IMG/VR virus record: IMGVR_UViG_3300023184_000024
Location: 1 to 64,000 of that record
Strand: one strand, 5' to 3'
Length of the DNA stretch: 64,000 bases
Part shown: piece by piece, positions 1 to 64,000 of the stretch
How the letters are laid out: the number at the start of each line of letters is the position of its first letter
How positions within the stretch are numbered: the first letter of the stretch is position 1
Notes under the pieces: generated by a model
Database searches by the model: none
Seen by the model: only the letters and a program-made list of their open reading frames with translations
What the model was told of the DNA's origin: nothing
Program-made: the position numbers and the translations under genes

Positions 1-207
1 GACTTCACAGACATATCTGATCTTGATTTAACTAATCCAGACAACATTGCACCATTTCTACTGGTGTTATCTCAGCAAAATACCAGCTACTATTACCAAA
101 AGTATCTTGCTCTCAGCGAAAAAATTATGTATAATAAGCAACACTTTGACACTTATGTACAAAGACAATATCAAAAAATTCAACAAGGAATACAATGCCA
201 AATTTAG
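1..207 (+). CDS. 3' end of a gene entering the window (possibly a glycosyltransferase-like C-terminus)
   Basis: Frame 1 is open from base 1 to TAG 205-207 (DFTDISDLD...[10 protein letters not shown]...). The tail resembles the end of 7143..8294. Confidence 0.5.
107..135 (+). promoter_or_regulatory. sigma70-type promoter for clpP
   Basis: TTGCTC(107-112)-17 nt-TATAAT(130-135) with TG extension. Confidence 0.5.
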
Positions 208-788
208 TACCTATTGTGCTTGAACAAACAAGCAAGGGAGAACGTAGCTATGATATCTACAGTCGACTGCTTCGAGACCGTATCATTATGCTAGACACCG
301 AAGTCAGTGAGCATAGTGCCAGCTTGATTGTGGCACAGATGTTGTTTTTAGAAAGTGACGATCCTGACAAAGACATTAGTTTTTACATCAACAGTCCTGG
401 CGGCAGTGTCACTGCTGGCATGGCCATCTATGACACCATGCAGTTTATCAAGTGTGATGTGCACACCATTGTGATGGGACAGGCCTGTAGCATGGGCAGT
501 TTGTTGGCCACAGCAGGTGCGCCAGGCAAACGCTACATCTTGCCCTATGCACGACACATGATTCATCAGCCTAGTGGTGGTGCTCGTGGACAAGCCACAG
601 ATATTCAGATCCAAGCTAGAGAAATTCAAAAGATGAAACAGTACCTAACTGAAATCTATGTGCGACACAATTCTGCTGGCAAAACCTATGATGAGTTTGC
701 CGCAGACATGGAACGTGACTTCTTTATGAGTGCACAAGAAGCAGTGGATTACGGTCTAGCAGATAAAATAATCACCAAGCGTGATTAA
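195..788 (+). CDS. clpP: ATP-dependent Clp protease proteolytic subunit
   Basis: [24 protein letters not shown] (Ser), MIHQP (His), RDFFM (Asp). Confidence 0.97.
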
Positions 789-882
789 ATCCAACCTGTA
801 AACTCGCTGTCAAGGTCAATGGGATGTACTTCCCAACCTTGATTTTTCCAGCGCAACAACATTATTAATGTGTTTAGAAATG

Positions 883-966
883 TCATTTAAAAAACTCCTG
901 CGCCATGTATATAAGAATTATTATTCCAAATATTATAATCTGAATTGCTACTAATTCTATATCCAT
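883..966 (-). CDS. small membrane peptide (27 aa)
   Basis: ATG 966, MDIELVAIQIIIFGIIILIYMAQEFFK; directly follows the stop of 969..1073. Confidence 0.45.
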   Translation of the reverse strand: MDIELVAIQIIIFGIIILIYMAQEFFK

Positions 967-968
967 GA

Positions 969-1073
969 TCACTTCCAATAATGGTATTTGCTGGCAGAGC
1001 TTTGTCGATATTCGTGGATCATTTCGGCCCAATTGATTAGACCTTGGTATATTGTGTTTAAAACATTTTTCAT
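969..1073 (-). CDS. small hypothetical protein (34 aa)
   Basis: MKNVLNTIYQGLINWAEMIHEYRQ...; ATGA overlap with 1070..1234. Confidence 0.55.
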   Translation of the reverse strand: MKNVLNTIYQGLINWAEMIHEYRQSSASKYHYWK

Positions 1074-1234
1074 AGATAACTCCCTCGACGGTCAAACTCT
1101 TTGATCCAGTGTTCTACTTCACCGATGTCTTTGATATTTTTACTTGTAAGATAAGCGTCTAATTTACTTTGATAGTTCTGTTGTGGGAACATTTCAGCCA
1201 GACGCTCGATTAGTTTTGCTATTGTTGCTGTCAT
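1070..1234 (-). CDS. small protein, DUF3563-like (54 aa)
   Basis: MTATIAKLIERLAEMFPQQNYQSKLDAYLTSKNIKDIGEVEHWIKEFDRR; AAGGA RBS; TAAATA upstream at 1277-1282. Below the ORF-track cutoff. Confidence 0.65.
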   Translation of the reverse strand: MTATIAKLIERLAEMFPQQNYQSKLDAYLTSKNIKDIGEVEHWIKEFDRRGSYL

Positions 1235-1256
1235 TTCGCTTCCTTTAATGTGAGAA

Positions 1257-1317
1257 ACTCATGGTTTCTACTGAGTTATTTATGTTGCATTGCAATAACA
1301 CTCATGGTTTCTACTGA
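1257..1317. repeat. 18-bp perfect direct repeat ACTCATGGTTTCTACTGA x2
   Basis: Copies at 1257-1274 and 1300-1317. Confidence 0.9.
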
Positions 1318-1358
1318 TTGTTGCACAAAAACAACACCAAAAACCCCCCAAATTTTGG

Positions 1359-1411
1359 TTGACCGGAAATACCCAATTTGCTATAATACTTGTATAGTAA
1401 TTAAAAAGGAG
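1359..1411 (+). promoter_or_regulatory. early promoter/RBS cassette 1
   Basis: TTGACC(1359)-17-TATAAT(1382)-ACTTGTATAGTAATTAAAAAGGAG. Confidence 0.9.
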
Positions 1412-1417
1412 CCCGAG

Positions 1418-1690
1418 ATGACAGCAACAGAATCAATTCGTGCCGCAGTTGGCCGCAATATTCAGCGCGATCGTGAGATTGCCATGTACGGTTTAACAGA
1501 AGCTGATTTACGTGCCAGTGTCGAACGTAGCATTACATTCAAGACTTCAGGCCCAGCAATGGTTGCCGCCAGCTGGATGAGTGACTCACAAGAAGAGATT
1601 GCACACGGCATGAGCGAATCAGCTCGCAAGACCTTGAACCGTGCAAAATGGGTGCTTTTTGAGTACATCATGGACCGTGAAAACGGTTGA
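1418..1690 (+). CDS. early hypothetical protein
   Basis: True start ATG 1418 after AGGAG (MTATESIRAA...). Confidence 0.8.
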   Translation: MTATESIRAAVGRNIQRDREIAMYGLTEADLRASVERSITFKTSGPAMVAASWMSDSQEEIAHGMSESARKTLNRAKWVLFEYIMDRENG

Positions 1691-1738
1691 CCAGAAATTC
1701 CCGATTTGTTATAATACTTGTATAGTAATTAAAAGGAG
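1687..1738 (+). promoter_or_regulatory. early promoter/RBS cassette 2
   Basis: TTGACC(1687, contains the upstream TGA stop)-17-TATAAT(1710)-ACTTGTATAGTAATTAAAAGGAG. Confidence 0.9.
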
Positions 1739-1744
1739 CAGACA

Positions 1745-2098
1745 ATGACAGTAGTCGCAACACACATCACAGAACAACTGGTTCAAGACGCTTGCAATGA
1801 AGCAGGCATTCAGGCCCGTACAGCCGCCAAGGCATTTTATGCAAAACACGGTGATTGCGATGCCTGCGGCTTTGCATGGGTCAATGTCTGGGGTGTTCGC
1901 TCCAACAGCAAAGTAGGCAAGTGGCTACAGGCCGCAGGCTTCCGCAAAGACTACACCGGTGCATTGAGCCTGTGGAACCCCAGCGGTTACCCCACGCAAA
2001 GCATCAGCATCCTGGAAGCAGGTGCCGAAGCCTATGCCCAAGTGCTCAAAGACAAATTGGGACTGGATCGTGTTTACGCCGGCTCACGATTAGATTGA
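1745..2098 (+). CDS. early hypothetical phage protein
   Basis: CGFAWV...AYA.VL...SRLD; RBS AGGAG. Confidence 0.85.
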   Translation: MTVVATHITEQLVQDACNEAGIQARTAAKAFYAKHGDCDACGFAWVNVWGVRSNSKVGKWLQAAGFRKDYTGALSLWNPSGYPTQSISILEAGAEAYAQVLKDKLGLDRVYAGSRLD

Positions 2099-2152
2099 TT
2101 GACCGATAATTCCCATTCTGCTATAATATACACATATTAACACTAAAAGGAG
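2099..2152 (+). promoter_or_regulatory. early promoter/RBS cassette 3
   Basis: TTGACC(2099)-17-TATAAT(2122)...AAAAGGAG. Confidence 0.9.
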
Positions 2153-2158
2153 CGAGAA

Positions 2159-2542
2159 ATGACTAAAGTAAACTATGACGACTTTGCTAGTTTTGACATT
2201 AACGAGTGCTGTGACCACTTTGACAGTGAGAAGCAGAGCAACTGGAAGAAGATAAACAAGTTCATCGTGGCAGATGGACAAGAGTACGCCCACATTATGG
2301 AAACAAAGTTTGACTTTGATGAAACGGGTGCAAACGAGTACGAGGCCTTCCAAGCAGGCGTCAAGTATGCCCTTACCAAAATGAACATTGCGTTTGAAGC
2401 GGCCGCAGTAGACCTGCAGGTATGCGAGGTGGACTTGGTAGAGAGCATGGGCTTTGTGCTGGTACGTGCAGATGACGAGCCCGAGGACTTTGTAAAACGG
2501 GTTATGAAGAAGCCCGTGATGATGGTTGACAGCTGGGTCTAA
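2159..2542 (+). CDS. early acidic hypothetical protein
   Basis: ORF with RBS; D/E-rich. Confidence 0.8.
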   Translation: MTKVNYDDFASFDINECCDHFDSEKQSNWKKINKFIVADGQEYAHIMETKFDFDETGANEYEAFQAGVKYALTKMNIAFEAAAVDLQVCEVDLVESMGFVLVRADDEPEDFVKRVMKKPVMMVDSWV

Positions 2543-2548
2543 TTTTGG

Positions 2549-2600
2549 TTGACCGGTATTTCTCAATTTGCTATAATACTTGTACTGTAATTAAAAGGAG
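2549..2600 (+). promoter_or_regulatory. early promoter/RBS cassette 4
   Basis: TTGACC(2549)-17-TATAAT(2572)-ACTTGTACTGTAATTAAAAGGAG. Confidence 0.9.
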
Positions 2601-2606
2601 CCTAAG

Positions 2607-2879
2607 ATGACCGTTAATGAAATCAACCGTGCCATTATAACTGGCAATCTCAATAACACCGAATTGTCCAGCATTATTGATGCTGTGAAGTTTGCTCGAG
2701 CTCAATTAACTAAACAGAAAACTCGTACCTTCCAACTTGGGGACAGAGTAAAGTTTACCAGCAACCGCAATGGGTTGACCTATGTTGGTGATATTCAAAA
2801 GGTTAAAATTAAATTTGTACTGGTCAAAACCCCTGGCGGCCTGTTCAATGTACCAGCCAACATGCTGGAGGCGGCATGA
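2607..2879 (+). CDS. early protein with SH3/KOW-like C-terminus
   Basis: FQLGDRVKF...G.IQKV..KFVLV...VPANML. Confidence 0.75.
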   Translation: MTVNEINRAIITGNLNNTELSSIIDAVKFARAQLTKQKTRTFQLGDRVKFTSNRNGLTYVGDIQKVKIKFVLVKTPGGLFNVPANMLEAA

Positions 2880-3046
2880 CATTCAAGCCGTTTCGTACTT
2901 GGCTAGCCGATGTATGGCGAGACAACTGTGAAGAAAACGACGGGTGGGGTCAACCTAGAATGACCATGAAAGAATATTTTGCACAATACAAATGGTGGCT
3001 CAAACGTGAGTACCAATATCAAAAAGGAAAAGGACGTGAATATTAA
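2876..3046 (+). CDS. small Trp-rich hypothetical protein (56 aa)
   Basis: ATGA-coupled; MTFKPFRTWLADVWRDNCEE...YFAQYKWWLKREY. Confidence 0.7.
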   Translation: MTFKPFRTWLADVWRDNCEENDGWGQPRMTMKEYFAQYKWWLKREYQYQKGKGREY

Positions 3047-3047
3047 C

Positions 3048-3287
3048 ATGCCATCACAAAGACAAATAGATGATGCACTACAATGGTCAGGTGCTGTGGC
3101 CATCATTGCAGGACATGTGCTCAATGCTGTAGGTCCCGGTGTGTACCCTTACAACATTCTGGCCTTTGCTGTGGGTACCATACTGTTTCTTGCCTGGGCC
3201 ATACGTGTGAGCAACAAACCCCAGATGTTGGTCAATGTTGTGGCATTGGTCATTGGACTTGTGGGTCTGGTTACCGCGTTTTTATAA
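3048..3287 (+). CDS. small membrane protein
   Basis: Three hydrophobic segments; start ATG 3048. Confidence 0.7.
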   Translation: MPSQRQIDDALQWSGAVAIIAGHVLNAVGPGVYPYNILAFAVGTILFLAWAIRVSNKPQMLVNVVALVIGLVGLVTAFL

Positions 3288-3288
3288 T

Positions 3289-3636
3289 ATGAAAGTCTTT
3301 CAAGAAACCACTGCTTGGGAGACCAATACTCCCAACCACATCTACTTTCTCGATGACAGCAAGAGCAAGATGTATGCCTACATCAAGTTTGGCGAAGGTA
3401 CACCATTTCGTTTTAAAAATCCTATTCGAATTGATGTTCGGGGACGCAAATTCCTTGAAGTGCCAAATCAATGGGGTTTTACAATGGATGACCAACCACT
3501 TGGTCAAACATGGAAGATTACTGGGTCCAAAGGCGATGTTTACACAGTCACTGATGAATCAGGAACACTAACTTGCAGTTGTTCGGGATTCAAGTTCCGT
3601 GGCGCATGTAAACACACTAGCCAGGTCAACTGTTAA
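3289..3636 (+). CDS. SWIM zinc-finger protein
   Basis: GSKGDVYTV...CSCSGFKFRGACKH. Confidence 0.8.
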   Translation: MKVFQETTAWETNTPNHIYFLDDSKSKMYAYIKFGEGTPFRFKNPIRIDVRGRKFLEVPNQWGFTMDDQPLGQTWKITGSKGDVYTVTDESGTLTCSCSGFKFRGACKHTSQVNC

Positions 3637-3656
3637 TATTTGATTTTGATGTCACA

Positions 3657-3681
3657 AAAAAGCCACCCTAGGGTGGCTTTT
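3657..3681. terminator. bidirectional intrinsic terminator
   Basis: AAAAGCCACCC-TA-GGGTGGCTTTT between convergent genes. Confidence 0.85.
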
Positions 3682-3866
3682 ATGTTTGCTTATGAATTTG
3701 TTGGTATTTCATAAGAGCTAGATTCCTAGCTAACCATAATCTAAATTTTGCATGGTCTGATGGTTCAAAGTCTTCATGGACTATTTTACCAAACTCTACG
3801 CTACGTCGATTACGACCAAATGTGACCTCATCGTCGATGACAAGGTCACTGTCTTCAACACCGTAA

Positions 3867-4085
3867 TTATTTTGCGACTTTGGCGTCTGCTTTAGATGCG
3901 TCTTTCTTAGCAGGATCACTTTTGGCAGGCGTTGCTGTCGCTGGAGCGATAGGGGCCGGAGCGGCAGCGGCAGGTGCTGTGACAGCAGGTTTGGCATCAG
4001 CTTTCTTTTCTTCTTTCTTGGCAGGTTCTGCGGCGAAAGCGGTAACAGCAAATGCAGTGGCAATGATAGCAATAGTTGATTTCAT
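3867..4085 (-). CDS. secreted Ala/Lys/Pro-rich small protein (Asr-like composition)
   Basis: Signal peptide MKSTIAIIATAFAVTAFA; AAGGA RBS. Confidence 0.75.
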   Translation of the reverse strand: MKSTIAIIATAFAVTAFAAEPAKKEEKKADAKPAVTAPAAAAPAPIAPATATPAKSDPAKKDASKADAKVAK

Positions 4086-4299
4086 GATAAGTTTCCTTTG
4101 GTTAATGTAGGAATGTTTACTCCTACACATATATAACGCCTTGGATTGCGATTTAGTTGACAACATTTGGGCATTTTTCCAAACAATTACTTTTAGGCAA
4201 CATGCATTGCCAAAAAGCATTGATTTTTTAACAGTTTGTGTTATACTAGTATCACGTTGCAATTTTATTGTAACGAAATTTTATTTTAAAGGAAATGTT

Positions 4300-4569
4300 A
4301 TGAAATTTATTAATCCAGAAACCAAAACATACAAGATCTTTTCTGCATTGCAGAAAGGCGAAACATTGACAGCTAGCCAAGCTGAAAAGCGTTTTGGAGT
4401 TAAAAACCTAAGCGCAGAAGCTAGCCGTATTCGCCAGCATGGTTTTGCTGTGTATGCAAACACACGCAAGGCCGGCAATGGTGTAACAGTCACCGAGTAC
4501 GTTTTGGGCAAACCTAGCCGTAAGGTTGTTGCCGCCGGTTACAAAGCATTGGCTTTGGGTTTGGTTTAA
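4300..4569 (+). CDS. winged helix-turn-helix protein
   Basis: LTASQAEKRFGVKNLSAEASRIRQHG; extended -10 TGTTATACT at 4239-4247. Confidence 0.75.
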   Translation: MKFINPETKTYKIFSALQKGETLTASQAEKRFGVKNLSAEASRIRQHGFAVYANTRKAGNGVTVTEYVLGKPSRKVVAAGYKALALGLV

Positions 4570-4602
4570 AAATTCGCTGAACTGTTCAAACAGTTCACAC
4601 CA

Positions 4603-4629
4603 AATAAAGCCACCCACGGTGGCTTTATT
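4603..4629 (+). terminator. intrinsic terminator
   Basis: AATAAAGCCACC-CAC-GGTGGCTTTATT, preceded by a second hairpin at 4578-4597. Confidence 0.8.
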
Positions 4630-4655
4630 CTTTTGTATTGTGGAAATTTATACGT

Positions 4656-4661
4656 TAAATA
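4656..4661 (+). promoter_or_regulatory. T4-late-like promoter TAAATA (representative copy)
   Basis: The same motif precedes genes at 21765, 22326, 23354, 28616, 37196, 42631, 45111, 53070, 58416, 61433 and 63399 (+), and 1277, 41707, 42518, 45176 and 52160 (-). Confidence 0.75.
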
Positions 4662-4666
4662 TCTAA

Positions 4667-5305
4667 ATGATACATGCACAGCACATACACAATGTTTTTG
4701 ATTTAGATGAAGTTGATCGTATTAAAAAACTCTTGTCCTTGGTTCCTGCACAAGACCATATTAAAAATAGGTCAATTGTGACCAACGGGTTTACATCCAA
4801 GGATCCGATTTACCTAGCTATAAAAAAACTTGTAATTGACCGCATCAATACAGTGTGTGAACACAAGGTATCGAACCTAACAGTTGGCATGCACTTGATA
4901 ACAAGAGACCCATTTGGTATACACAGCGATGCGCCAGGCAAGGGCGACAATGGTAGTGGGATTGCCTATTTGGTTCCGTTAGAAATGGTTCGCAACGACA
5001 GTGCCAAACCAACGTCAAGTACCATCATTTTTGATCAAGTCTGGACAGACACCACATCAATAGAAGATTACATTGCCAGTGGCCCTGAAAAAGTTGCTAG
5101 TCCGGCAACACATGTTTGGCCCATGCTGTCCGAAAAGTGCGATCCTGCTTGGGCGCCCTACCTCAGCGTCAAGCTTGTGGCCGAGTGGCAAATTGGTTCC
5201 GTTATAGTCTGGGATCGAAGGTTGTTGCATGCCAGTGATGATTTTTTGGCTGCAGGATTAATTGAAAAATCAGCCTTGGTTCTCTTTACTAATTCGCAGT
5301 CATGA
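4667..5305 (+). CDS. 2OG-Fe(II) oxygenase-like protein
   Basis: HSD (HxD) ... VWDRRLLHAS. Confidence 0.65.
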   Translation: MIHAQHIHNVFDLDEVDRIKKLLSLVPAQDHIKNRSIVTNGFTSKDPIYLAIKKLVIDRINTVCEHKVSNLTVGMHLITRDPFGIHSDAPGKGDNGSGIAYLVPLEMVRNDSAKPTSSTIIFDQVWTDTTSIEDYIASGPEKVASPATHVWPMLSEKCDPAWAPYLSVKLVAEWQIGSVIVWDRRLLHASDDFLAAGLIEKSALVLFTNSQS

Positions 5306-6738
5306 TAACAGCAGTGATTGCGTCGGTTCCTTGGACTGACACTGACTCCCCATTGATGGCGCCAGGTGTGTTAAAAAGCGCACTGACTCAGCATGGAATA
5401 AAATCAGTGGCCATTGATTTAAATGCAGAAATACGTCAATACATTTTGACCCACCCAAAGAAAGATGACTTGTTGCAGTTTATATTGACCGAACAAGTCA
5501 CTGCCGGATGTGAGCAAGATGTACACGACCTGATAAACATGATGGTTGATCGTATACTAGCATTTAATCCAGAATGGGCAATATTGAGTCTGTTGACCTA
5601 CATAAGTCAGATACCAAACAAATGGTTGTGCTTCCAACTACGGCAGAGAAATCCAAACATTAAAATTATCATTGGCGGCCCTGGGTGTTTCAGTAGTTTA
5701 AAAAGCATTGATTCGTACGCAGTGAATTTAAAATCTCAAGGGTTGGTTGACCATTTTGTAGCCGGTGATGGTGAAGTGGCCCTGCCTATGCTGTTAAAGG
5801 GCGAAACCGGTCCGGGGATCAACAATGTTGATTGGCAACAGCTAGATAACATAGATATTTTGCCAAGTCCAGACTACGATGACTACGATTGGTCACTGTA
5901 TCGATTAAAAAAAGTCAACATCCTAGGTAGTCGTGGCTGTGTCAGAGAATGTACTTTTTGTGACATACACGAACATTGGCCAAAATTTCAATGGAGGTCA
6001 GGTGCAAATATCTTTGAAGAAATGAAGCATCAAAGAGAAAAGTACGGTATTAATTATTTTTCATTTGCTGACAGTTTGGTCAATGGCAACCAGCGTGAGT
6101 ACCGGGACCTCATACAACGACTAGCTGATTACAACCAAGCCAAGACTGATCCTGATGATAAAATCAACTGGACCGGTGCATTCATTGTACGCCCGGCCGA
6201 TCAGATGAAAGAACGCGACTGGGAATTGACTGCTGCCAGTGGTGCAGTCATGTTGTCCGTGGGAGTAGAGAGTTTTGTAGAGCACATACGATACCATATT
6301 AAAAAGAAATTCAGCAATGCTGACCTTGACTATGCTTTACAAATGGCACAGAAGCACACGGTGTCCATGCAGTTGTTGATGATTGTTGGGTACGTAACTG
6401 AAACTCAAGAAGATCACGAACAGCAAAAACAATGGGTCACTGATAACCAGCATTATATAAACTCACCCATCAAGCTTATTCAAATTGGCAGTGGACTGGG
6501 CATACTTCCCGGCACCTGGCTACAACGCAATCAAGAAAGCTTGGGTATAAAAATTGGCAGTGCTGATGTGTATCAAGATTGGGTTAGAGAATCAATTGGC
6601 AGCACTCCGTTGGTTCGCATGCAATGGCACAAAGAGATGAAGCAACACATGGAACAAACAGGGTTTACTGTGGCCTACCTCAAAGATAACCATGTGTTGA
6701 TTGAAAATTATCTACGGGATCGTTATGCCAAAACTTAG
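5302..6738 (+). CDS. B12-binding (class B) radical SAM enzyme
   Basis: IIIGGP, GDGE, SRGCVRECTFC (CxxxCxxC), GVES. Confidence 0.9.
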   Translation: MITAVIASVPWTDTDSPLMAPGVLKSALTQHGIKSVAIDLNAEIRQYILTHPKKDDLLQFILTEQVTAGCEQDVHDLINMMVDRILAFNPEWAILSLLTYISQIPNKWLCFQLRQRNPNIKIIIGGPGCFSSLKSIDSYAVNLKSQGLVDHFVAGDGEVALPMLLKGETGPGINNVDWQQLDNIDILPSPDYDDYDWSLYRLKKVNILGSRGCVRECTFCDIHEHWPKFQWRSGANIFEEMKHQREKYGINYFSFADSLVNGNQREYRDLIQRLADYNQAKTDPDDKINWTGAFIVRPADQMKERDWELTAASGAVMLSVGVESFVEHIRYHIKKKFSNADLDYALQMAQKHTVSMQLLMIVGYVTETQEDHEQQKQWVTDNQHYINSPIKLIQIGSGLGILPGTWLQRNQESLGIKIGSADVYQDWVRESIGSTPLVRMQWHKEMKQHMEQTGFTVAYLKDNHVLIENYLRDRYAKT

Positions 6739-7153
6739 TATGAACTTATCTGTGGGGCATTGTCGTGGTACGAGTATGAGTCTTTGTGTCACAGTCAACG
6801 GTGAAGAAATTTACAAAGCTGACAGCATTGATGAGCCAACAATCATAATTGAGCATAGTGCAATACTACCATTGAGCTTGATTTTTGATGTTGGCAACAA
6901 AAGCGACTCAGACACTGTGATTGACAGCAATGGTAAAATACTAGAAGACAAGTTTATACAAGTAGATCGCTTGCTGTTGGACGGGCTAGATATAAAACCT
7001 TGGGTGTTACAAAGCCGAGTGTTTGAGTTTAACTCAAACAACGGCATGACCAAAACCAATTGCTTTGCTTACAATGGACAAGCCTCTATGAATGTTGAGC
7101 AAACTGATTTATTAAAATACTTTTTAGAATTGATGGTGAAAAATGATTACTAA
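6725..7153 (+). CDS. beta-rich hypothetical protein (paralog of 61980..62414)
   Basis: NKSDSDTVIDSNGKILEDK...YNG. Confidence 0.7.
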   Translation: MPKLSMNLSVGHCRGTSMSLCVTVNGEEIYKADSIDEPTIIIEHSAILPLSLIFDVGNKSDSDTVIDSNGKILEDKFIQVDRLLLDGLDIKPWVLQSRVFEFNSNNGMTKTNCFAYNGQASMNVEQTDLLKYFLELMVKNDY

Positions 7154-8294
7154 TTTTCGCGACGTAGTCGCTTATAAAAAATATGGGCGGCAGCCCAAAG
7201 ATTACCACATTGCTGGTATTATTAGAACCCAACTGATCTACGCAGTCAGAGATGCCCCGGTACAACAGCCCAAAGGCCCATACGTTGAACAAGCACTGGA
7301 ATTGATGTTTGGAAACATTGATTGGACAAACACATTTCACACACCCCACACCATAGTGATTGAAGAAACTGCTACCTCAGAACACTTGATGGGCATGCAC
7401 AATTGGATTCGCCGAAAATGCGCAAACATTGAAAACGTCACTGTGGTGATCACTGGAAATACCGGAGTGTGCGATTGGTGGAAGTCTTGGTGCACAGTTT
7501 TTAGAGAAAAATCTTTTAGAGTCATTGAATGGCCATTTCCTTACCGTACTTGGAATATCGATCGAGGGTTTGCACCGTCAGAAATACCCCCAACAATTGG
7601 GCCAAAAAATTTACAATATGTGTTTAGCTGTTATGGCGGAAGTTATTCCATCATTGACCGTTGTTATCTAATATTGAAACTTTGTAAGTTCTATAAATCT
7701 TCGGTGATTGATTATCTAGGAAAGTTTTGTACCAAACAAGAACTGTTAGACTATGTGGAATGGAAAAGTTATTACAGCAATCAAAATGAAATTGACGCCA
7801 TAGATAATCTATACGACCAATACATTGTCAATCAAGAGTATGCTAAACCATCATTGCCCAACTTGACTATTGTCAAATCTAAGGTCAACGAAGCCATCAA
7901 TTGGGACGGATTTCAGTGGGCAGTTGACCAAAAATGCTTTGCCGCCGTGGTCAGAGAAACCATCAACGATGATGTATTCCCCACTGTGTCAGAAAAAACC
8001 ACACGTAGTTTCTTGCATTTTTGCACAGTATTACCAACCGGATACAACGCAGTCAAAGATTTAGAAACTTTGGGATTTTGGTTCCCACACGACTTGATTG
8101 ACTACAGTTATCAATCACATGCTAGTTACATTGACCGAATAAACGGACTTTGCAAAAATTTAGAAAAGTTGCAAGCCCTTTTGGAGACAGGCGAATTACA
8201 GGACTACTACAACGATAATTTTGAAAAATATCAACACAATGCACTATTGGTTTTGGACATGTATCAGGACGCCGAACAGCAACTAAACACTTGA
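7143..8294 (+). CDS. putative glycosyltransferase-like protein
   Basis: C-terminal VRET...VSEKT...LETLGF...IDYSY pattern. Confidence 0.5.
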   Translation: MITNFRDVVAYKKYGRQPKDYHIAGIIRTQLIYAVRDAPVQQPKGPYVEQALELMFGNIDWTNTFHTPHTIVIEETATSEHLMGMHNWIRRKCANIENVTVVITGNTGVCDWWKSWCTVFREKSFRVIEWPFPYRTWNIDRGFAPSEIPPTIGPKNLQYVFSCYGGSYSIIDRCYLILKLCKFYKSSVIDYLGKFCTKQELLDYVEWKSYYSNQNEIDAIDNLYDQYIVNQEYAKPSLPNLTIVKSKVNEAINWDGFQWAVDQKCFAAVVRETINDDVFPTVSEKTTRSFLHFCTVLPTGYNAVKDLETLGFWFPHDLIDYSYQSHASYIDRINGLCKNLEKLQALLETGELQDYYNDNFEKYQHNALLVLDMYQDAEQQLNT

Positions 8295-8320
8295 CCGTTA
8301 AATAGCAGGTGTGTTATAAT
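8291..8320 (+). promoter_or_regulatory. early promoter
   Basis: TTGACC (overlaps TGA)-18-TATAAT, 5 nt before ATG. Confidence 0.7.
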
Positions 8321-8325
8321 GAGAT

Positions 8326-8796
8326 ATGCTTAAAAAACTCATGCAATATTTTGGACGACACCGGGTGATCATGGATCGTGTGTCATCGGAACCTTATCTT
8401 GAGAGATACTATTTGTTCCTCAAAGATAGAAAACGGTTTCCGTTTAATGTGTTCCTGCACAAGTTCCTTAAAAGTGATCCTGACGATGTGCACGATCATC
8501 CATGGCCTTACGCTACAATTATTTTAAAAGGTGGTTATTATGAATGGGTGGCAAAATTTAACTCCTTGGGAGAAAAGATCGGTGAAGAAAGAATGTGGCG
8601 TGGTCCTGGCCATTTCCGTGTATGTAGTGCTACTTCTTATCATCGTATTGAACTTAAAGCAGGAACAGACTGCTGGACTTTGTTCATGCCAGGTCCACAA
8701 CGTAGAGAATGGGGTTTCTTAGTTGACAACAAATGGCTACACAATGAAGATTATCTTGCACAGCAAATTGCAAATAAATTAAAGGAAACAGCATAA
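8326..8796 (+). CDS. cupin-domain protein
   Basis: HDHPW...GGYYE...HRIEL...WTLF..GP..REWGF. Confidence 0.8.
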   Translation: MLKKLMQYFGRHRVIMDRVSSEPYLERYYLFLKDRKRFPFNVFLHKFLKSDPDDVHDHPWPYATIILKGGYYEWVAKFNSLGEKIGEERMWRGPGHFRVCSATSYHRIELKAGTDCWTLFMPGPQRREWGFLVDNKWLHNEDYLAQQIANKLKETA

Positions 8797-8972
8797 TGCA
8801 ACAGTTTACACTCACACGCAAGCAAGTTGAAGAAATTTATCGTATATTCAAAGATAATGGTGATGCATTGACCCAAGTTGAAATCTTGGTTGAAAGCACA
8901 AATGGCATTGGGCCCACGATGACTGTGGAATACTCGGCCACACTTGATATAACTGACACGGAGAATTGGTAA
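8796..8972 (+). CDS. small hypothetical protein (58 aa)
   Basis: MQQFTLTRKQ...NGIGPTM...DITDTENW; TAATG-coupled at both ends. Confidence 0.7.
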   Translation: MQQFTLTRKQVEEIYRIFKDNGDALTQVEILVESTNGIGPTMTVEYSATLDITDTENW

Positions 8973-9703
8973 TGAAAGTTTACATTGGCAACTATCGAGA
9001 TCACTGGATCTCCCCTTACACCATGTTGGACTACATGTTCTTCTGGACTGACTGGAGCAAGTGTGCTCGTTGGAAACTTCTGCAAACATTAGAAGACGAG
9101 GGCCGAGAAAAATCTGTGTACGTGGAACGTCCAGATTGGTGCGAACCGTGGAGTGATCGACTGGAACCTATCAGTAAAGCTATTCAGTGGGTGTTGGATC
9201 TTGTGCATCCTAAAATTAACTATGTGAAAATTGACTACTACGACACCTGGAGCATGGATCACACTTTAAGTCCCATCATTCTGCCCATGTTGCGACAACT
9301 CAAAGAAAAAAAGCACGGTTCTCCGCTGGTAGACGATGACGATGTGCCCGAAGGCCAGGGTCTGCGTAGCACCGAAGCAGGCCCCAAAGAAAACGAGTGG
9401 GACATAGATGAAAATCACTTTAAACGTTGGGACTGGGTCATGAACGAAATGATCTTTGCATTTGAGTGCAAGGTTGATGATTCATGGCAGGATGCCTACC
9501 GCGAAGGTGAAATTGACTGGATCAGTGTTCCGGTGGATGCTGCCGGCAATGAAGTCCCTAAAGGCGAACACAAATACTACCAAATGAAAGATGGACCTAA
9601 AAATACCTACAAGTGCGACTATGAAGGTATGAAAAAGGTTGAAGACCGTATTCAAAACGGCTTCCGCTTGTTTGGCAAATACTACCAGGGCTTGTGGGAT
9701 TGA
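8972..9703 (+). CDS. conserved phage hypothetical protein
   Basis: DTWSMDHTL...KHGSP...RWDWVMNEMIFAFE...GFRLFGKYYQGLWD. Confidence 0.8.
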   Translation: MKVYIGNYRDHWISPYTMLDYMFFWTDWSKCARWKLLQTLEDEGREKSVYVERPDWCEPWSDRLEPISKAIQWVLDLVHPKINYVKIDYYDTWSMDHTLSPIILPMLRQLKEKKHGSPLVDDDDVPEGQGLRSTEAGPKENEWDIDENHFKRWDWVMNEMIFAFECKVDDSWQDAYREGEIDWISVPVDAAGNEVPKGEHKYYQMKDGPKNTYKCDYEGMKKVEDRIQNGFRLFGKYYQGLWD

Positions 9704-9957
9704 TGATTAATTTTATTACTGCAAGTCCCATGGATTATACTGTGGGCATGTTAAACAAAAAACGTACCCCAAATTTTAGCCTTACATCGACGCAATATGC
9801 ACAGTGGAAAAAACGCTACACGTTTGATGGACTGCGAGGGGCAAAATACGGTCAGAGTTTTTGCCAACAATTTGACATTGTAGATAATATCTTACAATAT
9901 TGTTTACCCCCACTTGATGCTGATAGCTATATACAGGAACATTATATTGTCGAATGA
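9703..9957 (+). CDS. hypothetical protein
   Basis: Coupled ORF; YGQSFC motif. Confidence 0.65.
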   Translation: MINFITASPMDYTVGMLNKKRTPNFSLTSTQYAQWKKRYTFDGLRGAKYGQSFCQQFDIVDNILQYCLPPLDADSYIQEHYIVE

Positions 9958-10208
9958 CCGTTGCCCATCCTGTACATGAAGCCCGCCCCACTGCTTCCTT
10001 GCGGAGCAAAGAAAGTTTTCCTTTTGTACAGGAAATAATAAAACCATACGGTGAGTTGGATTCAATTATTGCCTGGTGTAAATCTGAATGCAGAGACATC
10101 TGGCGCTGGCAATTGTTGGATATAAGTTCGGATACATGTCCCGGAAAGTATCGTTTTTACTTTGATTCGGACCTAGATTGTTCGGCATTCATTATAAAAT
10201 GGTGCTAA
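9954..10208 (+). CDS. small protein of the F-x4-D-x3-F-x-L-x-W family
   Basis: WCK...YRFYFDSDLDCSAFIIKWC. Confidence 0.7.
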   Translation: MTVAHPVHEARPTASLRSKESFPFVQEIIKPYGELDSIIAWCKSECRDIWRWQLLDISSDTCPGKYRFYFDSDLDCSAFIIKWC

Positions 10209-10226
10209 AACCCACAGTTATTGTGG

Positions 10227-10255
10227 TTGACCAGTAATTCCCTTTATTGTATACT
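10227..10255 (+). promoter_or_regulatory. early promoter
   Basis: TTGACC-17-TATACT. Confidence 0.8.
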
Positions 10256-10304
10256 TGTATTTGTGTAGTTAATACACATCACAATTTAACTTTTGGAGTA
10301 CTTT

Positions 10305-11378
10305 ATGACTAAGCGACTATCGCGCCTATTGTCTGAGGTTGCCGCAGAAGTCCTGACAGAGCTCAAGGACAAGCACAATTTCACCGACAAAGAACTAGAC
10401 CGTATCAAAGCCCGTATCAAATCTACCGGGTACGGATTTCCCATTGGACTAGCACTGATGGACATCACTGACATTTGGATCGACTATGAAGTTCAGCGTG
10501 ACGTCATTGTCAAGCATGTGCTCAACATCATTCGAAAATTTGATCCAAGGATTGTTGGTGCGGCCAGTTGTGTGAGACTTCCTAAAAGCAAGTTTCCCAA
10601 CAGATACTATGCATATGATGGACAGCACCGAAGCCTGGCAATGTGGATTTTAGGCTACACTCATATCCCTGCCTGCTATGTTGAAACAGACAATGAACGT
10701 TTTGCCAGTGAAGCATTTGAGATTCTCAACGACTCTGGTATCAAGAAAATCGGCAAGCCGGACCTACATCGTATTCGCTTGAATCTTGTGGACAAGGGCA
10801 GTGAAGACAAAGCCAATTTACAGGCTAGAACTTTGCAGGATCAGTTTGACATCACAGATGTGGACTTGCAAGAATCTGCACATAGGGAGAACCCAAAGAA
10901 GTGCGGCCCTAATCAACACTGGTTCAGTCACTTTGACTATGCTTACAAAGGCATCAAACAAGATGCCAGCGGTGAAGTGATCAAAGACATTCTCACAGCA
11001 ATTAAAACTGTGTTTCCAGAGCAAGATGAAATTGACCAAGGTGTTTACATTGGACTGTTGCAGTTGGCAAACCTCAACAAAGAGCTGGTACTCAAACAGC
11101 CTGCCAATTGGATGATACAGATCTTGCGTGACGGTGTGGCCAAGTCGTTTACATCCAGCCACATGGCACATGATATGTCCAAGGCCCAGTGGAAACACGC
11201 CATTGGATCGTGGAGTGCCCCGGATGCCATGAGCAAGTTCCTGCGTGAGATGTACAAACTGCATGGCGGCAAATTGATTGTGCCCACACAAGGACGTGGC
11301 ATGGGTATCCTACCCGACGAAGACGGCAGAACATTCTTGTGTGATGCCATCAAGCCTGCATTGAAAGGACTAGTATGA
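10305..11378 (+). CDS. DGQHR/ParB-Srx-like domain protein
   Basis: YEVQR...YAYDGQHR...F..LN; GGAG RBS. Confidence 0.75.
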   Translation: MTKRLSRLLSEVAAEVLTELKDKHNFTDKELDRIKARIKSTGYGFPIGLALMDITDIWIDYEVQRDVIVKHVLNIIRKFDPRIVGAASCVRLPKSKFPNRYYAYDGQHRSLAMWILGYTHIPACYVETDNERFASEAFEILNDSGIKKIGKPDLHRIRLNLVDKGSEDKANLQARTLQDQFDITDVDLQESAHRENPKKCGPNQHWFSHFDYAYKGIKQDASGEVIKDILTAIKTVFPEQDEIDQGVYIGLLQLANLNKELVLKQPANWMIQILRDGVAKSFTSSHMAHDMSKAQWKHAIGSWSAPDAMSKFLREMYKLHGGKLIVPTQGRGMGILPDEDGRTFLCDAIKPALKGLV

Positions 11379-11926
11379 GCTTGCAAAAATTAGTGGAAAG
11401 TTTTGTCCCTGTTAACTACAGTCGTGTGCAACGTGGAGAAAAATCTTATCGAGAGTCTTTGGCTTTCACTGTAAGCGAACTTGAGCGACTGGTTCCTATG
11501 TACAAGGCTCAGACCACAGTGGACCAAACTGCTCGTCAGATTCGAGACAGCATGGATCATCAAATCCGTAGATACCATGACTATGCTATCAAAGGATCAA
11601 TCGGTGCTCACTATCGCGAGGTTGGAGTAGATCCTAAAAAATGTGTGTTTGAACATGTTATTCCGCTGGCCAAACTTAGAGATATGATGTTGCAAGGTAT
11701 CTTGACAGTGCCACAAGCATTGAACGCACCAACTTGTTTGATCAGTATACACAATGACGAGATACTGCGAGAAGAAGGGCATGTGAGTTCAAGTCCCGAC
11801 TACTGGCATTTTTTCGACAGGTATGCGGTGTTCGACGATACTCGCTTTACCACTTACACTGGTGAGGAGATCTCTGATCCACATGCATGGACCTTGGAAA
11901 AGCATTTTGAGTATTTCAACGCCTAG
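11375..11926 (+). CDS. putative His-Me/HNH-like nuclease
   Basis: VFEHVIP...NAPTCLISIHND; ATGA-coupled to the DGQHR gene. Confidence 0.5.
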   Translation: MSLQKLVESFVPVNYSRVQRGEKSYRESLAFTVSELERLVPMYKAQTTVDQTARQIRDSMDHQIRRYHDYAIKGSIGAHYREVGVDPKKCVFEHVIPLAKLRDMMLQGILTVPQALNAPTCLISIHNDEILREEGHVSSSPDYWHFFDRYAVFDDTRFTTYTGEEISDPHAWTLEKHFEYFNA

Positions 11927-12083
11927 GCGTTAGTTATCCAATTATATTGACCTCATTAACAGGGTTTATTATAATAAAAATTTGCCATACATAAATTTAC
12001 GTCTCTAAAAAGACCACAGCGGCTTTTGTATATTTTCGGGCCGTTGGTGTTGGAAAGCCAGCATTTAACCTAAAGGAACCAAA

Positions 12084-12650
12084 ATGAAAAAATATATGCA
12101 AAAGGCATTGCATCTTGCAATGTTTGCACTTATCGCCTTCACAGGCATTACCGTGGTGACATACACCACACAAACCAAGTTTGATAGATTGCGAGCAGAT
12201 TTACCTGGTGATGTTTCAACCATTGGTGACTTTAAGGCCGCACTACGAGACAAAGAACGCAGGATGCAGTGCATGACACAAAATGTGTACTGGGAAGCAG
12301 CCAGTGAACCAGCAGAAGGTAAAATTGCAGTGGCTCAGGTTGTAATGAATCGTGTGGCCAGTGGCAAGTACCCTGCAGACCCTTGCCAGGTAGTGCACCA
12401 AAAGAATGTGGTGTACGAAAGAGTACTGTGTCAGTTTAGTTGGTATTGTGAAAACACCAGCAAGACCAGACCAGTGCATAAAAAGCTCTGGGCCGAAAGC
12501 GAAGAAGCAGTAAAGATGGTCATGATTGATGGCTTTAGATTGCCCGAACTCAAAGACGCATTGTACTATCACGCCGACTATGTAAACCCACAGTGGAACA
12601 AAAAACGTGTGACAAAGATTGGCCGACATATTTTTTACAAGGATATCTAA
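12084..12650 (+). CDS. cell wall hydrolase (SleB/Hydrolase_2)
   Basis: NVYWEAASE...AVAQVVMNRV...CQFSW...YYHADYVNP.W...IGRHIFY. Confidence 0.9.
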   Translation: MKKYMQKALHLAMFALIAFTGITVVTYTTQTKFDRLRADLPGDVSTIGDFKAALRDKERRMQCMTQNVYWEAASEPAEGKIAVAQVVMNRVASGKYPADPCQVVHQKNVVYERVLCQFSWYCENTSKTRPVHKKLWAESEEAVKMVMIDGFRLPELKDALYYHADYVNPQWNKKRVTKIGRHIFYKDI

Positions 12651-12956
12651 ATGAAAAACTTTGACATTGAAAAAACAGTAACTTGGTTGCAAGAGTGGAT
12701 GGCTCCCGTTTCAGCAAAGACTCTGGGATGGTTGGCTGTGCTGTTGTTACACGCCGCAACTTTGCCCACGTTACTGGCCATCCTTACTGGTCTTAGCGAT
12801 CGCATGCCCAGTGTAGACATGGTGTTGTTGACCTGGGCTGGCTTGGTTGCTATGTTTGCGCAGGCCTGTGTGCAACGCAACTTTCTGAACATTGTGACCA
12901 TTGCTCTGGGCTTTATGATCCAAGCCAGTCTAATGGTGTTGATATTCTTTAAATAA
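12651..12956 (+). CDS. membrane protein
   Basis: Three hydrophobic helices. Confidence 0.75.
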   Translation: MKNFDIEKTVTWLQEWMAPVSAKTLGWLAVLLLHAATLPTLLAILTGLSDRMPSVDMVLLTWAGLVAMFAQACVQRNFLNIVTIALGFMIQASLMVLIFFK

Positions 12957-13005
12957 TTGCTTAAAAATTAGACAATGTTGTGTAAAAACAACACTTAAAT
13001 TTCGG

Positions 13006-13034
13006 TTGACTCAATATTCCTTTTTTGCTACAAT
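13006..13034 (+). promoter_or_regulatory. early promoter with upstream TGTTG-N8-CAACA palindrome (12976-12993)
   Basis: TTGACT-17-TACAAT; AAGGAG downstream. Confidence 0.8.
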
Positions 13035-13061
13035 AGAAGCATATTAAGAAACAAGGAGTCA

Positions 13062-13763
13062 TTGATGTATTCATATTACCGCCCCGGCTTCAGTGCAAAA
13101 CGCAAAGTGATCAATGGAATCAAATTCTCTCTGGACAATGTATGGGGTGCGGCAGTAGCGGCACAACGTGTTAACGGCGAGTACGTCAAAGAAGATAAGA
13201 TCAATATCAATGAAGATGGGTCTCATGAAACTCTCAAGAAGCGCAATCGTGACATCATGATGGACTTCCTGGCTGTACCCGGAACCATCACTGACGAAGA
13301 TCGTGCAACTGGTCGCGAATGCCGTAGATTCTTACAAAATGATCTTACCTTCCGAGCTCTCAAAGGTCAGCTGAGTGCATTTGATGCAAGTGTCAGCAAG
13401 GTAGTGGCTGTGGAAGAAGAATTTGACAGTGTGCAACATCGCCTAGAACTGGCTGTGGTTGCATGCCTGCCACAGAGCCATCAACGTGCAATAGTACGCC
13501 AGTCGATCCAGGATCGTGTTCGCAATGCCGGCGGCTATATTGGTAATGTCAGCGACAAAGTTGCATTGGACGCAGAAGTTGTGAGCGCCAATTGGAGCAA
13601 CATATACAACATTTTTTGGGTTACTGCAATTACTCAAGATAATCAAGCTTTGTTTTTCAGCTACAAATCCCAGCTGAACTCGGGCGTCCAAATCAAATTA
13701 GTTGGTACGGTGAAAGCTCACCGTGACAACAAAACTCAACTCAACCGTGTCAAGGTAATTTAA
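13062..13763 (+). CDS. hypothetical protein with C-terminal OB-fold-like region
   Basis: IG...KV.L..EV...GTVKAH....TQLNRVK. Confidence 0.7.
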   Translation: MMYSYYRPGFSAKRKVINGIKFSLDNVWGAAVAAQRVNGEYVKEDKININEDGSHETLKKRNRDIMMDFLAVPGTITDEDRATGRECRRFLQNDLTFRALKGQLSAFDASVSKVVAVEEEFDSVQHRLELAVVACLPQSHQRAIVRQSIQDRVRNAGGYIGNVSDKVALDAEVVSANWSNIYNIFWVTAITQDNQALFFSYKSQLNSGVQIKLVGTVKAHRDNKTQLNRVKVI

Positions 13764-14000
13764 ATGAATAAAAGACCCATTACATTAACAAATCTAACAC
13801 CACACCAAGTTGATCTATTAGATCAAATGTGGGCACTGGAAAGCATGGAAGAAGTTGAAGAATGGATGCTCACATTGAGTGCTCGAGATCGTGTGTTAAG
13901 CTCGACCCTGATGCAAATGGTTATGCAAGAGATGGTTGAGGAGTTGGCAGTCGAAGATCTAAGTTTGGCCAATGACTATCTAAAACGTTTTCAATTATGA
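13764..14000 (+). CDS. hypothetical protein
   Basis: Coupled ORF. Confidence 0.7.
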   Translation: MNKRPITLTNLTPHQVDLLDQMWALESMEEVEEWMLTLSARDRVLSSTLMQMVMQEMVEELAVEDLSLANDYLKRFQL

Positions 14001-14338
14001 ACTACAAAGAACATCAATTCTTGGTTATGTGGGACTGTAATGGTCTTGAGTATGTGGCCGATGTCACTGCTGATCAACAACGTGTGACTTGGGAAAAGCT
14101 TCAAGGCAAAGAAACACCAAGACATTCGTATGCAAACCCATATCATTTGAAGCTTAGGGCACAGTTTAATTCGCAACGTCACTACGAGATCTACACATTC
14201 AATGCTGTCGAAGGCATTGGTGAACAAGAAATCCGTGACATGTTTGAAAACGATCCGCAGATGGCCGCAGACACCATTCGTAGAATAGGACATTGTATTC
14301 ACAGCGACCGTGCCACGGAACAAGTCACAATTCGCTAA
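13997..14338 (+). CDS. hypothetical phage protein
   Basis: MWDCNGLE...LRAQFNSQRHYEIY. Confidence 0.75.
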   Translation: MNYKEHQFLVMWDCNGLEYVADVTADQQRVTWEKLQGKETPRHSYANPYHLKLRAQFNSQRHYEIYTFNAVEGIGEQEIRDMFENDPQMAADTIRRIGHCIHSDRATEQVTIR

Positions 14339-14377
14339 ATGAAGTTCAAACGTCAACAAGCAAAAGAAAGATTAGAT

Positions 14378-14797
14378 ATGGGACTTGACATGTATGCATA
14401 CGTGGCCGCCAAGGCAGGCCAACAACGAGAATACGACGGCGCCAGCTGGGACGACGTCGCTAAAGATATTGTAAACAACGCAGTTTCTAAACCTCGTGAG
14501 ATTGCTTACTGGCGTAAACATCCGAACCTGCATGGTTGGATGGAACAACTGTGGAATCGACGTAATGGAGGCAATCAAGACGGTGGCCCTTTCAATGGCG
14601 TTGAGTTGGAACTGACTTACGAAGACTTAGAGGCTCTTGAGTTAGATGTCATTGCTGGTACTCTACCCGAAACCACTGGATTCTTCTTTGGCAACGACTC
14701 TGATGCCCATTATCGTAACGACGACCTTGAGTTTATCAAGCTTGCCCGTGCAGAATTGTTCATGGGTTTGCATGTTTTCTACAACAGTAGTTGGTAA
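14378..14797 (+). CDS. conserved phage protein (MGLDMY/YWRK type)
   Basis: MGLDMY...YWRKHPNLHGWM...GFFFG...YNSSW. Confidence 0.8.
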   Translation: MGLDMYAYVAAKAGQQREYDGASWDDVAKDIVNNAVSKPREIAYWRKHPNLHGWMEQLWNRRNGGNQDGGPFNGVELELTYEDLEALELDVIAGTLPETTGFFFGNDSDAHYRNDDLEFIKLARAELFMGLHVFYNSSW

Positions 14798-14825
14798 GTG
14801 CTTACTAACATGTTTAAAATAACGG

Positions 14826-14965
14826 TTGACCAATTATTGCTTATTTGCTATAATATTGATATGAACTGTACAAACACCCCCGAATTTGAGTTGCCCAAAA
14901 CCAATGTTTTTGGTAATTCAAATATAGCAAAAGTGATTGACCAATTAATCATCTTTTGCTATACT
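14826..14965 (+). promoter_or_regulatory. tandem early promoters
   Basis: TTGACC(14826)-17-TATAAT(14849) and TTGACC(14937)-17-TATACT(14960). Confidence 0.8.
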
Positions 14966-15029
14966 AACGGTATGCTGAAAACACAGCATATTTTTAACTT
15001 TAACTTAGGCTCTTTGAAAGGCATCTATC

Positions 15030-15380
15030 ATGGCTCAAACTGAAAAACTTTTTACCGTTGCTGGCACCGCTACACAAAATGGCACTACCAAAGTGCGTTT
15101 TGCCAACGACATGGTTGCTCGTGTCAAAATTTTGACAAAGAACAACTGTGATAACATTAACCTTATTGAGCTTCCACGCCCAATGACCAAATTGGAAGCT
15201 TTGCAACATTTGCAAACTTTGGGCATCACTGATGGTGACGCAGGCTATGCTGTTGCCAACAAGTTGTCAGAAAAATCCAAGGTCGCTAAACGTGCTGAGG
15301 TAAAAGTAGCAGTAAAACCTGCCACAAGCAACAAAGCAAAAGCAAAAGCTACTGTAGGCTCTACGCTGTCAGAAGCTTAA
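15030..15380 (+). CDS. basic hypothetical protein with Lys/Ala-rich tail
   Basis: FTVAG...KVRFAND..RVKIL...LIELP.PMTK.EA. Confidence 0.8.
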   Translation: MAQTEKLFTVAGTATQNGTTKVRFANDMVARVKILTKNNCDNINLIELPRPMTKLEALQHLQTLGITDGDAGYAVANKLSEKSKVAKRAEVKVAVKPATSNKAKAKATVGSTLSEA

Positions 15381-15403
15381 TAACTCTTAAGCAATTTTGC
15401 TAC

Positions 15404-15430
15404 AAAGCGGCCATAGTGCCGCTTTTCTTT
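15404..15430 (+). terminator. intrinsic terminator
   Basis: AAAGCGGC-CATAGT-GCCGCTTTTCTTT. Confidence 0.85.
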
Positions 15431-15458
15431 TGACTTTGTCAATTGTCATAATTACTAG

Positions 15459-15713
15459 ATGTCAAATGAGGATATGTTAGAATTTGTAATCCGTGGAATC
15501 GTCATTGAGATCTGCGAGGTAATGTATAGGCATGGGCTCAACCCAGTGCCGTTGGCTCCTATAATGCGTTTGTTAGAAGTGCCAGAAGAGCAGGCTAAAA
15601 AATACGATGGTATGGTGTTTGAATTAGACGACGAGTTCATTGAGTTGGCCAAAAAACATCGGAATATTCAAAACAGTCTTCTGAGCATGCCGTCAGACGC
15701 TACAATACATTGA
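15459..15713 (+). CDS. hypothetical protein
   Basis: ORF ending ...TIH. Confidence 0.7.
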   Translation: MSNEDMLEFVIRGIVIEICEVMYRHGLNPVPLAPIMRLLEVPEEQAKKYDGMVFELDDEFIELAKKHRNIQNSLLSMPSDATIH

Positions 15714-15952
15714 TGTCTATAACCAGTTACCGGGCCAATGAGCCGCTGTATCTTGTGATCATAAGACACAACAATGCCGAAAAGTTACTAAAGGAATGGG
15801 CACAATCGACCAGGACTGATGTATCAATTGACAACAACCGAATGAGATTATTTGAGGACAAGGCATTAAATTTATTCCAAGTCACTTGGTCACACAGTTG
15901 GGACATGGTTACTATCTGGGATTACTGGAATAAGCGACACATTTATTTTTAG
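15710..15952 (+). CDS. hypothetical protein
   Basis: Coupled ORF. Confidence 0.65.
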   Translation: MMSITSYRANEPLYLVIIRHNNAEKLLKEWAQSTRTDVSIDNNRMRLFEDKALNLFQVTWSHSWDMVTIWDYWNKRHIYF

Positions 15953-16036
15953 CTAGAGTGCCAAAATCACCAGAAAAGTGTTGACTTATTGACATCAATG
16001 TCATAAAATACTTGTACTGATCACAAAGGAGAACAC

Positions 16037-16228
16037 ATGTCAGCAAATCACGACGCAATCAAAACCGCATACGAAACTTATGTTTTGGAAAATGAGAAGT
16101 TCACAGGCAAAGGTGTCAAAGCTGCCGCCGCCCGTGCCAGAAAAGCCTTGCAGGAAATGAGCAAAGCAATCAAAGAACGCCGAAAAGAAATCACCGCAGA
16201 AAAAGAAGCGTTAACAGTGGCCAAGTAA
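16037..16228 (+). CDS. histone H1-like (Hc1 family) small basic protein
   Basis: KF..KGVKAAAARARKALQEM....KERRKEI; promoter TTGACT(15981)-17-TAAAAT; AAGGAG. Confidence 0.75.
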   Translation: MSANHDAIKTAYETYVLENEKFTGKGVKAAAARARKALQEMSKAIKERRKEITAEKEALTVAK

Positions 16229-16233
16229 CCAAT

Positions 16234-17352
16234 ATGAAAATTTTAATGACTGGTGCCAGTGGCTTTATTGGGAGCCATCTGTTTCCGATACTATCAACTA
16301 GTCATGACGTACATGCACTAACTAGTGACTTGTTGAATTTTTCTGAAGTTCGACAAGAAGTAGAAAGTTGTAATCCAGATTTAGTTATACATTTGGCAGC
16401 AAGAACAGAAGTGGAACGTAGTTTTTACGAACCAATGACGTTCAGTCAAATTAACTATGATGGTAGTATCAATCTCATTGAAACATGTAAAAAGTTACCT
16501 AACCTACGTAACTTTTTATTTGCAAGTACCATGGAAGTATATGGATGGCAGCCTATCAGCGACGAGGTACAACACACCGGAAGTTTTGTACAGTCTGTGG
16601 CATTCGATGAACATACCGCACCTAATCCCAATGCACCTTATGCAGTGGCCAAATTTGGGGTGGAAAAGTATCTTGAATACATGCACCGAAGCCAAGGGTT
16701 TCCTTTTACATCACTGAGACAAACCAATGCATACGGTCGAAAAGACAATGACTTTTTTGTAACAGAGCAAATAATTACTCAAATGTTGAAAAATCCATCC
16801 GATGTGTATTTGGGTTACGAAAAACCTTTTCGTAACTTTATCTATGTTGACGACCTTATATCCGCTTGGGTAAGTTTGGTTGAGCACACAGATTCAGTCA
16901 ACCAAGGAATGATTTTTACTGTTGGCCCGGATAACCCAATTCAAATAGGTGCCTGGGCTGATATTATTGCAAAAAAACTCAACTGGCACGGGCAGATACA
17001 TTGGAACTCCAAGCCCACTCGCCCTGGTGAAATATATTGGCTGAACAGTGGGAACACACTGATCCATCAAGTCACCGGGTGGCATCCATTGGTAGAGTAC
17101 GATCAAGGTTTAGATAATACCATTGATATATGGAAAAAAAAACTTGCAAGTTATACAATGACTGATACAAAATTTACTAGAACCATTGTGGAAGATCCGG
17201 ATAGTCCGGGGGAACTCATGTTGGATCTCGGAGATGAAGTATGTGATCATCTGGGATGGCAACCAGGTGATGTCGTAGAATGGATTGACAACAAGGATGG
17301 TTCATGGACTTTACGCAAATCAATCTTGCCCTCAACAACAACGATACTATGA
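16234..17352 (+). CDS. NAD-dependent epimerase/dehydratase, in frame with a C-terminal AbrB/SpoVT-like domain (from ATG 17158)
   Basis: TGASGFIG, HLAA, STMEVYG, YAVAK; tail LGWQPGDVVEW. Confidence 0.85.
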   Translation: MKILMTGASGFIGSHLFPILSTSHDVHALTSDLLNFSEVRQEVESCNPDLVIHLAARTEVERSFYEPMTFSQINYDGSINLIETCKKLPNLRNFLFASTMEVYGWQPISDEVQHTGSFVQSVAFDEHTAPNPNAPYAVAKFGVEKYLEYMHRSQGFPFTSLRQTNAYGRKDNDFFVTEQIITQMLKNPSDVYLGYEKPFRNFIYVDDLISAWVSLVEHTDSVNQGMIFTVGPDNPIQIGAWADIIAKKLNWHGQIHWNSKPTRPGEIYWLNSGNTLIHQVTGWHPLVEYDQGLDNTIDIWKKKLASYTMTDTKFTRTIVEDPDSPGELMLDLGDEVCDHLGWQPGDVVEWIDNKDGSWTLRKSILPSTTTIL

Positions 17353-17732
17353 TGGGCCCGCACACTATTGACACGATTGATTCTATCACTCTTGATTCTA
17401 TCAATGTCAATTCTCACACTTATACTACTATAGCTGGTGGAAACATCGGACCGGGATCAGTTCTTACCACCAACGGTTGGTCGCCTAACCCTACATTGAC
17501 GGTGAGCCAAAGTGGCACCATACAGCTCGAAGGCAAAAATGCAGACATCAAAGTAAACGGCGAAAGCATGATGGAAACCCTGCGAGGAATACAGAATCGG
17601 CTTAACATGCTTCGTCCAAACACAGAGTTAGAAGCCGAATGGGACCAGTTACGAGAACTTGGAGAACAGTACAGAAAACTCGAAGCCGAGTTTGAAGAAA
17701 AAAGCAAGATGTGGAACACATTAAAAAAATGA
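17304..17732 (+). CDS. hypothetical protein with coiled-coil C-terminus
   Basis: ADIKVNG.S...L.PN.ELE..W..L. Confidence 0.7.
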   Translation: MDFTQINLALNNNDTMMGPHTIDTIDSITLDSINVNSHTYTTIAGGNIGPGSVLTTNGWSPNPTLTVSQSGTIQLEGKNADIKVNGESMMETLRGIQNRLNMLRPNTELEAEWDQLRELGEQYRKLEAEFEEKSKMWNTLKK

Positions 17733-18547
17733 AACCTAAACAAAGAATTAATCACATAGTCAAATGGCTTCGTGCCTATGCCAAGAGTGCCAAAATCTCC
17801 ACTTTTGTAGTAGGAATCTCAGGCGGAATTGACAGCTCAGTTGTAAGTGCATTATGCGCCGAAACTGGCCTGAAAACCATTGTGGTACAGATGCCTATTC
17901 GACAGGCCAAGACACTGGACACTCGCAGTAGTATGCAAGCAGGATGGTTGTTGGAACGCTACAAGGACACAGTTACACACATGAGCATGGATCTAACTCC
18001 TGTGTATGCCGCATTTGAAAAGAAAGTTGGGCCATTCTGTTCTGTGGAACAAGAACCCAATGAGTCTGAACAACTGGCATTTGCCAACTCACGTGCTAGA
18101 CTGCGCATGATGACCCTGTATCAAATTGCACAAAGCCATGGTGGCATTGTGGTGGGCACAGGCAACCGGGTAGAAGATTTTGGTGTGGGTTTCTTTACCA
18201 AGTATGGTGATGGTGGAGTAGACATCAGCCCCATCGGTGATTGTCTCAAAACTGAGGTATGGGACATGGGCAGAGAATTTGGCTTGCCACAAGAAATCAT
18301 TGATGCTGCACCAACAGATGGATTGTGGACAGACGGTCGCACAGACGAAGATCAATTGGGCATGAGCTATCCTGAACTGGAACGGGCCATGGCCAATGAC
18401 GCTATAGAACAGCATGATGTATACAACACATTGCCTTTAGAATTGAGCAAAGATGAAAAGTCACAACTCAGGAAGTACCGTGCTATCCGTGCTCGTAACT
18501 TGCACAAGATGATGCCCATTCCTGTGTGCAAGATTGACACACAATGA
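17729..18547 (+). CDS. nadE: NH3-dependent NAD+ synthetase
   Basis: [44 protein letters not shown]. Confidence 0.95.
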
Positions 18548-18870
18548 CCTATATTGTCACAGAAGCCTGTGTAAAATGCAAGTACACAGATTGTGTCAAC
18601 GTCTGCCCTGTGGACTGCTTCAAAGTAGGACCAAACTTCCTGGTCATTGATCCGGACGAATGTATTGACTGTGCGGTATGTGTACCGGAATGCCCAGTGA
18701 ACGCAATCTACGCCGAAGAGGATCTGCCCGAAGATCAACGGGAGTTCATACAACTCAATCGAGATCTAGCCCTTGTTTGGCCCACTATTACCAAATCAAT
18801 TGCACCATTGGAAGATGCCGATCATTGGGCAACTGTTGTTGATAAAAAACAGTACCTTGATCGTAGTTGA
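18544..18870 (+). CDS. fdxA: 7Fe ferredoxin
   Basis: [18 protein letters not shown]...[12 protein letters not shown]. Confidence 0.95.
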
Positions 18871-18895
18871 CATACAATTCTATTTGTGCTATAAT
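18867..18895 (+). promoter_or_regulatory. early promoter
   Basis: TTGACA (overlaps fdxA TGA)-17-TATAAT, 5 nt before ATG 18901. Confidence 0.85.
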
Positions 18896-18900
18896 AAAGC

Positions 18901-19164
18901 ATGAAACTTGTACACGATCACTGTAATGTTATAGTAGAAACTCGCCCGTTAATGCAGGACGTTATGGTCATACTAGAAGGTGGCCTCGACGCAGGCGACT
19001 GGATGTGGGCTCGGAAAGAGTTTACAGCTCGTCACGAACGCTGGATAAAATGGATGATCCAACACGGCTACCAAGCAGGCCGACACTACTGGCGGTGCAA
19101 AGAAGGCTATCGATTTTCTTCCGGCGCCCTGGCCACAGCATTTGTATTAGGAATAACAAAATGA
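18901..19164 (+). CDS. hypothetical protein
   Basis: Ends YRFSSGALATAFVL. Confidence 0.65.
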   Translation: MKLVHDHCNVIVETRPLMQDVMVILEGGLDAGDWMWARKEFTARHERWIKWMIQHGYQAGRHYWRCKEGYRFSSGALATAFVLGITK

Positions 19165-19391
19165 TCGAGATTAGCACAAATTCCAAAACATTTAAAACTC
19201 TGCGTCCGGGCGATCCAGACTTTGTAATGGGCAATGGCATACTCATGGCACCTCGTGCTGGACTTGAGATCAGTGACAACTGTCCTAATAAATACGTGTC
19301 AGTAATCAGAGAATGTATCAACCAAGGCTGGCTCAAGCCAGTGGCCCACATGCGAGATTCAGAATATACCTGGGAGTTACTACAGAAATGA
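19161..19391 (+). CDS. hypothetical protein
   Basis: PRAG.EI...CP...GWLKPVA. Confidence 0.7.
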   Translation: MIEISTNSKTFKTLRPGDPDFVMGNGILMAPRAGLEISDNCPNKYVSVIRECINQGWLKPVAHMRDSEYTWELLQK

Positions 19392-19546
19392 TTGATACCG
19401 AAACCAATGCAAGAGACATTGTTTACTCCAAAGAGCATGATGCCTACTACAACCAAACAACCAACGAGTGGACCGAAACCAAGTGCGATGATCCTGCTTG
19501 TGAATACTGTGCCACCCGCCCTGAACGACCAGTAGTTGACAAATAA
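19388..19546 (+). CDS. small Cys-rich protein
   Basis: DAYY...W.E.KCDDP.CEYC..RP. Confidence 0.65.
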   Translation: MIDTETNARDIVYSKEHDAYYNQTTNEWTETKCDDPACEYCATRPERPVVDK

Positions 19547-19585
19547 ATTTGGGCATGTTATAATATACACATAATTTGGAGATAA

Positions 19586-19975
19586 TTGATGAGCATGCAC
19601 TTACATCACCCTAGCTTGAGTCTCAACGGCAAGTATCGTGGCAAAGTAAAATATCGTAATGCCGCAGAAGCACAGAAAGCTCGTGAACTAGACGAGGCTT
19701 GGAAACTCCTCCAGAAGAAATGGGAATTAGATACTGATGAAAAAAGGCGCCAACGTGCCTTGGCCGCCGAGCCGTTGAATTACAAATTGAGCATACCTGC
19801 TGGCAGAGATACCAAGCATATCCCCAGCCGAGACACTGGTGGTAATGCGGCCCTGGCTCCGGCCAAAGTATACACTGGTACCAAAGTCAAAGGCATTGGC
19901 ACCATGCATAAAAGCAATGCTGTTCCTATCTTCAGTGACGAGGAGGCCATTGCAATTTCAACAATGAGACGATAA
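19586..19975 (+). CDS. conserved phage hypothetical protein
   Basis: YTGT...GIGTMHKSNAVPIF...MRR; promoter TTGACA(19536)-17-TATAAT. Confidence 0.8.
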   Translation: MMSMHLHHPSLSLNGKYRGKVKYRNAAEAQKARELDEAWKLLQKKWELDTDEKRRQRALAAEPLNYKLSIPAGRDTKHIPSRDTGGNAALAPAKVYTGTKVKGIGTMHKSNAVPIFSDEEAIAISTMRR

Positions 19976-20170
19976 ATGAATATAGAAGTAAAAACAGATG
20001 TTAGTGGTAAGTGGGTCGCACGTGATGATGTTGATGTTATTATTAAAAATACAGCGCAAGAATGCATTAGTATTTTAAACAATCCACACACTGCATCTAA
20101 TCTAGATCTCGCTCAGAGCGTGACCAACGAGATAGTTAAGCAAATCAAACAACGATTTGAGATAACATGA
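19976..20170 (+). CDS. hypothetical protein
   Basis: Coupled ORF. Confidence 0.6.
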   Translation: MNIEVKTDVSGKWVARDDVDVIIKNTAQECISILNNPHTASNLDLAQSVTNEIVKQIKQRFEIT

Positions 20171-21009
20171 AACTATATGTAACCAGTGACATTCACCTTG
20201 AATTTGGTGATTGCATAATTGAAAACACGGACAACGTAGATGTGCTGATCCTCAGTGGCGATATCATGATTGCCCAGGATCTGCATGACCATTCCGAAGA
20301 AAGCCTACGTGCAGGCATTGTAACCGAGAGTCTAGGCGAACGTCAAGCAAAAGCTATTCGCTTTCGTGAGTTTTTGCAACGATGCAGTGATGACTTTCCG
20401 CACGTAATTTATATTGCAGGAAATCATGAGTTTTACCATGGCAAGTGGCCCATTGGCATTGAGTACCTGCGTGAAGAGTGTGCAAAGTTTTCCAATGTTT
20501 ACTTTATGGAAAATGATTGTAGAAACATCGATGGGTACACATTCATTGGCAGTACATTGTGGACTGATATGAACAAGGGTGATCCAATTACCCTGTATCA
20601 TATTGCTGGTATGATGAATGACTATAGAATCATTCGCAACAGTGACCATGGCTTTAGACGTCTAACACCCGAAGATGTTGCACTACGTCACCGCACCAGT
20701 GTGGGGTACATCAAAACAATCATTGAAGGTAAGTTTGATCAAAAGTTTGTAGTGGTAGGACACATGGCTCCCAGCAGATTAAGCACCCATCCTAGATATG
20801 CCGACGACAATATCATGAATGGCGGATACAGTTCTAGCTTGGATGAGTTTATCATGGATCACCCACAAATTAAACTATGGACGCACGGACACACACATGA
20901 AGATTTTGATTATATGGTTGGCAGTACTCGTATTGTATGTAATCCACGTGGGTATATCAACTACGAAGAAAGAGCTGATACATGGCAACCAAAACTAGTG
21001 GAAATTTAA
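20167..21009 (+). CDS. calcineurin-like metallophosphoesterase
   Basis: SDIHLE, GDI, GNHE, H.AP, HGHTH, NPRGY. Confidence 0.93.
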   Translation: MKLYVTSDIHLEFGDCIIENTDNVDVLILSGDIMIAQDLHDHSEESLRAGIVTESLGERQAKAIRFREFLQRCSDDFPHVIYIAGNHEFYHGKWPIGIEYLREECAKFSNVYFMENDCRNIDGYTFIGSTLWTDMNKGDPITLYHIAGMMNDYRIIRNSDHGFRRLTPEDVALRHRTSVGYIKTIIEGKFDQKFVVVGHMAPSRLSTHPRYADDNIMNGGYSSSLDEFIMDHPQIKLWTHGHTHEDFDYMVGSTRIVCNPRGYINYEERADTWQPKLVEI

Positions 21010-21206
21010 CAAACTATCCACATGTGACAAGAATTACATGGACCAGGGTTCCCAAATGGAACGAAATGTGTGCCTGGGCAATTGAACATTTTGGATTACC
21101 AGGTGATCGATTCATTACACATGCAACAGAAGATTACATGGAATGGATGTTTAATAATGCCGACGATCAATTATTTTTTATTTTAGCATGGGGAAATGAC
21201 CGATGA
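20982..21206 (+). CDS. small protein of the F-x4-D-x3-F-x-L-x-W family
   Basis: WAIEHFGLPG.RF...FNNADDQLFFILAWG. Confidence 0.7.
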   Translation: MATKTSGNLTNYPHVTRITWTRVPKWNEMCAWAIEHFGLPGDRFITHATEDYMEWMFNNADDQLFFILAWGNDR

Positions 21207-21556
21207 ACTTTGAAGAAACAACAATGTGGCAACGGCTCAGCAACGGTGATGCCAACTATTATACCAAGGCCGCGGAACCTGAACGAACAGCTTTTCGTGT
21301 TTGGTTCAAAGGTCTGCTTCAAGAACGACAGATTACTGTGGAATTTGAAAAAGCAGATGGCACTGTTAGGGCCATGATTTGCACTTTAAACGAAGACAAC
21401 GGTGCTAAGTACACGGTGAATGAAACAAAGGAAGATAATGCCGCATCTAAAAAGAAACCCAACGATGATGTGTGCGTGGTTTGGGACTGCACACAACATG
21501 CATGGCGCAGTTTTCGTTGGGATAGACTGAAAAGGATTGAATTTTCAATTGGCTAA
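21203..21556 (+). CDS. WYL_2/Sm-like SH3 barrel protein
   Basis: [16 protein letters not shown]...VWD....WRSFRWD. Confidence 0.8.
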
Positions 21557-21767
21557 AGAAGAAGGTTTTAAGATAGACGGACAGGTAATTGATGTACTGC
21601 CCAACGCAATGTTTAGGGTTAAATTATCCAATCTGGATGAGCCTATTACCGGCATAATTTCGGGAAAAATGCGACAACACAATATTAAAATTCTACTAGG
21701 TGACACAGTAGAAGTAGAGTTTAGCCCATACGATTTAACACGTGGTCGTATTACCCGACGCAAATAA
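21549..21767 (+). CDS. infA: translation initiation factor IF-1
   Basis: AKEE...LPNAMFRV...SGKMR...[18 protein letters not shown]. Confidence 0.95.
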
Positions 21768-21774
21768 ATACAAG

Positions 21775-22323
21775 ATGGAACTACGTGACTCTATCAATCT
21801 TGTAGAAGCAAGCACTCGCCCAGCAAAACTGGAAACCACTCCTTTGCCGTACGGGGTCAAAGACCTTGAACCCGTGATGAGCAAGGAAACCATAGACTAT
21901 CATTTTGAGCATTTAGCCAAAGGCTATGCCCGACGTTACAATGCAGGAGAAGGCAATGCGGATTTTAATCGTGCTGGCAGTTTTTTACATAATAAGTTTT
22001 TCCCTCAGCTTCGGGCTCCCAAAGGTGCCAATCGGCCCCGGGGTGCAGTACTTGCACTCATAGAAGAAAAATTCAAAACTTGGGAAGATTTCAAAGACGC
22101 TTTCAAAGAAGCCGCAATGAAGATCCAAGGAAGTGGTTGGGTTTATTTGAGCACAGGTGGTGATATCAAAACCATTGCCAATCACTCTGTGCGCACCGAC
22201 ATTGCATTAATTTTAGATATGTGGGAACATGCATTTGCTCTCCAATACCAATGGGATAAAGAAGCCTACATTGATAGTTTCTGGAAAATAGTAGACTGGA
22301 ATGTCGTGAATGAACGACTATGA
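21775..22323 (+). CDS. sod: Fe/Mn superoxide dismutase
   Basis: LPY...LEP.MS..T...H, GSGW, DMWEHA; late promoter at 21765. Confidence 0.9.
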   Translation: MELRDSINLVEASTRPAKLETTPLPYGVKDLEPVMSKETIDYHFEHLAKGYARRYNAGEGNADFNRAGSFLHNKFFPQLRAPKGANRPRGAVLALIEEKFKTWEDFKDAFKEAAMKIQGSGWVYLSTGGDIKTIANHSVRTDIALILDMWEHAFALQYQWDKEAYIDSFWKIVDWNVVNERL

Positions 22324-22353
22324 CATAAATACTTGTGGGAACACACAAGGACT

Positions 22354-23004
22354 ATGTCAAAAGATTATCGAAAACTTTACGAACGCTATTATCAAGCATC
22401 TCTACTAGAAGGTGTTGATATCCATCATATAGATGGAAATCATGCGAACAATGATCCAACAAATTTACAAGCAGTAACGTTAGAAGAACATTACAATATA
22501 CACAAGTCTCAGGATAATTTTTATGCTTGCTTTATGATTGCTCAGCGTATGAAAATCAAACCCGAAGATTGGGTAGAGATGGCAAGGGCAAATGGTAAAA
22601 AGTCAGCAGAACAAAACATGGAACGCGGCATCGGGCTTACTGTCTGGGCAAAGAACAATCCAACATTAGCAAAAGAAATCCAAAGCAAAGCAGGCATCAT
22701 TGGGGGCAAAAAAACTGTTGATGAAAAAATTGGTATACATGCCCTTTCTAAAGAAGAAAAACAAAAGATTGCATCGCAGGGTGGAAAACGGTCAGCAGAT
22801 TTAGGGCATGGATTTAAAGCAGGACACGCATCCGAAGCAGGTAAGATTGGTGGGAAAAAGGGCGGAGCATACGCCAAAGAAAATCGTACAGGTATCTTTG
22901 CGTTAACTCCGGAAAAGAATAAACAAAGACATTTCAATTCTGTTGTGTCAAAGTTGATTAAAAACGGCAAGGCAAGTGCTTGGCCAAGAATGGAAACTAT
23001 ATGA
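22354..23004 (+). mobile_element. free-standing HNH homing endonuclease with KGG-like repeats
   Basis: IHHIDGNHANNDPTNL.....EH..IH; GGKK repeats; own late promoter at 22326. Confidence 0.8.
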
Positions 23005-23324
23005 CTTTAAACGACACTGCTATTACAAAATTAAAAGAATTATTACAAGAAGAAAACAACCCAAATCTCATGCTACGAGTATTTGTACAAGGTGGCGGGT
23101 GCAGTGGAATGAGTTATGGATTTAGCTTTGACGAATCGCAGAACGAAGACGACTTTGATTTCAACTACGAACAAGTCAAGGTTGTGGTGGACAGCATGAG
23201 CATGCAATATCTGCAAGGTGCAGAGATCAATTATCGTGATGACGATATGGGGGCTAGCTTTGTTATCAGTAACCCCAACGCAGAAACAACCTGCGGCTGC
23301 GGCAGTAGTTTTAGCCCGGCATAA
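23001..23324 (+). CDS. erpA: A-type Fe-S cluster carrier (ErpA/IscA)
   Basis: [12 protein letters not shown]...[12 protein letters not shown]. Confidence 0.93.
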
Positions 23325-23382
23325 TTTAGAAGTGTAACTGTGTTCAATTCCGGTAAATACTGGAATACAAGGACACAGTTAA

Positions 23383-26175
23383 ATGCCTACTGGAAATACC
23401 CAACAAGTAATAAATTACGGAGCCACTGCCAATGACGGGCAGGGCGATCCCTTACGCACAGCATTCATCAAAACAGATGAGAATTTTGACAACATCTGGC
23501 TGGCAGGCCCTGCAGGATCCAATGTAAGGATAACCAACAACACCATTGGTGTGATTGACACCAATGGTAATTTGATACTGAGTCCCAATGGTGTTGGGGT
23601 GATCCAAACCAATAACAATGTTGTTCCTAGGGCAAATAGAACCTACGATCTAGGCTCGGCTAATTTACAGTACCGAACAGTATACGCAAATTCGGCCACA
23701 TTCCAAACTGTTGGTGTTGCTGGAGATTTATCAGTCAGCGGCAATCTTACAGTGCAGGGCAACATTATACAAGTTGGTAATATTGTCACCGAAACATTGA
23801 CTATTCAATTGGCCAATGCTGCCACCACGGCCAATGCTGCCAACGGTGCCGGTATCACAGTGGGTGCCAGTGACAACATTGCTACATTATTATATAATTC
23901 CGCCAGCAATGTGTGGACCACAAACATTGGTGTAAGTGCAACAGGCAATGTCACAGCTCCTTATTTTATTGGTAATGGTAGTCAACTAACTGGAATTACA
24001 AGTTCATATGGAAATTCAAATGTAACCACCTTGTTGGGCAATCTAGGTAGCAACGTCATCAGCGGCACAGGAAATATTACCACAACTGCCAACATTTCGG
24101 GTGGAAATATTCTTGGTAATGGTAGACAACTAACTGGCATTGTATCAAGTTATGGCAACGCCAATGTGGTGGCCAACTTGTCCGCATTGGGTACTAACCC
24201 AATTTCAACTACAGGCAATGTGAGTGCAGGCAACATTAGTGCTAGTGGTAATGTTTCGGGTGCTTACGTTAAAGGCAACGGCAGTGAATTGACCAACTTG
24301 CCAGCACCCACAGTCACACAAGACATCACCTCCAACGGTGCCATGAGCATAATGACCTATGATGGCGTCATAAAGTATGTAAACTATGCTACTGTTGAGC
24401 CCTCTTCTGGCAACATTGCTGGTGGCAATATCAGTGCTATTGGTAATGTTGCAGGCAACTTTTTCCTTGGCAACGGCAGTCAACTCACTGGAATTTCAAC
24501 TGCCGACACCGGCAATGTCACATTTGATGACGTCAACATCATTGGCACGGGTAATTTAAACCTACAACCAAATGGCAGCGCCAGTGAATATCTAAATATT
24601 TACTTGACTGGTGCCGCGGATATACATGTGGCATACGGTGGCGGCAGTGGCAATGTGATTTTGGGCACAGATGAAGAAGCCAATGTTGCTGTTTTACAGG
24701 GCGGCAACGTGGCCATACAGGCCGGTAATGTTGCTGGAACCAAGACCTGGACATTTGATACCGCTGGCAACTTGACCTTGCCATTGAATAGTGTTGTTTA
24801 TGAAACCAACATTCCTGACGGCGCACTTAGTGGTAGTGCCATTGCTTTAAAACCAACAGGTGGAACTACTGCCAATCAACAGTTGTTGATTTATCCAACT
24901 GCAAACGACGGTGACCATATACACATGACAAGTGGAAACTTGTATACAACCGAGTTGTTCTTGGGCAGTGATAACTTCTATGCTAAGTTAGCAAACACAG
25001 GTGATATTGTTCTACACGCTAATACTGGCTTAGCAAATGCTACTTGGACGTTTGGTGCAAACAGCAGAACATCATTGCCCGGTGGTACTGTACTTCTAGA
25101 TTCTAGTGGCCTAGGATTACTCACATCAGGTATTGCTAATGCTACTATTGGCACATTCGTACAAGGTGCTGACGGTGGCGTAGGTTGGGAGTATCAAGGT
25201 GATGGCGCAGATGCTAATACTAGTTACGGTGCTGTAGCTTTAGATACAGGTGGAACTGCTAACACCGCAAACTTACGTTTTAAAGTACAATTAGTAGCGG
25301 ATCAAAATGATCCATCTACTAATAAAGAATGGTTGTTTGATACTAGTGGTAACCTAACACTACCAGGCAACACATTTGCTGTTAACTATGCCAACGGCAC
25401 AGCAGTTAGCTTGGGTGGCAGCAGTTATGGCAATGCCAATGTTGTTGCTAACTTGGCCGCACTTGGCTCAAATCCAATCAGCACTACAGGCAATATCACA
25501 GCCGGCAACTTTGTGGGCAACGGCGCGGCCCTGAGCAATGTGACTATAAGTCTTGCTGGTAATGTTGTTGGCACGCAAGCAAATGTTACCCTGGTTGCCG
25601 GTAGTTATTCAACGGTGTTTGACAATACCGGAGTAGCAACATTCCCAGGCAATGTCATAACTGCAGGCAACATCAGTGCCACTGGCAGTATTTTGGCAAC
25701 CCCAGCTTGGACCAGTGCCGGAGCAATCACACTTACTGGAACTACTACCAATCCCACAAAAGGTACAACAACATCTGACAATATCAGTTATCGTCAACTG
25801 GGTGCAAAACAGTGGGAAGTGGTAATGACTTACATACAAAGTTCAGGTACAGGCGGCGCCACCGGCTCGGGAGATTATTTGATCACGCTACCCAATGGAT
25901 TGAGTTTTGATACCACACTACCAAGCCAACCAATTTATACCAGTGGTGTTGGAGTAAGTACCTTTGCACACCTGCCCTATGTAATTCCCAACTGCAACGG
26001 CACTATCACCAACGACATTGTTGGGGGCCAAATATTTCCAATGATCTATAGTGCCACAAAGTTCCGCATACTGACATTCACATACGGCAGTGGCATACAA
26101 TGTTGGGGGGCTGGGTTTTATTCGTGCACTGATGATCCACGAATACAACTGACATTTAGGTTCACATCCACATGA
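23383..26175 (+). CDS. tail fibre / baseplate-attached fibre protein
   Basis: N-terminal NDGQGDPLRTAF.K...NF; Gly/Asn/Thr repeats (GNGSQLTGI, SSYGNANV). Confidence 0.8.
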   Translation: MPTGNTQQVINYGATANDGQGDPLRTAFIKTDENFDNIWLAGPAGSNVRITNNTIGVIDTNGNLILSPNGVGVIQTNNNVVPRANRTYDLGSANLQYRTVYANSATFQTVGVAGDLSVSGNLTVQGNIIQVGNIVTETLTIQLANAATTANAANGAGITVGASDNIATLLYNSASNVWTTNIGVSATGNVTAPYFIGNGSQLTGITSSYGNSNVTTLLGNLGSNVISGTGNITTTANISGGNILGNGRQLTGIVSSYGNANVVANLSALGTNPISTTGNVSAGNISASGNVSGAYVKGNGSELTNLPAPTVTQDITSNGAMSIMTYDGVIKYVNYATVEPSSGNIAGGNISAIGNVAGNFFLGNGSQLTGISTADTGNVTFDDVNIIGTGNLNLQPNGSASEYLNIYLTGAADIHVAYGGGSGNVILGTDEEANVAVLQGGNVAIQAGNVAGTKTWTFDTAGNLTLPLNSVVYETNIPDGALSGSAIALKPTGGTTANQQLLIYPTANDGDHIHMTSGNLYTTELFLGSDNFYAKLANTGDIVLHANTGLANATWTFGANSRTSLPGGTVLLDSSGLGLLTSGIANATIGTFVQGADGGVGWEYQGDGADANTSYGAVALDTGGTANTANLRFKVQLVADQNDPSTNKEWLFDTSGNLTLPGNTFAVNYANGTAVSLGGSSYGNANVVANLAALGSNPISTTGNITAGNFVGNGAALSNVTISLAGNVVGTQANVTLVAGSYSTVFDNTGVATFPGNVITAGNISATGSILATPAWTSAGAITLTGTTTNPTKGTTTSDNISYRQLGAKQWEVVMTYIQSSGTGGATGSGDYLITLPNGLSFDTTLPSQPIYTSGVGVSTFAHLPYVIPNCNGTITNDIVGGQIFPMIYSATKFRILTFTYGSGIQCWGAGFYSCTDDPRIQLTFRFTST

Positions 26176-26897
26176 TCATATCAGGTGTAACACTCAGCAA
26201 TACTGTTGTATACGATGCATCGTTCAATTCAACGGGTGCGTTACTGTATTTAGATCCGGGAAATGTTGCCAGTTATCCAGGTTCGGGAACCACATGGACT
26301 GACCTGTCAGGCAACAACAACACAGCCACCTTGGTGGGTAGTCCAACTTGGACCAGTGCTGGCGCAGCCAGTTACTTCTCACTCAACGGCACCGGTTCAC
26401 AGTATGTGTCCACAGTCTCTAACAAATACAATCAAACCTACACTGGTAAAACTGTCATGGCGGCCATAAGAATCAATGCCAGTGCTTGGACTCCAGGGCT
26501 TGATCAATACCGTGGAATATTTGGCACAAACACTGGCCTTAGAAACTTCAACACTTACATACACCACGATGTTTCAAACAACCTACAAATACATTACAGC
26601 GCAGGCGGGTTTGGCGGATTCAGCGACAATGTGTCAATCCCCGCAAACACCTGGGCCATTGTTGCTGTGACACAGACCACCAGCGGTGTAGTGACTTTTT
26701 ATTTCAACGGAGAAGCAGTGGGAACTGTGGCCGGGCAGACATTTGCCCAGTATCAGAGCAGTTCAACTGAAAATGTAGGTCGACTCGACAACTTTTGGTA
26801 CGGTGACATTGGCGTAACCGCGGTATACGGGCGAGCACTGGATGCTGACCAAATAAAACAAAACTACACTGCTCTAGCACTTGACTACGGACTGTAA
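26172..26897 (+). CDS. LamG/concanavalin-like lectin virion protein
   Basis: LYLDPGN.ASYPGSGTTWTDLSG...Y.NG...Y.RAL. Confidence 0.8.
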   Translation: MIISGVTLSNTVVYDASFNSTGALLYLDPGNVASYPGSGTTWTDLSGNNNTATLVGSPTWTSAGAASYFSLNGTGSQYVSTVSNKYNQTYTGKTVMAAIRINASAWTPGLDQYRGIFGTNTGLRNFNTYIHHDVSNNLQIHYSAGGFGGFSDNVSIPANTWAIVAVTQTTSGVVTFYFNGEAVGTVAGQTFAQYQSSSTENVGRLDNFWYGDIGVTAVYGRALDADQIKQNYTALALDYGL

Positions 26898-26902
26898 AAA
26901 CA

Positions 26903-27448
26903 ATGAGCATACTACGAGAAATAACACAGACACGCCATCAAGCAGTGGAAAATCTGCCGTTTGTTCAGTATCTATTGCGTGGCAACATCACAGCTGACCA
27001 CTACGTGATATACCTTGCAGAGATGTTGGCCATCTATCAGCACCTGGAGCAGTTGGCCGCCCAAGCTGGATTGCTGGACGACATGCCAGAGTTGCCCAGA
27101 GCTGATCGTATCAAACAAGATCTTGCTGAACTAGATCCCGACTATCAACACAGGCTTACCACAGCCACCAAAAATTATCTGCAACACCTTGATCAACTGT
27201 CCAAGAGTGAAAAGTCCGGAGATTTGTTTGCACATGTGTACGTGAGACACTTGGGTGACATGTACGGTGGAAAACTGATATCGCGAGTTGTGCCTGGGTT
27301 GGGTCGTTGGTATGAGTTTGATAATCGTGCAGGCCTTGTGGCTAGATTCAATGCGCACCTACACCTGGACCTGGCCAACGAAGCCTTGACAGCGTTTGAT
27401 CATTTTGGTAATATTTTTGAGGAGTTGTGGACCCGCATACATAATTGA
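26903..27448 (+). CDS. heme oxygenase
   Basis: LREIT...[28 protein letters not shown]. Confidence 0.88.
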
Positions 27449-28572
27449 TGCGATTTCACATTTTAGGACTCCCCCACACAGTTTCCAGCAAAGAGTACAA
27501 TGCTTGTGCTTACACCCAAAAGGTTGTCAAGTTTGGTAAAATGATGACTGCCCGAGGGCATGAAGTCATTCACTATGGTCACGAGGACAGTGATCTTGAC
27601 TGCACCGAACATGTCACAGTGATCAACAATCAAGATTTAGAAAAGGCCTACGGCAACTATGATTGGCGCCGTAACTTTTACAGATTTGACACCGGTGATC
27701 ATGCTTACCAAACATTCTACAAAAATGCCATACGTGAAGTGGGCTTGCGCAAACAACAAAACGATTTTATACTGCCGTTTTGGGGATCGGGTGTGCGCCC
27801 TGTGTGTGATGCACACACAGACTTGATCTGTGTGGAACCCGGAATAGGCTATGCCGGCGGGCACTGGGCACGTTGGAAAATTTTTGAAAGCTATGCCATT
27901 TATCATGCCTATTGCGGACTAGAGTCCGTGAGCACCTGCAAACAAGACTGGTACGATGCTGTGATCCCCAATTATTTTGATCCTGACGATTTTGAATTCA
28001 ATGACAAAAAAGACAACTTCTTTTTGTTTTTGGGCAGAGTTTATTCAGGCAAAGGCATAGATATTGCAATACAAGCAACCGAAGCCACCGGCAATAATCT
28101 AGTGATAGCAGGACAAAATCCCGACAATTTATCATTCCCACCGCATGTGGAGTTTGTGGGCTATGCTGACGTTGATCGCCGCCGCATGTTAATGAGCAGA
28201 GCCAAAGGTGCATTTGTGGCCAGTCAGTATCTGGAGCCATTTGGTGGTGTGCAAATTGAAATGTTGTTTTCAGGAACTCCTACAATCACCACAGACTGGG
28301 GCAGTTTTACAGAAAATAACCTACACGGAATTACCGGATATCGTTGCAGAAGTTTTGAGCAATTTTGCTGGGCCACGGAAAATATTGAGCAAATTGATCC
28401 CAAAGCCTGCTGGACCTGGGCTGAAAATTTTACCCTAGATCGTGTGGCTCCCATGTATGAAGAATACTTCAACAGCGTTTTAAATGTTTACACTGGAAAT
28501 GGTTGGTATGAGCCTAAATTGGATCGTACCAATCTTGATTGGTTGTATAAAAATATCCCAACAAAACTCTAG
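27448..28572 (+). CDS. glycosyltransferase (GT4/GT-B)
   Basis: FLGR...KG...EPFGGVQIE. Confidence 0.88.
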
Positions 28573-28642
28573 AATTTAACCAGGACCCTCTAGAATATTA
28601 ATAAACTCTCCGCCATAAATACTCGACACAGGAAAATCAAGC

Positions 28643-29938
28643 ATGGCACAGCAAATTATTGAAGTAGGACAAGCACCCAACGATGGGCTCGGCGATCCGT
28701 TACGTACCTCCTTTATTAAAATCAATGATAACTTTAGTGAATTGTACTCTGGTGCAATTGGCGGCACTGTAGATAATGTCTACTATGTGAGTAAGAGTGG
28801 CAACGATGGCAATGCCGGAAATTCTCTTGGTCAAAGTTTTTTAACAATAAAACGTGCAGTGGATGTGTCCACTGCTTACCTGGCCAATTATCCCACACGA
28901 AAAGTTTGTATTTTTGTAAAGAGTGGGGATTACACTGAAATTAATCCCATTCTAATGCCACGTAATCTCACCATATGGGGCGACAATCTACGCAGTGTAT
29001 CAGTGCGTCCGTTGACACCCACGTTAGATATTTTCCATGTACAAAACGGTGACTACTTGTCGGGCATGACTTTTAGAGGTCATATATCCCCGGCAGCCGC
29101 TGTGGCATTCCCCAGTGGTGGCGCTGGTGTTATTACCACCAGTCCTTATGTACAAAATTGCTCCAGCATCACCACTACTGGCACCGGTATGCGCATCGAT
29201 GGTGCGCTAGCTGGTGGTCTCAAGAGCATGGTCACAGATGCCTTCACACAGGTGAACGAGGGCGGAATAGGAATTCATATTTTGAATCAAGGCTACGCTC
29301 AACTAGTCAGCGTTTTTACTGTATGTTGTAATGTAGGAGTCCTGGTAGAATCTGGCGGCTATTGCAGTATTACCAACTCCAACACTGACTTTGGTACCTA
29401 TGGCCTAGTGGCCGACGGCAAAGTTGAGCTGTCTAACACCGGTGCTGTTGCTGGCCCTGATCATGTTGGGCAAAACATTTTAGTTGATGGCATGACTAGT
29501 CAACCCACATCAAACCAGAGCTTGAGTTTCGATGGTGGAGTGACTCTTTATGATATATGGGAAGCCACACCATTGACAGCTGGTGCCAGTGTGATTACCA
29601 TATCTGAATCTCTTGCAGTTCCATTTCCTGATAACACCCCAGTTACTTTTTACATACGCAGTGCTATAAATGCCAGTTCACATACCTTCGAATGGGTTGG
29701 CACAGGAGATACCTTAGCTAATGCACTGCCTGCCACTGGTGCTATGCCAGTACAGGCCAATGAAGTACAAGAATTAAATGGTGGTGTAGTGGTATATACC
29801 AGCACAGATCAACGTGGCGATTTTCGTATTGGTGGTCAACTTACCATTAATGGAGCAACTGGTACCATCACCGGTGACACATTTGACAAAGCCTTGTTTG
29901 CAGTGTTGACTCCATACGTATTAGCAATTGAAGGATAA
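28643..29938 (+). CDS. virion protein with beta-helix (pectin-lyase-like) region
   Basis: NDGLGDPLRTSF.KIN.NF.ELY; YYVSKSGND..G.S...F.TIK.A; GDNLR; SPYVQNC. Confidence 0.8.
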   Translation: MAQQIIEVGQAPNDGLGDPLRTSFIKINDNFSELYSGAIGGTVDNVYYVSKSGNDGNAGNSLGQSFLTIKRAVDVSTAYLANYPTRKVCIFVKSGDYTEINPILMPRNLTIWGDNLRSVSVRPLTPTLDIFHVQNGDYLSGMTFRGHISPAAAVAFPSGGAGVITTSPYVQNCSSITTTGTGMRIDGALAGGLKSMVTDAFTQVNEGGIGIHILNQGYAQLVSVFTVCCNVGVLVESGGYCSITNSNTDFGTYGLVADGKVELSNTGAVAGPDHVGQNILVDGMTSQPTSNQSLSFDGGVTLYDIWEATPLTAGASVITISESLAVPFPDNTPVTFYIRSAINASSHTFEWVGTGDTLANALPATGAMPVQANEVQELNGGVVVYTSTDQRGDFRIGGQLTINGATGTITGDTFDKALFAVLTPYVLAIEG

Positions 29939-29944
29939 CAAATA

Positions 29945-30271
29945 ATGGCAATTAATATTTTTAAAAGCGTGACAGAAAATTTAACTACAGCACTGACCAC
30001 GCTCTATACTGCACCGGTGGGCTACAGTGCAATTGTGTTAATGGCACAAATCAGTAACACCACTGGTAGTCCGGCAACTACCACAGTAAAAGTTGTAAAC
30101 GTTAGCACTGCCGAAACTTCTTTGGTCACTGGGTTTGAAATACCCGGCAATGACTCTGCCGGAGTGTTGACCGGAAAACTAGTGTTAGAACCCGGGCAAA
30201 GCATCAAAGCATTGGCCAGTGCCAACAGCACTTTGCAAATGGTAATGAGCATACTTGAATCACAGAACTAA
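29945..30271 (+). CDS. small virion structural protein
   Basis: LYTAP...LVLE.G.SI; located in the structural operon. Confidence 0.7.
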   Translation: MAINIFKSVTENLTTALTTLYTAPVGYSAIVLMAQISNTTGSPATTTVKVVNVSTAETSLVTGFEIPGNDSAGVLTGKLVLEPGQSIKALASANSTLQMVMSILESQN

Positions 30272-30274
30272 ACC

Positions 30275-32236
30275 ATGCCAATACTATTATCTGGAAAAGT
30301 AAAAACCACACCACCCGATCAAGTATCTGCTGAGAGATATGATTATCTGTCTCTGGAACAAGCTGAACCCAATCTTGGAGTACCTCCGGGAAATGCTTAT
30401 GTGTTAACCAGCAATGTTGATGGAACACGCACTTGGGGCCTACCTTCAGGATCCACCGGCGCCACAGGTGCCACTGGACTTACTGGTGCCACCGGCAGCA
30501 CAGGACCACAAGGCGCCACAGGCAGCACAGGTGTTCAAGGCGCCACAGGCATACAAGGCAGCACAGGACCAATCGGAGCCACCGGCAGCACAGGACCAAT
30601 CGGAGCCACCGGAGCAGGCAGCACAGGTGCCACAGGACTCAGGGGAGATCAATACTCTACTACATCATCTACATCATTGACCATTGGCACAGGAGTAAAA
30701 TCCTTGACAGTGGGAACAGGGCTGGCTTGGACTCCAGGTCAACCAGTTCTTATTGCATATGACTCTGTTAATACCATGTCTGGAACAGTGACCAGTTATA
30801 CTTCTGGTACCGGCGCTATGGTGACAAATATAACCTCTACCACTGGGTCTGGAACCTATACAAGTTGGGCTGTTAACTTATCTGGTGTTGCTGGAATCCC
30901 GGGAGCCACTGGTGTTTTTGGAGCCACTGGCAGTACAGGACCACAAGGTAGTACTGGCAGTACAGGACCACAAGGTGCCACTGGAGTAGTTGGGGCCACC
31001 GGCAGCACTGGCGTACAAGGTGCTACTGGCATACAAGGCAGCACTGGAGCAGGTAGCACAGGTGCTACTGGAGCCACAGGTCCTGTTTCCACAGAGCCTG
31101 GCGCAACAGGTGCCACCGGGGCAGGAGCCACAGGACCCATAGGCGCCACTGGTACGATCGGTGCTACTGGCAGCACAGGACCAGCAGGCAGCACAGGACC
31201 ACAAGGCACTCCTGGAGGAGCCACTGGCAGCACAGGTGCCACAGGACTAGGCGCAACAGGAGCCACAGGAGCATTTGGTCTTACTGGTTCTACCGGTGCA
31301 ACAGGCCCACAAGGCAATCCAGGAGGAGCCACTGGCAGCACTGGTGCCACAGGCATCACTGGAGCCACAGGAGTACCCGGGATATTTGCCGGAATAGGCG
31401 CAACTGGTAGTACAGGGCCACAAGGACCACAAGGAAATCAAGGCGCACAAGGCAATCCAGGCGGAGCCACAGGCGCCACTGGATCTACAGGGCCGACTGG
31501 CGCAACTGGAATTCCTGGATCATTTGCTGCCATGGGCGCAACTGGCGCATCAGGGCCAACTGGATCTACAGGGCCGACTGGCGCAACTGGACCAGCAGGT
31601 ACACCGGGGTCAACTGGTCCTACATCTAGTCTTAGTGTGGTTGACACAGCTGACAACAACGATTACTATGTGTCATTCTTGGCACAATTTACAGGCACCA
31701 CAAACACAGTTTATGTGGCCAATCCAGAATTCAAATTCAACCCTTCTACTAAAAACCTAACAGTGGGCGGGATAATAAATGCCAACAGTGATGGGTTTGG
31801 TAATATTGGATCCCTAGGGGGATCATTTAACACAGTGTTTGCCAAATCAACCAGCGCACAGTATGCTGACTTGGCCGAGTATTATTTGGCTGATCAAGAT
31901 TATCCACCAGGTACTGTGGTCAAGTTTGGTGGCACAGAAGAACTCACCATTGCAGATCAAGATCTTGATCCAACCATTGCTGGAATAGTATCCACTACTC
32001 CAGCCTATGCTATGAACTCAAGCCTAACTGGTGAACATGTCATTGCTGTGGCACTGGTAGGCCGTGCACCGTGCTTGGTCAAAGGACCTGTGCGTCGGGG
32101 GCAAATGATGGTGTCAGCTGGTGATGGCTATGCCCGAGCTGAAAACAGTCCTGCCATGGGCACAGTAATTGGCAAATCGCTAGAAGATTTCAATGAAGAA
32201 TCGGGCAAAATTGAAATTCTTGTTGGAAGAATGTAA
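30275..32236 (+). CDS. Thr-rich collagen-like fibre protein with C-terminal chaperone-like domain
   Basis: Long G-X-T/G-P-Q triplet runs; C-terminal YADLAEYY...G.VST.PA...VALVGR...GK.LE. Confidence 0.85.
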
Positions 32237-34902
32237 TGCCTACTTCACCGGATAGAATTTCCTGGATTACTCCGGCCGGAAATCTGGGTACAATCCCCGA
32301 AGGAATATTCTTCCAGGTGCCTATTTTAGCAAATGTTCCTGCAGGCAGAGACGTGTATTATCGAATGCTTGCTGGGTCGTTGCCCGACGGTATACAATGC
32401 CGCAAAACTGGATTGATTGAAGGCACCCCCAAGGCAATAGCAAGCTTGCAAGGCGTACCGCAAGAAGTGTCTAGAGATGTAACTTCGACGTTTACTGTAA
32501 GGGCGTACACTGAAATAATGGTCAACGGGCGCGAAATCATCGATCAAGTTTTGGATCGTACCTTTTCGTTGACTGTGACCGGCAACGATATTCCTGATTT
32601 TATTACACCTCCGGGATTGATTGGAACATACTACGACGGATCAGAAGTTGCGATACCCATAGAATTCACTGATAGAGATCCCGATGACAGAGTAAAAATA
32701 TCAATATTATCTGGTGCATTGCCACCAGGATTGGTGTTAACTAAAACAGGTATAATCACTGGATTTATTTCTCCACTGGTTGGACCACCGGGCACTGCTG
32801 ATCCGGGCTACGATGACACCTCCAAAGACCAATACCCAAATGATTTTACTACACGGGCCGCCAGTCAAAACTTTCAATTTACAGTTGGCATAACAGATGG
32901 CAAAGAATCAAATGTTAGAACTTTTCAAATCTATGTGTATGCCAAACAATCAATGTCGGCTGACACCACTGATTTCACAACCGACAATACATTCATCACT
33001 GCCGACGTTATGCCGCAGAGAACACCGGTTCTTATCACCCACCCCGGTGACCTAGGAAGAATTAGAGCAGACAATTATTTCTCTTACAAGTTTGATGCCA
33101 TTGATTTCGACGGAGATGCTGTTGAATACAGCATCCTTGTTGGATCAGGAATTGGCTACGACAGCGAAGGGTTTGATGCCAGCGATGCCGGCTTTGATCG
33201 AGGATCATTTAGTTTACCACCCGGACTTAGTATAGATTCTGAAACTGGGTGGTTTTACGGATATGTGCCCGATCAAGGAGCAACCGAACGTTCCTATAGA
33301 TTTGCTATTCGAGTTTTTAAACGCGACTACCCTGAATTTATTTCAAAATTTTATTATTTTACCGTTACTATTATTGGAAATATTGACACTGAGGTTACTT
33401 GGTTAACAGATCCTTATCTTGGAACCATTAACAATGGCGCAGTAAGCTATTTTTCTGTGTCGGCAATAAATGTTGGTGGAAGGTCATTGCAGTACAGATT
33501 GTTGTCCGGCTCCGACAGCAAGTTACCGCAAGGTCTACGTTTACTGTCATCTGGTAATATTGTGGGACGAGTAAGTTTCAATACATTTGCACTAGACAAC
33601 GGAACTACCACATTCGATAAAGAATTGGGTACCAGGTTAGAAGTCAACGAAACAACGTTTGACTTGGAATTTAATTTCACAGTTAATGCATTTGCATCAC
33701 AAAGTCAACAAATTGAATATCAGGTAAGTTCCATTGTACTATCCAATGGTGGCTTGGGATACACAAGCCAACCTACTGTGACTATTTCACCGCCGCCAAA
33801 CACTGCTGGAGCAATACAGGCCACTGCAGGACTGGTAACTATTCAAGGCGGTGCAATCACAGCAATCAATTTAGGCAACCCTGGATTGGGATACCAAGCA
33901 CCGCCAACTATTACCATCACAGGCGGCGGTGGCAATGGAGCAAAGGCTGTTGCTCAGATAATTGAAGCAAAACAAGTAAATGCTGTTTCTGTGCTAAGAA
34001 GATTTACAATCAATGTCAATCGTGTATTTGACCAACCCTACGAAACATTGTATATTAAAGCAATGCCACCTGCCAACGACAGAACAATTATTTCACAATT
34101 GTTGCAGGACCAACAATTGATTCCTGTCAGCGAACTATATCGAGCCGATGATGTAAACTTTGGAGTTGCACAAAATGTACGATACAATCATGCATATGGA
34201 CTTACAGCATCAACGCTGGAAAAATATGTCAGTGCATTGGATTTAAATCATTATTGGAAAAATTTAACGTTGGGTAAGATCAAATTGGCCCGAGCACTTG
34301 ATCCGGCTGGCAATGTTTTGTATGAAGTAATCTACAGCGAAGTCATTGATAATTTAGTCAACAACCAAGGACAAAGTGTAGGAAAATCTGTTACATTGCC
34401 GTATCCTGTAACACAAGGTGCTACTGAGATTACCACAGTTTATCCCAACAGTTTAATAGACATGAGAAACCAAGTCATTGACACTGTGGGGCAGGTCAGC
34501 CCAGCGTTGCCGTTGTGGATGATATCTAAACAATCCAATGGAAATGTACTGGGTTTTACTCCTGCTTGGGTCATTGCATATATCCAACCGGGCAAGGGCG
34601 AAAAGATATTGTACAATATTAATAGACGCTTTGGCACAGAACTTAACAAAATTGACTTTGAAGTTGATAGATACGAGCTAGACAAATCAATGACTTTTGC
34701 CTATTCTGGCTACGAGGACAGCACCGGTCAGGGATATTGGCTGCCAGCACCTCCGGTTGCAACCACCTTTGACGGAACCATGACACCGCCTACCGTTTTT
34801 GACGGAACCAGCACTGATTTTATCACTCCATCAGATACTGTAACCAGCATTGACACGTTTGATAAATATCTCGTATTCCCCAAGATCAATATTTTAGGAT
34901 AA
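32236..34902 (+). CDS. baseplate wedge-like protein with putative Ig repeats
   Basis: Repeated W.T..G.LG and G.LP.GL.L...G.I.G motifs; GxGY..PTVTI. Confidence 0.7.
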   Translation: MPTSPDRISWITPAGNLGTIPEGIFFQVPILANVPAGRDVYYRMLAGSLPDGIQCRKTGLIEGTPKAIASLQGVPQEVSRDVTSTFTVRAYTEIMVNGREIIDQVLDRTFSLTVTGNDIPDFITPPGLIGTYYDGSEVAIPIEFTDRDPDDRVKISILSGALPPGLVLTKTGIITGFISPLVGPPGTADPGYDDTSKDQYPNDFTTRAASQNFQFTVGITDGKESNVRTFQIYVYAKQSMSADTTDFTTDNTFITADVMPQRTPVLITHPGDLGRIRADNYFSYKFDAIDFDGDAVEYSILVGSGIGYDSEGFDASDAGFDRGSFSLPPGLSIDSETGWFYGYVPDQGATERSYRFAIRVFKRDYPEFISKFYYFTVTIIGNIDTEVTWLTDPYLGTINNGAVSYFSVSAINVGGRSLQYRLLSGSDSKLPQGLRLLSSGNIVGRVSFNTFALDNGTTTFDKELGTRLEVNETTFDLEFNFTVNAFASQSQQIEYQVSSIVLSNGGLGYTSQPTVTISPPPNTAGAIQATAGLVTIQGGAITAINLGNPGLGYQAPPTITITGGGGNGAKAVAQIIEAKQVNAVSVLRRFTINVNRVFDQPYETLYIKAMPPANDRTIISQLLQDQQLIPVSELYRADDVNFGVAQNVRYNHAYGLTASTLEKYVSALDLNHYWKNLTLGKIKLARALDPAGNVLYEVIYSEVIDNLVNNQGQSVGKSVTLPYPVTQGATEITTVYPNSLIDMRNQVIDTVGQVSPALPLWMISKQSNGNVLGFTPAWVIAYIQPGKGEKILYNINRRFGTELNKIDFEVDRYELDKSMTFAYSGYEDSTGQGYWLPAPPVATTFDGTMTPPTVFDGTSTDFITPSDTVTSIDTFDKYLVFPKINILG

Positions 34903-34906
34903 TAGG

Positions 34907-35788
34907 ATGACATCAAATATAAACCCAAACAACATCGACGGCTCTTATCCAGTTGCCGGTCAAGACAACGACAGCCAAGGTTTTCGTGACAATTTTACCA
35001 ATATTAAAACAAACTTTGCGTATGCAAGTGCCGAAATAACAGATTTGGAAAACAATGCTGTGTTAAAAGGCGCATTGACCGGGTCTGTTTTAAACAATAA
35101 TATGAACGGCAGTATATTGTCTAATGCCCAACTGCAAGACATGAGTGAAACCAAAGTCTCTATGGGCACAGTTACAGGTTCACAGACAATTAACTACATG
35201 TCTGGACCATATTACACATTGACCACAGCTGGCTCAGTGTCGTTGACTTTTACTAACTTTCCGCCAGCTGGCCAAGTCGGGCGTATAAGATTTCAAATCA
35301 CAGTGGCCAATACAGCACACACACTGACATTGCCAGGGGTGGTCAACGTGGGCACTTCTAACATACAAGGTATCAGCTCAAATATTATTACTTTTAATAA
35401 AACTGGTACGTACGAGTTTGAATTTGAAAGCAGTGACGGTGGGTCAACAGTTACAATCATTGATCAAAATAGGAACTTGGATCCTATATATTTGCCCAGC
35501 AAAGAGGATTTGGCAGACACAGCGGCTGCCAGCACTTTGCTGACCACCAGTTATTTTACCACTGCCGGTTCAGAATCTGCCACACTGGCAGCCGGAGTAG
35601 AAGGTCAGGTAAAAGTGTTGGCCATGTACGGGGATGGTGGTGACATGGACATTACTGTTACCAACGCAGGGTGGAAATCATCGGGCACGGGCGTTGTTAC
35701 ATTTGACACAATTGGCGATGCGTGTACATTGATGTACATCAACTCAAAATGGTTTGCCATCGGCAATAATGGTTGTGTATTTTCTTAA
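34907..35788 (+). CDS. virion structural (baseplate) protein
   Basis: YPVAGQDNDSQGFRDNF..IK.NF. Confidence 0.7.
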   Translation: MTSNINPNNIDGSYPVAGQDNDSQGFRDNFTNIKTNFAYASAEITDLENNAVLKGALTGSVLNNNMNGSILSNAQLQDMSETKVSMGTVTGSQTINYMSGPYYTLTTAGSVSLTFTNFPPAGQVGRIRFQITVANTAHTLTLPGVVNVGTSNIQGISSNIITFNKTGTYEFEFESSDGGSTVTIIDQNRNLDPIYLPSKEDLADTAAASTLLTTSYFTTAGSESATLAAGVEGQVKVLAMYGDGGDMDITVTNAGWKSSGTGVVTFDTIGDACTLMYINSKWFAIGNNGCVFS

Positions 35789-35797
35789 CCAAAACAA

Positions 35798-35843
35798 TTG
35801 ACATCAATGGCCCTTGATGCTATACTAGCAACAAGGGCTTTTT
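35798..35843 (+). promoter_or_regulatory. early promoter embedded in a terminator hairpin
   Basis: TTGACA-17-TATACT; stem GCCCTTG.TGCTA/TAGCA.CAAGGGC followed by TTTTT. Confidence 0.75.
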
Positions 35844-35848
35844 CTTAA

Positions 35849-36088
35849 ATGGACCATCCACTAATAAACAACATTGACTCATTGTCGATTGAAGAACTTC
35901 AATCAAAAATATCAGACCTTACAAAAAAACTTGGGTTTGCTCATCGTACTGGCAACCAAAACTTAATTGGGCAAATAAGACTGGCGCTTAATTCGTACCA
36001 GGGCAAATACAACGAAAAAGTTCAAGCAATGTACGAGTCCACTAGAAAATCTGGACCGGACTTTTCGGATAAAATAGATATATCATGA
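35849..36088 (+). CDS. hypothetical coiled-coil protein
   Basis: HPL...LS..EL..KI..L.KK. Confidence 0.7.
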   Translation: MDHPLINNIDSLSIEELQSKISDLTKKLGFAHRTGNQNLIGQIRLALNSYQGKYNEKVQAMYESTRKSGPDFSDKIDIS

Positions 36089-36687
36089 ATGTAAGACTTA
36101 AACGATCTTTTGACTTTTACGCCGGGATGGTCTATGACCAGGAATTCTCGGTGAATCGTTATACTTTAACCGTAAGTATGACAACACAAACGTCGGATGT
36201 TGATATGCATAATATTGCATATGAACGTATTAAATATTGGATTAATTATGTTTTGCATAATTCAGTACTGATTTCAGAATCTGACCCAACTTTGGAAAAA
36301 TGGCTGGCCACCGAACAGCGAATACTGATTTTGCCCGATCAACCGGTTGATCAATTAGTTGGAATTATGTTATACTTAAAACTGACTGCCATCATTGAAC
36401 AACAGTTTTTAATATCAGAAGTTGAGATATCCAGTGACGATGGTGATGAAATGATTTATCTACATGGTGCAGATGAATCTCTTGGCCCAATGGACGCCAA
36501 TGGATGGTGGAATGACCCTAAACCAAATTGGATTACCAATCCTAGAAAAAAATCTAGCACAGGAAAAGTTATCAAGTTAACTCGTATACCGGAATGGAAA
36601 GAACTCGAGTTAGATTTTGTCATGAACAACGACAACGTAGACTGTGAAATATTAGTTGGAAATTTTATCAAAGATGATAAAAAATAA
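36085..36687 (+). CDS. hypothetical protein, possible QueD/PTPS-like T-fold
   Basis: Weak pattern only (LHNSVLI...LP..P.D). Confidence 0.55.
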   Translation: MNVRLKRSFDFYAGMVYDQEFSVNRYTLTVSMTTQTSDVDMHNIAYERIKYWINYVLHNSVLISESDPTLEKWLATEQRILILPDQPVDQLVGIMLYLKLTAIIEQQFLISEVEISSDDGDEMIYLHGADESLGPMDANGWWNDPKPNWITNPRKKSSTGKVIKLTRIPEWKELELDFVMNNDNVDCEILVGNFIKDDKK

Positions 36688-37198
36688 TTTTGGTGAGATT
36701 GTGTTGGACGAAAATGACCTTTGTGACCTGGTCATGCAAGGACATGATCTTTCTACAGTGTCAAATGCTGTGGTTGATCAATCTGTAAACATTGAGAAAT
36801 TTGCCACCATACTAGAGCACCCAATTGAATCTTTGGCCACATGGACGTTGCCCAACAACAGCAACATGTCAATCTCGGAATGGGACAGTTTGAATCAACA
36901 AACTTGGTACATGCCCGAAGAATATAAAAACATCGACATTGCTGAATATATACTAGGGTTATGTAAAACATCCGAGGAAATGCAGAGATGTGGGGAAGAG
37001 TTACTTCTTTATCAAGAGCGCAATTTATTTGACTTATTAAGGTACTTAAAGTACCTAGTAGATGTCATGCGCAACAACAACTTGATTTGGGGAGTTGGAC
37101 GGGGATCTAGTGTGTCTAGCTATGTGTTATATCTATTAGGAGTACATAAGATTGACAGTTTATACTATGATTTAGACCCGCAGGAATTTTTACGTTAA
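36674..37198 (+). CDS. dnaE: DNA polymerase III alpha-like fragment (split DnaE)
   Basis: R..EEL...LKYLVD....WGVGRGSSVSSYVLYLLG...ID; ends before the PDxD motif. Confidence 0.8.
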   Translation: MIKNNFGEIVLDENDLCDLVMQGHDLSTVSNAVVDQSVNIEKFATILEHPIESLATWTLPNNSNMSISEWDSLNQQTWYMPEEYKNIDIAEYILGLCKTSEEMQRCGEELLLYQERNLFDLLRYLKYLVDVMRNNNLIWGVGRGSSVSSYVLYLLGVHKIDSLYYDLDPQEFLR

Positions 37199-37225
37199 AT
37201 ACCATTATTCATACAAGGATTAAAA

Positions 37226-37708
37226 ATGACACGCAAACTTTATCGATCAGCACAAGGAAAAACCATAGACATTGGCGCACTACAATTGCGAAATGAAAGC
37301 ATTCGAGCTGTGGGCAATATGGGCGTAAACGCCCGTGGGGACTTGGTCGACTCTACTAATACACCTATTTCTAGTAGAAATACACAGGTATCTAAACAGT
37401 ACAATCGGCAGGTATCTAATGTCAATGATTCGCCGGTGTTCAGCAGTGCAAAAGCACAGAGTGCTGTAGTAATTGATATTCCTGAGCCACCAGAAGATTT
37501 TGATGACAACTTTGAAAAGATTGTTGAGGATTCTGCCACAGACGAATCACCGGTCAACAGTGTCCCAAGGGAAAGAAAAAATGATCGTACTGCGCCTAGC
37601 TCAAAGATACCCCAGGGTGGTCTGGCAAGTGCTATTGCAAAAGCACGGCAAGTCAAGCAAGATCCACTGACATCACCAAACAAATCAAACGGTCCTTCTA
37701 GAATCTAA
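37226..37708 (+). CDS. conserved late hypothetical protein
   Basis: YRSAQGK.ID...AVGNM.VNARGD. Confidence 0.75.
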   Translation: MTRKLYRSAQGKTIDIGALQLRNESIRAVGNMGVNARGDLVDSTNTPISSRNTQVSKQYNRQVSNVNDSPVFSSAKAQSAVVIDIPEPPEDFDDNFEKIVEDSATDESPVNSVPRERKNDRTAPSSKIPQGGLASAIAKARQVKQDPLTSPNKSNGPSRI

Positions 37709-37709
37709 T

Positions 37710-38093
37710 ATGAGTAAACCTGCTTTTTCTCCTTCCCGTATTAAAAAACTCACAGCACTCAACAGTGATGTTATTGCCACAGACATGGTGTTTGACGTTC
37801 GAACACTGTCTAGTGGAATTATTTTGCTGGATGACAACGGAACCACTGCTGGTATCCGACCACGTTGGGGATGTGTGTATGCTGTTGGACCCAACCAAAC
37901 AGATGTTAAAATTGGTGACTGGATCTGTGTGACTCACGGTCGCTGGAGCCGTGGTCTTGACATCGAAGACGATGAAGGCAAAAAGACCATACGCAAAATC
38001 GATCCCAAAGACATTCTGCTGATCTCAGATGAAAGACCGTCTGACGACACAATGAGCGATGCCATTCAAGCACAGGCCAAGAATCGATTCTAA
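37710..38093 (+). CDS. groES: GroES-like co-chaperonin
   Basis: SGIIL...G.VYAVGP...VK.GD...DIL. Confidence 0.75.
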   Translation: MSKPAFSPSRIKKLTALNSDVIATDMVFDVRTLSSGIILLDDNGTTAGIRPRWGCVYAVGPNQTDVKIGDWICVTHGRWSRGLDIEDDEGKKTIRKIDPKDILLISDERPSDDTMSDAIQAQAKNRF

Positions 38094-38317
38094 TGGGATT
38101 TAAACAACGTTGGGACATGCCAGATATGTATTCACAGATACGTGCTCTGGCAATTGAAATTCGCAGTCCTTACAATGACGGTTTTACCTCTTTCTCTTGC
38201 AAACAAGAACTTTATATGTTAAAATGCTTTATAGAAGACAACTACAGTGATCTTCCTAAGTTTAGCGGAGAAGAAGAGTGGGAACAACAGAGAATAATAC
38301 AAAAACTCAAGAAGTAG
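38093..38317 (+). CDS. hypothetical protein
   Basis: SPYNDGF; coupled. Confidence 0.7.
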   Translation: MGFKQRWDMPDMYSQIRALAIEIRSPYNDGFTSFSCKQELYMLKCFIEDNYSDLPKFSGEEEWEQQRIIQKLKK

Positions 38318-38562
38318 TTTGCAACACCTGCAAACTACCTTACCATCCCAATTGCGATTACAAACAAGGGCGTTGCCCACACCATAAACCTGTGATTAAA
38401 ATTCAACCAAAAGATACTAGCCGGGGACATTTCTATGTCAGCCTTGCAAAAAGTTTTATTCGCATTGGCGCAGGATGTTGGTTAATGACCGGCAACTTGT
38501 TAATGGCCGGTGTTTGTTTTATTCTAGCAGAAGTGTTTGGAATTTTTGAGGAACTAGTATGA
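38278..38562 (+). CDS. small membrane protein with Cys-rich N-terminus
   Basis: CxxC...C...CPH; HFYVSL.KS..RI...AE..GI.EEL. Confidence 0.6.
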   Translation: MGTTENNTKTQEVVCNTCKLPYHPNCDYKQGRCPHHKPVIKIQPKDTSRGHFYVSLAKSFIRIGAGCWLMTGNLLMAGVCFILAEVFGIFEELV

Positions 38563-38933
38563 ATCCCTTTCGCGATCAAGAAAAATTTATGCGAGCGTGT
38601 GATCAAAGTGTTGATACACTAAATGCAGAACAATACAAATTGTATTTGACCCTCATGGAAGAAGAATGGAGAGAACTCAAGGCTGCTCTCCTAATGGAAG
38701 ATCGAGTTGAACAACTCGACGCATTGCTGGACTTTGTTGTTGTCACCATTGGTGCTATTCATAGCGGTGGCTTTGACGGAGAAGGCGGATGGAAAGAAGT
38801 AATGAGTACTAATCTTGCCAAAATAGACAAAGAAACTGGCAAAGTGCGTAAACGTGAAGATGGCAAAGTGCTTAAACCAGTGGGCTGGACTGCTCCTGAT
38901 CTAACCCCGTATGTTACTAAAATTGGAAAATAA
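38559..38933 (+). CDS. MazG-like/PRA-PH NTP pyrophosphohydrolase
   Basis: EE..EL...DAL.D..VV...EV..TN..K...REDGKVLKP. Confidence 0.85.
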   Translation: MNPFRDQEKFMRACDQSVDTLNAEQYKLYLTLMEEEWRELKAALLMEDRVEQLDALLDFVVVTIGAIHSGGFDGEGGWKEVMSTNLAKIDKETGKVRKREDGKVLKPVGWTAPDLTPYVTKIGK

Positions 38934-38936
38934 TCA

Positions 38937-39854
38937 ATGAAAGAATTGTGGACTGAAAAATATCGACCACGCACAGTGGCTGACTACGTGTTTCGAGACA
39001 ACGAACAAAAGAATCAAGTACAAAATTGGATCGACTCAAAATCGATTCCTCATTTGTTGTTCAGCGGAGCTCCTGGTGTGGGCAAAACAACACTGGCAAA
39101 AATCTTAATCAATGAATTAAAAATTGATGAGTACGATGTGTTAGACATCAATGCAAGTCGTGAAAACAGTGTGGATACAATACGAGATAAAATCACAGGT
39201 TTTGTACAAACCATGCCGTTTGGAGACTTTAAAATAGTGCTGTTAGATGAGGCAGACTACATTAGTCCCAATGGACAAGCCGCCTTGCGTGGAGTCATGG
39301 AAACGTATCATGCCAGTGCTCGTTTCATTCTCACTTGCAACTATCCCAGCAGAGTTATTCCTGCACTGCACAGTCGTTGTCAAGGGTTCCACATCGAACG
39401 TGTTGATGTCACTGAATTCACAGCCAGGATGGCCACAGTGCTGGTAACTGAAAGTGTGGAGTTTGATCTAGACACTCTTGACACCTATGTCAAAGCCACT
39501 TATCCTGACCTACGCAAATGCTTGAACATGTGTCAGATGAATTCAACTGATGGCACACTTGTTTCACCCAAAGGTGACGAAGGCGGAGTACGAGATTGGA
39601 AACTCAGTGCAGTTGAGTTATTCAAAGCCGGTCGGGTCAGAGAAGCACGTACCTTGATGTGTGCAAGTGTGCGACCAGAAGAAATGGAAGAAGTATTTCG
39701 TTGGATGTATGACAACCTAGAGCTTTGGGGCAACGACGCCGAGAAACAAGACCGAGCAATTGTGGTCATCCGAGACGGTGCTGCCAACGTGCCTTTGGTG
39801 GCAGACCAGGAAATTAATCTTTCAGCAACTTTAATAGAATTGGCCAATTTATGA
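38937..39854 (+). CDS. clamp loader subunit (RFC-small/gp44-like)
   Basis: WTEKYRP, GAPGVGKTT, NAS, LDEAD, SRC. Confidence 0.93.
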   Translation: MKELWTEKYRPRTVADYVFRDNEQKNQVQNWIDSKSIPHLLFSGAPGVGKTTLAKILINELKIDEYDVLDINASRENSVDTIRDKITGFVQTMPFGDFKIVLLDEADYISPNGQAALRGVMETYHASARFILTCNYPSRVIPALHSRCQGFHIERVDVTEFTARMATVLVTESVEFDLDTLDTYVKATYPDLRKCLNMCQMNSTDGTLVSPKGDEGGVRDWKLSAVELFKAGRVREARTLMCASVRPEEMEEVFRWMYDNLELWGNDAEKQDRAIVVIRDGAANVPLVADQEINLSATLIELANL

Positions 39855-40159
39855 GATATATGTTATTGACTTATTACAAAAAGCCCAACGGGCAGGTCGA
39901 CGAAAGTGTGACAGTGGCACGTAGTATCAAAGCCAAAGATTACCAGATGTCCAATGTCATACTTGACTTTAAAAAGCTGGCTGTGGTACAGTGTAGCATG
40001 GGCGGAATACAAGTGCCCAAAGATTGGGACAAACTAATTTCTTACTATCACAAACACTACGGCTCTACAATTGAACGATTACTCAAAGAAAATGGATACG
40101 AAATTGTCAAACCACAAGAAACCACAGAAACACAACCCCAAGCAGTTGATCCTAGTTGA
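39851..40159 (+). CDS. hypothetical protein
   Basis: Coupled to the clamp loader gene. Confidence 0.7.
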   Translation: MRYMLLTYYKKPNGQVDESVTVARSIKAKDYQMSNVILDFKKLAVVQCSMGGIQVPKDWDKLISYYHKHYGSTIERLLKENGYEIVKPQETTETQPQAVDPS

Positions 40160-40721
40160 TGCCGATGGCGTACTCTTAAACTGGGAGTATGCTTTTAGTA
40201 TCTGGATGGAACAGCACGGGTTTGAAAAAATACCCGGTGGCGATTTAAACTACGACATTGGTGAACGTTACAACATTTCCTGGGATCAAGGGAAAAAACT
40301 AATCAAGATGTTCAACGAATCAGCATCTATTGGATTTTTGCCTCCCTTGCGTGATGCCATGTACTATGTCAAGAGACTGCACGAAGAACATGGCTATGTG
40401 TTTCACTGTATTACTAGCCTGAGTTCCGATGTCAATGCACAGCGTTTGAGAGAAATGAATCTAAGCAAGTTGTTTGGGGACACCGTGTTTCAACGAATTG
40501 TGTGTTTAGAAACAGGTGCAGACAAAAACGATGCCTTGGAACCTTACAGAGATAGCGGATGTTGGTGGGTCGAAGACAAACCAGAAAATGCCGAGGTTGG
40601 CCACAGCATGGGCTTACGTTCTATATTAATGGAACATGGACACAACATGACTCACCATAACAATGATATTCCTGTGGTCAAGAATTGGAAAGAAATTTAC
40701 GATATTGTGGTTGATCAGTGA
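40092..40721 (+). CDS. HAD-family 5'(3')-deoxyribonucleotidase-like protein
   Basis: DADGVL...ITS...K...VEDK..N. Confidence 0.85.
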   Translation: MDTKLSNHKKPQKHNPKQLILVDADGVLLNWEYAFSIWMEQHGFEKIPGGDLNYDIGERYNISWDQGKKLIKMFNESASIGFLPPLRDAMYYVKRLHEEHGYVFHCITSLSSDVNAQRLREMNLSKLFGDTVFQRIVCLETGADKNDALEPYRDSGCWWVEDKPENAEVGHSMGLRSILMEHGHNMTHHNNDIPVVKNWKEIYDIVVDQ

Positions 40722-41701
40722 CCACAGGCAGCAACACAGGCATACAACTTTCCGTGTGCTATGCTGGGCAATGCCCAAGTTTTTTCCACTAGGTCAAACC
40801 AATCGATACAGTGCTCTAAGCTGTGATGTTTGGCATTGTTTTCTTTGACCATGTCTTTGAATTGGCTATTGCCAGGCTGATGCATGGTACCAGGAAAGAA
40901 CCCTAGAAAACAACACGGGTATATAGATCCGTCAGCAGCCACATAAATTTCTTTTTGTTTTATGTGAGCACATTTTATTTCTGCGTCATCGTTGACCCAG
41001 GGTATTTTCTTTGTGTGATCAAACCAGGTCACATGACTTTCAAGCAACACATCAACCTTGGGTGGCTCGGGTTCGGGACTGCCCAACCAATGACTAAATT
41101 CGCCATCTCTTGTGAACACCGGTCCTTGATTGCGTCCGTGATCTCGTAGTACGAACTCCGAAAACCCTAGTTGACTGCTCATTGCTCGACATGCATCAAG
41201 CTGATGTTGATTGTGTGTGAATGGAATAAACTTCCAAACAGCGTTGCCGCCTACAGCAATCAAGGCCTTGGCATTTTCTAGTATTTTCCCCCATTGGGTA
41301 TCTTGGCGATACAAGCTGTGTGTGTCTTCAAGACCGTCTAATGCAAACAGCACTTTGATTCGAGGATTACTTAATTGCTGCCACCAAGCAGGAGAACGAG
41401 TACTGCCGTTGGTTTCAATTTGTATGTGCGCACTGCTGTTGTCTAAAAAATAGTCAACAATGGCCAGGGCATCACTGGCCAGACTAAAGTCCCCAAGGTT
41501 GCCATTGAAGTTTACACGATTGATTTGCTTTAGGAACGCAGGAGTGAATATGTGTTGAATATCATCAAGTGATAATTCAGTCAATGGGTAACCACCGTTG
41601 AACTCCGATCCCCGATAGTTGCGCATACACATGGGACACCGGGCATTGCATCGAGTGCTGAGTTCAATGTGCAATGCCCGAATTTGGTCTACTTTGATCA
41701 T
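40715..41701 (-). CDS. radical SAM protein with twitch/SPASM domain
   Basis: CNARCPMC, TNG, DG, G.IYPCC, C...CG. Confidence 0.9.
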   Translation of the reverse strand: MIKVDQIRALHIELSTRCNARCPMCMRNYRGSEFNGGYPLTELSLDDIQHIFTPAFLKQINRVNFNGNLGDFSLASDALAIVDYFLDNSSAHIQIETNGSTRSPAWWQQLSNPRIKVLFALDGLEDTHSLYRQDTQWGKILENAKALIAVGGNAVWKFIPFTHNQHQLDACRAMSSQLGFSEFVLRDHGRNQGPVFTRDGEFSHWLGSPEPEPPKVDVLLESHVTWFDHTKKIPWVNDDAEIKCAHIKQKEIYVAADGSIYPCCFLGFFPGTMHQPGNSQFKDMVKENNAKHHSLEHCIDWFDLVEKTWALPSIAHGKLYACVAACGH

Positions 41702-41737
41702 TCAAATATTTATAGACCGCCTTTGATCAACAAATGT

Positions 41738-42472
41738 TTATGTGTAGAGTTTTAACACACTGCTGATAATTGGGTGTCGTTGAATGTCTTTGGATCCCAG
41801 TTCGCAAACAGCCAGTCCGTTGACCTGGTGTTGTTTGTACCTTGTGGTCAAATCCAACAGACCATTGTTGTCCGTGGCACGATCTGTTTGTTCAACATCC
41901 CCGGTCACTATTATCTTACTGTTTTCACCAATGCGTGTCAGCAACATTTTCATTTGATTTGGTGTGGCATTCTGCATTTCATCTGCTACTATCCAGGTAT
42001 TTTTAAATGTGCGTCCACGCATGTAGGCCAGTGGAGATATTTCAATGACTTCATCCTCGATCATTTTTATAACTTCCCTGGGGTGGTAAAACTCTTTTAT
42101 AATGTCAAGCAAGGGTCGTGTCCAGGGCTCCATTTTCTTGAATAGATCCCCGGGCAAAAACCCATGTTGTTCGTTCTCAACCCCCACTGCTGGTCGTGTC
42201 AATACAATTTTTTGACAGTGTCCGTATCGCAGGCTTTTCAGTGCTGCCAACATGGCTAGATAACTCTTGCCAGTTCCTGCAGGACCCACTGCTATTGCTA
42301 TGTTTATTTGGGGATCAAACAAATTTACTATGAAGTTTTCCTGTGCTCTTGATTTAGGAATTAGTTCTATTTGTCGAGATTTTGATTTAACTACTTGGTT
42401 AAAATCAATGGTATTTTCTACCACCTGTTGTTGAAGTCGGCGCTGGGCCTTTTGTCCTCGTGCTCTACTCAA
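41738..42472 (-). CDS. phoH: PhoH-like ATPase
   Basis: GPAGTGKS, GFLPG, YMRGRTF, DEMQN, GD..Q.D; probable TTG start at 42472 after AGGAG. Confidence 0.95.
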   Translation of the reverse strand: MSRARGQKAQRRLQQQVVENTIDFNQVVKSKSRQIELIPKSRAQENFIVNLFDPQINIAIAVGPAGTGKSYLAMLAALKSLRYGHCQKIVLTRPAVGVENEQHGFLPGDLFKKMEPWTRPLLDIIKEFYHPREVIKMIEDEVIEISPLAYMRGRTFKNTWIVADEMQNATPNQMKMLLTRIGENSKIIVTGDVEQTDRATDNNGLLDLTTRYKQHQVNGLAVCELGSKDIQRHPIISSVLKLYT

Positions 42473-42641
42473 GTGTAACTCTCCTTGTTTCATGTTGGTC
42501 GCTACCTTTCGCACTGGTATTTAGGCTCTGTGACCTGGAGGTTTTATGCGGGTACTTTTCGTTAATATATGTGCTAAGTATTAGGCTCCACACAGCAGAT
42601 CATCAAAATTGTGCTAACGCATCACAGCCATAAATACCTGT

Positions 42642-43226
42642 ATGGACAAAGACATTTTTAAAGATCACAGCGACTATTGGCTTGTAGCCGAAAACATCAA
42701 GGACCTTTACATGAGCGAAGGCAGTATCCTTAGCCTGCTTGATTTTGAGCGTGTGCTTGATGAGTTGGATCTGTATGCTTTTAAAAATTGGGCTCTTGGT
42801 GAATTAGTACAAGGACCCGATATTAGCAAATACAAAGTTGGTTGTATTTTTATGTGGCCTGAGAAATTAATGCCGGACCCCAGGGGCGGCAAACGTTTAC
42901 TGCCGTTTGATTGTGAAATCAAATACATGAAAAAAATGATAAAGATACCAATCAAAATCGAAGAACCCGATGATTATATTCCTGGCACACACAAGGCTAG
43001 ATTGATTGAAAAACCTGTTTGGCTGGTAGAAATTGTAATGCCAAAGAGTTTGATGAATGACATACGCACAGGAAGCATAGAACTCGAAGATCAAAGCATA
43101 GACCTAGAGGATCTCGATTCGGCTTATGAAGAAGACTTGAACCAAGAAGAGTTCAAGGACAACAGTGAAGATGACGCACAACCGCAACAGCCAGACCAAA
43201 ATGCACAACAACAACCAACTATTTGA
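42642..43226 (+). CDS. conserved late phage protein
   Basis: L.DFERVLD..D.YAF.NW..GELV.GP...MPDP.G. Confidence 0.8.
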   Translation: MDKDIFKDHSDYWLVAENIKDLYMSEGSILSLLDFERVLDELDLYAFKNWALGELVQGPDISKYKVGCIFMWPEKLMPDPRGGKRLLPFDCEIKYMKKMIKIPIKIEEPDDYIPGTHKARLIEKPVWLVEIVMPKSLMNDIRTGSIELEDQSIDLEDLDSAYEEDLNQEEFKDNSEDDAQPQQPDQNAQQQPTI

Positions 43227-43746
43227 AGCCCTTGAATACAAGGATTTAGAAGGCATGATGAAGCCCACGGTTCACATTGACGAATTTGCCAGTAAAATGG
43301 GCGACGATGACGACATCATTGTTGCAAGTTTTTTTGTTCGCAGTAAAGAAGCCGCAACAGACCTGTCAAATTGGTTTGAAAAAGGCTATGATTTTATACT
43401 GGATGCTGACCAAAGCCCCGGAGAAATCAGCCCTGGACGTTACTTGGTTTATGTAGAATTACGTAGACGCAGACAAGCAGGTGCACACATACAAGAGCTC
43501 ATCAGCGACTTGGCCACATTGACTGAGTTTGAACCCGACGACTGGACCTTGCACTACAATGATAAAACTGTGCCATTTAGCCAAGAAACGTTTGACCGTT
43601 TGGTTCCATTGAATCCCAACGACTACCGGTTACGCAAAGAAAAAGATTTAAACACAGTGAGAGAAGCCGCTGGTTTACCAGTGCGTCAGATTTTTGACCG
43701 CACACCTGATATTTTAATACTACAAAGCGCAGCCGGCATAAGATAA
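43201..43746 (+). CDS. conserved late phage protein
   Basis: ID.F.SKMG.DD...A.DL..W.EKGY...DAD.S.GE. Confidence 0.8.
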   Translation: MHNNNQLFEALEYKDLEGMMKPTVHIDEFASKMGDDDDIIVASFFVRSKEAATDLSNWFEKGYDFILDADQSPGEISPGRYLVYVELRRRRQAGAHIQELISDLATLTEFEPDDWTLHYNDKTVPFSQETFDRLVPLNPNDYRLRKEKDLNTVREAAGLPVRQIFDRTPDILILQSAAGIR

Positions 43747-43750
43747 TTAC

Positions 43751-44386
43751 ATGCAACTAAAAAGCTTTGGTTGTAGCTTTGTGTTTGGCAGCGACCTGCG
43801 TGATACCGGCACCCATGCTACTCCCAGTCAATTAACTTGGCCCGCACTGTTGGCCCGACAGTTAGGACACGAATATGCGTGTCATGCTTGTCCGGGTGTG
43901 GGCAATCTCTACATACTAGAACAATTATTAAATGAATTAACCAGCAATGATCCTGCTGTGTATGTTGTAAATTGGACCTGGATCGATCGTTTTGATTACA
44001 CAGAGCATGACAATTCCTGGGCCAGTTTGCGTCCTGGCGACGATAACAGCACTGCCAGGTTCTATTATAAAAATCTACATTCTCAATATCGGGACAAGCT
44101 CACAACACTGTCGTTGATCAAGCTGGCAATTGATGCACTCCTACAGAAAAAGCAAAGTTTCATAATGACTTACATGGATGATTTAATCTTTGAAACACAA
44201 TGGCATACCAGTCCTGCCATTGCCAGTATGCAGGAGTATGTGCAGCCGTATCTGCGCAATTTTGATGGTTTGAATTTTTTAGCTTGGGCTCAACACAACA
44301 ACTTTGAAATAAGCCCAACTCTGCACCCACTGGAGGCAGCACACAGTGCCGCTGCCAATTTAATACTGAATCAAAGCTTGGTGTAG
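43751..44386 (+). CDS. SGNH/GDSL-like hydrolase
   Basis: FGCSFVFG, WP.L, G.GN, WT..DR, C-terminal HP. Confidence 0.7.
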   Translation: MQLKSFGCSFVFGSDLRDTGTHATPSQLTWPALLARQLGHEYACHACPGVGNLYILEQLLNELTSNDPAVYVVNWTWIDRFDYTEHDNSWASLRPGDDNSTARFYYKNLHSQYRDKLTTLSLIKLAIDALLQKKQSFIMTYMDDLIFETQWHTSPAIASMQEYVQPYLRNFDGLNFLAWAQHNNFEISPTLHPLEAAHSAAANLILNQSLV

Positions 44387-45099
44387 ACAAAATACAGTCT
44401 ATCGTTGGCGTCTTTTTTAAAGGTTTCCAATTTTAAATTGTAGCGTTCTGCAAACTCATTTACTACTTCGAACGTCCAAGGAAATATTTCCACATACGGC
44501 CCTGTCTTGTGCGTGATTCCGGGATTGGCTCGCAAATAGAATCGACCGCCAGGTTTCAATAAATTCACACAGTGTGCAAAACGTGCTTCGATTTCCGCAC
44601 GATCATTGAAGTTTATTGAACCCAGTGCCATGATCACATCATGTGATTCAGGCTTGACCTTGTAGTCTAGAATGTCTACTTCGTAGTCAGCACAGTTGTT
44701 GTAGGGATCAATACCAATTAGGTTGTTGATACGCCCTTTAAACGGATGATATCCACATCCCACGTCTAGCACCCGTTCAGGATTTAGCTTGTTGATTTCT
44801 TCAGCCAACTCCCATCCGGTGTGTTCATAGTCACCAGTCCTGGGCTTCCATATTTCACTGAAGAAACGCAGGATATAGCGTTCACTTAGGTCATTGACAA
44901 TGTCTTTTAATGTGCCTACATAATCGCAGGGCAAGTGCAGTTCTGCTTCCACTGCATCTTTGAACTTTTTGTAACGGGCCGGAGTCCAAGGTAGGTCTTG
45001 TATCTGCGTGTCTGCGTCAACAGTGACGTTGGCGTACTTGGGTAAATTAAAAGAGTCCTGCAAATTTTTGCAGATTAGGTTAAAAATTTTGGTGTTCAT
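44371..45099 (-). CDS. class I SAM methyltransferase with N-terminal ACP-like region
   Basis: VLDVGCG, GID, LLKPGG. Confidence 0.85.
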   Translation of the reverse strand: MNTKIFNLICKNLQDSFNLPKYANVTVDADTQIQDLPWTPARYKKFKDAVEAELHLPCDYVGTLKDIVNDLSERYILRFFSEIWKPRTGDYEHTGWELAEEINKLNPERVLDVGCGYHPFKGRINNLIGIDPYNNCADYEVDILDYKVKPESHDVIMALGSINFNDRAEIEARFAHCVNLLKPGGRFYLRANPGITHKTGPYVEIFPWTFEVVNEFAERYNLKLETFKKDANDRLYFVYTKL

Positions 45100-45191
45100 A
45101 AAAAATTTGGTAAATAACTTAGAATTTTTACAAGACCACTAAAATTTTTAATCAGTGCCTTGTTTTTGATTATACTATTTAAGGAGTTACA

Positions 45192-46169
45192 ATGTCAATC
45201 AAAAAATTATTGCTAGCCGCTTTATTAATGCCAATTATGGCATTTGCTTGGGAACCCACCAAACCTGTACAGGTTTATATTGGAAATACACCGGGCGCAG
45301 GTAACGAAATGGCCTTTAGGAAACTGGCTGAAATCGTTCAGAAACATAATCCCAAATTTGTTTATGTTGTACAAAACATTCCCGGGGCAGATTCAGTTAT
45401 TGCTAACAACCGGTTTTTAGAAGCACCCAATGATGGCTATACAATTAACTTGCCCAGCCACATGAGTAGCTATGTTACAAATGACATTTGGGAAAAGTCA
45501 ATTAAGAAATACAATTATGACTCATTTATTGATGTGCTCACAATGGGCAAATCACCATTGGTCCTAGTTGCTGGTGTCAAAAGCGGCATCAACACCCCAC
45601 AGGAGTTTGTGAAGTATATTCAAAGTGGTAGAACAATCAGTATTGCCATTGGTGGAGGCGCACATCGTACAGCATTTGAATACTTAATGGAAAAAGGTCG
45701 GGGCAATAAAGACACAGTCAAACCTATTAAATTTAACGGTCCAATGCCAGCCGTGACCAGTGCCGCAAGCTATGATGGTAAAACAGGTACGGAATTTGCT
45801 ATTATTCCTATTGCGGTTGCAAAAGCATTAGTTGACGCGGGCAAGGTTAAACCAATTGGCTTTACTGGTACACAACGGATGGCACAGTTTCCTAATGTTC
45901 CGTTGTTGCGTGATGTAGCACCTGGCATCAATGTGTATGCTGCCTGGAGTATTCAATTGCCGCCTGGGACAAGTAAAGATATTGTTGAGTGGTACCAACA
46001 GCAGTTTAGCAAAGCAGTGCGTTCAGCAGAGTACAAAGAATACACAGATGCCAATGTTATATTCTACGCAGAAGATGAACTTACACCTGCAGGATTAAAG
46101 CGTCACATGGATGAACTACGTGCGGCATTTATTCCTGTGTTAAGCAAAATTGATTTAGGTAAAGAATGA
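45192..46169 (+). CDS. Bug/TctC tripartite tricarboxylate transporter substrate-binding protein
   Basis: Signal peptide; PGAG, N.PGA, PNDGYT, FPNVP, P.GT. Confidence 0.88.
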   Translation: MSIKKLLLAALLMPIMAFAWEPTKPVQVYIGNTPGAGNEMAFRKLAEIVQKHNPKFVYVVQNIPGADSVIANNRFLEAPNDGYTINLPSHMSSYVTNDIWEKSIKKYNYDSFIDVLTMGKSPLVLVAGVKSGINTPQEFVKYIQSGRTISIAIGGGAHRTAFEYLMEKGRGNKDTVKPIKFNGPMPAVTSAASYDGKTGTEFAIIPIAVAKALVDAGKVKPIGFTGTQRMAQFPNVPLLRDVAPGINVYAAWSIQLPPGTSKDIVEWYQQQFSKAVRSAEYKEYTDANVIFYAEDELTPAGLKRHMDELRAAFIPVLSKIDLGKE

Positions 46170-46748
46170 ATGTCTTTACCTAAAAGAATATTCTTTGCAG
46201 GTGTACCAGGATCTCGTTGGTCCGGGGTTGCACAACTATTAGAAACTGTACCAGGGTTTAACACAAGCGATCGCACACCCGAGCGCACGTTTATCTTTAA
46301 ACCCTTTTCAGATCATTTAGGCGCATACTTTGGTTCGGGCATGGAATTCCCACTGGATTTAAACCCTGCTAATATTGATAGCGCACACACTACATTGGAT
46401 GGCTGTAGATTAATTAAAGCACATGAGTGGGCATACCATTTAGATGCAATTAAGCAACAGTACCCCGAAGATTGGATCATAATGGTATATCGTCCAGACA
46501 CTATTAGTTTTGCCTGGTGGAATGGTGCAGGCGGGTTTAATATTACATATCCCAAGTATGATGCATTTAAAGATGCCACAAATATGATGTGTGAAATCGC
46601 GCAAATGAATAAATCTATCCTGGAGTTTTCGTATAAACACAATGCGACTTGGAATCATTTAACACCCCAATGGGTATTAGATAATTTTGGTGTCAACAGA
46701 GAAGTTGACCACAAGTTTCATGACATGCTAATTACTATTATAAAATGA
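46170..46748 (+). CDS. P-loop sulfotransferase-like protein
   Basis: FFAGVPGSRWS, HLGAYF, IKAH, YR, ITYP.Y. Confidence 0.6.
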   Translation: MSLPKRIFFAGVPGSRWSGVAQLLETVPGFNTSDRTPERTFIFKPFSDHLGAYFGSGMEFPLDLNPANIDSAHTTLDGCRLIKAHEWAYHLDAIKQQYPEDWIIMVYRPDTISFAWWNGAGGFNITYPKYDAFKDATNMMCEIAQMNKSILEFSYKHNATWNHLTPQWVLDNFGVNREVDHKFHDMLITIIK

Positions 46749-47374
46749 AATATATCTTTGTAGCCGGTGCTCCTGGCAGTAAATGGAGCAGTGTAGTCAA
46801 AAACATCTACTATAGTCCTGATATCGATCGGTCAGACTATAGAGATGAATGGACTTATTATCATGACGCTTCGGGTACTCGGGAACTAATGCACCTGGGT
46901 GCTTACTTTGACCCGGGAATGATTAGCCCGTTGCCTGAGGATTTGACCACGTTGTCAAGGCAGCAACTAGAAGAGATATTTGCTGAGCCATTTCAATTTA
47001 AAGAATCTCGAGGTGTGCGCATTATCAAAAGCCATGTGTTCTCAAATCACATTGACTATTTGCGCGAACTATTCCCTGAAACACCCATTGTAATCGTGCA
47101 TCGCAGTGATGACGCCTGCCTGGGCTGGTGGGTCAAGTGTGGTCATTTCGACATCACTTATCCTGATTATCATGAGTATTTTAAAGATTTAAAAACAATG
47201 GCCCGTATCATTAAAAGCCAAAATGCAGACATCTTAACAGCATGGTGGAAATACAATGATTGTCCGGTAATGGACAACAATCTTCGATTGGCTGCGGCCT
47301 TGGGCATAGATGCACCTCCCCCAGAATACACACAAGAATATGCAGTAAACGACATAAGGGTAAAAGTAATATGA
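46745..47374 (+). CDS. P-loop sulfotransferase-like protein (paralog of 46170..46748)
   Basis: FVAGAPGSKWS, HLGAYF, IKSH, HR, ITYP.Y. Confidence 0.6.
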   Translation: MKYIFVAGAPGSKWSSVVKNIYYSPDIDRSDYRDEWTYYHDASGTRELMHLGAYFDPGMISPLPEDLTTLSRQQLEEIFAEPFQFKESRGVRIIKSHVFSNHIDYLRELFPETPIVIVHRSDDACLGWWVKCGHFDITYPDYHEYFKDLKTMARIIKSQNADILTAWWKYNDCPVMDNNLRLAAALGIDAPPPEYTQEYAVNDIRVKVI

Positions 47375-48036
47375 TAACAGACGAATTTAAAAGCAGTTGG
47401 GATTTCACTAAAAGCACCAGCACATACCATTTTGATCCTACGAAACTGGATCGTTTTGAAGATGTGATCGCACATCTTGGACACATTGAACCCACCTGGA
47501 CAGCGGATGTAGCAGACATTGTTGCTAATAGCAAGCCAGCAACCTGGGAAACACGTGGCTACAAAGGCGAGGGCGTGCTGCCTCCACGTGAAGATTTGGC
47601 GGCCGAAGAATATGACCTAGAGCGTGTGGGTGCAGACCCAAAAATGACAATCACTCATTTAAATTGGAACATGCCCGAATCGCTTAAAAAGATTTCCCGG
47701 CAATTTGCTCTAGATGACTGCATGGAGCGTATTCACGTGCAACGCCCGGGGGAGGTGTGGAATCTACACATGGATAAACTACAGAAATGGAACCCCGAAG
47801 ATCCCAGTCGTATAATGCGTATCTTTGTTCAGCTCACAGACTGGCAGCCAGGGCAGTTCTGGGAGTACGGCAACCATCACTGGAATCAATGGCGTGCCGG
47901 CGATGTTTCAACCTTTGACTGGGCCAACATGCCACACAGCACAGCCAATGCAGGACACCATCCCCGAGTTACACTACAGTTAACAGGCGTTATCACTGAT
48001 CGCACACAAGAATACTTGGCCAATATACCCAGATGA
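47371..48036 (+). CDS. 2OG-Fe(II) oxygenase (Asp/Asn beta-hydroxylase-like)
   Basis: PG....HMD...PHSTAN...PR..LQ. Confidence 0.75.
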   Translation: MITDEFKSSWDFTKSTSTYHFDPTKLDRFEDVIAHLGHIEPTWTADVADIVANSKPATWETRGYKGEGVLPPREDLAAEEYDLERVGADPKMTITHLNWNMPESLKKISRQFALDDCMERIHVQRPGEVWNLHMDKLQKWNPEDPSRIMRIFVQLTDWQPGQFWEYGNHHWNQWRAGDVSTFDWANMPHSTANAGHHPRVTLQLTGVITDRTQEYLANIPR

Positions 48037-48659
48037 AAACACTGTTGATCATTACTGGCCCACAAGGCTCAGGCAATCATTTATGGAGCAAGATCTTTGC
48101 ACTACATCCTGATGTACATGGTTGGCATGCTCTGCTACACGAATACTGGATAGGGCATGATCAGGAGCCTTTTGCGGCCTATTGGGAGAACCCCGATTTA
48201 CTTCAAGATTTTGACTGGAGTCGTTGTGATCATTATGTCACCAGTGTCAGCACACCTTACATGCTCAACGGTGAGCGCACTGTGCCCAACATTGTGCAGT
48301 TTGCTGCCACTGCCATGGGACTGGGTATATGTGTAAAAATTGCCATCATAGGTCGTGATCGTAATATATTAACCTATCAAGAACAGCGTGTGCGTGGCGA
48401 TGCCACCTATGATACAGCATTAAAAGAATATGAAAAACTCAGGACCTGGAGCCCGGTGTTCTTGAGTTATGAATTACTGCATCTTTATCGGGATCTTTAT
48501 CTACAACAAATTGCCAATCAATTGGAATTCCCTGTGGATTACTCTAGTGCCCAGCTGGCAAATATTTTAACAGATGATACTAACAGTAAATATTTCAACC
48601 CTGTGGATCATCATCCCACTGATGATCTAGCACGACACTCTTCAAGGAAATGGAAATAA
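48033..48659 (+). CDS. P-loop sulfotransferase-like protein
   Basis: IITGPQGSGNHL...HP, IGRD, SYE.L. Confidence 0.65.
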   Translation: MKTLLIITGPQGSGNHLWSKIFALHPDVHGWHALLHEYWIGHDQEPFAAYWENPDLLQDFDWSRCDHYVTSVSTPYMLNGERTVPNIVQFAATAMGLGICVKIAIIGRDRNILTYQEQRVRGDATYDTALKEYEKLRTWSPVFLSYELLHLYRDLYLQQIANQLEFPVDYSSAQLANILTDDTNSKYFNPVDHHPTDDLARHSSRKWK

Positions 48660-48660
48660 C

Positions 48661-49464
48661 ATGCCACAACGTATATTAATCATGGGCTTGCCTGGCGCAG
48701 GCAAAACATATCTAGCACAGCACATACTCGAACACTTGCAAAACGAAAAGAAACGAGTGCAATGGCTCAACGCTGACGATGTGCGTAAAAAATACAATGA
48801 CTGGGATTTCAGTCACGAAGGACGTATTCGCCAAAGTCTGCGCATGCGAGAACTAGCAGATGCCATGACTGATGTAGACTATGTTATCTGCGACTTTGTT
48901 GCTCCGCTGGTTGAAATGCGCAACAACTTCAAAGCAGATTGGACCGTCTGGGTTGATACCATAGACAAGGGCAGATACGAAGACACTAATCGAGCCTTTG
49001 TCCCTCCCGAAGTCTACGACTTCAGAATCACAGAACAACACGGGGAAAAGTGGGGCGAGTTTGTTGCCGCACACATACTAGATAATCGTCGTCGTCCTGT
49101 ATTTGATTGGCAGCGAGAAACAGTGCAGATGTTGGGTCGCTGGCAGCCTTGGCATGCCGGTCACCGTGCATTATTTGAACGAGCCATAGCCAAAACTGGG
49201 CAAGTTTGTATAATGATCCGGGATTGTCAGGGCTGGCAGGGATCCAACCCTTTTGCCATAGAACAAGTCAAAGGGTATATTCGACGAGACCTAGACATGC
49301 TGTATCAAGGGCAGTATGAAATACAAGTTGTGCCCAACATTGTCAACATCACCTACGGCAGAGATGTGGGTTATCGGATTGAACAAGAATCATTTGATGC
49401 TGCCACACACTCTATTTCAGCTACTAAAATACGAAAAGAATTAAAAGACCAAGGTCTTTTATAA
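48661..49464 (+). CDS. cysC: adenylylsulfate kinase fused to a HIGH-family nucleotidyltransferase
   Basis: GLPGAGKT, NADDVR, DFS..GR, F.PP; C-terminal GRWQPWHAGH...NPF...ISATKIR. Confidence 0.8.
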   Translation: MPQRILIMGLPGAGKTYLAQHILEHLQNEKKRVQWLNADDVRKKYNDWDFSHEGRIRQSLRMRELADAMTDVDYVICDFVAPLVEMRNNFKADWTVWVDTIDKGRYEDTNRAFVPPEVYDFRITEQHGEKWGEFVAAHILDNRRRPVFDWQRETVQMLGRWQPWHAGHRALFERAIAKTGQVCIMIRDCQGWQGSNPFAIEQVKGYIRRDLDMLYQGQYEIQVVPNIVNITYGRDVGYRIEQESFDAATHSISATKIRKELKDQGLL

Positions 49465-50126
49465 TGAAAACAGTGACCCAGACTGACATTGAAGTGTGCT
49501 CGTGTGGACCATTGGTGTATGTGAGAACACTGAAATGTGCCAGCACCTTTTTTTATTGGAATTTTACAAAAACTTTTGGTTGGCATGAAATCGACTACCA
49601 AGACATTGACTGGGACCGTCAACATGTGTTTGGACATCTGGCTGAACCCATTACACGCAGACACAAAGCCGTGGCCGAGTACATTGACATGCACAGTCTT
49701 GGTCATGAATATCTCAACAATGAAAATCTACAGCAATTGTTGGATGAAACACCAACCTTGGACTGCCATTCTGCGCCGTATTTAGATACATTTCAGACTG
49801 ATGCTTATCGAATTGATTGGATTCCGTTGTCAGACAACAACGATGACAACATTGACATAACAGCTCGATTGTTGCGCACCTACGGCGTCGATAATGTTCA
49901 ATGGGACCGTGATTTTGATCACAGTGCCAGTGCATCAAAAAAAGCTGTGGAATTAAAATTAAAAGAAACATGGGAAAAGAGATATTCCACGTACAATGAT
50001 TTACCTGCATGGTTGAAACGTCATTACTCTGATGATATAACCTTGTACCGTGTAGTTACATCAAAGTTTAATCCTGATGCGTCCAGCTGGACTGACACCA
50101 GTTGGATACGACACCCAACGCCATGA
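49464..50126 (+). CDS. sulfotransferase family 2-like protein
   Basis: YV..LKCASTF...EP..R...D.HS...Y..D..LY. Confidence 0.65.
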   Translation: MKTVTQTDIEVCSCGPLVYVRTLKCASTFFYWNFTKTFGWHEIDYQDIDWDRQHVFGHLAEPITRRHKAVAEYIDMHSLGHEYLNNENLQQLLDETPTLDCHSAPYLDTFQTDAYRIDWIPLSDNNDDNIDITARLLRTYGVDNVQWDRDFDHSASASKKAVELKLKETWEKRYSTYNDLPAWLKRHYSDDITLYRVVTSKFNPDASSWTDTSWIRHPTP

Positions 50127-51049
50127 TCTTGCCTGACTTTGACATACTAGAATTCCGCAATTTGCAACTGGAATATTCGGGCATGGATCACCCTGATTTT
50201 TGCGCTGATCCGGCGCATTTTAAAAAATACACAAAGAAAATACACTATCAATACAACAGTCGAGGTTTTCGAGACAGGGAATGGCCTGCCAATCCGCAAC
50301 TACGAGATTGTGTATGGTGCTTTGGGGACAGTTTCACAGCTGGTGTGGGCAGTCCAGGGACAGACACCTGGGTGCGTCAGGTTGAACAAGCACTGGGCCG
50401 ACCTTGCGTCAACATCAGCTTGGATGGCGCCAACAACCAATGGATAGCAGAAAAAATACAGCGTGTTCAACGGGAAATCAATCCCAGATATATCATTGTG
50501 CAATGGAGTTATCTTCATAGAGTGCCGGCTTCTGCCGACGATTTTGCCGACCGTGTCAACGATGCATGGCAACGATTTTATGAAAATATCCGGGACCCTG
50601 GTTGGCCCGACTGTGCAGACCACAAGAATTTTGTCAATTTACCTGAAGAAATAAAACAAGAAATTGTCAAAGACTTTGGTATTCCTGGTTACTTCGAATA
50701 CCAAAATTCTGAATTAATTGTCAACGACTTTAAATTGGATAATCTCAAACTTAGGCACCATGCACCTTGGATTCCGAGCACACACGAAGAAGACCTGGCA
50801 AGAACACTGGACGGTGTTAAACGTGTACAACGTTGGGGCGAAACAAAAATTCTTCACAGTTGTGTGCCGTTGTTTGCACCAAAAAATATACGCAAGTTAT
50901 TTTACCAGCACTTGTCTGACCAACAATATCATTATATTCCAGAGTTCACACCGCTTGACCTTGCCCGAGATGGCTGGCATTATGACATCAAAACTAGTGA
51001 GAAATTTGCTGAATTGGCAAAGGCGCACTGGCATCAGCAGAATTGGTAA
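50123..51049 (+). CDS. SGNH-like hydrolase
   Basis: YNSRGFR, FGDSFT.G, N....GA.N, QWS, DGWH. Confidence 0.75.
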   Translation: MILPDFDILEFRNLQLEYSGMDHPDFCADPAHFKKYTKKIHYQYNSRGFRDREWPANPQLRDCVWCFGDSFTAGVGSPGTDTWVRQVEQALGRPCVNISLDGANNQWIAEKIQRVQREINPRYIIVQWSYLHRVPASADDFADRVNDAWQRFYENIRDPGWPDCADHKNFVNLPEEIKQEIVKDFGIPGYFEYQNSELIVNDFKLDNLKLRHHAPWIPSTHEEDLARTLDGVKRVQRWGETKILHSCVPLFAPKNIRKLFYQHLSDQQYHYIPEFTPLDLARDGWHYDIKTSEKFAELAKAHWHQQNW

Positions 51050-52151
51050 TTAACTGCGGGTTCCATACCTGCTGTTCAGACTCAATTTGAGCCTGCACTA
51101 CAAGCTCAGTGACTGGCTTGCCCACGGTGGGATTTTCTGCAATCCATTGATTGTAGATTTCTCTGCATTGTTCAAAGTTGCGTATCATAAAACGCTTTTC
51201 TGCTAGAGTTTGTTTTTTAATAGGAACGTTGCCAGATAATATACCTAGGTTAATCATTTTTTCAATGCTGTGTGTGGCAGCCATGTAATTTTTGACATGT
51301 GTTCTTACAAAACTACGTTGCTCCACCGGCAAGTGGGCAACAACATTACTGGGAGCAGATTCGGGCAAGTCTTTGTCAATGTTGGTTGATCCTAGTTTTA
51401 GCAGGCCGTTACTGTTGTCCATGGCCAGTGCTCCTATGTTACTGGTATAATAATTACACCGATTCCAGTCGCTGAAACTAATGCCATAGGTATCTTTGAA
51501 AGTTTGTATTTTTTTCTGGCCTGCAAATATTGGCAGATTCAGCGCATAATTTTCTATGTCAGGCATGTGTCGTTCATAATGAAAATACGAACTTATCCCA
51601 AAATGGCGTTCACTCCATTCTAAATATAGACGATAGTCTTCGAGTATTTTAACCATTACTTCAGGATCAACATCAACCCCGTCGCGATATATTTCATAAA
51701 ATGCACTGATTTTCTCCTGTCCCGAATAGACATTTTTCTTTTTGGTTATTCTATTCAATGCCCATGATATGGCATGCTCAAACACATTTTCTCGACGAGC
51801 TGAAATAATAAAGAAATTGTCATTGAGGTATTGATAAAAAGGCATCAACTCGCTCATGTCATCGTTGCGATTTCGCAGATGATAGTGTGCCAAGCGTGAT
51901 GTTTTAAAATGATCAACGCTGCTCAGCATGTCCACAATTTCCGTCAATGATTGATGGTATCCCCAAGTGGCCTGGTGTTTGCAGACAATTTCTCGATTGA
52001 AATCTGCACTGTAAAATTTGTTTAGACCATTGACAAGTTCGTGCAAATTAATAACAGGCTGACCATAGTCCTGCAACTGCATAAAAACTGTGATCACTCG
52101 TTGCAGTAAAGTACTGCCAACGGCATCTGGCGTGAGTATAAGTACGTTCAT
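50994..52151 (-). CDS. sulfotransferase-like hypothetical protein
   Basis: ILTPDAVGSTLL, LHE, RREN.FE..ISW, YE. Confidence 0.55.
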   Translation of the reverse strand: MNVLILTPDAVGSTLLQRVITVFMQLQDYGQPVINLHELVNGLNKFYSADFNREIVCKHQATWGYHQSLTEIVDMLSSVDHFKTSRLAHYHLRNRNDDMSELMPFYQYLNDNFFIISARRENVFEHAISWALNRITKKKNVYSGQEKISAFYEIYRDGVDVDPEVMVKILEDYRLYLEWSERHFGISSYFHYERHMPDIENYALNLPIFAGQKKIQTFKDTYGISFSDWNRCNYYTSNIGALAMDNSNGLLKLGSTNIDKDLPESAPSNVVAHLPVEQRSFVRTHVKNYMAATHSIEKMINLGILSGNVPIKKQTLAEKRFMIRNFEQCREIYNQWIAENPTVGKPVTELVVQAQIESEQQVWNPQLITNSADASAPLPIQQISH

Positions 52152-52169
52152 AATAACTGTATTTAATCG

Positions 52170-53072
52170 ATGACCAAAGACCTTAATATTCTTTATTTCA
52201 GTGGAGGTGGTGGATTCTTATTCTGCCATTTATTGTTGCTGGGTGAACAGCATTTTGCACACATTGATTATCCGCAGGCCTATGATCAGTCCGGGCCTTG
52301 GGTACTACAACTGGCACAGGATCCTGATTTTTGCCAGTGGATCATGGACCAGGGTAGACTGCCTGAATCAGACTACCAAGGATTGAAACAGCCGTCATGG
52401 CCTAGTTACTCAGACTACGTTGCGCAAGGCAATCATTGGCCTGAAGTGCAACAGGCCCTGCTGTATGCAGTGGCCCAAAACAACAATGACATTGCCGACG
52501 TTGCTGAGTTGAATTATCGTAAATTTCGTGTGTTTTTTCAACATGTGATGCAGTCACAGTGGGATCCAGGACGACGTTACTGGAAGCAAACTGAATACTG
52601 GCCGCGCAACGACACCACTGGAACAACACCCATACCGCCAGGGGTGGGCAGACTATATCTACACGGACACAAACTCACTGACTGGTTGGAATCCCCACAC
52701 CCAGGCACAAAAGTATTGTTGTACACAGATGTGCGCAGTCATCTGCGATTGGCCAGCTATAAAAATGCTTGGTTTTACAATGATCTAGACGGCCGGACCT
52801 GGAAACCCACTAGAACAAATGGGCATCGCTGGGTGCTGAGGAACTGGACTGGGCACATGCCCGACGGGCAGCCGGTGTTCAACCAAGCTGCCACTGCTGA
52901 AAAATACGCTGACATTGTGATAAAATTGCAGGATTTGGTCAACTATCCAGAAGCAACATTGGCCAAGTTTGGCATGAGTTTCAACCACAGTCAGCAAAAA
53001 TTGCTGGCGCACTGGCGCAGTCAGCACCCAGTTGAACTGCTTGAACGACTGGGCATCCACCCGAACAACTAA
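52170..53072 (+). CDS. hypothetical protein, possible sulfotransferase fold
   Basis: LYFSGGGG.LF.HLL; internal Y..LK.PSWP motif. Confidence 0.55.
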   Translation: MTKDLNILYFSGGGGFLFCHLLLLGEQHFAHIDYPQAYDQSGPWVLQLAQDPDFCQWIMDQGRLPESDYQGLKQPSWPSYSDYVAQGNHWPEVQQALLYAVAQNNNDIADVAELNYRKFRVFFQHVMQSQWDPGRRYWKQTEYWPRNDTTGTTPIPPGVGRLYLHGHKLTDWLESPHPGTKVLLYTDVRSHLRLASYKNAWFYNDLDGRTWKPTRTNGHRWVLRNWTGHMPDGQPVFNQAATAEKYADIVIKLQDLVNYPEATLAKFGMSFNHSQQKLLAHWRSQHPVELLERLGIHPNN

Positions 53073-53094
53073 ATATATCAGCCTAGGAACTAAC

Positions 53095-53730
53095 ATGAGT
53101 TTTGAATTTGAATTTACCCAACAAAAATTAGCAGAAATGGTGCCAGGAAATCCCTACATCGACCATTGGTACGAAGCCATTGCTGAAATACTACCCGAGT
53201 ACGAAATTAACACACCAGCCCGAGTGGCCATGTTCATTGCACAGTGTGCGCATGAAAGTGGTGGGTTCCGTGCCATCAAAGAAAACTTGAATTATCGTGC
53301 CGCAAGTTTGCGCAAGTTATTCCCCAAGTATTTTGCCGACGATGCTGTGGCAAATCGCTATGCCAGCATGCCCAACAAGCAAGAAGCCATTGCCAATAGA
53401 ATCTATGCCAACAGAATGGGCAACGGCCCAGAAGAAAGCGGTGACGGCTATCGCTACTGTGGCCGTGGACTAATTCAACTCACTGGCAAAAACAACTACA
53501 CTTTGTTTGCTGGCAGCTTGGGCATACCTGTAGAAGAGTGTGCCGACTACCTGGCCACCTTTGAAGGTGCTGTGCAAAGTGCTTGCTGGTTCTGGGAAAC
53601 CAACAATTTAAATCAATGGGCCGACAAAGGTGATGTGCTCACTGCAACAAAACGCATCAATGGTGGCACAATTGGCCTAGAAGATCGCATCAAACACTAC
53701 AACCATGCACTGCATGTGTTAGGAGCCTGA
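53095..53730 (+). CDS. endolysin, glycoside hydrolase family 19
   Basis: F.AQ.AHES, ENLNY, Y.GRGLIQLTG..NY, SACWFW, INGG..GL.DR. Confidence 0.93.
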   Translation: MSFEFEFTQQKLAEMVPGNPYIDHWYEAIAEILPEYEINTPARVAMFIAQCAHESGGFRAIKENLNYRAASLRKLFPKYFADDAVANRYASMPNKQEAIANRIYANRMGNGPEESGDGYRYCGRGLIQLTGKNNYTLFAGSLGIPVEECADYLATFEGAVQSACWFWETNNLNQWADKGDVLTATKRINGGTIGLEDRIKHYNHALHVLGA

Positions 53731-53734
53731 ACCT

Positions 53735-54211
53735 GTGTGGATACTACATTTCTTACCTGACGGATTTCTAGAATTTGTAATCTATGCAATATTGGGTGCA
53801 GGGTTTGTGGCCACTGTGGTGTCATTGGTGTTTATCAATCCCTTGTTGAGATTCTTTCCCGGCATTGCTGGCACATATAGATTGATACAATTGGCCAGTG
53901 TGGCGGTGTTCCTGGTGGGTGTTTATCTATGGGGCGGGTACAGCACAGAAATGCGCTGGCGCAAGGAAGTTGCAGAACTGCAACAACGAGTTGAAGAAGC
54001 AAAGGCAGCGGCAACAGCAGCCAATGAGTTGATTGTCGAAGATAGTAAAACCAAAGTCAAGTACATCAAAGGACGCACAGAGTATATCACACAGTACATT
54101 GACAAAGAGATTGTCAAATACGACACCAAGTTTTTACCCGGAGGAGTCTGTGAGATTCCTAGAGAATTTATCAAGGCACACAATGATGCCGCGGAGGCAC
54201 CCAAAAAATGA
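53735..54211 (+). CDS. inner-membrane spanin (Rz-like)
   Basis: N-terminal TM helices, coiled coil, C-terminal C.IP...HN.AA. Confidence 0.65.
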   Translation: MWILHFLPDGFLEFVIYAILGAGFVATVVSLVFINPLLRFFPGIAGTYRLIQLASVAVFLVGVYLWGGYSTEMRWRKEVAELQQRVEEAKAAATAANELIVEDSKTKVKYIKGRTEYITQYIDKEIVKYDTKFLPGGVCEIPREFIKAHNDAAEAPKK

Positions 54212-55248
54212 GAGCAAACGAATTCGTCACTGAAGGCTGGAGCCAAAAGTACAAGAACAGCATCAACTGTAGTCACCCCAAAGGCTTTAGTCAACGTGCT
54301 CATTGTGCTGGTAAAAAGAAACACAATGAGTCAATTGAAATGGAAATGGTGTGTGAAGACTGCGGTATGTGCCAAACACACGGCAACCTCAATGAAATTA
54401 AAAAAGGTGCCAAAGACTCAAATGGCTTTACCAAGTGCTGGCCGGGTAAACATGCAGTAGGTACTAAGAAGGGCAAGAATGGCGGCCAGGTTCGTAACTG
54501 TAAGCCCAACGAAAGCGCAGAATTAAATGAATTTGCACTGCCTGGTGGTAGCGGCGGCGATTCAGGACAGTGGTACACTGATGACGAGCTTGCAGACATC
54601 ATTGGTGACGATTGGTTCGAAGACTTTGACGTTAGTAACGATGGATTCAACATTGATGCCTACGGTGAAAAAGCCAAGAAAAACCTAGTGGGTTATGCCA
54701 ACTCCTGGTTTGACGATAAAGGTTACAATGTCAACGTAATGGGCGTAGAACACAATGATGTTGACCATGACTTAAAATGGTACATTGTTGGTAGTTTTCA
54801 CAATCCTAACTTTGCAGATAAAGATGTAGACGAAGGCTTGACAGAAGAGTTTGATCTTATTGAATCTATTATTGAAGGTATTGCGGCACAAAATGGTGTA
54901 GATGCTGAAGCAGTCTGGGCGGACCTAGAATCATTAACTGAAGATGAGTTGTATGCTTTTGCTGTGACTTCACAACTGAACGAAGACTGGCAGAAAGCCA
55001 ACAAGCGTGACAGCACAGATGGCATGAGTCAAAAAGCAGTTAATGCTTATCGCAGAGAGAATCCAGGTAGCAAGTTAAAGACTGCTGTGACTACCAAGCC
55101 CTCAAAGTTGAAGAAAGGGTCAAAGGCCAGCAAGCGTAGATCAAGTTATTGCAGTCGTAGTCGTGGGCAAATGAAAATGCACAACATCAGCTGTGCTAAG
55201 ACTCCCGACAAGGCCATCTGCAAAGCACGACGTAGGTGGAACTGCTGA
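54208..55248 (+). CDS. modular internal-head-like protein (C-terminal DUF6321-like)
   Basis: Leader MRANEFVTE; Cys-rich modules; C-terminal RR.SYC.RS...RRRWNC. Confidence 0.7.
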   Translation: MRANEFVTEGWSQKYKNSINCSHPKGFSQRAHCAGKKKHNESIEMEMVCEDCGMCQTHGNLNEIKKGAKDSNGFTKCWPGKHAVGTKKGKNGGQVRNCKPNESAELNEFALPGGSGGDSGQWYTDDELADIIGDDWFEDFDVSNDGFNIDAYGEKAKKNLVGYANSWFDDKGYNVNVMGVEHNDVDHDLKWYIVGSFHNPNFADKDVDEGLTEEFDLIESIIEGIAAQNGVDAEAVWADLESLTEDELYAFAVTSQLNEDWQKANKRDSTDGMSQKAVNAYRRENPGSKLKTAVTTKPSKLKKGSKASKRRSSYCSRSRGQMKMHNISCAKTPDKAICKARRRWNC

Positions 55249-55514
55249 TGAGATATCTTGTGTTTGCACTAGCACTAGGGTTGACTGCGTGTACCACAGT
55301 TCCTGTCACTGCACAGTTTCCCAACAAGCCCGGAGAATTAGTTTCAACTGCTTGCCCCAATTTGGAAAAATTAAAAGACGCACCAACATTGAGTGATGTG
55401 TCACGTACCATTACCAATAATTATGGTGCCTACTACGAATGTGCTGTCAAGGTTGACATGTGGATTCGCTGGTACAATGAACAACGAGTTATATTTGAAG
55501 GAGTTAGTAAATGA
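55248..55514 (+). CDS. outer-membrane lipoprotein spanin (Rz1-like)
   Basis: Lipobox LTAC; FP..P...CP.L...NY..Y.EC. Confidence 0.7.
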   Translation: MRYLVFALALGLTACTTVPVTAQFPNKPGELVSTACPNLEKLKDAPTLSDVSRTITNNYGAYYECAVKVDMWIRWYNEQRVIFEGVSK

Positions 55515-56047
55515 CCGAAGAAAAGAAACCCCTATCACGCAGTGAACGTGAAGCACAGATCAAAGACAAAGCAGGTCTTGTCATTGTTGTCATGGCCCTG
55601 TTCCTGGCAGCCAACACCTACCTTGCCAACAGCTTTAGTGGCACTGCGCAAACCAATCTGTTGCAGGCCAGCAACACTTACGGCTTTTATCAGAGTAAAT
55701 CAATCAAGCAAACTCTAGCTGAAGGACAGTTAGAAGAAGCTCGAAAGGGCACAGACAAGGCACGTATCGAAAAGTTAGAAGCCAAGATTGCTAGATACGA
55801 AAGTGAGCCTGCCACCGGCGAAGGTAAAAAAGAACTGTTGGCCAAGGCACGAGCACAGGAAGCCGCACGTGACGAGGCTAGAGCACACGGACCTTGGTTG
55901 ACATTTTCGGGCATGTTGTTTCAACTTGCCATTGTGTTACTTTCTGCTAGTATTCTAGCAGTGAATAACCGCATGTACAAAGGTAGTTTGGCAGTGGGCG
56001 CACTGGCTGCTGTGCTAATGGCCCAAGGCTATTGGTTGTGGATTTAA
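55511..56047 (+). CDS. DUF4337-like membrane protein
   Basis: A...Y..YQSKSIK...FQ.AIVL.SA. Confidence 0.7.
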   Translation: MTEEKKPLSRSEREAQIKDKAGLVIVVMALFLAANTYLANSFSGTAQTNLLQASNTYGFYQSKSIKQTLAEGQLEEARKGTDKARIEKLEAKIARYESEPATGEGKKELLAKARAQEAARDEARAHGPWLTFSGMLFQLAIVLLSASILAVNNRMYKGSLAVGALAAVLMAQGYWLWI

Positions 56048-56062
56048 TAACAAGGACGTAGT

Positions 56063-56653
56063 ATGACAGCAAAAATAAGCGCGAGCGAGCAGAAAAAAGA
56101 AGACTGGATGAATTCAAAGTGGCGTCCGGCCATGGGTTGGTTGTACATGTTTGTGTGTTTCTTTGACTTTGTACTTGCACCCATACTCTGGAGCCTAGTA
56201 CAGGCCTTGTACAAGGGTGGTGTCAATGTACAATGGCAACCACTTACACTGCAAGGTGCTGGGCTATTCCACATCTCCATGGGCGCTGTGCTGGGTCTTG
56301 CCGCTTATGGTAGAACACAAGAAAAACTAAACGGAGCAAACAATGGCGGAATCAACTTACCACCGAATGTCGGAACAACATATCAAGCTCCGGCACCAGC
56401 TGGACAGTCCATGCCCGGTGCATTTGGTGCCCCAACAGCAACAACAGTCACACAGTCCTGGGGCACAACTCCCATCGGTGGCGGGTACGGAACCTCAGCA
56501 CCCGGATTCGGGGCAGTACCACCAGCCTCAACAGGCTTTGGTGGCAATACAGGATTTGGAGCGTCAGCGTCTAATGGCTTTGGGCCAGCAACGGTGACAA
56601 CTGGATGGGGCGGCAAGAAGGTTGTACCCCAACAAGACGATCCATTAATTTAA
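56063..56653 (+). CDS. holin (3TM, GTA-release type) with low-complexity tail
   Basis: WRPAMGW...LG..AYGRTQEK. Confidence 0.8.
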   Translation: MTAKISASEQKKEDWMNSKWRPAMGWLYMFVCFFDFVLAPILWSLVQALYKGGVNVQWQPLTLQGAGLFHISMGAVLGLAAYGRTQEKLNGANNGGINLPPNVGTTYQAPAPAGQSMPGAFGAPTATTVTQSWGTTPIGGGYGTSAPGFGAVPPASTGFGGNTGFGASASNGFGPATVTTGWGGKKVVPQQDDPLI

Positions 56654-56663
56654 GGAAATTAAA

Positions 56664-56882
56664 ATGAAAAACGTTATATTTGTAGCAGGACTATGTTTGA
56701 CATTGGCACAGCCAGTGTTGGCCGAAGAGCCAAAAAAAGAAACTGTACGAGTCTGTATTGATGTACAAGGCAAGGATGGCAAGCCTGTCTTGGACGCTAA
56801 AACGGGTAAACCCAAACAGGACTGCAAAGAAATGAAAAAGCACAAAAAGCACGAAGGCACAGCTATTCCTGAAAAGAAATAA
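56664..56882 (+). CDS. small secreted basic protein
   Basis: Signal peptide, two Cys, KHKKHEG. Confidence 0.7.
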   Translation: MKNVIFVAGLCLTLAQPVLAEEPKKETVRVCIDVQGKDGKPVLDAKTGKPKQDCKEMKKHKKHEGTAIPEKK

Positions 56883-56883
56883 C

Positions 56884-56930
56884 TTGACTTAACTCAACAA
56901 GTCCTGTATAATTGTTGTACAGGACTTTTT
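56884..56930 (+). promoter_or_regulatory. early promoter embedded in a terminator hairpin
   Basis: TTGACT-17-TATAAT(56907); stem AAGTCCTGTA/TACAGGACTT followed by TTT. Confidence 0.75.
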
Positions 56931-56931
56931 C

Positions 56932-57312
56932 ATGACTGATAAATTTATTATTAACGATTTACCCAATGGCACATACAGTGTAACTTGGCCAGGGCATGAA
57001 CACATTGTGGTCAATAATCCCGGCAAAGTACTAAAGTTGCTGGAGATCATGTTTGATGTTGTGGGTGTAGATGAAGCCATGATTGGTTTGTACGAACGGG
57101 GCAGAGACAACCACTGGCGCACCATGCACATTTCAAATATGCTATGGTTAGAAGATCATGTTCGTGAACACATGGCCAAACGGCTGGCAGAATATACTAT
57201 ACCAGGTGTAAGATTTACAGACATTTATCAAGCAGAGAAGTTCAAGAATCACATGGAAAAACTGTTGGTCTGGGCCAGACTCAGCAACGGAATGTCATGG
57301 TGCCATGAGTGA
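56932..57312 (+). CDS. hypothetical protein
   Basis: ORF after promoter. Confidence 0.7.
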   Translation: MTDKFIINDLPNGTYSVTWPGHEHIVVNNPGKVLKLLEIMFDVVGVDEAMIGLYERGRDNHWRTMHISNMLWLEDHVREHMAKRLAEYTIPGVRFTDIYQAEKFKNHMEKLLVWARLSNGMSWCHE

Positions 57313-57604
57313 TTTAGAAAACGAAATAGCCCAGACTCTAGCTGACGAAATTGCCAAAGAAATAGACAAAGAAATACTAGATACATTTATGACGGACATA
57401 TTAGTAGAAGAAGGTTGGATAAAAACTAAAATCAATCCTGCGTTTCCACCTAACGGAATGATGTCTGGCAGTTTCAATGAATGGTACAGCCAAACCGCAG
57501 AATGGGTACACTTAAACGCCCAAGGTGACTACAAGTTGTTAAAAGGTCAGTGGTTATTCAAGGACCCCAAAGACGCCACTGCGTTCTTATTGAGGTGGTC
57601 ATGA
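57305..57604 (+). CDS. small protein of the F-x4-D-x3-F-x-L-x-W family
   Basis: WLFKDPKDATAFLLRWS. Confidence 0.75.
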   Translation: MSDLENEIAQTLADEIAKEIDKEILDTFMTDILVEEGWIKTKINPAFPPNGMMSGSFNEWYSQTAEWVHLNAQGDYKLLKGQWLFKDPKDATAFLLRWS

Positions 57605-57623
57605 CAACGACATAATTATTAAC

Positions 57624-58418
57624 ATGAGTGACTTTTACACAGTGTTGGGTGTTGGCAAAACAGCATCTGCCGACGAAATTAAACGTGCCTATAGGAAGCT
57701 GGCCAGCCAACACCATCCCGACAAAGGTGGTGACACAAAGAAATTCCAGGAAGTTGAAGAAGCTTATCGCACCCTGAGTGATCCGGCACAGCGACAGGCC
57801 TACGACAACCCTCGACCACAGCATAACAGCATGCATGGTCAACATCCAGGATTCAATTTCAACGAAATATTCAATATGTTTGGCGCAAGGTTTGGGCCAG
57901 GCGCGGATCATTTTGCCGGCGGTCAACAACGTAGCGCCAGGATAAGCTTGTGGATAAAACTGTCAGATATTGTTGATGGCGGTCCCAGGGTAATCGGGGT
58001 TAATACATCAACCGGCAGCAAAAACATAGAGATACAAATACCTGCCGGCATTGATGATGGCGATAATGTTCGATATGCACAAATCTTGGATGGCAATGAC
58101 TTAATTGTACAATTCCGTGTACAACCTGAGCCTGGATGGGAACGACAAGGTAGCACATTAATTACCGCAATAACTGTGGACTTCTGGGATTTGATACTGG
58201 GCGGAGAGCCCATGGTAAAAACCTTGAATGATCGAACATTGGCCATGACCATTGCTCCAATGACTCAGCCCGGCACTACCCTGCGTATTCGTGGATTTGG
58301 GTTGCCGGCCAAACAAGGAGGCCCCAAGGGGGACCTGTTAGTAAAACTCAATGCTGAATTACCAAAAAATATTCCTGATAATTTAAAGGATATAATTCGG
58401 CAAACTCGTGGTCAATAA
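57624..58418 (+). CDS. dnaJ: DnaJ-class (type II, CbpA-like) chaperone
   Basis: J domain with HPD; G/F linker; C-terminal IP.G...TQPG..LR..G.GLP; no Zn finger. Confidence 0.9.
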   Translation: MSDFYTVLGVGKTASADEIKRAYRKLASQHHPDKGGDTKKFQEVEEAYRTLSDPAQRQAYDNPRPQHNSMHGQHPGFNFNEIFNMFGARFGPGADHFAGGQQRSARISLWIKLSDIVDGGPRVIGVNTSTGSKNIEIQIPAGIDDGDNVRYAQILDGNDLIVQFRVQPEPGWERQGSTLITAITVDFWDLILGGEPMVKTLNDRTLAMTIAPMTQPGTTLRIRGFGLPAKQGGPKGDLLVKLNAELPKNIPDNLKDIIRQTRGQ

Positions 58419-58484
58419 ATATTTGAGTTTATCGTAGAACTATGCTACAATAACATTGCACTGTAGCTAAAAATTAAGGAAACT

Positions 58485-60746
58485 ATGCAGAACCCGGAAA
58501 TTGAACAAATTGTAGACAATGCAGTCAAGATTGCACGTAGTAAAACTCATGCGTATGTGTTGACCGAGCATTTACTGCTGTCTATGTTGGCCCATGCCCC
58601 ATTTAGAACTGTGTTGGTCAAGTTTGGCACAGATGTAGACATGCTGGAAAAAGAAGTAAACGGATATCTCGACAGTCTAGTCAATCTCATTGACATCAGC
58701 GAGGATCTCAGGCCAAGAAAAACCAATACCTTGGAACGATTGTTTAATCGTGCACTCACGCAGGTGATGTTTACTGGCCGACGTGCTATTACCACAGCAG
58801 ATTTGTATTTGTCAATAATGAATGAATCAAACAGCCATGCACATTATTTCTTGTTAAAATACGGAGTATCCAAACAAGAGTTTATTAAATTCTGGGACTC
58901 TCATTACAATCACAACGATTCCCGCATTGATGATGCGCAGGCCAACGAAATCCTTGAAGAATACTGTATCAACATGTCCGGCCTGGCCCAGGCAGATAGA
59001 TTGGAACCAGTGATTGGTCGCGAACAAGAGTTAGAAGAATTAATCACAGTGCTGGCTCGTAGGTTCAAAGCCAATGTACTCATGGTGGGTGACCCCGGCG
59101 TAGGAAAAACAGCCATAGTTGAAGGACTGGCACAGCGTATTGCAAAAAATACAGTGCCAGAATTTTTAAAGAATCACGAAGTCTGGGGTTTAGAAATTGG
59201 TAATCTGTTGGCCGGCAGTAAGTATCGCGGAGACTTTGAAGAAAAACTCAAGCATATTATCAAGGCCCTGGAACACAAAAAAAATTGTGTGCTGTTCATC
59301 GACGAAGCGCACACCATGAAAGGTGCAGGGTCAACCAGTGGATCCAGTCTGGACTTTGCCAACATGATCAAGCCGGCCATTACCAAAGGTGTGCTCAAAG
59401 TTGTGGCAAGTACAACCTGGGAAGAGTACTACGAAAGCTTTGAAAAGGATCGTGCGTTGATGCGCCGTTTCCATAGACTCAGCATCGACGAACCGTCACG
59501 TGAAAACACAGAAAAGATCTTGATTGGCCTGAGCCCACGTTTGGAAAAGTTTCACAATGTCATGATTGACACTGACGCAATCACAGCGGCAGTGGAACTG
59601 AGTGCAAGATACATTCATGATAAAAAGAACCCCGACAAAAGCATTGATCTAATTGATGCTGCCTGTGCCAGAGAACGTGTCAAGGACCAAGGCAGTGTCA
59701 CCATCAACAAAGATTTGATTCTTGCGCAGGTCAGTCGTATTGCCAATGTGCCAATGGATAGACTGCAAAATGCACAAAGTAAACGAATACTTGAATTGGA
59801 AAGCAATGTCAAACAAAGAATTTACGGCCAAGACCAAGTCATTGAGCCAGTGCTGGAAAGAGTCTACGTTAGTTTTGCCGGGCTGAACAATCCCACTAAA
59901 CCAATGTCTAGTTTCTTGTTTTTAGGACCAACTGGCACAGGTAAAACAGAATTTGCAAAAACTTTGGCAGATAATCTAGACATGAAATTGTTAAAATATG
60001 ACATGAGCGAGTACCAGGAAAAACACACTGTGAGCAGTTTAATCGGTGCACCCCCGGGCTACGTGGGCTACGAAGACAGCAACTTAGCCGGCGGCAAACT
60101 GATCAACGATCTGAGCAAAAATCCATTTTCAATTTTGCTGTTTGACGAAATTGAAAAAGCGCACCCAGATGTCAGTAATATATTGTTGCAAATGTTGGAC
60201 GAAGGCAAGATCACAGGAAGCAACGGCAAGACAGTTGACTGTAAGAACACCATCATCATCATGACTTCAAACTTGGGTGCAAGAGACAACGAAAACAACA
60301 ACATTGGTTTCAGCGTTGATCTAACTCGCACCGGCAGTGAAGACAAGGCTTTGAAAGATTTCTTCAAGCCCGAATTGCGCAATCGCATTGACATGATTTG
60401 TAAATTTAATCCATTGAATCAATTGGCTATTAAGAAGATTGTGGTCAAGTTCATCGACGAACTCAAGCAAAGTTTAGTGGAACGACAAGTTAAACTCAAC
60501 TTCAGCGAAGCTGCCATTGATCTACTGGCCAAAGAAGGCTATGATCCTAAAATGGGTGCAAGACCGTTGTCACGAAAAATTGATGAATTAATACGTGTAC
60601 CATTGAGTCGCAAAATTTTGTTCGAACGTCTTGAAAATTGTGTCGTAGACGTTGATGTTGCTGATGAGAAAATTAAATTTTCTCACATTGATTCCGCTGT
60701 AGTACAACCCAAGGTTGATAATAATGGATACATTGTCCTTGACTAA
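58485..60746 (+). CDS. clpA: ATP-dependent Clp protease ATP-binding subunit ClpA
   Basis: GDPGVGKT and GPTGTGKT; no M-domain; IGF loop; both early (58423-58451) and late (58416) promoters. Confidence 0.92.
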   Translation: MQNPEIEQIVDNAVKIARSKTHAYVLTEHLLLSMLAHAPFRTVLVKFGTDVDMLEKEVNGYLDSLVNLIDISEDLRPRKTNTLERLFNRALTQVMFTGRRAITTADLYLSIMNESNSHAHYFLLKYGVSKQEFIKFWDSHYNHNDSRIDDAQANEILEEYCINMSGLAQADRLEPVIGREQELEELITVLARRFKANVLMVGDPGVGKTAIVEGLAQRIAKNTVPEFLKNHEVWGLEIGNLLAGSKYRGDFEEKLKHIIKALEHKKNCVLFIDEAHTMKGAGSTSGSSLDFANMIKPAITKGVLKVVASTTWEEYYESFEKDRALMRRFHRLSIDEPSRENTEKILIGLSPRLEKFHNVMIDTDAITAAVELSARYIHDKKNPDKSIDLIDAACARERVKDQGSVTINKDLILAQVSRIANVPMDRLQNAQSKRILELESNVKQRIYGQDQVIEPVLERVYVSFAGLNNPTKPMSSFLFLGPTGTGKTEFAKTLADNLDMKLLKYDMSEYQEKHTVSSLIGAPPGYVGYEDSNLAGGKLINDLSKNPFSILLFDEIEKAHPDVSNILLQMLDEGKITGSNGKTVDCKNTIIIMTSNLGARDNENNNIGFSVDLTRTGSEDKALKDFFKPELRNRIDMICKFNPLNQLAIKKIVVKFIDELKQSLVERQVKLNFSEAAIDLLAKEGYDPKMGARPLSRKIDELIRVPLSRKILFERLENCVVDVDVADEKIKFSHIDSAVVQPKVDNNGYIVLD

Positions 60747-61443
60747 TTACACCCTTGAGACATCCAGCACTGATCGGTTGTACTACGATCAGTATGAATA
60801 CTGCATGAAATTTGAATTTTCTGAAATTTGTTGTCTTCGTGGGTTTCCCAAAGACACACAGAGATGTCATACTCATATTGAAACTGCGTATCGTCGACGT
60901 GTGGAATGGAATGATCGATATGATCGGCGCATTAACTACGGCGGTTCTTGGCGGCGAAGACGTGACAAGGAATTTCCCGAGTCGACAAAAGAACTACACA
61001 TTTTAGCCAAAGCTTTGCTTGACAACAACGACTCATACAAACTGGTCAACTACGGGCAATGTGCATTTTTGTACTCGAATAATCTAAATTGGTTGGAACA
61101 AATTTCTATACTGCCCGGGGTAGATCAACCGGCATTTGTCAAAGCAGTGGTATCAAGACCGCGAGATACTGTGGTGTTAAAAAATCCTGCATTTTCTAAC
61201 AGAACTTACTTCAAAGATGTTGTAATTAACAAGTCAGAAAAATCAGCAATTCTTGCGTTTTTTAAACAGCAACAAGATATTAAACTAAGTCCGGGATTCG
61301 CTAAGTGGGTGTCTAGTAACAGTTTATACATCATGCGTTATATGTTTGTTGATCATAACCACAAGGCTTTCCTGACAATGCTGGGATTGATTTGTCCTAG
61401 ATTGGTAAGAAAAACTGTTGATATAATTGAAATAAATAACTGA
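60724..61443 (+). CDS. hypothetical phage protein
   Basis: T.RLYY.QY.Y; long ORF. Confidence 0.75.
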   Translation: MDTLSLTNYTLETSSTDRLYYDQYEYCMKFEFSEICCLRGFPKDTQRCHTHIETAYRRRVEWNDRYDRRINYGGSWRRRRDKEFPESTKELHILAKALLDNNDSYKLVNYGQCAFLYSNNLNWLEQISILPGVDQPAFVKAVVSRPRDTVVLKNPAFSNRTYFKDVVINKSEKSAILAFFKQQQDIKLSPGFAKWVSSNSLYIMRYMFVDHNHKAFLTMLGLICPRLVRKTVDIIEINN

Positions 61444-61445
61444 CT

Positions 61446-61610
61446 ATGGCAAAAATACACGAAGAAGTAGTTGTGATCAAACTCTCAAAACTGATCAAAG
61501 ATAACGATGCCAGCATTGAAATTGCCAATGCTGAAATTGTTGCTGCCTTGCAAAGCATAGCCGAAGAGCTGGCCGGCGCAGGTGTTGTTGTGGAAGCAGA
61601 TCGAGCATAA
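61446..61610 (+). CDS. small late hypothetical protein (54 aa)
   Basis: MAKIHEEVVVIKLSKLIKD...EL.G.GVVVE; TAAATA at 61433; TAATG-coupled. Confidence 0.7.
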   Translation: MAKIHEEVVVIKLSKLIKDNDASIEIANAEIVAALQSIAEELAGAGVVVEADRA

Positions 61611-61978
61611 TGAAGACTACAACGCTACAATTGTTGCCTACTACCACACATGGTACACCATCGGGCAATTATGATGGTAGCAGTCTGGACTGGGCCGGCA
61701 TTGACCAGCAGGCCGCAAATTATTACGGCGGCTTTGGTGGCCTACAAACATTGGCCTATTATCTAAACGGATTTGAAGGCCACATCATTGTTGAAGCCAG
61801 TTTAGAAAGTGAGCCGGCATCGGATGCCGACTGGTTCAAAGTTGATGATTTTGACAGCACTTCATCGGCAACCACCAACAACTTTAGTAGAAACGTAACT
61901 GGCAATTTTACCTGGTTACGTGCTCGCGTTGAACTGTTTTCTGCAGGAACAATTACTAAATTAATGTTGTCTTATTGA
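61610..61978 (+). CDS. virion-type beta-sandwich protein
   Basis: YYG...GLQT...F.G.I..EASL...DWF...GNFTW.RA. Confidence 0.7.
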   Translation: MKTTTLQLLPTTTHGTPSGNYDGSSLDWAGIDQQAANYYGGFGGLQTLAYYLNGFEGHIIVEASLESEPASDADWFKVDDFDSTSSATTNNFSRNVTGNFTWLRARVELFSAGTITKLMLSY

Positions 61979-61979
61979 T

Positions 61980-62414
61980 ATGGATACTTCAACGCTGACA
62001 TTTGATGCAGTGGCATCAGCACCTGGATTAACTCTAACTGTTACTTTTGATCAAGAAACAGTGTTTGATGGCCCAGTAGATGGCAATGTTGTGCATGTAA
62101 AACATCAATTCAATGATGACAGTGACCTCGATCATCTGCTAGAAATTACCATGCAAGGCAAAACCGCCAGAGATACCCAAGTCGACGAGCATGGCAACAT
62201 TGTCAGCGATGTTACATTAACTGTTTCAAATATTGCGCTAGACGACATTGTGCTCAGCAGTTCCTTGCTGGCAAACTGCAATTATCATCATAATTTCAAT
62301 GGCAGTCAACCTGATATCATTGATGAATTTCATGGTATAATGGGCTGTAATGGCACAGTGAAAATACCATTCAAATCGCCAATCTACATTTGGCTGCTTG
62401 AAAACATGGCCTGA
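61980..62414 (+). CDS. beta-rich hypothetical protein (paralog of 6725..7153)
   Basis: GKT..DT.VD..GNI..D...MG.NG...F..P.Y.WLL. Confidence 0.75.
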   Translation: MDTSTLTFDAVASAPGLTLTVTFDQETVFDGPVDGNVVHVKHQFNDDSDLDHLLEITMQGKTARDTQVDEHGNIVSDVTLTVSNIALDDIVLSSSLLANCNYHHNFNGSQPDIIDEFHGIMGCNGTVKIPFKSPIYIWLLENMA

Positions 62415-63394
62415 TGACAACAGTTGATCAACTACACGAAATAGTTTTTGAAGCCACAAGTCATTGTAATCTGCATTGTCCACAATGCGAGCGTTATGAT
62501 CAAGATGGATACCTTCATCCAAAGTTAACCCCTCAACACATCGATTTTGATCTTGTCAAGCAAAACATCAATGTTGCCCAGCTTGTTGGATTAAAGAATG
62601 TAACCTTTGAAGGCAACTACGGCGACATATTGATGCACCCACGTGCTCGAGAGTTGTTTGATTTATTTTCAACAGTGGAACGTGTTGCAGCCACCACCAA
62701 CGGAAGTTTACGCAACAAAGCTTGGTGGGCCGACCTAGGGCGCAACAGCAAAGTTGATGTTATGTTCAGCATAGATGGACTTGAAGATACCAACCATGTT
62801 TACCGCATCAATTCAAACTGGCAACGCATCATGGAAAATGCAGAAAGTTTTATTTCTGCTGGTGGACAAGCATACTGGAAATTTATAGTATTCAAGCACA
62901 ACGAACACCAACTTGATCAAGCAAGAGAACTGAGCAAGACCATGGGCTTCCAAGATTTCCATTGGCAGTACAGTGATCGCAGTTGGTTTCAAGGAAGAGT
63001 TTGGCCTGTCAAAGTTGAAGGGCAGTATCTCTACGACCTAGAACCCGCAAAATCAGTCACTGCCAATACCTCTACTCCAGCTGTGATTACTTTGGACAAG
63101 ATTAAAAAGAAGAATTATACCAATCCTGTGCAGAAGTGTTTTTTGCCACAAGGCAGGCTCTACATCAACAGCAAAGGGCATGTTTTGCCCTGTTGTATGA
63201 CCAGTGGCAAAACCTGGGGGCACGATCTTGAAAGCCGTATGTGGCAACGTTTAATAGGCGACATAAACAGCATTGATCTACATCATCACACACTTGAAGA
63301 TATATTAAACAGTGACTTTTATCAGCATCGTTTGATCAACAGTTTTTCCGGCAGTCCCTACACGCATCCTTCGTGTGTGGCCTATTGCGGATAA
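62414..63394 (+). CDS. radical SAM protein with twitch/SPASM domain (paralog of 40715..41701)
   Basis: CNLHCPQC, GN.GD, TNGS.R...WW, DGLEDT, WKFI.F.HN.HQ, PCC. Confidence 0.9.
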   Translation: MTTVDQLHEIVFEATSHCNLHCPQCERYDQDGYLHPKLTPQHIDFDLVKQNINVAQLVGLKNVTFEGNYGDILMHPRARELFDLFSTVERVAATTNGSLRNKAWWADLGRNSKVDVMFSIDGLEDTNHVYRINSNWQRIMENAESFISAGGQAYWKFIVFKHNEHQLDQARELSKTMGFQDFHWQYSDRSWFQGRVWPVKVEGQYLYDLEPAKSVTANTSTPAVITLDKIKKKNYTNPVQKCFLPQGRLYINSKGHVLPCCMTSGKTWGHDLESRMWQRLIGDINSIDLHHHTLEDILNSDFYQHRLINSFSGSPYTHPSCVAYCG

Positions 63395-63410
63395 CGTATA
63401 AATACCATAT

Positions 63411-64000
63411 ATGAAAAAATTAGTGATTATTCCCGGTGGCTTTCACCCGTTCCATGCAGGACACAAGGCTTTGTATGACAAAGCAGTTGAAGCATTTCCT
63501 TCAGCTGATGTTTATATTGCAGCCACTGATGATCGTAGTGAGCGACCGTTTCCTTTTGCTATCAAGAAAAAACTAGCACAACTGGCCGGTGTGCCACCAC
63601 ATAGATTTATACAAGTCAAGAGTCCGTTTAAACCCGACGAAATTACCAGCCACTATCCTGACAATGATACACAGTTAATATTTGTCAAGAGTCAAAAGAA
63701 TGCCAAAAATGGACCTGATCCTGAAGGACCATTCCCGGCCGAAGTAGATCCCAAAACCGGGCAATTGCCCTTAGTCACTCGCGGTGCTAGAAAAGGGCAA
63801 CCTGTGAGTGATTGGTTGCAGTACTACAAGCGCAATGGCCTTGCCCCAATGAGTCAACACGGTTATTTGAAGTACCTACCTGTGCATGAATTCAATGGCA
63901 TGACATCAGGCAGTGAAATTCGTGCCAAGTGGGCCAACTATGATGATGCTACCAAAGCACAGTTGGTTAACATCATGTACCCAACCACAGTTAATAATCC
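63411..64000 (+). CDS. HIGH-family (cytidyltransferase-like) nucleotidyltransferase, 3'-truncated
   Basis: MKKLVIIPGGFHPFHAGH...PF...SGSEIR; open to the window end; TATAAATA at 63397. Confidence 0.8.
   Translation, partial: MKKLVIIPGGFHPFHAGHKALYDKAVEAFPSADVYIAATDDRSERPFPFAIKKKLAQLAGVPPHRFIQVKSPFKPDEITSHYPDNDTQLIFVKSQKNAKNGPDPEGPFPAEVDPKTGQLPLVTRGARKGQPVSDWLQYYKRNGLAPMSQHGYLKYLPVHEFNGMTSGSEIRAKWANYDDATKAQLVNIMYPTTVNN

What the first reader, a model, noticed from the sequence alone, without database searches (positions are those of the whole stretch)
54208..55248. Probable capsid-packaged polyprotein with T4-like targeting leader, inserted between the spanins
Seen: the leader MRANEFVTE, then modules bounded by [ILV]-x-E sites (VTE, LNE, LNE, VDE, LTE, LNE). 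The modules are WSQKYK..INC.HPKGFSQRAHC, CEDCGMC..H, CWPG...GTKK...VRNC, an acidic domain, and a basic C-terminal RR.SYC.RS...WNC domain. Established: T4 internal proteins carry a ~10-aa capsid targeting sequence ending in I/L-x-E, which prohead protease gp21 removes, and IPI is an injected anti-restriction factor. Inference: a beads-on-a-string precursor cut into several small Cys-rich peptides that are injected with the DNA.
Basis: partly seen in the sequence, partly recalled or inferred. Interest (0 to 1): 0.65.

Follow-up and report, generated by a model that had tools for sequence, protein, structure and literature searches.

The report
Capsid-tagged modular internal-protein precursor
A gene wedged into the lysis cassette of a 353-kb freshwater jumbo phage most likely encodes a capsid-targeted precursor, tagged like the internal proteins of phage T4, whose conserved basic modules and swappable cargo domains are joined by protease-type cut sites; it looks like a widespread way for phages to carry varied proteins into the host with their DNA.

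Summary
The ORF is real (54208-55248, +, 346 aa) and has the leader, modules and [ILV]-x-E sites as described: 10 sites against 3.2±1.6 in shuffles.

The T4-like reading holds up computationally.
- The genome (352,754 bp, terminal repeats, lake metagenome) encodes a gp21-family prohead protease (Peptidase_S77).
- Seven otherwise unrelated ORFs in it start with the same 9-residue leader. It resembles the T4 IPII/IPIII capsid targeting sequence, and its codons differ at synonymous sites.
- Among 119 homologs that start M[KR], the leader's Glu9 is invariant and position 7 is I/V/L in 116.

The protein belongs to a very large DUF6321 family (more than 7,700 hits). Members range from leader + DUF6321 (96-98 aa, net charge about +20, T4-IP-like) to strings of about 600 aa. 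The 120 nearest homologs hold 38 cargo types. These are joined combinatorially, and in varying order, at linkers ending in [ILVM]-x-E. Some cargoes start with a Tat signal directly after such a site.

Cleavage, packaging and injection are inferred, not shown. The cargo's function is unknown: it is acidic, with a weakly POTRA-like fold. The position between the spanins is shared only with the closest relative.

Verdict: a new variant of a known kind (T4-type internal proteins), interest about 0.68.

The parts
54208..55248 (+). Whole ORF, 346 aa (P0001): leader-tagged modular precursor, DUF6321 family
54208..54234 (+). Leader aa 1-9 (MRANEFVTE), a T4-CTS-like propeptide ending in V-T-E
   Evidence: Compared with T4 IPII/IPIII/IPI N-termini. 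Same leader on 7 ORFs of the genome. Logo from 119 homologs.
54235..54396 (+). Modules 1+2, aa 10-63: basic 2-Cys module plus a CxxCxxC..H module, ending in L-N-E
   Evidence: Near-invariant in homologs. Absent in P0002, where the leader joins module 3 directly. Module 1 stands alone behind a leader in cyanophage SynMITS9220M01 and follows DUF6321 in P0186. AF2 pLDDT is below 40.
54397..54531 (+). Module 3, aa 64-108: basic 2-Cys module (net +6) plus the linker ..NESAELNE
   Evidence: The linker after this module ends in [ILVM]xE in 108/111 homologs.
54532..54831 (+). Variable cargo domain, aa 109-208: acidic (net -16), no Cys, predicted beta-alpha-alpha-beta-beta fold, ending in V-D-E
   Evidence: The only confident part of the AF2 model (pLDDT 71-88). 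Weak POTRA-like matches (Z 5.2; TM 0.55). One of 38 cargo types. The same cargo sits after the helical domain in P0008.
54832..54981 (+). Conserved acidic helical domain, aa 209-258 (net -13), ending in L-N-E
   Evidence: Present in most family members; the site before DUF6321 is kept as [ILVM]xE despite sequence change.
54982..55245 (+). DUF6321 domain, aa 259-346: basic (net +19), 4 Cys
   Evidence: PF19846, 36 bits against a cut-off of 28.5. Only viral clusters. Minimal family members are leader + this domain. 93-95% aa identity at 77-80% nt identity to relatives.
53735..54211 (+). Upstream neighbour: i-spanin-like (N-terminal TM, coiled coil)
   Evidence: Weak Rz-like PHROG hits; ATGA overlap with the ORF.
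55248..55514 (+). Downstream neighbour: o-spanin-like lipoprotein (lipobox LTAC)
   Evidence: PF23793 LysC E 5.6e-5, phrog_456 E 9.4e-6; TGATG overlap.
53095..53730 (+). GH19-type endolysin of the same cassette
   Evidence: phrog_181 E 8.7e-77, PF00182.
56063..56653 (+). 3-TM holin of the same cassette
   Evidence: PF11351 E 3.7e-7, phrog_3427.

Best explanation
P0001 is a precursor of internal head proteins of a T4-related jumbo phage.

Proposed mechanism (all inferred):
1. It is made late, together with the lysis genes.
2. Its 9-residue N-terminal leader directs it into the scaffolding core of the prohead, as the T4 capsid targeting sequence does.
3. The phage's gp21-family prohead protease then removes the leader after V-T-E. 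It most likely also cuts the exposed inter-module linkers after L-N-E(63), L-N-E(108), V-D-E/L-T-E(208/212) and L-N-E(258).
4. This releases two or three small basic Cys-containing peptides, one acidic cargo domain of about 100 aa, an acidic helical piece and the very basic DUF6321 domain.
5. The basic pieces probably stay on the packaged DNA, as the basic T4 IPs do, and the pieces enter the host with the DNA.

Shown: the sequence features, their recurrence and conservation, the protease gene, and modular shuffling at the sites.
Not shown: targeting, cutting, retention, injection and any effector activity.
For: (1) The genome encodes a Peptidase_S77 (T4 gp21) protease: 92.5 bits, over the cut-off, at G000:C1:224562-225188. 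It lies within a portal-protease-scaffold-MCP module. The MCP is 65% identical to those of PA5oct-type jumbo phages and related to T4-like MCPs.

(2) T4 IPIII and IPII begin MKTYQEFIAE and IPI begins MKTFKEF..ITE. gp21 cuts after L/I-x-E, and the first 10 residues of IPIII suffice for packaging (PMC9026906). Here the leader is M-[KR]-A-x-E-[FI]-[IVL]-x-E.

(3) The leader opens 7 unrelated ORFs of the genome, always at the first Met. There is only one internal regex hit. A DNA pattern scan gave 6 forward hits against 0 in the control. Codons differ at synonymous sites, so selection is on the peptide. Neighbouring genes in related contigs carry it too.

(4) Leader logo from 119 homologs: Glu9 119/119, I/V/L at position 7 in 116/119, position 8 free.

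(5) Linkers:
- After module 3, 108/111 homologs have [ILVM]xE within 3-7 residues.
- About 104/111 have it directly before the helical domain, with P2 free (N, S, A, T, D, H, I, E).

(6) There are 38 cargo types in 120 homologs. The same cargo occurs alone or in tandem, joined by QGVAE-type linkers.
- Modules are deleted (P0002), inserted before module 1 (P0086), moved (cargo of P0001 sits after the helical domain in P0008; module 1 sits after DUF6321 in P0186) or reduced to leader + DUF6321.
- The joint always follows xxE.

(7) QGV[AT]E occurs in only one ORF of at least 80 aa in the genome. That ORF is another leader-tagged protein, which has it 4 times, plus one KGVTE.

(8) In five homologs a Tat signal (PF10518, up to 23.5 bits) lies in mid-protein, with RR two residues after a predicted cut. 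A Tat signal only makes sense at a new N-terminus.

(9) The conserved modules are under strong purifying selection.

(10) T4-like cyanophage proteins near terminase and tail-fibre genes carry the same modules, each preceded by xxE.
Against: - No virion proteome, N-terminal sequence or transcript exists for this phage or any close relative (no RNA run).
- The window's own leader has Val, not Leu/Ile, at P3.
- The module 1/2 boundary is not a canonical site. Some [ILV]xE sites (VCE, LIE, IIE) lie inside probable folded elements, so the motif alone does not predict cuts.
- Linkers could be conserved simply as flexible spacers.
- DUF6321 also occurs without any leader in pelagiphage podoviruses, which have no gp21-type system. 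The domain therefore has a function independent of T4-type packaging.
- The closest cultured MCP relatives (PA5oct, Vibrio 2.275.O, Phosso) lack this leader.
- The automated junction test gave only about twofold enrichment within 2 residues (0.32 vs 0.15), because homology usually breaks at the start of the short linker.
- The mature parts have no sequence similarity to T4 IPs.
Confidence: 0.55

Rival explanations
1. A leader-only substrate. The protein is packaged through its leader and loses only those 9 residues, as T4 IPs do. It then stays a single multi-domain internal protein, and the [ILVM]xE linkers are just flexible, acidic spacers between domains.
For: T4 IPs lose only their N-terminal propeptide. 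AF2 gives no information on linker exposure. Several [ILV]xE sites lie inside helices (LIE, IIE), so the motif is not sufficient for cutting.
Against: P3 and P1 of the linkers are conserved while P2 and the flanks vary. The same linker type is confined to leader-tagged proteins in the genome. Mid-protein Tat signals directly after the sites need a free N-terminus. Module order is not fixed, which is unusual for a protein that works as one folded unit.
Confidence: 0.2
2. Not a virion protein. It is an intracellular nucleic-acid-binding or regulatory protein built around the basic DUF6321 domain. The shared N-terminus serves another purpose, such as translation or stability control, or targeting to another compartment or partner.
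For: DUF6321 stands alone, without a leader, among early/replication genes of Pelagibacter podophage HTVC100P. One source names a homolog a 'nucleic acid-binding Zn-ribbon protein'. No structural-protein annotation exists for any PHROG hit.
Against: The leader closely matches the one experimentally defined capsid targeting sequence and co-occurs with a gp21-family protease. Its Glu9 and hydrophobic P3 are the very positions needed for gp21 processing in T4. Cyanophage homologs sit beside terminase and tail-fibre genes. The gene is translationally coupled within a late lysis cassette.
Confidence: 0.15
3. A lysis accessory. It is placed between the i-spanin and o-spanin genes because it acts with them, for example as a regulator of spanin or holin function.
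For: Position and translational coupling in the cassette. The same gap is occupied in the closest relative, L012.
Against: Most homologs lie elsewhere, next to large leader-tagged proteins and a ferritin gene, with no lysis genes nearby. There is no signal peptide or TM segment. In L012 the gap holds two different leader-tagged genes, so it looks like an insertion hot spot rather than a functional unit.
Confidence: 0.03
4. A RiPP-like precursor: a leader peptide followed by several Cys-rich core peptides that are modified and released by dedicated enzymes.
For: Leader plus repeated short Cys-rich segments. Radical SAM genes lie near two homologs.
Against: Cargoes are folded domains of 50-360 aa. 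The leader is shared with large enzymes such as GNAT-like proteins. No modification enzymes flank the gene here. The radical SAM neighbours are not conserved.
Confidence: 0.02

Closest known systems
Phage T4 internal proteins IPI, IPII, IPIII (and Alt) with their capsid targeting sequence
   Same: A short N-terminal leader of similar sequence (MK..EFI.E) ending in a hydrophobic-x-Glu site. It is shared by several otherwise unrelated genes of one genome, which also has a gp21-family protease. Minimal family members (9-aa leader + 88-aa basic domain) match T4 IPs in size and charge type. T4 ipII/ipIII also sit next to the endolysin gene.
   Different: The mature parts have no sequence similarity. 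Here the tagged protein is a string of modules with internal sites and a hypervariable cargo slot inside one ORF, whereas T4 varies whole small genes. The leader is 9 residues, not 10-19, and the window's copy has Val at P3. The host phage is a 353-kb PA5oct-like jumbo phage from lakes.
T4 prohead core proteins gp22/gp67/gp68, and inner-body/ejection proteins of phiKZ, 201phi2-1 and SPN3US
   Same: Head-internal proteins cut at several sites after Glu by a gp21-type protease. Cleavage-site redundancy is known there, and some fragments stay with the DNA (PMC9026906).
   Different: Those are scaffold or inner-body components with fixed architecture. The phiKZ-type motif is S/A-x-E. They are not combinatorial strings of exchangeable cargo domains.
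Polyvalent proteins of phages and conjugative elements (Iyer et al. 2017, PMC5512222)
   Same: Many unrelated domains in one polypeptide, thought to be packaged in the head, delivered with the DNA and processed into separate effectors. ParB and GNAT domains recur there, as they do in this family and in the neighbouring leader-tagged proteins.
   Different: Polyvalent proteins are large, carry recognisable enzymatic domains and often their own MPTase peptidase. Here, processing would be done in trans by the prohead protease at 3-residue motifs. An N-terminal targeting leader is present, and almost all cargoes lack any Pfam family.
Pfam DUF6321 (PF19846)
   Same: The C-terminal 88 residues match above the gathering cut-off. 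The family is exclusively viral.
   Different: Pfam gives no function. The link of the domain to a T4-like leader and to cleavage-site-bounded strings is not recorded in the papers searched (no paper mentions DUF6321).
Polymorphic toxin/effector loci (analogy only)
   Same: Conserved trafficking ends frame a rapidly exchanged payload.
   Different: A different delivery route. The payload here is internal rather than C-terminal, and there is no evidence of toxicity or immunity genes.

Membership tests
T4-type CTS-tagged internal head proteins | N-terminal propeptide of about 10-19 residues resembling MKTYQEFIAE / MKTFKEF.. | tested here: met
   Window MRANEFVTE, family consensus MKANEFITE, against T4 IPIII/IPII/IPI translated from NC_000866.
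T4-type CTS-tagged internal head proteins | Propeptide ends in the gp21 motif L/I-x-E | tested here: met
   Glu9 in 119/119 homologs and I/V/L at P3 in 116/119. The window's own copy has Val (VTE), a conservative departure from L/I.
T4-type CTS-tagged internal head proteins | Same leader on several otherwise unrelated proteins of one phage | tested here: met
   7 ORFs in G000, all at the first Met, with synonymous codon variation. The same holds in related contigs.
T4-type CTS-tagged internal head proteins | Genome encodes a gp21-family (Peptidase_S77) prohead protease within a T4-like head module | tested here: met
   PF03420 92.5 bits and phrog_207 E 2e-59, flanked by portal, scaffold-like protein and MCP.
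T4-type CTS-tagged internal head proteins | Mature protein present inside virions with the leader removed, and ejected into the host | not testable with these tools
   Uncultured phage; no proteome; no RNA runs.
T4-type CTS-tagged internal head proteins | Leader binds the scaffolding core | tested here: inconclusive
   The complex prediction of aa 1-40 with the scaffold-like protein gave no answer.
T4-type CTS-tagged internal head proteins | Sequence homology of the mature part to IPI/IPII/IPIII | tested here: not met
   blastp best E 0.49 over 14 residues. T4 IPs are not homologous to each other either, so this is not a strict requirement.
DUF6321 (PF19846) | HMM match above the gathering score | tested here: met
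   36 bits against 28.5, aa 267-344; 39.2 bits in the genome scan, single copy.
Polyvalent proteins (Iyer et al. 2017) | Several recognisable conflict-related enzymatic or DNA-binding domains, often with an own processing peptidase | tested here: not met
   P0001 has only DUF6321 in Pfam. Among 20 homologs, one has ParB_N and one a weak Zn ribbon. No peptidase domain.
Spanin / lysis accessory | Conserved linkage to spanin genes; membrane or periplasmic targeting | tested here: not met
   Linkage is seen only here and in L012. Four other contexts lack lysis genes. No signal peptide or TM segment.
Tat-exported cargo (seen in homologs) | Twin-arginine signal | tested here: not met
   Absent from P0001. 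Present in P0009, P0049, P0110, P0113 and P0057.

The most novel reading that the evidence does not exclude
Aquatic T4-related phages carry a hitherto undescribed 'effector string' system. A T4-like capsid targeting leader and a conserved basic anchor (DUF6321) frame a recombination-shuffled set of cargo domains. The prohead protease separates them inside the capsid, so that one gene delivers several different proteins into the next host. Some of these carry Tat signals and would be re-exported to the periplasm after injection. DUF6321 would then be the principal internal head protein of a very abundant group of freshwater and marine phages.
Probability: 0.4. Interest if true: 0.8.

Novelty: new variant of a known kind. 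Interest (0 to 1): 0.68.

Why it matters
Injected internal proteins are among the first phage weapons a host meets, but they are known in detail almost only from T4 and phiKZ-type phages.

If this reading is right:
- A simple sequence rule (leader + [ILVM]xE-bounded modules + gp21-type protease) identifies thousands of candidate injected proteins in uncultured lake and ocean phages. There are already 38 cargo types among the nearest 120 homologs, nearly all without known families.
- It gives a first functional context to DUF6321.
- It shows a polyprotein strategy for diversifying capsid cargo.
- It raises a testable oddity: Tat-signal cargo delivered through the capsid.
- The leader could be useful as a packaging tag beyond T4.

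Tried and rejected
- Near-identical DNA in cultured phages: none.
- Structure: the AF2 model of the whole protein is poor (mean pLDDT 54) and the N-terminal Cys modules are unresolved. Foldseek against PDB gave nothing at E<=0.001. VIA-align and the Atlas gave only weak POTRA-like matches to the cargo (Z 5.2, TM 0.55), which I do not treat as a fold assignment. I did not use the second fold job, because the available DUF6321 alignment is too shallow (84-97% identity).
- Complex prediction of leader + scaffold-like protein: no answer, so it is neither support nor evidence against.
- Automated junction statistics from BLAST HSP ends were noisy: 0.32 vs 0.15 within 2 residues. The explicit listing of linkers and cargo types is more informative.
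- A test for depletion of sites inside the cargo had no power (expected 0.6).
- The leader pattern is absent from PA5oct, Vibrio phage 2.275.O and Phosso, so their published proteomes cannot be used.
- Literature: no paper mentions DUF6321. None links CTS to cyanophage proteins beyond a general review. No PA5oct cleavage data were found.
- Considered and rejected: a nucleotide-level signal rather than a peptide, a lysis accessory, and a RiPP precursor (see rivals).
- The large representative-protein search was not run, since the word search and family scans sufficed.
Full report
**1. Observation**

The ORF at 54208-55248 (+) is open and encodes 346 aa (P0001). Charges and Cys counts per module are:

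| Part | Residues | Net charge | Cys |
|---|---|---|---|
| Leader MRANEFVTE | 1-9 | | |
| Basic module | 10-44 | +5 | 2 |
| CxxCxxC..H module | 45-63 | | |
| Basic module | 64-108 | +6 | 2 |
| Acidic domain | 109-208 | -16 | 0 |
| Acidic helical stretch | 209-258 | -13 | |
| Basic C-terminal domain | 259-346 | +19 | 4 |

The protein has ten [ILV]xE tripeptides, against 3.2±1.6 in shuffles (P=0.0006).

The gene overlaps its upstream neighbour by ATGA and its downstream neighbour by TGATG. The neighbours form a lysis cassette:
- GH19 endolysin;
- an i-spanin-like protein;
- P0001;
- an Rz1/LysC-like lipoprotein;
- a DUF4337 protein;
- a 3-TM holin.

No + strand terminator-like site lies between 53000 and 56700.

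**2. Genome**

The window is the first 64 kb of a 352,754-bp IMG/VR virus record with direct terminal repeats. It is found in lake and freshwater metagenomes from several studies, and no RNA run holds it.

The head module lies at 221.6-227.5 kb. It encodes a portal, a Peptidase_S77 (T4 gp21 family) protease (92.5 bits), a coiled-coil scaffold-like protein and a 405-aa major capsid protein. The capsid protein is 65% identical to those of the jumbo phages PA5oct, Vibrio phage 2.275.O and Sinorhizobium phage Phosso. It is more distantly related to T4-like and cyanophage capsid proteins.

**3. The leader**

T4 IPIII and IPII, translated from NC_000866, begin MKTYQEFIAE. IPI begins MKTFKEF and is cut after ITE.

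From the review PMC9026906:
- gp21 cuts after L/I-x-E;
- the first 10 residues of IPIII suffice for packaging;
- residues 4 and 7 matter for targeting and residues 8 and 10 for processing;
- the CTS is thought to let T4-like phages load varied proteins.

The window's leader aligns as N-E-F-V-T-E to T4's Q-E-F-I-A-E.

A regex for the leader, run over all six-frame ORF segments of the genome, hits eight times. Seven hits are at the first Met of an ORF of 123-542 aa. A degenerate DNA pattern gives 6 forward hits and none in the reversed control. The seven leaders use different synonymous codons and have unrelated upstream DNA, so the peptide itself is conserved.

The other six tagged proteins have no solid family. 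Two are weakly GNAT-like and one weakly ParB-like. Contigs of related phages also carry runs of genes that open with this leader.

**4. The family**

A word search returns more than 7,700 proteins. All those listed carry DUF6321, which is also P0001's only significant Pfam domain.

Of the 121 family sequences examined (P0001 and the 120 nearest hits), 119 start M[KR]. In these the leader is M1, K/R2, E/D5, F/I6, I/V/L7 (116/119) and E9 (119/119). The N-terminal modules and the last 140 residues are 80-97% identical, while the middle differs completely.

I count 38 cargo types. The linker after module 3 ends in [ILVM]xE within 3-7 residues in 108 of 111 sequences. The residues before the helical domain are [ILM]xE in about 104 of 111. 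P2 is free while P3 and P1 are fixed.

Cargo domains are combined freely through QGVAE-type linkers:
- the cargo of P0007 plus that of P0024 makes P0092;
- the cargo of P0065 lies inside P0061;
- the cargo of P0019 plus a Tat-type cargo makes P0057.

Modules can also be absent, added or moved:
- absent: P0002 joins the leader directly to module 3, at the same boundary as NLNE|IKKG in P0001;
- added in front of module 1: P0086;
- moved: P0001's own cargo lies after the helical domain in P0008, and module 1 lies after DUF6321 in P0186.

A second word search with DUF6321 alone shows the minimal members. These are 96-98 aa proteins, a 9-residue leader followed directly by DUF6321, with net charge +18 to +21. 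That is the format of a T4 internal protein. In every architecture DUF6321 starts right after xxE.

**5. Further evidence**

- A second tagged protein of this genome (64466-66094, 542 aa) is itself a string with five (Q/K)GV(A/T)E linkers. QGV[AT]E occurs in no other ORF of at least 80 aa in the genome.
- The basic Cys-containing tail of the tagged protein at 73336 follows VEE. The same module follows the leader directly in a 66-aa protein of a related contig.
- Five homologs have a Pfam TAT_signal match in mid-protein, up to 23.5 bits against a cut-off of 22.7. The twin arginines lie two residues after the predicted cut. Such a signal is only meaningful if a new N-terminus is created there.
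- The conserved ends are under strong purifying selection: 93-95% amino-acid identity at 77-80% nucleotide identity over the DUF6321 codons.
- Logan contigs from four lake runs break inside the gene. More contigs pile up on the conserved ends than on the cargo, as expected if many co-occurring phages share the ends (depth from contigs is only indicative).

**6. Relatives in cultured phages**

T4-like cyanophages (Kyanoviridae) carry the modules in long proteins next to terminase or tail-fibre genes, each module preceded by xxE. SynMITS9220M01 has a 39-aa ORF consisting of a T4-IPI-like leader plus module 1.

Pelagibacter podophage HTVC100P has a stand-alone, leaderless 93-aa DUF6321 among early genes. 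The domain therefore has a function of its own, most simply nucleic-acid binding given its charge.

**7. Genomic context**

The position between the spanin genes recurs only in the closest full-length relative (76% identity). There, two different leader-tagged genes fill the same gap.

Four other homologs lie after large leader-tagged proteins and before a ferritin gene. The gap therefore looks like an insertion site within a late operon, not a functional link to lysis. T4's ipII and ipIII also lie beside its endolysin gene.

**8. Structure**

AF2 with a 46-sequence alignment gives mean pLDDT 54. Only residues about 120-200 are confident, with a beta-alpha-alpha-beta-beta arrangement. Foldseek finds nothing. 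VIA-align and the Atlas give weak POTRA-like similarity. I assign no function to the cargo. DUF6321 matches only viral clusters.

**9. Interpretation**

The most economical reading is a T4-type internal-protein precursor:
- the leader targets the prohead core;
- the gp21-family protease removes the leader and probably separates the modules;
- the basic pieces stay with the DNA;
- the pieces enter the next host.

Shown: the motif, its recurrence, the protease gene and shuffling at the sites. Inferred: packaging, cutting and injection.

Rivals are leader-only processing, a non-virion DNA-binding role, a lysis accessory and a RiPP-like precursor, in decreasing order of plausibility.

**10. Comparison and novelty**

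It works like T4 IPs/Alt and, for multi-site cutting, like T4 core proteins and phiKZ inner-body proteins. Conceptually it resembles the polyvalent proteins of Iyer et al. (PMC5512222).

It differs in being a leader-tagged, trans-processed string with a hypervariable cargo slot framed by conserved basic modules. I found no paper describing this or mentioning DUF6321.

I rate it a new variant of a known kind.

Noticed in passing
window 53735-54211 and 55248-55514; L012:3494-3937 and 6014-6283: The i-spanin and o-spanin genes are separated by 1 kb of inserted leader-tagged gene. In relative L012 the gap holds two such genes, and the endolysin lies downstream instead of upstream. This is an unusual split-spanin arrangement, and the gap may be an insertion hot spot.
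   Followed up: partly
homologs P0009, P0049, P0110, P0113 (aa 108-128) and P0057 (aa 148-168); remnant in P0068: A twin-arginine (Tat) signal lies in the middle of the polyprotein, starting directly after a predicted xL(D/E)E cut. It implies that a cargo piece is routed to the periplasm after processing.
   Followed up: partly
G000:C1:64466-66094 (L004:466-2094), 466 bases past the window's end: A 542-aa leader-tagged protein built as a string with five (Q/K)GV(A/T)E linkers. It has no Pfam or PHROG family.
   Followed up: partly
G000:C1:71792-73914 (L004:7792-9914) and 263121-263878 (L005:1121-1878): Five more leader-tagged ORFs. Two are weakly GNAT-like and one weakly ParB-like. The ORF at 73336 ends in a basic Cys tail that occurs alone behind the leader in L009:4726-4926. 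The two ORFs at 263 kb share a C-terminal FKGYPR motif.
   Followed up: partly
window 57624-58418 and 58485-60746: A DnaJ-like protein (J-domain HPD motif visible) and a 753-aa ClpA/B-like AAA+ ATPase follow the lysis cassette. The same pair follows it in L012.
   Followed up: no
window 55511-56047: A DUF4337 protein (E 5.5e-29) with a C-terminal hydrophobic segment sits between the o-spanin and the holin. It may be a further lysis-cassette component.
   Followed up: no
L013:2501-2620 (Synechococcus phage SynMITS9220M01): An annotated 39-aa ORF consists only of a T4-IPI-like leader (MKTFKQFQE) plus module 1. The next ORF, of 665 aa, lies just before the large terminase gene.
   Followed up: partly
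window 52500-57500 in runs X1-X4: Assembly unitigs break repeatedly inside the lysis cassette and the P0001 gene. Contigs of related phages join the endolysin end directly to the holin region (joint 53624 to 56105, in three runs). This indicates gene-order variants in the same lakes.
   Followed up: no
L003:5417-6998 (phage T4): T4 ipII and ipIII lie directly beside the endolysin gene e, paralleling the placement of the leader-tagged gene beside the endolysin here.
   Followed up: no
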